Part shown: piece by piece, positions 1 through 32,964 of the stretch
How the letters are laid out: the number at the start of each line of letters is the position of its first letter
How positions within the stretch are numbered: position 1 is the first letter of the stretch
NCBI RefSeq assembly: GCF_000315625.1
Contig: NW_005434534.1
Location: forward strand, 1 to 32,964
DNA: 32,964 nt
Direction of reading: 5' to 3'
DNA from: Guillardia theta CCMP2712
Lineage: Eukaryota; Protista; Cryptophyta
Notes under the pieces: generated by a model
Seen by the model: only the letters and a program-made list of their open reading frames with translations
The model's database searches: none
What the model was told of the DNA's origin: nothing
Made by a program: the position numbers and the translations under genes

Positions 1-365
<365 letters not shown>

Positions 366-394
366 AGGAAGGTGAGGGTCTGACGGATGGGCAG

Positions 395-469
395 GCACTT
401 GAGAAGCAAATACGAAACACGACTCAGAAAGATGATGTCGACGAGGAGGGAGAGGACGCGGCGGCGTGA
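395..469 (+). CDS. probable last exon of a gene entering from the left edge (ALEKQIRNTTQKDDVDEEGEDAAA*)
   Basis: ctgac...gggcag acceptor, then a 24-codon acidic reading ending in TGA at 467-469; convergent with the next gene. No family recognised. Confidence 0.35.
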   Translation, partial: ALEKQIRNTTQKDDVDEEGEDAAA

Positions 470-620
470 AGGAGCAGAGGAAAGAGAACGAGGGGATGGA
501 AGATATGGAAGAGGAAGCAGGGGAGAGGAAAGAGGATGTGATACAGCTCTGGGTGGCGCAGAGAAATCAGAACAAAGCTATGAGATAGGAGGAGGTTTGG
601 TCTTGAGCACCAGGGCAATT

Positions 621-1489
621 TCAATGTGTAGCGAAACATTTCTTGACGAGCAAACTGACAAACAGAGAAGACATGACGGCAGTGATCAGGTTGTGAACTC
701 CCAACCTGACCCCGAGGTTGCACCTCTGCACGTTACACTGGCACTCTGCGCACCTCGCAAGTCAGGAGAAACTTCACATCCTCCCATCTTCCACGTCACC
801 TGTCACTGTCTTGGTGCACCTGTGACAACCATCACTTCCCCCTCCTCTGCTAACACCCTCCCTTCACCATCCGCTCAAGCAAGTCGTAGAGGTCTTCTCG
901 AACGCTGTGTTGGTACAGTAGTTGGCTGAGTAGAACGCGAGCGCGTCGCTCCCTGTATCCGTCACCGGCCATGGCACGCAGCTCTTGTACTGGAACTCCG
1001 ACTGGAACCCATCCTTTGCCGTGATCACTTCGTGCTGTTTCCTGGCAATAAGTCAGGACATCACAACTGCGCGGCCTCGAGAGGCACCAGCAGTAGAGGC
1101 ATTGGCTCAACACTCCCTGACACTTGGCACTCGCTGCACTCCCTTGTCACTTCGGAGCTCGCAAGAATCAGTCGCAGGCTTGCTCGCCTGGATATCCTCC
1201 GATGTCAAGGGAAGGGTGTCGCCAGTACTCAGCTTCTGTGCAGGTGAAGCATTCTGCATCGTCGCTGATGATCACAGCAGAGCGAGCATAAGCAAACACC
1301 ACCTATCGGCTGTCGGCATTTATTTCTTCCTGCGCATGGAGGCGCCCAGGCTGAACTCGTTGCTGCAGCATTGTTAGGGGACAAGCAATCGAGGCTCTTT
1401 TTCGGCAGACCAGTGGTGGTTTGTCCCCAAGCTTCCAACAAAAGGCAAATAGTAATGACGAGGAGAAAAATGAAGCTTCTACTCAACAT
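621..1489 (-). CDS. secreted, probably GPI-anchored Cys-rich protein with Ly6/uPAR (three-finger, Quiver-like) cysteine pattern
   Basis: Hand-spliced exons 1489-1303 (optional in-frame 48-nt intron inside), 1253-1188, 1133-1088, 1041-868, 819-800 and 745-621; all phases are compatible. Product: signal peptide MLSRSFIFLLVITICLLLEAWG...IECFTC...KC...QCLYCWK...YKSC...YC...TC...WC...ECQCNVQRCN followed by hydrophobic tail LGVRLGVHNLITAVMSSLFVSLLVKK. Gene model is strong; the family call is by pattern only. Confidence 0.7.
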
Positions 1490-1804
1490 TTTCACTTGAA
1501 AGACCTGATGTCCCGCCATTAGCTCGGGTGTTTCATCCTGGTCCTAATGCCACTTCTTTATCTTCTTCCGAGTCAATGCTCTTCTCCTATCCCGGCTTCT
1601 GCATCCCCGCCATCCTTACCTTGTCGTCAATGTGCCATTTCGCCGCTGCAGCCAAAAAACATAAAAAAAAGTCAATCATCTGAGGCGGACACTGACGGGA
1701 GTCGCTGCTGTGGGTGCGGCCCGGGCCCGGTCAGTGAAGGTGCCGGGGCCGGTCGGTCCGGTGGCGTTTCACTGAGAATCTTGAGGCGGACTCAGAGAAG
1801 CTGT

Positions 1805-2115
1805 AAAAGAGGGGTAGGGTGGTATGAGCTACCGGTACTTCGGCATGAGTAATGAAGGGGTACTAGAGAGGGGCCGTACTTGAGGAAGGGTGGGGGCAGG
1901 GTAAGATGATCCATGTCAAGGGGTAGGGGTAGTGGGTGATGGGTCACTGGGAATTGTGGACCATGGGGGGTAGGGTATAAGGATTTGTTACCAGGGTGGG
2001 GGTGAAATTACTGTAATACGATGGGGTAGTACTTCAGAAACCTGGGGTAGTAACATCAAAAATGGGGGGAAGCATTTTAAGGGTAGGGTACATGACAATT
2101 AGTGGGGTCATTTAT
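1805..2115. promoter_or_regulatory. cluster of GGGGTA/GGGGTC motifs in a divergent intergenic region
   Basis: Repeated ggggtag/ggggtac/ggggtca at ~1811, 1857, 1920, 1967, 2023, 2044 and 2104, between the starts of 621-1489(-) and 2547(+). Function inferred. Confidence 0.35.
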
Positions 2116-2546
2116 TTTGTCGGAGTGATGGGAACAACATGGCGTAGGAAAGGGAGGGAACGATGGTTGGGGGGGGCAGGAGCTGAGGTGAAGGGAGGGA
2201 AGAAAGGGGGGAGAGGGAGAGGGAGAGGAGACAAGAGAGAAGAACATCGCAGTGTGTGGTGAAAAGGATAGCTGTGAGACAAAGGAGGAAAGTTTCTGTG
2301 CTGACTCAGTATCCCTGTCAGAAATTGGTCTTTCCAGTCCATTAGCTCAGCTCAAGTACACCGACGAAGCAACCAGGACTTTATCTCAGTCAGATCTCTC
2401 TTGACAATCAAGGTACAATAAAAATCCACTGGATCCCAGGGCTCTGCTGACCCAATACCCCTCCCATCGCTTCAGTTGGTATACAGCACCTTGCAAGGAG
2501 GAAAGCGTTTCTTTGGTCCGCGTCTGGTGCGATCCAACAGGTTGAC

Positions 2547-4814
2547 ATGAGTAGCATGCCAGGCTTCAGCAGCTACTTGCTGTCGATCTTACTCGTCATG
2601 CTACTGTCTTGCTCGGACTCCAGCGGTCATCAGTCAGAATGTTTCATCACTCCGACTCTAGCGCGGCCGAGCCGGTCGGAGGGGTTGCAGCTCCGTTGGA
2701 CGTCCTCGCGTGCTGGCAGACTGGGCGTACTGCATCTGTATGCAGCTGAGAGCTCCTCAAGCTCTCGGAGCAGGCTCACTGCTGATCAGCAGGTGAGAAG
2801 TTCAATCGACTTGCAGTCCCGAGAGATCTTAGTGTATGACTCGTTGCAGGCGGAAACAACTTCAGGCAGGCTGAGGAATTTGAAGCGACTGATTGAGAGC
2901 AGCTGGTCCAATGATACTCCTTCTGACAAGTTTCTTGGATCTCGAAGGTAGCATGTTGACTTATACTCTACGATGCACGTTGTCCAGATTGTCACACTGT
3001 CACCTTGTCAATGTTCTTGAAGCTCTGAGGGATCAGATATTTCACGTGCTTGTGCTTCACTGTTGTCTTGTTGCTGATACTCTTGTCCTGTGGTGCTGGC
3101 TTGTTCGATCAAACGATGCTATCATGACACATGTTGTCGACGAGCAGGCTGGGAAAGATGAAGCGGATAGTCCTGAACCAGGTCGGCTCGCAAGAGACGA
3201 GGTGGTGAAGGAGGCAGGCGGGAGGCTCTTCCTTCAGCTGACTAGGCTGCTTCTGCAGTTCCTCAGAATCACGAGAAAATGCGCTGGTCGTCGATGAAAG
3301 GTTCCTCCTCCTCCTCCTCCCCCTCCTCCTCCTCCTCCTCCCCCTCCTCCTCTCCTGTTCTCCCTCGCTGCTGCGTCGGGTGACGTCGGTGCCAGATTGC
3401 AGAGCATCGAAGTCATGATAGGAGAGCGGAGGCACTCAGCTGTAAACCCTCGTAATGTGCTCTGTGTGCTGTGCTGACTGCTGTTGCAAAGCCGAACAAG
3501 ACGGCAGGCGACCTCGTCGTTGAGCTCGTGCTGGAGGCGGCAGACATGGTGAGAATGAAATTGAGCGGGGAGGACGACCAGCCAGACCAGGAAGAGGAAG
3601 AGAAAAAGCGAGGAGGAGGAGAGGAGGAGGAGAGCAGAGAGGAGGGCAGGGCAGAGCAGGGCGCTGACATGTTTGTCACGACAGGCAGCTGTCACTGCCT
3701 GGGGCTCGGCGCGGCTTCTCTCGTGAGATGGGCTGGGCGGCTCCTCCTCTTCTCCTCACCATGTGCGCAGCATTGCAGCGAACCAGGCAACTGCCGCTGC
3801 TCAGTCAGGTGAGAAAGTGTCGTGAGCCCCGTCTGTGCTGATCCTCCTCCTCCTCCAGCTCCTCCTCTGCTGTTCAACAGCAGTCAGGTCCTCCCTCGCC
3901 TGCAGTTCCAGCAGTTCATACAGACTTCGCTCTTCCGTCCTGGAGGATACTTGAAGACGCTGCAGGAGTTTGCGAGGAGGAGGAAGGGAGCAGAGGAACA
4001 GAGGGAGGTCACGAGCGACAGGGTCACGATCCAAGACCTGGAGTTTGCGGGGGAGGCAGGAGAGAATCAGCTCAGGGGAGAGAAGTGGATACGAGCAATC
4101 AGTCAGAAGGTCTCAGCACTCGCTCTACTTTCCTCCTCTCACGCACTTGCACCAGGATTGGATCCCCAGCACCCAGCTGCCTGGAGCTCCTTGGAAGGTC
4201 AACTGGATTCTACTTTCCCTCCGCTCCTCCCTCCTCCTCTCCCTCGCTCTCGCCTCCTCTCCCCTCCTTTCCCCTCCACTCTCTGCTGATCGCGCAGCCC
4301 TCCTCCCCCTTCTTCGTACTTCTGATCGTCCTCCCCCTCCAGGTGCTGGCTCAAGGGTGTACGGCTCTCCCTCCCAACCTGCAGGTAAGGGTGGGGAGGA
4401 GATCCCCTGCTAATGCTGGCGTCAGAGCTCCGGCGCGCAGAAGAGGAGGAGGATAGTCTTATCAGGCAAGGAGCTGCAGCTGCGCCTCCTTGAGCAGGGA
4501 GCGATCGGTCAGCCTGATTTCTCCCCTTCCTGACGTCCTTCCCCTCTCTTCCCCCCTGTTCCCCCCTGTTCCCATGCTTCCTCTCCCTCTGTCGTCCTCG
4601 CTCCTCCGTAAGGATCTTTCGATTGCAGATACTGTGGAAGCGGCATCCATCATCATGGGCTATCAGGTGAGAGCGAGGGGGAGGAGGAGGAGGAGGAGGA
4701 GAAGTGCTGACGGGAGGACAGCGTCTCAAGAACATCTCAGCTGCTCCCGATCTTAGCATGCTCATCGACATGGAGGAGGAAGTTAGAGAGCTAGTCTCCT
4801 CCTCGCGTGCCTGA
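2547..4814 (+). CDS. multi-exon hypothetical protein with putative bipartite (signal + transit) plastid-targeting leader
   Basis: Hydrophobic signal (YLLSILLVMLLSC), then SEC-FITP and a Ser/Arg-rich stretch. About 12 small exons are bounded by gt..ag with CTGAC branch points; the final exons read ...DLSIADTVEAASIIMGYQ|RLKNISAAPDLSMLIDMEEEVRELVSSSRA* (TGA 4812-4814). Internal exon structure not fully resolved. Confidence 0.55.
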
Positions 4815-4856
4815 GGTCGGGCCGATGAACTGCTCGAGGAAGTTTGTAAAGTACAT

Positions 4857-6171
4857 TCACACCCCCAGCTTCTCGAGCTTCTTGTCTATAGCCTGCATCT
4901 CCCGCATCTTCTCCGAGATCGCCCCGTTGACGATGGCCGTGTAGTCGCCCGCCTGAAGGAGCTCAGCTGACCCCGAGCAAGAGGGCGAGAGAGGAGGGAG
5001 TAGGGGAGACAATGGACGGTGAGACGCACGAAAGAGGAAGCGAGGATTCAAGGAAGGGGAGAGGAAGGGAGGAACAACCCCGGAGAGGACAGGCGAAGTG
5101 GAGAGGAGGAGGGCGGGCAGGGAGGAGGAGCTACCTTGCCAGTGGATGACATCTCTTGCAGAAATTTCTGATTCTCATCGACCTCCTTACTTAGCTCTCT
5201 GAATCTCTCCTACAGCACAAGTCATCTGAGAGGAGACGAGACGAGACGAGAGGGGAGGAGACGAGACGAGACGAGACAAGACGAGACGAGACAAGACGAG
5301 ACGATGAAAGAAAGGAGAGGAGAGAATAAGTAGACAAAAACACAAGACAAGACGAAGGGAGAAGACACATGAGCTGGGTGGATCTCCTTGCTGGGTCTTA
5401 CTTGAAGGATTTCTGTCTCTGATTTCGCTGTGGCAGTCGTGCGGACCCCAGGAGGAACGTATCGCCTCGTCCTCGTTCTCAGCTCCTGCACAGGTTTGAC
5501 CACAGGGATGTCACCCTCGTACTGCGATCCAGTCATCCTCGGCACAGCACCAGCTCACAGATACCTGCATGAACATCGCAAGCCTCTGCTTCTCCTGCTC
5601 GCGATCAACGAACAACTTGGTGGAAGGAGGAGGTCGATTCCTCTCGCTGTCTTGGGACACCTTGTGACACCGTCAGCTCTGTCAAGATGCTCGCAGGGCA
5701 GGAGGAGACAACAACGGACTACAACACGCGACCGCCCAGAGACCAGAAGAGCACGGGTTGTGGGGGGGAGGGGGGGAGGGGTTGTTCTGATGTGAGGGTG
5801 ATCCTAACCTCCTGTGCGATCGCTGAAGCCGTTTTCCTTCCTCCTCGAAAGTTCTTGGGATTGAGAACCCGGGGCTTCGCCTGCTCGAGCACAGGTGAGA
5901 TCAGATGACTTGACTTGGCAGTCAACGCACGGGCAACGTGGACGCCAACTGGTCGACATCAACTACCGGCCTTGCAACAGGGAGAGAACCATTGGTATCC
6001 ACAAACTTGAAGCAAGCAACAGTCAATCAAACCGCACTCGTATCGTTTCATCTCGTTTGCAAGAAGCCATGCTTTCCATACCTGTCTCAATTGGGTCGCC
6101 TTACGATGATTCAGCCCAGCGTTCTTCATCATGTCATCCAAAAGTTTTCGTGTGCCACTGCTCAACTGCAT
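4857..6171 (-). CDS. UPF0193 / EVG1 (C22orf23-like) protein
   Basis: Spliced product has MQLSSGTRKLLDDMMKNAGLNHRKATQLRQ, EQEKQRLAMFMQ, ERFRELSKEVDENQKFLQEMSSTGK and AGDYTAIVNGAISEKMREMQAIDKKL. These match recalled EVG1 blocks (T.ELL..MMK.S.L; EKEK.RLQ; RF.EL..EI.ER..FL..M...G....Y...I..EIS.K.REM..ID). Confidence 0.8.
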
Positions 6172-6200
6172 CGAAGATCCTCTTCCTCCCCCGATGCCAA

Positions 6201-6270
6201 CACCTCCTCCGCCTCCTCCGCCTCCTCCGCCTCCTCCGCCTCCTCCGCCTCCTCCGCCTCCTCCTCCACC
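6201..6270. repeat. (CCTCCTCCG)n / CCT-type microsatellite immediately upstream of the EVG1-like start
   Basis: Direct reading; it generates the spurious poly-Pro, poly-Gly, LLR and SSA ORFs. Confidence 0.9.
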
Positions 6271-6329
6271 CTTTGCTCCCCAAACTGCCATCACGAAACC
6301 TGTATTTTTGAACCCCTGCCTATGGATAT

Positions 6330-7070
6330 GACCCCTACCCATCATATAGCATGAAAGTTCTTGTAATAGTACGGGTACTTGGTACCACCCACCCATGCCA
6401 ATTGTACACCAAAATGCTTGCAAAGAACTTTCTGAGCTAATCTATTTTTAATATTAAATGCTTTAGCTCTCACAATATGTTAGCCTTGGTAGCCTGAGTG
6501 AGGCGGGCCGGGCCGGTCGAAGTGCACTTGAAGTGAACACGCGGGACTCTCAGGTACCCCAAGCAACAATGACCCACCCCCCAGCTCTCTCCACCCCTGA
6601 ACTGTGAAAATTTAACTTTAGGACGGGATGGACGGTCAGAGTCATCATCCTAACCCCTCCGAATGCCTTCTGATCTCCCTCCGACTACCCGGGTCCTCAG
6701 TCTCGTCACTTGGAACAACTACCACAGGTCACCGTAGTAGTATTAATGCAGTCAAGCTGGGGGTAGGGGGGTCATCGTGTAGATGGTCAGGAGGTAGGGG
6801 TAGTACAGTCCCCTAAAACAATTATTGAAGTACCCCAAGTGACTGGCCGCCAGGGTCACGGATCGGACCGGGAAAGGAACGTTAACAACATAAGGGGGGG
6901 TGGTATGAACACGCGGGTATCACTGCTTGTATAGTACCGGGTGGTTCCATAGCAAGTGGAACCTAAGTCGCAGGGGTAGCCTTCAACTGCTGGATGCAAA
7001 CAGGTGGGGTACCTGAGGGGTAGAACTGGCTAGAGCGGAGAGGGGGTGGGTCCTATCCGAGGGTGCAAGT
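6330..7070. promoter_or_regulatory. divergent intergenic region with TACCCC/CCACCC motifs switching to GGGGTA motifs
   Basis: C-strand motifs at ~6331, 6556, 6572 and 6591; G-strand motifs at ~6759, 6797, 6973, 7006 and 7017. Lies between starts 6171(-) and 7091(+). Confidence 0.35.
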
Positions 7071-7090
7071 GACAGGGTCGGGATAGCGCT

Positions 7091-10000
7091 ATGCCGCTCA
7101 AGGACTACGAATGCTTCCCCGTAGCTCCCCCGTCGTACCCGCTCGAGCTCTCCTCCTTCATCCCCGACACCATCACTTCATGGTGAGCCGCCATGCTCTC
7201 TCTTCTCTCCTCGGGTTTGCCTGGCCCACCTACATGATGGACTGATCTGTTACTGAATGTTGTCTTTGCTGCGGGTAGCTTCCTTCCGGACCGCGTCTCC
7301 AATCCTTGTACATAGGCTCCAAATGAACTTGACTTGTTGGTCTGAAGTATTGCTTTCTTGCAGGCTCAAGACGACGGCATGGCCGCACAGATCAGGACCT
7401 CCCCGAAGACGGTATGCGAACATCGTGCCCCCTCCTCCTCAAGCCTGATTCTGTCTTACCTGCAGAGGCAAAGAAGCAGAGGATGAACGCGATCCAGAAC
7501 TCGTTTGCGGACTCTACCTCAGAGATTGCGTCCTTCTCCTCGGACAGGCACAAGTCCTTCCACGCCTTCTTCAGCTTCCCGAACCTCAACGTGTTCCAGT
7601 CGGAGAACAGGCGGATCGAGATGGAGCAGATGAACCTCCTGCGGTCCCTCAAGGTCCAGCAAAGCTACCAGACCAAAAGCAGCACCCTCGACCCTCCTCG
7701 GAACCCGGTGGCGCAGAAGGCGTACGATGAGATGCTGTGGGGGTTGGGCATGATCGGCTGCCAAGAGTTCCTGGTCCAAGCTTCTAAGAACCTCTCGCTC
7801 TCGCAGCTGGGGAGGGATCAGAAGAGGCTGGAGGAAGTGCACGAGACGCTCAACGAGAAGCTGCAGGAGGACCTCCTGGACGTCGACGACTCGCTGCAGG
7901 CCATGGTGCAGCGACTGAGGCTGCTCACGGGCAAGACCAAAGGCAAGAAAGATGTTCAGATGCTGCACGCGCTGGAGGCCCGGGAGGAGCTCAAGGAGAT
8001 GTGCAAGGACCTGAGGCCGACCGACTTGCACGAGCTCGCGCGCATGGAGAGAGCATGGCAGTACAAGATCATGGCGCCTATCCGGAGGACTTGGTTCGAG
8101 GACATGAGGGCCAGGGCAGGGCTGTCGGACAAGAAGACGCCGAGGAGGTCGATAAGGAGGACGACGTTCCGCTACCTCTCGAGGCCCATCGAGAAGGATT
8201 GGAGCATGAAGAAGTTTCTCTTCATCATCTACACCATCCTCTCGTTCATCTTCACTCTCTACTCTCAGATCGCAACCCTGACAACTCTCTGCTCCGTCGC
8301 ATACATCTGCCCGGACACTGCAAACGTCATGCCCATCGTCGCTCCTCCCCTTGCCTACCGACAAGCCTCCTCCTACTACGAGACCAAGCTAGACAGCTAC
8401 TATCCTTACCTCCAGCAAACGTGCGCGTTCTCGAGCTCAGGCTGCACTGCTCCGGGTTACAAAGTGCAGTGGCCGTACATGGAGACGGAGCGAGGGAGCG
8501 TCGGGGTCCCCAAGGAGATCACGTCCTCGTGCTCCCTTGAGACGGGGATCTTTGACTACTTGTGGGATCCCTTCGATCGGACTTTCAGGCACGGCTTCTA
8601 CTCCTGCAGTAAGAGCGTCATCCCCCTCCAGCTGCCCTCCAACACAACGGGCCAGGTGGCCTCGCTGCACTTCGACGCGGAGTGGTACAATCAGAACCGG
8701 AGGAGCACGGAGGAATGCTTCAGGAAGAACTTCCCCAACGACAGGAGCCCCCAGACCGTCCTCACCCGCATGAGCAGGGACAGCGCCGACTATCTCAAGC
8801 TCGAGCTCTGCATCGCCGGCAGCAACGTTGCCAACGGGCCGCAGACTTGCCCGTGCGGCTACCCGACCCACTGGCCCCTCAACTTGTTCTACTATGGTGA
8901 GGACAAGCTGCGAGTGTGTGCGGCCGATCAGGTGAAGCAGACGTTCGAGGACGGCATCCAGTGCACCTCCGACGACTTTTGCTCAACCAAGAAGTGCGAG
9001 ATCGCCTTTCCGGACCAGCAGCCTCTCTCCACCTCCTCTCTGTACGGCTGCTACTTCTCCAGCCCTACCGCATCCTCCCAGACCGACCTGCTCTACAACA
9101 AGTGCGGACTTTCGTCCACCTCCACCCTGGCCGAGATTAGCGACCAGTTCGCCAAGGTAAGCCGACGAGCGGAGGAAGGTGGCGAGCAAAGTCTGTGCGG
9201 GCTGTTTGAGTTGTCGTGTGGGAGTGTATCTGTCATGTTTCAAACAAGATGTCAAGTCTTCTCCGCAGGTGTACAAGGACAAGTCATTGAGGTCTCCTCT
9301 CGACTCAAGGTTTTCGTCCAGGACGCTCCTCCTCCTCCTCTTCCTCATCAAGGAGGGCGGGGTCTTGACTGCCATCCTCGTCATCCTCATCATCCTCCTT
9401 GCCCTTGGCTCCCTCCTCCTCCTCCCGGCCATCGTTCTCTTCCTCGTCTACAAGTTGTGTCCCTTCTGGGGCTGCGAGATCTGGATCTTCTGCTGCACCA
9501 CGTGTCAGAACGAGAGCATCGCCAAGCTCAACTGGCAGTTTGTGGTCGACGAGCTGTTGAACGTCGTCTACTACAACCTCCGCGTCCTCTGGAACCTCTG
9601 CAAGAACTTCTCGACCATGTACAGGATGACGAAGCTCTCCTACCAGATCAAGTCCTCGCGCCTCAACGCGTCGGTACAGGAGCTCTACCTCAAGCTCGCG
9701 TCCATGGTCAACCTGGTCTTCAACATCGTCGTCATCTTCCTGACCGACTCGAGCTCGGGCAAGAGCCTCCTGATCATCTCCAGCATCCTTCAGACGCTCA
9801 CCATCTTCCTCGTCGTCAACCACGAGAACGAGTGGCTCTCCACCATCGCTAGCGCGCTCAAGGACAACAACGAACATCGCCTGTCCAAATTCGAGTTCGC
9901 CCTCATGGTCTCCAAGATCATGGAAGACTTCCTGCAGGATGATATCAGCTACAACTGGGTTGAGCATCTCCGTAGCTCTCATCCCCTCCTGCCCGTCGGA

Positions 10001-10769
10001 GAGGGAGGGCTGATGAAGGACGAGATCCAAGAGGATGAGGAGAAGGATCAGCTCTTCTACTGGCCCACCCCCGCAAGCCAGCTGATGCCGAGCTCCTGGA
10101 TCGTTACAAGGACCAAGACTTGCTCCTCCTCTCCCTCAAGCACCAACTGCTCGCCCCGAGGGTAATATCTATCCTCCTGTTCTTCCCCTTCTGCTCCTCT
10201 GCCTCCTCCCCTCCTTCATTTCTCCTCTTCTTCTTCTCCCTCGCTGCTGTCCTTGTAAACATTTTGCAGGAATACCAAGAGTATATCCCAGCATTCAGAA
10301 AGCCGGTGACCTTCGTTTCTTGCTCTCCCCTCCTCCCTCTTTTCTGACCTTCTCCCTCTCTTCTCCCCTCTCCCTTTTCCACCCTCATTCTCCCCTCNNN
10401 NNNNNNNNNNNNNNNNNNNNNNNNNNNNNNNNNNNNNNNNNNNNNNNNNNNNNNNNNNNNNNNNNNNNNNNNNNNNNNNNNNNNNNNNNNNNNNNNNCCC
10501 CCCCCCCCCCCACACTAAACTCCATCTCTCCCTCTCCCTTTCCTCTCCCTCTCTCCCTCCCCCCCCCCCCCCTCTCTCTCTCTGGCCTGTTGTTCACTCT
10601 TCCTCTGCAGACTGTCAGCCTGGCGTCAGTGCAGGAGGGAGACATCGGGCCCTGGAGGCGCAACGGAGGAGTGGAGACTTCAGCTGACGTCTGCCTCGAG
10701 GTCATCCAGTCCAGACTCGCGATGCAGAACACGATGATGGACGCCGGGTGGCAGTACGGGCTAGCGTGA
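7091..10769 (+). CDS. large multi-pass membrane protein with a Cys-rich extracellular loop, family unknown
   Basis: Phase-consistent small 5' exons from ATG 7091 lead into a long GC3-rich exon ending at 9156, then intron 9157-9268, exon 9269-10161, small exon 10270-10305 and final exon ~10611-10769. TM1 is KFLFIIYTILSFIFTLYSQIATL; a ~290-aa Cys-rich loop follows; further hydrophobic helices are GVLTAILVILIILLALGSLLLLPAIVLFLV and LASMVNLVFNIVVIFL / LLIISSILQTLTIFLVV. The 3' part is uncertain (possible frameshift, N gap). Confidence 0.7.
10398..10497. other. assembly gap (100 N) within a pyrimidine-rich intron
   Basis: Direct reading. Confidence 0.99.
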
Positions 10770-10945
10770 AGGAGAGGGGAGGGAGGGAGGGAGGGAGGGT
10801 GAAAGACCTATCAAAGTTTCATGTGGAAGGGTTCGACTGATAGCATTGATATGTTTCAGATTTTCTCAGAATTAACAAGAAGAAGAGAAAGGATCACTAG
10901 AGCTGTGAACTTCTCCCATCCTCATCTACAACTATTTTCCTCTCC

Positions 10946-12755
<1,810 letters not shown>

Positions 12756-13233
12756 CGAGGAGAACTGAAATCGAATCGAATGGTTTTCACTAATAGCATC
12801 ATGCTTGACTCTGATCGCGGCAACACAGTTGAGTACTGGCAGGTGAATGTCGTTGTCTGATCTCTCACTCTGCCTCTCTCCTCTCCTCGATGCCCTCTCC
12901 TCTCCCCTCCCCTCCCCTCCTCCATTTTAAAAAGGCGTGTAGAAAGCATTTTTGAACGTCTCTATTCAGTTTATCTCGAATAGCTAATTAAATTAAAATC
13001 CTGAGTTAGCTATTCTATTAATTTCAGTTAATTTCAGTTATATTTGTCGAAGTTCCAACTGTTCTCAACAGAAACCGGGGTCGTAGAAAATATCTAAAAT
13101 GTAACTAAATTATAAATACAAAAATATTTTGATTGAAATATAGTACCATCATTCGAGAGTATAGGGTGGGCGTTTGGCTGAGAAATGTCTGGGGCAAATA
13201 CCCTCACTGTTTGCGAGTAGTCATAGCACAGCG

Positions 13234-14265
13234 ATGGTGGAAGACGTTCGTCAGGTAGGCGATGGAGAGCGGACGCGGGTGCATGGTGGGGCTGGGAGAC
13301 CAGAAACATGCCATGCATGCTGCCTATTGCGCTGATGTGCCTTGAACATCGTGATGATTTGCCATGACTTGACATGATAACGTGAATGTTGTCCGAGCAC
13401 TGTGGGCTGCGAACGTCTGTGTAGATGTTGATTTAGCTCATTCTAGGAGCAAGAAGTGGATCACCTGTCGGCATCAGGTGAGAGGAATCAGAAGGATGAT
13501 GTGTATGAAGGAAACATGTCTCCGCTGGCGGGAGGAAAGGATGCGATCATGTCAACGAGGACACTAGGCTTTGTCGGGGCAGCGCCATCATCGCTAGCAG
13601 GCCTTGCAAGAGGAAAGAGCTACTTTATCGACCCGTACACGCCATTCACCCCTCGACCTGATGTCTCCTTCTCTTGCTCGTCCTCCATGTGGTGACGGCA
13701 TTGCTGCAGACTCTGTCAACACGCTCACAGATCACTGGGCCCCCCCTTGCTAGCTCGAGAAGCAACCATTGGATAACGCAGACAAGGTTCCCCTCTGCTC
13801 CGTCCTCTTCCACTCACTTGAGCCGGCAGCATTGCATACCTTCCCAAACGCCTTCAGAACCATCGAATCCCAAGAACCCCCCCCGAGGTAGCTCCTCCTC
13901 CCCGCCAGTCGGTACCTTCTGGCTGATGATGCCTGGATAGACCAAGCGCGGCTTCCCCGCCTCCCCGTTTCCTCGCCCCTCCTACGATAACGGACGACCA
14001 AAGTGAGGGGATGTGAAGCGACAGGCTGAACCTCACGGGACCTCCACCAGGTTCATCGTCGGGCCCAACGGCCATCTGCTCGAGAAGTACAAGAAACCGG
14101 TATGGGGAGACAGGCGAGGAGGGCGAGAGAGGCGAGGATGGGGAGGGGAGGAGAGATGGGCTAAGATTTCATCTGAATGTCTCATGCCAGGGAAGAACTG
14201 CATTCCCAGCCGTCGAGGAGGTTGGAAGAGTTTCGTGGAATTTTAGCAAGATGGTATTGCGATAG
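13234..14265 (+). CDS. multi-exon hypothetical protein
   Basis: MVEDVRQ|gtaggc...ttctag|EQEVDHLSAS...YFIDPYTPFTPRP; later exons AEPHGTSTRFIVGPNGHLLEKYKKP|GRTAFPAVEEVGRVSWNFSKMVLR* (TAG 14263-14265). Terminal junctions are phase-consistent; no family recognised. Confidence 0.45.
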
Positions 14266-14392
14266 TCAGTGCTGCTGAATTTAACGAGAATCTTGCGCAG
14301 GGTTACGTGTGAGACTGTCTTCAAGATTTTTTTTTCTCCAAAACAAAAGCTTTCAGGAGTAAACCTCTTGGAAGGAAATCGCACCAGATGCT

Positions 14393-15136
14393 TTATTCCC
14401 TTGTCTTGTCGTCCTTCACCATCACCAACTTGTCTCTTTGAGCTTCAGTCGCTGCGAACTGATTTGACATCTCCCCGATCATCACAAGTGTTGTTGTAGA
14501 GCACAGAAAAAGGAAGGCGATCACGAGCTGCTTGGAGACGGCGAGACTGATGGTGAGCAGATCCCTCAGCCCATCCCACACGTGCTCGAATCCTTTCCAG
14601 ACCAGCACGCACAGGAACCCGTAGAGCAAGAAGTAGAGTAAGCGACCCACGTAGACACGCCTGTGAAGGACGGGAACCTCGAGCTTGATCCCCAGCAAGT
14701 TGTCGGTCAGTGAGAGTCCTGGAGGCTTCAGCTCGCCCGCGTCGTCTGAGCCCAGGGCGTTAAAAAAGGCTGAGGAGCCCATGGCGAGCAGCATGCTCGA
14801 CGAGAGAAGAACGAAGACAAGGCCAGTCAACATCCTTGCGATGCTCGGCTGATACTCGCAGTCCATGTCGCCACATACTGAGCGGGACCACAAGGAGATG
14901 AACTGTAGAGTGACGTTGGACTCCAAGAGATCAAAAATACATCCCCAGAACAAGACGACCAGGGCAAACACAAACAGAGCGTGAAGATGTTGGTGACGAT
15001 GCTGTTGTTGCTGTTGTTGATTCTTGTCTTGCCCCGCTGTCACAGCTCTACTCCACTGATCATCTTGTCGTGGTTCGATCTCAGCCTTCCCTTTCGTCCT
15101 CCTCCTTACCCCGCGATCCTTAATGTGGTGCTTCAT
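14393..15136 (-). CDS. four-TM membrane protein with two Fuseless-like W-x-G motifs
   Basis: Intact 247-aa ORF with four hydrophobic segments and an internal duplication: LVVLFWGCIFDLLE (TM1) and LCVLVWKGFEHVWD (TM3), resembling the V.xWRG.W.L.D repeat of the Fuseless family. CDS solid, family tentative. Confidence 0.6.
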   Translation of the reverse strand: MKHHIKDRGVRRRTKGKAEIEPRQDDQWSRAVTAGQDKNQQQQQQHRHQHLHALFVFALVVLFWGCIFDLLESNVTLQFISLWSRSVCGDMDCEYQPSIARMLTGLVFVLLSSSMLLAMGSSAFFNALGSDDAGELKPPGLSLTDNLLGIKLEVPVLHRRVYVGRLLYFLLYGFLCVLVWKGFEHVWDGLRDLLTISLAVSKQLVIAFLFLCSTTTLVMIGEMSNQFAATEAQRDKLVMVKDDKTRE

Positions 15137-15398
15137 CGAACTTCTACCGCCGACCCTCTTCTCTCCCTAGCTCCTCTACCTTCCCCTCCACCTCCACCTC
15201 CACCTCCACCTCCTCTTCCTCTTCCTCTTCCTCTTCCTCTTCCTCTTCCTCTTCCTCCTCCTGATTTCTTCACTTCCTCGTTACCTTGTCCCGGCCTCAT
15301 CTCTGCGATTTTTTTTGGATCGATTTATTCACCTGGTCAAATCGAATCAATCCGGTGATGTTTGGCTGCGCTGTAGCCTAGTACGTGCTGCCTTGGGA

Positions 15399-15572
15399 CA
15401 GAGCAGAGCAGAGCAGAGCAGAGCAGAGCAGAGCAGAGCAGAGCAGAGACACGGTGAGACAAGAGGAGAGGTCAAGAGCAGATACAGGAGGAGAGGTCAA
15501 GAGCAGATACAGGAGGAGAGGTCAAGAGCAGATACAGGAGGAGAGGTCAAGAGCAGAGCAGAGCAGAGCAGA
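15399..15572. repeat. (GCAGA)n microsatellite flanking ~3.5 copies of a 25-bp unit (GAGGAGAGGTCAAGAGCAGATACAG)
   Basis: Direct reading; the same GCAGA pentamer recurs at ~32043-32085. Confidence 0.9.
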
Positions 15573-15988
15573 GGAGGCAGATGACAGGACACAAAGACAC
15601 TAGAGAAGGATGATTTGAGGCATATCCATGAAGAGTAAGACGAAAAGCAGAGGAGAAGGAAGGAGAGAGGAAGAGGAGTTCAGATGTCAACACTTCTGAG
15701 ACCAGCAAGGTGAACAGAAGTCAGACAGAGAATTTGACGAGAGGGGAGGAAAGGGTTTACAGAGCATTGAAGGACCCAAGAGAGATAGAGAGAAGAGAGT
15801 TTTTAATGTCTGTTTAGGGATGCATGAAGTTTGAGGAGAGGGGCAGGTTATGGTGCGAGATGAGGCCGTTTGTGTTGTTGTGCGCGAGTGAAGTGAAGGC
15901 TAGGGAAGGCATCGGCAAGTAGCGAATTTAGGAAGGAGGAGGTTGGTAGTTGAAAAGAGGAAGTAGAGCAGGAGGGCAGCGAGAGACA

Positions 15989-16293
15989 GAAGCAGAAGAA
16001 GGGAGGGGGGGGGGGTGAAGGAAGGTGGAAGCAGAAGAAGGGAGAGGGGGGGTGAAGGAAGGTGGAAGCAGAAGAAGGGAGAGGGGGGGTGAAGGAAGGT
16101 GGAAGCAGAAGAAGGGAGAGGGGGGGTGAAGGAAGGTGGAAGCAGAAGAAGGGAGAGGGGGGTGAAGGAAGGTGGAAGCAGAAGAAGGGAGAGGGGGGGT
16201 GAAGGAAGGTGGAAGCAGAAGAAGGGAGAGGGGGGGGGAAGGAAGGTGGAAGCAGAAGAAGGGAGAGGGGGGGGGTGAAAGAAGGTGGAAGCA
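15989..16293. repeat. purine-rich minisatellite, ~37-bp unit (GAAGCAGAAGAAGGGAGAG-Gn-TGAAGGAAGGTG), ~8 copies
   Basis: Direct reading; head-to-tail copies differ mainly in G-run length; ends ~100 bp upstream of ATG 16394. Confidence 0.92.
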
Positions 16294-16393
16294 GGACTTA
16301 TTCATATCTCAGCGTTGATTGATCTGACTGCAACTTCTTCAAGTCTTCTGCCCCGTCCGCTCCTGTCGCCCTGGTTCCCCCGCCCTCCTTACC

Positions 16394-18059
16394 ATGGCCT
16401 GGATCTTCGGTGGAAGAAGACAAAGTGACGGGCAGAGAAATCAGCCGAACCCTCCTGTTGCCGTCAACAACACGGCCAACTATCGCCCTCCTCCTCCTCC
16501 ATACCGGCCCCCCGTCGCTCAACCTCAACCCCCTGCCATCCAGGCGGCGCATGCGCATGTAGCGGTGAATCAGCCGGACGCTGCGCGGGCAGCCAACGCG
16601 ATGAACCGACCAGGGGGCACGACGAGGAGGCTCAAGTATCCTGCGCTCGACCGGATCGAGATCGTGCCGGCTGCCTCCTCCTCCCAGCGCCGCCAAGAGC
16701 TGCAGGTGCTGGTGGAGCAGCTCAAGGTGATCGATGCGGACGTGCTGGTATTGTCCTCGGCAGCCCCCAAGCTTGACCTGAGGATCGAGAGCTCCATCCT
16801 GTCCGAGGCAGAGGAGAGTGTGATCAACAGGTCCAGAGACCTCGACGCGGAGCGAGAGAGGCAGCAGAAGCTGGTGAAGGAGCACCTGCGACGAGTTGAA
16901 GAGCAGCGGAGGGAGGAGCAGCACAAGGAGGAGCAGAGGAGGGAGCAAGCGAAGAGAGAACAGGAGCAGCTTGAACGAGACAACATTCAACCTACATTTC
17001 CCGTCAAAGAATCTCTGAGTGATGTATTCAACTCCTCCTCCCACCTTCTTCCTTCCTCTGCTTCTCACCTAATCCGCCAAACCTTTCTTCCTTCATTTCG
17101 GCTTTCCCTCCCGTTATTGGCATGTCATGGTGACAAAATTGGCAGAGGGAGGAAGATCAAGTCCCCATCTTTGACTTCACTATTGCTGCAGGCCCACAGG
17201 TATGCTCTCCCTCTCCTCCTCCTCCTCCACCACCACCACCACCACCTCCTCCTCCTCCTCCTCCTCTCTTCAATTTTTGTCACCTTTCTTCTGTTCCGTC
17301 CTCTTCTTAGCCTTGGTTTTCAAGCTTTGCCTCCCGCGCCCTGACGTTGAAGCAGGCGACTTTACCGGCAGACTCAGTAGCCCTACAGACTTCACACGCG
17401 TCGCAAGCTGCTGAGGGAGTGCGGGGAGGCGGCACTCCTCCTCCTCCTCCTCCTCCTCCTCTTGTACCACCTGAGGTGAGGAGCCGCGAGCGGCGGGTTT
17501 AAAGCTCCTCCATGTTGCTGACACGAGCAACTGCAGAGCACAACGATCGTCGCGTCAGATGCAGGAGGAGGAGGGGAAGAGCCTCTGAGCCCCGTGCGGT
17601 CGTGGCAGGGCTCCCCTGCCATGAAGGCGATGTTCATCCAAGAGCTTACCGACCGCGGTCACGCTGTGAAGGGTGAGGAGGAGGAGGAAGGGGGGAGGGA
17701 GGAGGGAGGAGAGGGAGGGTCTAGAGGAGGAAGAGGATCTAACAGAGGATGTAGATGTTGAACTTGTGCTGGAGATGCTGGGGGGGGACGTGGAGAAGGC
17801 GCAAAAGGCGCTGGAGGAGATGAACAAGCTGAGGCATGTGAAGCATGAGGAATGCAGGGGAAGTGACGAGATGATGGCTGCAGGGAGGAAGGATGGGAAC
17901 GCGATCGATCCGAATGGGCTGCTTGGCTTCTCAACAAGTTCCTGTAGATGTTTAAATCTCATCCACCTGCTCGTCCTCCTCGTCATCATCTTCATCGTTA
18001 TTATTGATCTCCATCGTCCTACTCCCTCCCCCTCTCTTGCTCTAGTCATCTGTGCGTGA
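16394..18059 (+). CDS. Pro-rich/coiled-coil protein with C-terminal UBA/CUE-like domain (3' end uncertain)
   Basis: Exon 1 MAWIFGGRR... has a Pro-rich stretch and an E/R/Q coiled coil. Spliced later exons give MFIQELTDRGHAVK|EDVDVELVLEMLGGDVEKAQKALEEM, resembling the UBA/CUE three-helix pattern (L..xG....L...GGDV..A...L). Confidence 0.55.
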
Positions 18060-18639
18060 AGCTGCCCTGGCGCTTGCGGAAGGTTGATCTCTCCTCGTCC
18101 GGTCCGATTCGAAGCTGAGCCGTCAGGTCCTGCATCCAGTTGGGAAGGAAGCTGCAGAGGAAGAGAAGGAGAAGTCAGAGTCAAGAGGAGGCAAGGAAGA
18201 GAAAGTTGAGACAGAGATTCTCAGGAGGAGGAGGAGGAGGAGGAGCAGCAGCAGCAGCAGACCTTATCGCTGACGTCTCCAACCCTTCTCGTCCTGCCTC
18301 CCCCTCCTCTGAAATTGTTTCCTCATGCTTCTTTGCTTCCGAGCGTGTTTGCCCTCCTTCCGGGAAGATGAAGTTTTTCTACCGGCCCAGTCAGCCTCCT
18401 CCCCCTCCCCCTCCTCCCCCTCCCCCTCCCCCTCCCCCTCCTCTCAAGTATCATGCGGCACCTTGGTTGTTGTGTCCACAGGCTCCTCCCCTTCTGGGTG
18501 CTGACTGCGAGCCTCCTCCTTCCAGCTCCCCTGCCCTCATGCTCACTGACACATCGCAGCTGCTCCTTGCTCACCTTCCCCTTGACGCCGAAGATGTTCA
18601 GGAGAAGATCCATCTGGAGCCAGCACAAGTGAGCCGGGG

Positions 18640-18671
<32 letters not shown>

Positions 18672-21600
18672 CAAGGAAGGACAGAAGGAGAAGGGGCAGA
18701 AGGAAGAGGGGCAGAAGGAGGAGGAGGAGGTAGGAGCAGGAGCAGTAGAGGCAGGAGGAGCGGGGCAATCGGGAGTAGGAGCAGGAGAAGGGGCAGGATG
18801 GAGGAGGAGGGACCTTGGCATGAAGATCTTTCACGTCCTCTGCATGCTCGTTCACTCGATCAATTCTCTGCTGCAGCTCGTCGAAGCGGCTGGTGAGCTC
18901 TTTCACTTGACTTCTCAACTGCTCCACCTCTGAACCGCCAGGGCGAAGCTCCTCCCCTCCCCTCCTCTCCTCCTCCTCCTCCTCCTCCTCCTCCTCCTCC
19001 TCCTTGACAGGCGATGGCTCTGACGAAGCTGCATTAGGATGGTCTTCCTCCTCCTCGAGGGACTGGCTGGTTTGGTGATCAGCAGCCAGTCCGTTGGCTG
19101 TGAGCTTGTCTGGGAAACGAGAGTCCGGCTTCCTCCTGACCTTGAGCAGGTCCGGATGATTCATCAGCATCATCAGCTGCAACTCTTGTCAACGTTTGCC
19201 CCTCCCTCCCTCCCTCTCCCTCTCCTCCCTCCCTCCCTCCCTCCATAACTCCCTCCCCTCTGGCTCGCTTCCTCTCACCTTCAAGCCCAGCATGGAAGCG
19301 AAACCTGCGCCGTGATGATTCTCTGCGTCCTTCAGGATGCCAGCAGCGAGCTGCCGCTGTAAAGAATGTGCTAAGCAAGCAGATGAAGAGAGAAAGTAGC
19401 GAGAAGAAGAGATAAGGGAACAGCACAGGACAGCACAGGGAGGTAGGGATAGAAGGCTTACCTGTGCAAAAAGGAGGAGCTGGTGCCATATCATATGATG
19501 GAAATCCTCATACCTGAAGTCAAGAAGCTACTCAGCTCTCGCCTAGTCCCTTGTGCTCTCACCCAAGTTCGCCCTCGTCGTTGCTGAATTTCCCGTGCGG
19601 GCCCATGCAGATCAAGTTGAAGTCATCGGGAGACAAGTAGATCTGCAATATCGTAACGACGACATCTGAAACATGCAGAAAGAGCAAAAGCAGAGCAGCA
19701 GCGGTGGTGGTGGCGGCAGCGGCAGCGGCAGCGGCAGCGGCAGCGGCAGCGGCAGCGGCAGCGGCAGCGGCAGCGGCAGCGGCAGCGGCAGCGGCAGCGG
19801 CAGCGGCAGCGGCAGCGGCAGCGGCAGCGGCAGCGGCAGCGGCAGCGGCAGCGGCAGCGGCAGCGGCAGCGGCAGCGGCAGCAGCAGCGGCAGCAGCAGC
19901 GGCAGAAGCAGCAGCGGCAGCAGCAGCGGCAGAAGCAGCAGCGGCAGCAGCGGCGGCAGAAGCAGCAGCGGCAGCAGCAGCAGCAGCGGTATTCGTCAAA
20001 ACCTCTTTAGCGGTGTGATGGAGCCACAACTTTCTGAGCCCTTCGCTCATCTCCTGGAAGGAGATGCGCCCGTTGCCGTCTATGTCAAGTTTCTGCTTCC
20101 TCCCTCAGTCGTCCTCATGCTCGACCCCTCTTATATCCTTTTCCTCCCCCCATCCTCTTCCCCTCTGTCATCCTTCTCACCTCGTAGATGGAGTGGATCC
20201 TAGCGTGCAGATCCTGCACAGACTTGAAGCTCGCGAGCTCTCGCAGAAGAGGGTCGAGAGGTCCATCCTTGCTCATCTTGAGTTGCTGCATTCAAGTCAT
20301 GTTCCCCCTCCCTTCTTCCCTCGTCCCTGGTGCTTCCTCTGCTCCTCTTACTCATTTCCTTCTTCACATTCCCTCCTTCCCTTCTTCGCCTTCCTCCTCT
20401 CCTCCTGCTCCTCTCCTCTCCTTCACTGCAATTCCTTCTCCTCCTGCTCCTCTCCTCTCCTTCTCTGCATTTCCTTCTCCTTTTACACTGATGTCACTCA
20501 CCCGTGCGATTTCAACGTCCTGCTTCTCCTTCTTCATTTGCTCTTGCGTATTCACAAACTGTTACAAGATCAGCAAACCGTGATGAGAAGCAGAGATCGC
20601 CTTCTCACCTCATCGAGCAGAACAGCAACGACGATATTCAACATGACGATATTGGTGATCAGGAAGTAAGAGATAAAGAAGAAGTTGATCTTTCAAGCAA
20701 GGTCAGCGGCCACGGGTGGAGAACCAAGAAGGTGACAAACCCCGAAGTCATGGGACAGATGCCCTGTGTTCATGGGGCGAACAACGTCTGTCACCCAGCC
20801 ATCGCCTGTTGAGATTTGAAACATCTTCCTCCCGGTGTCACTCGCAACCACATCGACAGCCACGTCATACCGTGAAGAGAGCGAGCGAGAACGACCCGAA
20901 AAGCTCCTTGTCAGAATCCCCGAAGATGATCACCGCCATCACCTGCATGCATCGCTCAACACTCGTCGCCCTCCACCGCCACGCTCCTCCTTGCCCCTCC
21001 TCCTCCTCTCCCGCTCCCTCGCCCGGTACCGAGAAGAGCGAGGACACGAGGAGGAGCACGCCGAACGCGTTGGCCACAGGGATGATGGCGGAGAGAAGCG
21101 ACTGAATGATGACGCGGAGGGACTGGAGGCGCTTGAAGAGACGGACGACCTGTAAAGCAGCAGGTCAATCCGACAAGCCCAACGCGAGTGAGAGAAGGGA
21201 ATGACGGAGAAGGGAGAAGGGAGGGGGCAGAGGACGTAGGACGGATGAGGGAGGGAGGAGGGAGAGGGGGGGGGGGGCGGGGGGAGGAGGAGGGGAGGGA
21301 GGGGAGAGGGGGGAGGAGGGAGGAGATACAGAGGAAGCAGAGAAAAGGAGGAAATGAAGAGAACCCGGAAGGTCCTGACAAGACGCAGCAAACTGACTCC
21401 CGGCAGGTTCTCGATGCCAAGAGAGATGAGAGAGATCATGACGACGGTGAAGTCAAAGACCTGAGAACGTGGTAGCTGAGCTATGGCAGACAAGACCATG
21501 ACATCAGATGAAAGCTTACATTCCATGAGTCAGTGATGAACTCCTTGAACCAGTGAGCCGTCATGTTGAGAAGGAGCTCACAGGTGAAGATGATGAGAAA

Positions 21601-22386
21601 AAAGAGCTCGAAAGCATCAAAGATGTGAGCAGCATAGCTTCCGTTCTCCGGAAGGATCTCAAAGTTGATGATGTTGATAATGAAGTTGCAGAAGATGAGA
21701 AAAGCGACGAAGAATTGAAAGAAAGGGATGTCATATAGAACTTTCGAGTAAACTTTCGCCAAAGTGAAGAAGGAGGAGTTGATACGATTCTGTCTCTCAA
21801 TCTCCTCCTTTCGCAGCCTCTCAATCTGCTCAATCCATAGCTCACATTCCTCTCGTTCGCTTGCTCGCAGAGTGTAGGCCCTCCCACTATTGAACCCATC
21901 GTGCACGGTCTGGATCTCAAAGATCCTCTCGGAAACTCGAGGCGCGCGCTCTTCCTCCGGCACCTTCTCCTGTTCCATCTCGCGGATGCTGCTGATCTGA
22001 TGCAACTTCAAGCCTCTGTTGTCGTAGAAGAGCGCGTCCAGCTCTTGCCGCTGCACGCTCGTGATCTCGTGTAAGGGGATCATGTCGGTGATGTCGGACT
22101 TGCTGCTGCCAGCAAAGAAGACATGTTGTGCCGTCAGCACAACATACCTGGTGTTCCACGTCATGTCGATGGTTTGTTTGTCCAGATTCGCTTCGAGCAC
22201 ACGATCTCTCTTTGGGGGGAGTTTGCCCCATGTAGGCTTCCATTGTCTCCTCTTGAGATCCTTGGTCGCAAGCTCTCTCAGCGACTCGAGAGAGAACAAT
22301 GTAGCATCTCCTTCCATTTCCTCCTCATCGTCACCAACCGTTGATTCCTCCTTTGCTCGTCGATTGATCAACATCACGGTTGCCAT
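18046..22386 (-). CDS. single-domain (6TM) voltage-gated Ca2+/Na+-type channel with N-terminal PH domain and C-terminal EF-hand + coiled coil (paralogue 1)
   Basis: PH: WNTRYVVLT...DMIPLHEITSV...IFEIQT...GRAYTLRASEREECELWIEQI. S1-S3: FQFFVAFLIFCNFII...FTCELLL...DSWN|VFDFTVV. S4: LLRLVRTFR|VVRLFKRL. Pore: LFGSFSLALFT|MFQISTGDGWVTDVVRPM (TGDGW 20795-20809). S6: FFFISYFLITNIVMLNIVVAVLLDE. EF loop DIDGNGRISFQE (20051-20086). Distal 3' exons less certain. Confidence 0.9.
19695..19990. repeat. (GCGGCA)n / (GCA)n compound microsatellite inside an intron of channel paralogue 1
   Basis: Direct reading; lies between the EF-hand exon and the IYLSPDDFNL exon. Confidence 0.9.
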
Positions 22387-22762
22387 CTCTCAACAAGCTC
22401 CGAGCAAGGTGGATGTAAGAGGTCGCAACCACCTTGCGAGGCTGAGCTGATAATGTCGATACTGAAAAGCGTCAACAGTGTTCTCCAGTTCTCTTTGGCA
22501 ACGAGACGGGTCTCATTCAATCATCAACAAGAACTGAACTCCGGATTATCCCTGAAAACACGATTAGAGAAAATCGTGGGGTAATACAGTCAGATGCAGA
22601 GTTTACATGTAACAACAAACAATCTGTGGAGGAGGGGGGGGCACAACGTGTGTCTCATGTCAGGATTTAAGATGAGTTGGATTCAGCTGATTTCAGCACA
22701 AGAAGATCGCCTAGCTGATCATGTGCTAACGGTGGGGCATGAGATTTCCACGGAGCTTGAAG

Positions 22763-22862
22763 GAGAAGCGGAAGAGAAGCGGAAGAGAAGCGGAAGAGAA
22801 GCCATGAACGAGGAGAAGCGGAAGAGAAGCGGAAGAGAAGCGGAAGAGAAGCCATGAACGAG
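22763..22862. repeat. two copies of a ~50-bp unit built from an 11-mer (GAGAAGCGGAA)x3 plus GAGAAGCCATGAACGAG
   Basis: Direct reading; upstream of channel paralogue 1. Confidence 0.85.
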
Positions 22863-22964
22863 GCAGAGGCGGGGAGGAGAAGGAAAGCGCTTGGTGGCAT
22901 GCTCTATCGTGCCTGCATTCATTTCCTTCTCTCAACCAGCAGCACCGAGGCGTGTCTGAATAGA

Positions 22965-23420
22965 CATGGTGGGGTCATGGGAGGGGTGGGGTGTGAAGGC
23001 GGGTCATTATAAACTTATGACTGGGGTGGGGTACTAAGATGATGGGGTATACGAATACCTGTGTCTGGGGGTCACATGAAAGAAGGGGTACTTTGATTGA
23101 GGTGGAGGTGGTCAGAAGGTCAATGGAACAGGTACAGGTGTGGGGTAGGGTGATTCCAAGGGGTAGGTACGGAAACAGGCCTCAGAGTACTGAAAATGGA
23201 ACGGAGCAGCCGTATCTAAAATGTGAAAAGCATTTTCAAAACTTCAGGGAAATATCCTGATACGTTGAATCCCTCATCAAAGATTTGAATATTAAATTTT
23301 GAAAAACTATTGCCCTATGGAAATTTTGAGACCCGACCAGTACCCCCTTAGGTTCAACCACCCCTAGGTTCGCATACCCACCCCTCGACCACCTCTGGCT
23401 TCAAGTACCCACCCCCCTCA
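22965..23420. promoter_or_regulatory. GGGGTA cluster followed by TACCCC cluster in a divergent intergenic region
   Basis: G-strand motifs at ~22972, 23023, 23044, 23068, 23086, 23142 and 23160; an AT-rich core; C-strand motifs at ~23341, 23359, 23376 and 23406. Confidence 0.35.
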
Positions 23421-23533
23421 GCCTCCATGTGGTCATTCCTCCTTTTTACTTGATGACAAAGTGTTAGCCGCATATGATGGGTGACCATAATCACATCAAT
23501 TCGGTTTAGATCTGAGCGGTTTAGTTACACCGG

Positions 23534-25688
23534 ATGCGACCATGGTTGATGCTGTTGACGATGGTGGTGGCGATGCAGTGCGAGGAGAGGAGGAAGGGAG
23601 AGAGGAAGCGCCTGCTGCAGACAGACAACAAGCTCGCCCATGACAAGCTTGCCTACAACCTCACAGACTGCCCTTGCGGTAGAGCCCTTGGCGCCTATGG
23701 CGAAGCTCTTCCGGACCTCAAAGTCCTCCTGTCGTCCCTCCTCGCTGATGGGGATCATGTCGTCGTCGTGGGTGAGCCTCCTCCTCGTTGTCGTATCCTC
23801 TGGACTCACATGCTTCAGGCATTCCATGCCCCGATGTCGTTCTCCATGCCTCCAAGGCTGTTGGTCTGAAGGGTCGGGTGATGGTAGTCGACGCCAGCCC
23901 GGACAGGCTACGCAAGTCGCTGCAGCTGAATGGCAACTGGAGGAACGTGCATGTGCTGAGGACTTGTGTCGTGATGCCGCAGGAGCAGAAGTTTGAGAAT
24001 GTCCTTCATCCCTCTCACGCCGACCCGTGCTGATTGAATTGAGACAGGTGTCGGGACGAGCGCCTCCGTGTTTTGCTGGCTACGTTGGTCATGCTTGCGG
24101 AGAGAATCACCTGCCCACACCGCTCGATGCTCTGCTGCCAAGCTACGAGGCAGAAACATCGACGACGCCTGCCCTCTTGCTTCTCTCCCTGTCTCCCCGA
24201 GAGCTGCTGGGAGCGCATGCAGGGTTGCGGGGGATGCTACAAGTCGTTTCGTTTTCGCTTGTTTTCCATTGCGACTATGACGCTCAGGCTGTGGTGGTCG
24301 AGCCGATGAGCGCGGCAGTGATACAGCGGGTGTTGACGTCGTATGAGGAGAGAGGAGGGTGTGTCTTCTTTCATGTGGGCAGACATTCCGCCAGTCCCTC
24401 CGGCCTCGAGGCAGACGAGTTCTACTACCTCCCTCCTCCTGTCCATGTGCTCGCTGTGCCGTCACAGTCTCGGTGGTGCCTGCAGTCTGACATCTTCCAG
24501 CTGTCGCAGAGCTCATTAAAAGGAGCTGCAGCAGGGTGTCTCCTCCGCATCCCTTCCTCTACGCCGGCGTCAGACCTTGGTATCGTTCTCAAGCGCGTGT
24601 TTGTTCGCTGCGTACCGGAGGTTGCAAGGTTTGGCACCAACCCCAGGATGTTCTTCAGGCGCATCTCCTTCCAGCTTCCTCTTCCTGCTCGGTCTAACTT
24701 GGGTTCTCCTGTCCCTTTCGCCTCCCGCTGGACAGTCGGGGAGCTGCTGGAGAAGATTCGGGTGAATCAGTTCCCTCCAGACTGCAGCTCTGCTCGCCTC
24801 CTTCTCTTCCGGTATGTTAACGCGGAGCTCTCGGGGCATGGCTCCATGTTCGGCCACCTCAGCGTCGCGCTCAACGCTGCGATCATCACGAGGAGGACGC
24901 TGGTGGTGGATGAGAGCGCCGCATGGCCCTTCTCCGACGGATGTAAGAGCAGCGAGTGCGCCTCGGGCTTCATGTCGACCTACTTCCTTCCTCTCTCCTC
25001 TTGCCGGGCTCCTTCCAGGCAGGAGGCTCATAACCTTCCTCTCCTCTCAGAGGACTCGTCTGCTCAGCGCGTGGTGCTCGTGCTCGATGACTCGGAACTC
25101 CCTCGGTACCGGACGAGACTCCCGGCGTTGCTGCAGCCCGAGCAAGCAGAGCTCGCGATCCTCGAGTGGTATGCAGCTCTCACCGCCTTCCTCCTCCGCC
25201 CCAGCAACCGGCTGGAGAGAATGATGCGGGAGGAACAGGAATCGATGAAAATCCCTGCTCTCTTCCTGGGCCTTCACATCCGACGTGGACACAAGTGGGT
25301 CGAGACTTCATCGCAGCCTCTGGGGGAGTATCTTCGCTTCGCTTCCATGCTGGCTGACAGGACGAGCGTGCGAGATGTGCTGGTGTGCACGGAGGACGAG
25401 GAAGTGATTGAGGAGCTTGAGAACGTCAAGACTGACTTGCGTTTCCACTACACCAACAGCAGCAGGCCAGGCTACCGAATCTCCATCCCGCATGCCATCT
25501 CTCTAGGCATCCTTAACGCTTCTTCAGAGAACCGCGTGTCGCTTGTCAACCTCCTCCTCCTCGCAAGGAGCGCGGCGTTCGTGGGCACGTTTTCGAGCGG
25601 GTACAGCAAGCGAGTCTTCGAGCTGATCGCAGCCCAGCAGCAGGCGCTTCCTCTCTTCGTCTCCTTGGATCACGTCTGGAGTCCGTGA
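23534..25688 (+). CDS. secretory-pathway GT23 (FUT8/NodZ-like alpha-1,6-fucosyltransferase) with N-terminal degenerate FkbM-like methyltransferase domain
   Basis: GT23 blocks: GHGSMFGHL...RRTLVVD, YFLPLSSC, WYAALTAFLLRP, LGLHIRRGHKWVE, VLVCTEDEEVIEEL, LLLLARSAAFVGTFSSGYSKRVFEL. The N-terminus has a signal (MRPWLMLLTMVVAMQC) and LLADGDHVVVV|...SKAVGLKGRVMVVDASPDRLRKSLQLNGNWRNVHV. Confidence 0.8.
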
Positions 25689-25743
25689 AAGAGCTAGGGG
25701 CTACAAGGACTCCTACCACCTCTCCTCAGGGCTGCCTCCTAGC

Positions 25744-28700
25744 CTAGGGGCTCGGGTTTCGTTCCTGGTGGTCGGGGAGGTTGGCGGGGCGGTTGGACTT
25801 GAGGATGGCGGAGGAGGTGCTGAGAGCCTGCGCGAGCTGAAAGCACTGCTCCCTCGGCGTCGTCTGGTTGGACCCGCTCACAAGCACCAAGTCGCTCTGC
25901 TCAAGGTTGAGAGTCGCCACGGCTCTCGAGATCTCCTGCTGAGCGTCCTGCTGGGAGATCTTGCGGATATTCTCGATGGCCTTCTTGAGCTGCTGGAACT
26001 TGTTGATCTGCTCGTTCCTCCGCTGGCCTCTCGGAGGTTCGCTCCTCCTCCTCGCTTGAACTTTTGAATTCCCTTGCCTCGGCTCCTCCGTCCTCTCCCT
26101 CCTCCCCTTGTCTCGAGCCGTCTCTTCCTGCTGCGGTTTCTTCTTCTCGGTTTCAAACTGCTTCTCATAGAGCATGTTCATCTTCTGCTTGTTCATCTTC
26201 TTCTCGCTCCTTCCTCCCCCATGCCCATTGCCCTTTTCCGCGTCCTCCCCGCGCGCTGACCCTTCGCGCACATTCCGGCTGACCTGCTGGGTGAGGGATT
26301 TGAGCATCTTAGAGAGGGTTGCGATCCTCTCGTTGATTCTCGCCACGTCCTCTTCAAGCTCTTCGGGGACTACCTCCTCCTCCTGCATGCTCTCGAACTC
26401 GAGGAAGAGCAGCTTCATCGTCAGGAACATGCTTCTCTGTACGTCGTCGCCCTGCCATGCTCGTGTCAGCCATGCAAGAGGAGAACATCTCTTCTTGCCT
26501 CCCCCATGGAGTTGAGAGTCTCTCGCTGATTGTAGCATTGAAGCTCTTTGACCATGATCACAGCGAACTGCTCCCTGTCGATCTCACCATCCTGCCCCCA
26601 CGTCACTGTAGAGAGCAACGCCTACGCTAATCCCCTCCTCCTCCTCCTCCTCCTCCTCCTCCTCCTCCTCTCCCTCCCCTTGTCGCCTTTCCCCCCTCTC
26701 TGTCTCTCTCGTCGGCTTCTCCCTCACCTCGTTGCACAGAACTCCTTCCTGCGTGATGCTGCAAGTGCAGGTCACAAACAGACAAACGACCGTTGAAACT
26801 TACAGCGAGAAGTCGTCCTGTGCCAGCTGGACTCGAGTTGGGAGAGGGAGCAGATCAAACGCCTCGTTCATTGACTCCATCGTCAGGTACCCTGACTTCT
26901 CGATGTCCAACTTCTGCAGGGGCCCATCTGAGCCCAGGCTGACATATCAAAGTAGCGACGCACCTGGAAGAGCTCGTCGATGCGATGGAGCAGATCTTCT
27001 TTGTCGTTGAACTTTGACAAGGACTCGATCACGGCGTCCAGTGACCCCGTCGCTCGCGCTGCCTGTCGCTTCCTCTGCAGCTCCTCGTCCGACTTTTCTT
27101 TCTGCAGGTCAGGCATCAGCTCAGTCTCACGTCAGCGCCGCTCGCACAGCTGCTTGCTTCTCTGCCGTGATGGTCTGAATCAGCTCGTCGAGGAGAACAG
27201 CAACGACGACGTTGACCAGGATGACGCTCGTCTACAGAATCCGGTAAGCAAAGCAGCACTTGTATTCGAGCATGGTGCACACCACGAGGACGTAGGAGGA
27301 GAAGAAGAGGGCGACGCCTCGATCAAAGCCTCCTTTCTCTGCCATGTAAGTCGGCCTAGCGACGTAGGACGCCCATGAGTCTCCCTACGGTCTGTGAGCG
27401 GAAGGAGGAGCGGGAAGGAAGCAGCTCACAGTAGCGATCTGAAACATGGTGAAGACAGAAGCGCTCATGCTCCCGAAGAATTCTTTCTTAGAAGTCCTGA
27501 AACAGAGTGACGCCGCGACTAGGCCTGCTTCCCTTCTCACCCGTAGAGGTTGGTTGCGAGGACAGCATAGCAGCAGGTCACCACCATGAGCAGCCCGAGA
27601 GCAGACACGACGGGCCGCATGGCCTTCATCAGACCCCAGAGGATCCTCCTGAACGATCGCAGACGACCGAGAACTCGGAGGATGCGAAGGATGCGAATGG
27701 GCCTCAGCATCTGTGACGAATCTCAGCGACGAGCTTGTTGACCCTCAACCTCACAGTGATCTGAAAGAGATTCGCAAATACTGACAAGACGATCACTAAC
27801 GCGTCCATGGAGTTCCAAACTTAAAACGTTGATGTCAAAGCAAGGAAAATCAAATGCGGATACAAATCTCACTGTGTATCACGAATTTTCGCCTCCAATC
27901 GTTGAAGTGAGCAGCAATTAGGATGAAAAATTCAAACATGAAAAAGAGACTGCAAGCAATGTTCACAGCTCTCAAGATCCCTGCGCTTATGAGTCGTGTG
28001 GTTTTACTCTTTGACGAGCTCGACCTGAAATTGTCTTCTGCTTCGTATAAATCCAAAATGTAGGCCAACAGAATGACAGTAGAGCACACATAGATATAAA
28101 TCTTGTTCTTATAGAGTTTGAGCGAGTTGATTTGCAACCATCGGGTCGAACTTCCCGCGATGTCTTGTCGTTCAACATCACTCTTATGCCTTTTAATTGC
28201 GGCCTTGTATGTTTTGGTCAGTGTACGAAACCAGGTCTCATATTCATCCTCGTCATTTGCTTGAAAGATGTAAGTCCTGCCATCCAACAGTATCACCGCA
28301 GGAATCGTTGTTCACAATGTCACCTTCCGTTGTTTATTCCCATCTCATCAGTTTGAATGACGAAAGTCAAGTGGGTTCTCTCTGACGCGTTTGATCCTCT
28401 TCGCTTCGATTTTCGCACTGATCGTCGCTTGTTGTTGTCAGGACCTTTCGTGATGTTCTCCAGGTCTCGGAACCGACCGACGCTGACAATCTCATGTAGT
28501 GGGATTTTGTCCGTGACCAAGTGCTGCAAGTCAGGGTTCGCAAAGTACAAGTCTGTACTGGTGAGAACAGCATACTTGGGGTCCCACGAGTTGGAAGAAC
28601 TGCAAACAAGTACGTGAGAGAAAGCAGGCGCAAACAAGTCAGCCGTCTGCTGTCATCAGCAGCTTGTGTGATATGGCACATATGCTTCACCTGCTCGTCT

Positions 28701-28887
28701 TCTTGTCTAGGGTGCCGCTTAAGATTATGTCGTCCGTGGGCATTGACTCGTTCATGAAGCTGCCCTTCATGCTGAAGCTGCCTCTCCGGCTCCATCTTGG
28801 TGCCTGGCTCTGTTGGTCAGACTCCATATCTTCATCCGAGTCGTAAATCAAGTCATCTCGGATTTCTTGGCTTGTGTTTCGATTCAT
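25744..28887 (-). CDS. single-domain (6TM) voltage-gated Ca2+/Na+-type channel with N-terminal PH domain and degenerate EF-hand + coiled coil (paralogue 2)
   Basis: PH: ILSGTLDKKTS..WDPKYAVLTSTDLYF...DKIPLHEIVSV...TFVIQT...NG|RTYIFQANDEDEYETWFRTL. S3: WNSMDALVIVLS. S4: MLRPIRILRILRVLGRL. Pore: FFGSMSASVFTMFQIAT|GDSWASYVARP. S6: LFFSSYVLV|TSVILVNVVVAVLLDE. EF-like loop DIEKSGYLTMES (26872-26907). Start codon tentative. Confidence 0.88.
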
Positions 28888-29315
28888 GTCGGTCTCTGTT
28901 TCGATTTTCGCTGGACCAGCAAAAACAAGCTGGTTTGACTCAGCTAGTGACGTGTCTTCTGCAATTCTAGTGAAGGAAAGCAACTGTTGTGCACTGACGA
29001 GCCTTCAAACTGGCCCGGCAGAGCGACAAAATTCAGTTCGGATCCTCAAACGCTTTGTACCTCAGAAGTTTAAATTTCTTCCGCCCAGCCCTTTTTGTTC
29101 GTCCTGATTCCTTCTGCTATCAAATCGTTGAGGTCCTCAATGACCTTTTTGGCCAATTGCTGCCTGCTATTACAAGTCACTTGTCTGTACTCGTGAGTCA
29201 ACGTCCGTTTGCCAGCCTCTTCCTTCCGACCCCCATGATCAATCGCAGAATTCCAGCGCTCTCGTCCACTCCCTTCATCTCCTTCTTGTTCCTCTCCTCC
29301 TCTCCGTATTGACCT

Positions 29316-29497
29316 CCTTCTCTCTTCTCTCTTCTCTCTTCTTCTCTTCTTCTCTTCTCTCCTCTCTCTTCTCTCTTCTCTCTTCTTCTCTTCTCTCTTC
29401 TCTCTTCTCTCCTCTCTCTTCTCTCTTCTCTCTTCTCTCTTCTCTCTTCTTCTCTGCTCTCTTCTCTCTTCTCTCTTCTTCTCTTCTTCTCTCTTCT

Positions 29498-29583
<86 letters not shown>

Positions 29584-29620
29584 TCTCTCTTCTTCTCTTC
29601 TCTCTCCTCTTCTCTCCGCC
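29316..29620. repeat. polypyrimidine (CT/CTT/CTTCT)n compound microsatellite, probably intronic
   Basis: Direct reading; bounded by a gtattg donor-like site (~29306) and a ttgcag acceptor (~29646) on the + strand. Confidence 0.9.
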
Positions 29621-29720
29621 TCCTCGTCTCATTCCCCTGGTTGCAGGTCAACTCCTTTGACATACCGTGGAGACTTCATCCCCGCTATGACCACACATAT
29701 CGTTACCTGCATAACGGTCA

Positions 29721-30499
29721 ATGGGCCATGGCGAAAGGGAGCAAGACCATGAAGTGTGGGGAACGAGGATGAAGCTGAGAGAGCAGGACAGGCACGTGCG
29801 AAGAGAGGATCCCACCTCAGCTCGCGTCTGGCCGGCCTCCTCCTTCCTCGCCCAGCAGCTCCAGACTCTCGTGGGTCTCGACGGCTTCCGGGGGAAGCGC
29901 GTGCTCGAGCTGGGGTCAGGGACTGGCCTACTGGGGATGGCAGTGGCGGCACAAGGAGGATGCGTGACGATGACCGACATGCCGTACACCATTGTGTTGA
30001 TTGACCAGAATGTGGAGTTGAACAGTCACTTGTTCGCTGCTTGTAATCGTCCTCGCACTGTTCCATTTGCTTGGGGAAGGGACGTGAGTGGGTGAGTAGA
30101 AAATAGGCAAAGACATGCTTCTGATCTTTTCTTTGGCAGCCTCGCACCTCCATACGATATGATATTGTGTTCAGACCTGTTATACTGGGGGGGATGGGAC
30201 TTACTTGTACAAGATACCCGGATGCCGCTGATAGATGCATTAATCAGCACGAGCGACGAGGGCACGAGGATATATTTTGCATGGATCGTCCGCAATGTGG
30301 AGAGAGAGCGTGAATTCTTAGAATTGGCAGGTGCCTTTCTGCAACTTGATTTCCATTTGTTTTTCTCTGATTGGCTGTGACAGGGAGATTTTTCTGGGTG
30401 CAGGAAATGGTAGGAGAGGACGATAAAGTTTTGTGGAATGATGGAATGCCGAAGCTCATATGCTTGCGAAAGAAATTCAAAGACTCGGAAGTACTGTAA
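29721..30499 (+). CDS. METTL21/Methyltransf_16-type protein-lysine methyltransferase (5' end probably extends to ~29140)
   Basis: Motifs TSARVWPASSFLA, FRGKRVLELGSGTGLLGMAVA, VTMTD, IDQNVELN, FAWG and YDMILCSDLLY. Two short introns join ORFs 29721-30095 and 30159-30380 to a final exon ending TAA 30497-30499. Confidence 0.88.
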
Positions 30500-30697
30500 T
30501 AAGTATGAAATCTCAGAAGGCTCAAATCCCGAGCAGATGTAAATGTTGTGCAATGGCAATCTTATGAGAGTTGAAAAGTGTTTATTTCTTTGTTGGTTTG
30601 CTCACTTGAACTGGGAGTTCCTTGCGGAGATCGAGCTACATCCTGCTAGAAATAGAGCACACGCTACCTGCGATGAGAAAGGGCCGGTCTGTTTCAC

Positions 30698-31536
30698 TCA
30701 AGTTAGTCTTAGCTTGTGGAGGCTCATCAACGTCACCTTGGAGGGTTTCTTGCAAGTCAAGGACTCGTCCGGCACACATAGATTAGGATCGACATTCTGC
30801 AGCTTGCCGCAAGCAGAAAACTTAGCTGCTACCTGTGACATACCGGGTGCCTGCGCGAATGAGTGCGCAGGTAAGACGGCTACCGATGCTTTTTGAGTTT
30901 CTTTTGCCCATTTGCTGGGTTGTTGAGCTTGCTTGAAGACAGTATGTTTTTCACTGTCGGGAAGATTACATCTGTGACCTTTCTTCGGCTTGCCACAACG
31001 ACTGCACTTATAGCTCCCCCTTGGAATCGTTGGTGATTGGGAAGTCAAGACAAACTCTTGCTCCAAGGTTTTCGCTTTCTTGCCTCCCCTTGCTGCATCC
31101 AAAGCAAGATTGCAGTTTGGCTGGGCCTGAATAGACATGTCTTGTGCACTTTTTCTTTTTCGACTTTCGTTTATGTCAGATGCTATCTCCATCTTCATTC
31201 CTGTTGATCTGCTCGATGAGAGAAACAGAAGTGCGTCCACTGCCTCCTTGTGCGATTCTGTTGCCTCTCCTTCGAGTTTTCCTTGAGCGAACGCTGGCCG
31301 GACAACCGTTGGTTTGACAAGAAGCGATGCAACTTTCGCTGTATCAAGGACAGAGAACCGGCTGCCCGGAAGACTTATGTTGAGACTGAAACAGTTGTTA
31401 GATGACTGTCAGAGCCAAGCACTTGTAATGCATTGAGTTCGTTGTCATGAATGACAGACTTCAATGCAACATGAGCAGAAGAAGGTTCTCCATTGCACCA
31501 CTCAGGACTCAACAATCGGCACCATCTGAAATTCAT
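30698..31536 (-). CDS. putative transcription regulator with Y-x-C-x2-C-G-x-P-K-K-G-H-x-C zinc knuckle
   Basis: YKCSRCGKPKKGHRC (~30968-31012), basic RKRK (NLS-like) and an EAVDALLFLS amphipathic motif. The frame is open upstream to an acceptor near 31385, with a tentative first exon from ATG 31536. Confidence 0.6.
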
Positions 31537-32042
31537 GTACCTTGATGTTCTACAGCTTTGATGCTCAGAGTTGGTATATGAACATGTGTCTGTTTGTGCT
31601 CAACTCTTCCTATCTCATTCTCATCTTCTCTCTCATCGCAATCCTCCCCCCTCGTCTCGCGCACTTCGCACCTGGTCACGAACTTGGCCATCAGGGTCGG
31701 CTTTCAACGGATTGGCAAGCTGGTGGTTTCGAAATACATGGCGGGGGTGGTCTACAATTACCACCATGTGTCTGATAGAAAAATGAAGGGATAAAGGGGG
31801 TAGTCGAAGTAAAAGACTGGCCAGGTGACGGGTGGGGTGGTCATTGAATTGCTAGTAACGGACAAAGTCTCAAATTTCATGCAACTGAAATGTAACGGAA
31901 TTTTAGTAACGGTTAAAAGCTTGGAGGTAACCGACACCATGAAAGACATCAAATATTTGTGCCAGATCAAATACTATCCGACATTTGCTGCCCTTGATCA
32001 TGATGAGGCGGACCAGGACTTTGTTGAGGTTTTCACGAAAAA

Positions 32043-32085
32043 GAGCAGAGCAGAGCAGAGCAGAGCAGAGCAGAGCAGAGCAGAG
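32043..32085. repeat. (GCAGA)n microsatellite
   Basis: Direct reading, ~8 units. Confidence 0.9.
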
Positions 32086-32964
32086 AGAACAGCTGGAAGA
32101 CCAGGGGAGGGGATAGGATAGGAACAGAGGAGAGCCGGGTAGAGTAGGGAGAAGTTTCAGCAAACGACAGCAAGCCAGGGGGGCGGAACTGGAGAGGGCA
32201 GGAGGAAAGGGCAGGACAGATAGGTGGAGGGGGGAAGATGCTCTCTGTGAACAGCTCATGAGAACTCTAGCATCGTCACCAACCACGATCGATGAGCGGA
32301 TGATCTTCGTGCAAGATGGATGCACTTGATATTGAGGTGCTTCCTCCTCCAAGCTGGCTCGATCCTTGGAGGTCTGCAGCCTTGCTCTGACAGCACATGC
32401 TTCGCTCATTCGGATTCAAGGAGGGCAGGAGGTTTGTGGCGGCTCAGAATATGCTGCAACGGTCTTGTCCTGCAAACTTTACGTCTCTCGCAAATCGAGC
32501 GCCTGGGGCTGAGGCGATATGAGCTCGTTTGGCACCATGTGATGGCTGGATGCTGTGCCGCCGCCGCTGATGATGCTCTTGGAAGGCTCTGCTGGCATCA
32601 ACTCTGAGGACTGAAGTTCAAGGAGTTGCGCTGGCCGATCTCTTGAAGACGCTCGAGCCTGCTGACAGGTCAGGTGGCGTCACCTCGTAGGTTGAGGGTT
32701 TAGGTTGCCGCAGCTGGCGGTTCATGTATCAGTTGTCTGGCAACGGCTACACGACTGTGACAGATAGGGAGGACATGCAGGTTCGTGACTGGCATGTCAC
32801 GATCACGTCACAATGACCGGGAAGCAGGACGCTTTCATCGCCGTTCGAGACATCAAGGGAAACCTGCTGGATCGAGACATGGGGGGCGTGAGGATAGTTT
32901 TTCCTGGCCTGTACGGAGGAAGAGGGAGGAAGGGGACATTGGAGAGAAACGTTTGGGGGGGGGC

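Follow-up and report, generated by a model that had tools for sequence, protein, structure and literature searches.

A seven-exon gene of the cryptophyte alga Guillardia theta that probably encodes a cell-surface protein with a predicted Ly6/uPAR-type three-finger domain

Introduction

Proteins built on the Ly6/uPAR (LU) three-finger domain are treated as a hallmark of animals, and range from CD59, uPAR, Lynx1 and Quiver to the ectodomains of the TGF-beta receptors and the snake toxins. Members of the LU family have ten cysteines bonded 1-5, 2-3, 4-6, 7-8 and 9-10, with an asparagine that invariably follows the tenth, and in animals they serve as binding modules or as regulators of other surface proteins (PMC6600238). 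An HMM survey from 2026 reported three-finger proteins in every animal phylum and none in the analysed fungi, plants and two choanoflagellates, and inferred that the fold arose together with animal multicellularity (PMC13719153). In our own search of the literature we found no paper that places LU domains in a protist.

The window considered here, a stretch of 32,964 nucleotides at the start of contig C140 of the cryptophyte alga Guillardia theta CCMP2712, had been read from its letters as hiding a Quiver/Sleepless-like three-finger protein of the GPI type at positions 621-1489. This original prediction took the fold to be one usually regarded as metazoan, in agreement with the 2026 survey (PMC13719153). 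We find it probable that positions 621-1489 hold an intact seven-exon G. theta gene for a 189-aa type-I cell-surface protein with a predicted LU three-finger domain, and we show that the gene belongs to a family found throughout the cryptophyte algae sampled, with two copies in G. theta.

Results

A spliced gene for a 189-aa protein

The coding span runs on the minus strand from 1489 to 621, which is exactly the interval of the original prediction, and no single reading frame is open all the way between the ATG at 1489-1487 and the stop codon at 623-621. Joining seven short exons gives a 570-nt CDS encoding 189 aa; five of the six introns are GT-AG and the third is GC-AG (Table 1). The spliced protein begins with a signal peptide, which is followed by an ectodomain with 14 Cys, a hydrophobic anchor and, at the end, a short KKC tail. 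The signal peptide and the hydrophobic C-terminal tail had both been foreseen, and each of the motifs listed at that time (IECFTC, a lone C in ..SAKC.., CLYCWK, ..YKSC.., further cysteines and ECQCNVQRCN) is present in the spliced product. The gene had been described as made of six or seven micro-exons, of which the count of seven stands, while the only true micro-exon is 819-800. Our model goes beyond the earlier one in three respects: intron 3 (1187-1134) is GC-AG and not GT-AG, the start of exon 2 at 1362 adds ..PPC..NKC.. before CFTC, and KKCFATH follows the hydrophobic run.

The splice model is aligned with P0001, a complete ORF of 185 aa from a marine-protist transcriptome (MMETSP), which was matched by the 54-aa product of exon 5 with an E-value of 3.9e-21 among 1.84 billion representatives. 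The spliced window product and P0001 are identical at 150 of 189 positions (79%), end to end (E 6e-118), and all six junctions are colinear, including ..GGYP/ASAKC.. at the GC-AG intron and ..SGW/CTKTVT/ECQC.. around the micro-exon (slashes mark the junctions). Because of this alignment, and because a paralog described below is colinear with different intron positions, we consider the splicing to be far beyond chance; it is essentially as first proposed, and the comparison with P0001 agrees across the junctions. The introns of the window gene, at 46-54 nt, also match those of the transcript-supported paralog (44-85 nt). Of the 47 alignment columns conserved at 90% or more in the family, the window protein keeps 45, and the two that are off consensus (W to F and R to K) are conservative and common to P0001.

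Table 1. Features of the gene and of its convergent neighbor (positions within the window)
Feature	Position or sequence	Strand	Evidence or remark
Exon 1, 79 nt, ends in phase 1	1411..1489	-	start codon 1489-1487, signal peptide; aligns with the P0001 N-terminus
Exon 1 donor	ccactg followed by GTCTGCCG	-	splice model aligned with P0001
Intron 1, 48 nt, GT-AG	1363..1410	-	removal gives ..QTTTATSSAWAPPC.., colinear with P0001 ..QTSSAWSPPC..
Exon 2, 60 nt, N-terminal extension, Cys pair ..PPC..NKC.., ends ..QPI	1303..1362	-	both Cys nearly invariant in the family
Intron 2, 49 nt, GT-AG	1254..1302	-	P0001-aligned model
Exon 3, 66 nt, start of the three-finger domain, E-C-F-T-C .. GGYP (finger 1)	1188..1253	-	fold-search alignment begins here
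Intron 3, 54 nt, GC-AG	1134..1187	-	donor atccag followed by GCGAGCAA, acceptor GTGCAG
Exon 4, 46 nt, ..ASAKCQGVLSQCLYCW	1088..1133	-	P0001-aligned model
Intron 4, 46 nt, GT-AG, phase 2	1042..1087	-	paralog without an intron here: CLYCWK+14 aa+FQY.., equal spacing
Exon 5, 174 nt, finger 2, variable linker, start of finger 3 (..FQYKSC..NYC..TTCLSG)	868..1041	-	piece matched P0001
Intron 5, 48 nt, GT-AG, phase 2	820..867	-	P0001-aligned model
Exon 6, 20-nt micro-exon, (W)CTKTVT	800..819	-	WCTKTVTEC unbroken in P0001; WCSKTVTDC in one paralog exon
Intron 6, 54 nt, GT-AG, phase 1	746..799	-	P0001-aligned model
Exon 7, 125 nt, domain end E-C-Q-C-NVQR-C-N, stalk with conserved R and H, ~16-residue hydrophobic anchor, KKCFATH, stop 623-621	621..745	-	C-x-C-x4-C-N and [RK]KC nearly invariant
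Last exon of the convergent plus-strand neighbor	395..666	+	tail-to-tail overlap with the final 46 nt of the gene

With the GC donor at 1187 fixed, a script that tried every AG acceptor returned three stop-free in-frame models, and acceptor 1133 is the only one among them that restores ..GGYP-ASAKC.., identical to P0001 and with ..GGFP-LSAKC.. as its counterpart in the paralog. A non-canonical CT donor at 1171 was dropped on the same ground, as donor 1187 with acceptor 1133 reproduces ..GGYPASAKC.. of P0001. The P0001-supported 48-nt intron 1410-1363 likewise took the place of two earlier candidates, a first intron of 81 nt with its end at 1330 and an intron of 27 nt that started at 1356. Intron 1 is in frame and contains no stop, so that its retention is formally possible; this would insert 16 aa and an unpaired Cys which is present in no homolog of the family alignment.

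Two copies in G. theta and a family across cryptophytes

The assembly has 87,145,349 bases in 669 contigs. A paralog is found on contig C148 (locus L002) of the same assembly; it is P0006, the hypothetical protein GUITHDRAFT_166248 of Guillardia theta CCMP2712, which is present in the NCBI and MMETSP sets. Its protein is colinear with that of the window gene and its introns lie elsewhere, so that CLYCWK...FQYRSC is unbroken in the paralog and split by a 46-nt intron in the window gene. G. theta thus has two copies, one on C140 (the window) and one on C148, and single-exon and family-profile searches of the genome gave only these two. A match on C92 at 12.7 bits was set aside as noise. The window product has no entry in a collection of 5.8 billion proteins (102-324 aa), and the gene appears to be unannotated or badly mis-modelled.

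The family comprises 13-17 homologs, with 15-17 proteins returned by word-indexed profile searches. All those that are named come from cryptophytes: besides G. theta GUITHDRAFT_166248 they are from Geminigera cryophila, Baffinella frigidus CCMP2293, Cryptomonas curvata and C. paramaecium. The family divides into two subfamilies, with 14 and 16 Cys, both of which are found across cryptophyte orders. One entry from a MAG on a 1-kb contig, labelled 'Promethearchaeia archaeon', is presumably mis-binned. The gene had been assigned to an apparently non-animal genome, and the contig is indeed not metazoan, given that the paralog is a G. theta protein and that the named homologs are cryptophyte without exception.

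RNA coverage and neighboring genes

Four RNA runs were checked over positions 380-2300 (1,921 letters). None of the four gave reads or contigs over 840-1545; as only about 6% of the raw run was covered, this lack of RNA is not evidence of silence. The one RNA-type contig at 642-840 has low depth and follows the genome without a splice, retaining intron 6; it may be read-through of the neighboring gene. For that neighbor the signal is strong: RNA-type contigs from two runs span 394-666 and extend past 394 into sequence unmatched in the window. We read the AG on the plus strand at the 394 end as the acceptor of the neighbor's last exon (Table 1), the contigs reporting loose ends at this point and not a joint. 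The 30-nt loose end, which would belong to the neighbor's upstream exon, had no match in the assembly. Elsewhere in the window, PH-domain-fused channel genes adjoin; we point out that their presence is not evidence for a Quiver-like channel role.

Conserved cysteines, motifs and domain boundaries

The family alignment contains 13 sequences, of which 12 cover the start of the domain. Fourteen ectodomain cysteines are nearly invariant in it, and most members have two additional loop cysteines, which are absent from the subgroup formed by the window protein, P0001, P0007 and P0008. All 15 family-conserved Cys are kept in the window protein. Conserved blocks of the family are GGYPASA, CLYCWKQ, DGWSSxFQYKSC-PWP and WCTKTxTEC-C. 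The domain starts with C-[YF]-x-C in every one of the 12 members that cover it, and its terminal C-x-C-x4-C-N is nearly invariant. The hallmark Asn of LU domains is found directly after the last Cys: C153 and N154 (P0001 numbering) are both conserved at 90% or more in the 13-sequence alignment, and the window protein reads ..RCN.. at this place.

From Cys48 to Asn158 (window numbering) the domain is about 110 residues long, which is outside the canonical 60-90, and the excess length is located in finger 1 and in the linker leading to finger 3, which is modelled at low confidence. The stretch delimited by C-[YF]-x-C and C-N has 12 conserved Cys, compared with the canonical ten. On the predicted models, the ten canonical LU cysteines would correspond to C48, C51, C73, C80, C83, C105, C126, C150, C152 and C157, for which the LU network would predict the bonds C48-C83, C51-C73, C80-C105, C126-C150 and C152-C157. 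Of the other cysteines, C138 and C143 could form an extra disulfide at the finger-3 tip, as in LYPD6, and C36 and C42 a further one in the N-terminal extension.

Signal peptide and membrane anchor

The hydrophobic core of the signal peptide comprises residues 4-20, preceded by a basic n-region, and all full-length homologs have an equivalent segment. At the other end of the protein, the C-N of the domain is followed in the family by x3-R-x4-[HQ], about 19 mostly hydrophobic residues and [RK]KC-x(2-4). The anchor had been called GPI-type in the original prediction. A GPI signal would be compatible with the small residues that come after C-N, the spacer and the hydrophobic run. The nearly invariant [RK]KC-x(2-4) that follows the hydrophobic run (KKC in the window protein) is, on the other hand, atypical for a cleaved GPI signal, and the R, H and T of the stalk are also conserved in the family. 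Such conservation is rare in GPI signals that are cleaved off. Owing to the conserved [RK]KC tail and stalk residues, we favor as the more likely anchor a transmembrane helix that crosses the membrane once and ends in a short basic tail, possibly with an acylated Cys, a GPI anchor being the possible but less likely option.

Sequence-profile searches

None of the 13 family members matched the families of the Pfam Ly6 clan (UPAR_LY6 PF00021, QVR PF17064, Toxin_TOLIP PF00087 and Activin_recp PF01064) in hmmscan, even at E<=10. Pfam therefore lends nothing to the claim of an LU protein, for which QVR, UPAR_LY6 and Toxin_TOLIP had been named as the models to consult, and LU membership rests on the predicted fold and the motifs. 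QVR, UPAR_LY6 and Activin_recp also gave nothing when the genome was scanned in six frames. The corresponding scan with Toxin_TOLIP produced a match at C55:488859-488999, exactly at the cut-off, which we rejected as spurious since it lies in an apparent MORN-repeat coding frame and contains no Cys. The family profile likewise found no match at E<=10 among the sequences of the PDB.

Predicted fold

AlphaFold2 with the 13-sequence alignment gave a full-length model with a pLDDT of 76.7, the best domain blocks reaching 85-93, and an ectodomain-only model with a pLDDT of 78.5 and a pTM of 0.67, in which six strands form three hairpins. The predicted fold thus agrees with that of LU domains, in which three beta-hairpin fingers project from a disulfide-rich core. 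When the ectodomain model was compared exhaustively with 48,161 PDB representatives in VIA-align, ranks 1-30 were all Ly6/uPAR, TGF-beta-receptor or snake three-finger proteins, and the first unrelated fold appeared at rank 31 with a Z of 3.6. The top match was GPIHBP1 (Z 7.5, rmsd 2.6 A, 78 of 83 residues), then TEX101 (6.7) and CD177 (6.5), and after these Lypd6b, bucandin, TGF-beta receptor II (TbRII), PSCA, AMHR2, uPAR, irditoxin, mambalgin, C4.4A, Lynx1, SLURP-1/2, Prod1, CD59 and activin/BMP receptors. The top four were the same for the full-length model. Foldseek also returned LU domains as its top matches, with weak E-values, namely GPIHBP1 (E 0.04, prob 1.00, target-normalised TM 0.65), uPAR and C4.4A.

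A shape search of the ESM Atlas found clusters of Quiver (QVR), GPIHBP1, Activin_recp and LYPD1. In language-model features of P0001 'Protein quiver' (PF17064) came first, with a score of 0.93 and 190 of 256 features, QVR making up 49 of 100 matches; with the LU families left out the best score was 0.79. The Quiver-like character that had been claimed is thus seen in the features and in the shape clusters, but not in a match to the QVR HMM. The structural scores are middling in absolute terms (Z 7.5, Foldseek E 0.04) and rest on models from a shallow alignment of 13 sequences. We suggest that the weight of this evidence lies in the exclusivity and the coverage of the matches, modest absolute scores being what would be expected for small domains. 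As far as the models go, the topology appears three-finger-like, as the original prediction had it.

Discussion

Predicted fold, motifs, architecture and taxonomy all support the interpretation of the window gene as encoding an LU-type surface protein. The layout of the protein would be a cleavable signal peptide, a short N-terminal stretch with a Cys pair, a disulfide-rich beta domain of some 110 residues, a short stalk, and a hydrophobic anchor with KKC. We propose that it would enter the secretory pathway, fold with seven disulfides and be displayed on the plasma membrane or the periplast surface, held there more likely by a transmembrane helix with a palmitoylatable juxtamembrane Cys than by GPI. 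By analogy with animal LU proteins, the three exposed loops could form a binding module, and the protein could act as an accessory or regulator of another surface protein, be it a receptor, a channel or an adhesion partner.

As to origin, we put the chances at about even that the cryptophyte family is a genuine homolog, with deep divergence, of the animal Ly6/uPAR domains, so that LU either existed before Metazoa and was widely lost, or moved between animals and an ancestral cryptophyte; an ancient transfer is a subset of this reading. The family could instead be a cryptophyte-specific disulfide-rich beta domain that merely resembles LU, having no ancestry in common with animal Ly6/uPAR. Such convergence would fit with the absence of any profile signal to the LU families of Pfam or to PDB sequences, with the extra Cys, the longer domain and a different Cys4-Cys5 spacing, and with a patchy distribution in which cryptophytes alone occur among the named sequences. 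It would also fit with the HMM survey that had no three-finger proteins in the analysed fungi, plants and two choanoflagellates (PMC13719153). Moreover, Z stays below 8, hairpin folds that are small and rich in Cys recur, and the abundance of the animal family may bias structure and language models toward it. We nevertheless regard convergence as rather unlikely, since it would have to account for the coincidence of signature elements, namely an aromatic residue following Cys1 (C-[YF]-x-C) and a terminal C-x-C-x4-C-N whose Asn is nearly invariant, for the first 30 structural neighbors belonging exclusively to the three-finger superfamily with nearly whole domains covered, and for the same architecture of signal peptide, one LU-like domain and C-terminal membrane anchor.

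Returning to homology, the form in which the domain passed from an animal to an ancestral cryptophyte, or in the opposite direction, and was not inherited from an early eukaryote, strikes us as clearly unlikely. The introns are numerous, cryptophyte in style and variable in position, the divergence is deep enough for HMMs to fail, and the 14-Cys and 16-Cys subfamilies already extend across cryptophyte orders, so that any transfer would be ancient. These points have to be set against the occurrence in one protist lineage among the named sequences, compared with LU proteins in all animal phyla (PMC13719153), and against the nearest language-model neighbors, which are arthropod and nematode QVR clusters.

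We have taken the window gene to be intact and not a silent or decaying duplicate that leaves the C148 paralog as the only functional copy. The latter is what one might conclude from the four runs without RNA over 840-1545, from the contig 642-840 that retains intron 6, and from the 5.8-billion-protein set, where there is no window product and where the paralog is present from NCBI and MMETSP. It is improbable in our judgment: the frame is open across all seven exons with usable splice sites at six of six introns, the protein retains 15 of 15 Cys and 45 of 47 columns that are conserved in the family, and the RNA null concerns about 6% of the raw run. An ortholog with 79-81% identity is furthermore transcribed in another species, which argues that the subfamily has been kept since speciation. 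Finally, the UniProt name of the Cryptomonas curvata homolog A0A7S0LUL5, an EGF-like domain protein, might reflect a possible resemblance of the terminal C-x-C-x4-C to the PROSITE EGF pattern, and we reject it as hardly credible, as no EGF Pfam family matched the 13 members at E<=10, the predicted sheets are long and three-hairpin, and no EGF structure is among the top 50 neighbors.

A cryptophyte family with the same predicted fold, terminal motifs and membrane-tethered layout would challenge the account of an animal origin. If it is a true homolog, LU would not be an animal invention, and this would be the first non-metazoan LU family, missed by the HMMs of published surveys; if it is convergent, it would be a clean example of a complex disulfide fold arising twice. 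The case also shows that genes of this kind, in protist genomes dense with introns, escape current Pfam models and gene predictors. The cell biology of algae, for its part, gains a candidate surface-recognition module.

Comparison with known three-finger systems

The snake three-finger toxins (Toxin_TOLIP, PF00087) have the same fold as predicted here, with Z values of 4.5-5.1 for bucandin, irditoxin, mambalgin and an alpha-neurotoxin. They are secreted proteins of 60-75 aa with 8-10 Cys, whereas the algal protein is larger and membrane-anchored, and nothing points to toxicity.

The closest solved structural neighbors of the cryptophyte model are vertebrate single-LU proteins (GPIHBP1, CD59, Lynx1, PSCA and LYPD6B; UPAR_LY6, PF00021), at 13-24% identity in the structural alignments. 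The aligned ranges with the LU domain of GPIHBP1 are consistent with the first Cys falling on the first Cys and the last Cys-Asn on the last Cys-Asn. The vertebrate proteins differ in lacking the two extra disulfides predicted for the cryptophyte domain, and in having proven GPI anchors.

Invertebrate Ly6 proteins of the Quiver/Sleepless type (QVR, PF17064) have, like the cryptophyte protein, a signal peptide, one Cys-rich three-finger domain and a C-terminal hydrophobic segment. Quiver/Sleepless proteins bind ion channels (Shaker, nAChR) and modulate them. The two kinds of protein are comparable in length (about 150-190 aa), and the C-[YF]-x-C start and C-x-C-x4-C-N end are common to both. 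Quiver-type proteins have 10 Cys, while the cryptophyte domain has 12 together with an N-terminal Cys pair, a longer finger 1 and a longer linker before finger 3. The cryptophyte tail with its conserved [RK]KC further suggests a transmembrane anchor, unlike the GPI of the Quiver type, and the host is a cryptophyte and not an animal.

A last comparison is with the ectodomains of TGF-beta, activin and BMP receptors and with BAMBI (Activin_recp, PF01064). The Activin_recp HMM found no match in the protein or the genome, and the cryptophyte proteins have a cytoplasmic tail of 5-8 residues and no kinase domain, unlike receptors of the TGF-beta type. TbRII, AMHR2, ALK1 and ActRIIB are nevertheless all within the top 30 VIA-align neighbors, and these proteins present a three-finger ectodomain on a single transmembrane helix, with extra non-canonical disulfides, as we propose for the cryptophyte protein.

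A Putative Convergent Neighbor at the Start of the Contig

RNA-type contigs from two runs, one of them 2,649 nt long, cover window positions 394–666 on the plus strand and extend beyond position 394, behind a plus-strand AG, into sequence without a match in the window. We read 394–666 as the last exon of a neighboring gene convergent with the three-finger gene, and the 3′-end of this neighbor as overlapping the final 46 nt of the latter. The 30-nt loose end upstream of the neighbor's exon found no match anywhere in the Guillardia theta assembly. The contig itself opens with an unbroken (CTG)n tract, some 120 units long (window 1–365), and the assembly was probably broken inside this repeat. 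A gap in the assembly, seen as a run of N at about 10400–10500, lies within a proline-rich open frame. Domain matches elsewhere in the window are listed in the table.

Domain matches in other parts of the window
Feature	Position	Strand	Remark
FUT8 (alpha-1,6-fucosyltransferase) catalytic domain	24027–25688	+	long open frame; significant, E 6e-15
Fusion of a PH domain with the beginning of an ion-transport domain, two neighboring genes	21481–22386 and 27850–28296	−	

The Paralog and the Genome Scan

The paralog lies on the plus strand of contig C148 (1164–2211 of locus L002) and corresponds to GUITHDRAFT_166248. In the public model of this gene one acceptor is placed 12 nt upstream of that chosen here, which adds SSIV before NCLYCWK, and an 18-aa exon is included that carries an extra pair of cysteines, a pair absent from the three-finger gene of the window. 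The first intron of the paralog measures 85 nt, or 73 nt in the public model, and the others are 47, 47, 255 and 44 nt long.

The six-frame genome scan with Toxin_TOLIP gave a single match, at C55:488859–488999 (1501–1641 of locus L017), scoring 21.2 bits, which is exactly the curated cut-off. We reject it as a false positive: the frame is free of cysteines and the gene looks like one encoding MORN repeats.

Database Labels of Family Members

Two relatives of the three-finger protein carry database labels at odds with our reading of them. P0022 (NCBI MGB1605843.1), a member of the cryptophyte family, was submitted under the title "MAG: hypothetical protein [Promethearchaeia archaeon]" from a contig of 1,079 nt; most likely this contig is eukaryotic and was mis-binned into an archaeal MAG. 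P0014 from Cryptomonas curvata (UniRef A0A7S0LUL5) bears the automatic name "EGF-like domain-containing protein." As none of the EGF Pfam families matches P0014, and its predicted fold is three-finger, we do not adopt this name, which looks like a pattern artefact.

Follow-up and report, generated by a model that had tools for sequence, protein, structure and literature searches.

Two putative PH-fused, single-domain voltage-gated channels from a cryptophyte-expanded family in Guillardia theta

The 32,964-nucleotide stretch of the Guillardia theta genome analyzed here (the window; contig NW_005434534.1) carries two spliced channel genes on the minus strand, 3.4 kb apart, at about 18.6 to 22.4 kb (gene 1) and 25.7 to 28.9 kb (gene 2). 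In both, a PH domain comes first and is followed by one 6TM voltage-gated pore domain, then by an EF-hand pair region and a coiled coil of heptad repeats. Our reading, to which we assign a probability of roughly 0.8, is that both encode PH-fused, single-domain, tetramer-forming subunits of voltage-gated cation channels that belong to a cryptophyte-expanded family related to haptophyte EukCatB/NavEh and to BacNav. An earlier note on this DNA had described such a pair, and both genes are present on the minus strand at the coordinates it gave; its 28887 is the first ATG of gene 2, and its 18046 is one possible stop for gene 1. That the pair is a special one did not hold up, as the two are members of a family with about 45 to 50 genes of this design in the genome. 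The encoded proteins are only 27% identical and are therefore old paralogues, not a recent pair. A FUT8-like gene lies between them on the plus strand (24027-25688).

Gene 1 (18601..22386) was modeled by splice enumeration and assembly. Twelve GT-AG introns link its first open reading frame (ORF) to S3-S6, the exons being 22386-21520, 21460-21365, 21149-21030, 20942-20871, 20824-20741, 20689-20609, 20558-20502, 20285-20181, 20092-20003, 19642-19563, 19513-19462, 19356-19279, and 19176 onward. The 3' end may lie at 18601, where read-through meets a stop, or near 18046, if one more intron, from 18813, leads to a last exon. A Hanusia phi transcript (P0001, 79% identity) agrees with the start and the first junction, and the model is colinear with other cryptophyte transcripts and with L004, an intronless G. 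theta paralogue of 750 amino acids. The PH domain (residues ~55-203; 21778..22224) scores 33.0 bits against Pfam PH, for which the cutoff is 25.1. It shares its exon and reading frame with an S0 helix, S1, and S2 (21520..21771; Ion_trans match at ORF residues 221-290), where AlphaFold places helices at 206-219, 221-244, and 251-285. S3, S4, and S5 (21030..21460) come from exons 2 and 3, which a 215-nt intron separates, and S4 reads RLVRTFRVVRLFK, an RxxRxxRxxRxxK pattern. The selectivity filter TGDGW (20795..20809), with Asp at the high-field-strength site, lies in the context FQISTGDGW and aligns with the family consensus FTMFQxxTGDxW. A 30-amino-acid exon then supplies a canonical EF-hand loop, DIDGNGRISFQE (20051..20086; Pfam EF-hand_1, E = 1e-05). 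The coiled coil of about 40 residues (18811..18930) is read from 3-4 hydrophobic spacing in the translation, the heptads running cleanly as 3-4-3-4 from EVEQLRSQV through DLHAKV; Pfam gives weak coiled-coil-type matches only.

Gene 2 (25744..28887) was assembled as 13 exons encoding 809 amino acids: 28887-28691, 28599-28324, 28276-27873, 27819-27755, 27710-27541, 27496-27430, 27384-27283, 27231-27131, 27072-26964, 26913-26804, 26758-26728 (a 31-nt micro-exon), 26591-26487, and 26436-25744, the last including the stop. An alternative exists for junction 8 at 27147/27102. Three exons contribute to its PH domain (residues 49-189; 28183..28743), which yields only weak, subthreshold Pfam matches when scanned exon by exon. 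Once spliced, it scores 112.6 bits (E = 3e-34) against a PH profile derived from the family with gene 1 left out of the build, while 500 shuffles reached at most 8.6 bits. A single exon (27541..27710; Pfam Ion_trans, E = 3.2e-08) holds S5 and S4 (RPIRILRILRVLGR), the latter containing RPIRILRILR, or RxxRxxRxxR. The filter, TGDSW in the context FQIATGDSWAS (27373..27432), is interrupted after its Thr by a 45-nt intron (27429-27385). Farther on, a region resembling an EF-hand pair (26487..26913) aligns column for column with the EF pair of the family, although its loops, DIEKSGYLTMES and LCNEDGEIDREQ, are degenerate, the former missing the Glu at position 12, and a Pfam scan of the region found no EF-hand match. 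The C-terminal tail (25747..26436) has heptad stretches in its translation, such as VARINERIATLSKMLKSLTQQV, and gave no informative match in the Pfam scan.

Several features that had been proposed for both genes can thus be read from the spliced translations, namely the S4 ladders, the Asp filters, and the heptad stretches of the coiled coils; the single 6TM domain is borne out by Pfam Ion_trans matches on exons of both genes and by the 6TM model of L004. An EF-hand tail had been claimed for both as well; gene 1 has it with a canonical loop, and gene 2 keeps the alignment at the level of the fold, with degenerate loops.

Do the PH domain and the channel belong to one chain? In gene 1, as had been pointed out, they share one ORF of 301 amino acids (21484-22386), whose single reading frame matches both Pfam PH (E = 9.2e-08) and Ion_trans (E = 9e-06) and includes S1-S2. 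Exon 3 of gene 2 likewise holds the last PH strands and helix together with S1-S2, and a third copy nearby has PH and S1-S2 in one uninterrupted ORF. L004 goes further, carrying the PH domain, the pore domain (Ion_trans, E = 1.8e-37), and the EF-hands in a single ORF. The same architecture is found in transcripts of the cryptophytes Hanusia and Proteomonas. RNA reads in the window number only two, none confirming splice junctions, and the contigs (from runs of uncertain type) are unspliced; one stranded read pair falls in the last exon of gene 2 in the expected orientation.

The family is large. A search of the 87-Mb G. theta genome gave 59 matches, about 49 of which cover the PH C terminus and S1. 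Members with an organism name are all from cryptophytes, and many environmental eukaryotes have members as well. The filters found in the family are TGDSW (12), TGDGW (7), TGDAW (6), and TGESW (1), and its C-terminal module matches the EF-hand pairs that form the lobes of calmodulin and CDPK (E of about 1e-08 to 1e-09). The G. theta genome also has many multidomain Cav/Nav-like genes.

How might such a channel work? The chain runs from a disordered N terminus through the PH domain, S0/S1, a voltage sensor whose S4 bears four or five charges, and an Asp pore to the EF-hand pair and coiled coil. By analogy with BacNav, the coiled coil would tetramerize the subunits. Depolarization would open a Ca2+-permeable pore that is not Na+ selective; in a comparable case, the E305D mutant of EhEUKCATB1 (filter TGDSWSE) gained Ca2+ and Ba2+ permeability (bioRxiv 10.1101/2020.04.29.068528). 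Feedback by Ca2+ through the EF pair, part of the earlier proposal, is plausible only for gene 1; in gene 2, with its degenerate loop, it is improbable. The PH domain would lie beneath the voltage sensor at the inner leaflet, where it may either couple gating to a lipid or protein ligand of the membrane or target the channel to a membrane domain. That the channels serve flagella or phototaxis, also suggested in the earlier note, is pure conjecture.

That the domain has a PH fold, as had been claimed, is supported for gene 1 by Pfam, AlphaFold, and Foldseek and for gene 2 by the family profile. In the gene 1 model (AlphaFold models had pLDDT values of 80 and 79), seven strands and a C-terminal helix have core pLDDT values above 95, with a 40-residue, low-confidence insert between strands 5 and 6, and Foldseek ranks the PH domains of GRK2, SKAP-Hom, TAPP1, and ARAP3 highest (target TM, 0.7 to 0.86). 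What the domain binds is a more difficult question, and the lipid or G-protein input envisaged in the earlier note is a conjecture. The canonical phosphoinositide-binding motif of PH domains is K-Xn-[KR]-X-R in strands 1-2. Gene 1 (K...W-N-T-R) and gene 2 (K...W-D-P-K) each have it only in part, and of 45 aligned relatives just 3 have it in full, which lowers the odds of high-affinity phosphoinositide binding while leaving room for lipid binding as such. The best-conserved PH residues, D-x-I-P-L-x-E-I and G-x-N-S-G-R-x-Y, are specific to the family. Both observations lend some weight to a different view, in which the PH domain is a module for protein interaction or trafficking, not a lipid sensor of gating, and the channel gates like an ordinary EukCatB or BacNav. 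Its partner might then be G-beta-gamma, a scaffold, or a protein involved in targeting to the flagella or ejectisomes, and the PH domain of GRK2, the top Foldseek match, binds G-beta-gamma. That match may, however, reflect the long C-terminal helix alone, and a partly basic pocket is retained (K70, R80, and R169). The way the domain is attached also has to be considered. The AlphaFold model has the PH C-terminal helix running almost directly, through a two-residue break, into the S0 helix and S1, and in 40 of 45 relatives the PH-helix Trp and the pre-S1 Gln are 38 to 41 residues apart. Such a short helical link of conserved length is not something that a free adaptor domain would require, and since the connection is rigid and conserved in length, a role in gating is favored over a loose tether. 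The pure interaction module is doubtful, though it deserves to be taken seriously.

Gene 2 raises a separate issue. Given an S1-S2 region off the family consensus and degenerate EF loops, its product may not function as a homotetramer. Could it be a subunit that is modulatory or silent, or else a copy in decay, working only in heterotetramers with gene 1, the third copy nearby, or others? The low identity to gene 1 and to L004 (25%) and the missing Pfam EF match fit this idea, and the many paralogues make heteromers plausible. On the other hand, the 809-codon frame runs unbroken through 13 exons, conservation extends to every S4 arginine, the filter, S6, and the PH core, and the stranded RNA read pair has the expected orientation, all of which make this rather unlikely.

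A less probable proposal still is that the N-terminal region, PH domain included, brings about inactivation of the N type (ball and chain) known from NavEh. The ball would then be the first dozen residues, and the PH domain would form part of the chain or serve as a docking site. Gene 1 starts MATVMLINRRAK and its Hanusia orthologue MASVILINRRGR, hydrophobic and then basic, which is the pattern of the NavEh N-helix (PMC9114117), and AlphaFold predicts disorder for gene 1 residues 13-50. Gene 2, in contrast, has a polar, acidic N terminus, the basic cluster does not reach the length of the five arginines in NavEh, and a chain needs no folded domain of 150 residues. Finally, an artifactual joining of separate PH-domain and channel genes, for which only the lack of RNA reads confirming junctions in the window could speak, has next to no probability and is refuted by the ORF continuity in gene 1, exon 3 of gene 2, the third copy, and L004, together with the same chain in independent transcriptomes of other cryptophytes.

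Returning to the PH-fused voltage-gated channel, what is unusual is that a family with a PH domain set on a voltage sensor has grown to dozens of genes in a single alga and that the channel bearing it has a Ca2+-type Asp filter. It would exemplify, in nature, a voltage-gated channel that has a sensor of membrane signals in its own chain, and it bears on how cryptophytes convert photoreceptor currents or mechanical or chemical stimuli to Ca2+ signals. EukCatA and EukCatB have reportedly been studied by expression in HEK293 cells and patch clamp. One tentative speculation, which we think improbable as a whole, is that the PH domain, rigidly coupled to S0/S1, acts as a coincidence detector for depolarization and an inner-leaflet lipid or protein signal and that the 45 to 50 paralogues, differing in PH pockets, filters, and EF loops, mix into heterotetramers to give a combinatorial code of excitability.

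How do these proteins compare with known systems? The PH domain shares the seven-strand sandwich, C-terminal helix cap, and signature Trp of classical PH domains (GRK2, SKAP-Hom, TAPP1, ARAP3, and Akt). It differs in being fused directly to a voltage sensor, in having an insert of 19 to 56 residues between strands 5 and 6, and in mostly missing the full phosphoinositide-binding motif. Among channels, CatSper is similar in its single-domain subunits and Ca2+-selective T-x-D-x-W Asp filter, but it assembles only as a heterotetramer and with many auxiliary subunits, is weakly voltage dependent, and has no PH domain or EF tail; no CatSper chain was among the best 60 PDB profile matches. Diatom EukCatA, compared by description only, is a eukaryotic single-domain channel with a coiled coil and, in some cases, Asp at position 0, conducting Na+ and Ca2+, but it forms a separate clade in the published tree and has no reported PH domain. 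The BacNav channels (NaChBac, NavAb, NavMs, and CavAb) have in common the homotetramer-type single domain, S4 arginine ladder, pore-helix/filter/Trp frame, and C-terminal coiled coil (22 to 36% identity in Foldseek alignments). They are, however, prokaryotic, with a native Glu filter (LESWAS) and neither PH domain nor EF-hand pair, whereas the G. theta genes are eukaryotic and spliced, with an Asp filter and both additional domains.

Of the channels with a solved structure, NavEh (EhEUKCATB1 of Emiliania huxleyi; PDB 7X5V, 8J7F, and 8J7M) comes closest, and it too has an EF-like tail. It was the best single-domain match in the PDB profile search (244 bits versus 168 for a NaChBac chimera) and ranked first in Foldseek (29 to 35% identity), ahead of NaChBac, NavMs, and NavAb. 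These profile and model comparisons suggest that the G. theta genes are relatives of the EukCatB/NavEh class, which already has its name, and cryptophytes have been reported to have EukCatB-type channels, listed in clade B (PMC6509283). NavEh itself is 542 amino acids long, with a ball helix alone before S1 and no PH domain (PMC9114117). It is Na+ selective, with a Glu filter (TGESWSE), and has a large S5-P1 extracellular loop not seen in the G. theta genes. The coccolithophore-type TGESW, with Glu at position 0, is present in neither gene; with Asp in both filters and as the norm of the family, they do not belong to the Na+-selective subtype. A search of the accessible literature found no description of PH domain, single-domain channel, and EF-hands in one architecture, nor, in agreement with the earlier note, any characterized channel of this class with an N-terminal PH domain.

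The gene at about 18.6 to 22.4 kb on the minus strand (gene 1) opens with an ORF of 301 amino acids (21484-22386, minus strand) in which Pfam recognizes a PH domain (E 9.2e-08; 33.0 bits against a cut-off of 25.1) and, in the same frame, Ion_trans (E 9e-06). The PH domain is therefore linked to S1-S2 without splicing, just as an earlier note, made from the sequence alone, had read this ORF; both of these domains answer to the Pfam scan that it proposed. In the second minus-strand gene (gene 2, 25744-28887), one frame of exon 3 (28276-27873) runs from the final PH strands through the PH helix into S1-S2. Could the fusion be an artefact? This is ruled out by three further genes or transcripts. 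An intronless G. theta paralogue on contig C12 (L004) encodes the PH domain, Ion_trans (E 1.8e-37), an EF-hand pair, and a coiled coil in one 750-codon ORF, a Proteomonas sulcata transcript marked complete (P0088) has the identical domain order, and in a third copy (L002), on the contig of genes 1 and 2 (C140), a single ORF again covers both PH and S1-S2.

The PH assignment itself holds at the level of the fold. For the gene 1 ORF, an AlphaFold model from an alignment of 45 sequences has a mean pLDDT of 80, with the PH core above 95. It consists of seven strands and a helix (residues 178 to 203), followed two residues on by a second helix (206 to 219, S0) and then S1. A Foldseek search of the PDB with this model found nothing but PH domains (GRK2, SKAP-Hom, TAPP1, ARAP3, and Akt3), at target TM scores up to 0.86. 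For gene 2, spliced residues 49 to 189 score 112.6 bits against a family PH-region profile from which gene 1 had been left out, while 500 shuffles reach at most 8.6 bits, supporting both the fold and the two splice junctions internal to the PH domain. The PH domains proposed earlier are thus borne out by HMM in both genes and by structure prediction in gene 1.

How are these chains assembled from the genome? ORF listing and translation place the PH and channel segments on short minus-strand exons separated by introns of 44 to 360 nt. Frame-compatible GT-AG candidates were enumerated, and those that keep the product colinear with its relatives were picked. Gene 1 has at least 13 exons by this procedure. 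Its first exon finds its best match in a Hanusia phi transcript (79% identity), and the Hanusia transcript P0001 matches both the start and the first junction, which is spanned by DSWNVFDF. Beyond the coiled coil, dozens of frame-compatible last intron and exon options exist for its 3' end. The ninth intron (19643-20002, minus strand) is 360 nt long, a multiple of three free of in-frame stops, and is made mainly of GCN repeats, so that retention would add about 90 alanines. Gene 2 splices from 13 exons into 809 amino acids. One of these is a 31-nt micro-exon (26728-26758, minus strand) encoding LITQEGVLCNE, which is needed for the EF-pair region to be colinear with relatives; the eighth intron could lie at either of two positions. 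Both gene models can be aligned over their full length with L004 and cryptophyte transcripts. Across 23600-29400, a single RNA run and three further runs of unclear type, which look like DNA, gave two RNA reads and a handful of contigs without splicing, evidence neither for nor against the junctions.

Downstream of the PH domain, most of the features attributed to these genes from sequence are present in both. The charged S4 segment reads RLVRTFRVVRLFK for gene 1 and RPIRILRILR for gene 2, the filters carry the expected Asp (FQISTGDGW, with TGDGW, and FQIATGDSWAS, with TGDSW, respectively), and clean heptad stretches in both tails agree with the proposed coiled coils. The proposed EF-hand tails differ in their loops. 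In gene 1 the loop DIDGNGRISFQE is canonical, and the 30-residue exon bearing it matches Pfam EF-hand_1 (E 1e-05), whereas the gene 2 loop DIEKSGYLTMES has no Glu at position 12 and no match in the Pfam scan. Across the family, the C-terminal module has matches to the lobes of calmodulin and CDPK that extend over about 72 residues, indicating a true EF-hand pair. At the other end of the chain, gene 1 begins with MATVMLINRRAK (22351-22386, minus strand) and its Hanusia orthologue with MASVILINRRGR.

Genes 1 and 2 are only 27% identical to each other, and both are unexceptional within a large family. With the 301-residue ORF as query, a full HMMER scan of 1.84 billion representatives returned 1055 matches at E<=0.001, of which 265 reach E<=1e-10. 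Many of the matches cover the PH domain as well as S1-S2. The G. theta assembly (87.1 Mb, 669 contigs) contains 59 family matches, and about 49 of them extend across the PH C terminus and S1. In cluster look-ups, every named member is a cryptophyte (Guillardia, Hanusia, Rhodomonas, Proteomonas, or Hemiselmis), and the others lie on environmental contigs with eukaryotic neighbors; around the intron-poor environmental homologues, no viral or bacterial context was seen. ESM Atlas look-ups added no named relatives, and word-index protein searches returned four-domain channels only (with the family alignment) or metagenome proteins only (with a TGESW-type relative). In databases these proteins appear with automatically assigned names ("EF-hand domain-containing protein", for example); one paralogue is annotated as G. 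theta CCMP2712 GUITHDRAFT_107287. An Asp in the filter is the rule, and one TGESW relative likewise retains the C-terminal half of the PH domain.

Some environmental members depart from the standard layout. Three (P0028, P0035, and P0082) have two tandem Ion_trans domains with TGDSW or TFDSW in each and are two-repeat versions of this channel type. In another (P0059, 1315 amino acids), the PH-channel-EF chain, as called, runs on into a phospholipid-translocating P4-ATPase, with its N-terminal and E1-E2 domains. Either the gene call has read through or this is a fusion with a lipid flippase.

Locally, the two genes had been described as a pair. They do share a strand, but L002 (C140:37232-40981, minus strand; ORF 1357-2409) follows on that strand about 6 kb past the window end, making a cluster of three. 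L002 shares 41% identity with gene 1 across the PH domain and S1-S2, and its Hanusia orthologue is transcript P0002. Between genes 1 and 2 sits a FUT8-like gene (24027-25688, plus strand), a 553-codon ORF with the N-terminal and catalytic domains of an alpha-1,6-fucosyltransferase (Pfam E 6e-15), whose 3' end converges with that of gene 2. Elsewhere in the genome, at least 10 loci with open frames of 1200 to 2000 codons match two or three repeats in succession from a four-domain channel of the Cav/Nav type (for example, C32:384982-386874, C55:31826-34282, and C104:206535-208379). Both channel designs are thus plentiful in Guillardia, and with so many multi-domain genes present, the PH-fused channels do not by themselves imply a specific role in the flagellum or in phototaxis.

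What might the PH domain do? The channel would be a Ca2+-permeable tetramer activated by depolarization, and the PH domain would have to lie in the cytosol beside the inner leaflet, since a nearly continuous helix joins it to S0/S1. The distance from the PH Trp to the pre-S1 Gln is 38 to 41 residues in 40 of 45 relatives, and such a conserved length argues for mechanical or allosteric coupling rather than a loose tether. K70, R80, and R169 are kept in most relatives. A complete K-Xn-[KR]-X-R motif is present in only 3 of 45 relatives and in neither gene 1 nor gene 2; the L002 PH domain has a complete K...R-x-R motif. Two motifs peculiar to the family are the most strongly conserved, D-x-I-P-L-x-E-I in the turn between strands 4 and 5 and G-x-N-S-G-R-x-Y in the loop between strands 6 and 7; they could face lipid or touch the channel itself.

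In the earlier note, no characterized channel of this class was known to have an N-terminal PH domain, and full-text literature searches likewise found no description of a PH-fused voltage-gated channel. The fused design is a real feature, a new architectural variant within a known channel class. Against PDB sequences, the family profile matches four-domain Cav and Nav chains repeat by repeat; its best single-domain match is NavEh (EhEUKCATB1 of Emiliania huxleyi; 244 bits), with a NaChBac chimera at 168 bits. Foldseek with the AlphaFold model of L004 (pLDDT 79) also places NavEh first (29 to 35% identity), then NaChBac, NavMs, and NavAb. Helliwell et al. assigned cryptophyte channels to the EukCatB clade (PMC6509283). 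NavEh, which is the EukCatB1 channel and has 542 amino acids, starts with a ball helix, followed by S1-S6 and an EF-hand-like domain (PMC9114117). The hydrophobic-then-basic N-terminal pattern of gene 1 and its Hanusia orthologue resembles this N-type inactivation ball, a likeness that may serve as a lead only. NavEh has no PH domain (PMC9114117), whereas G. theta genes 1 and 2 carry one in front. Mutation of the EhEUKCATB1 filter from TGESWSE to TGDSWSE made the channel permeable to Ca2+ and Ba2+ (Helliwell et al., bioRxiv 10.1101/2020.04.29.068528), and the gene 2 filter, TGDSWAS, opens exactly as that mutant filter does.
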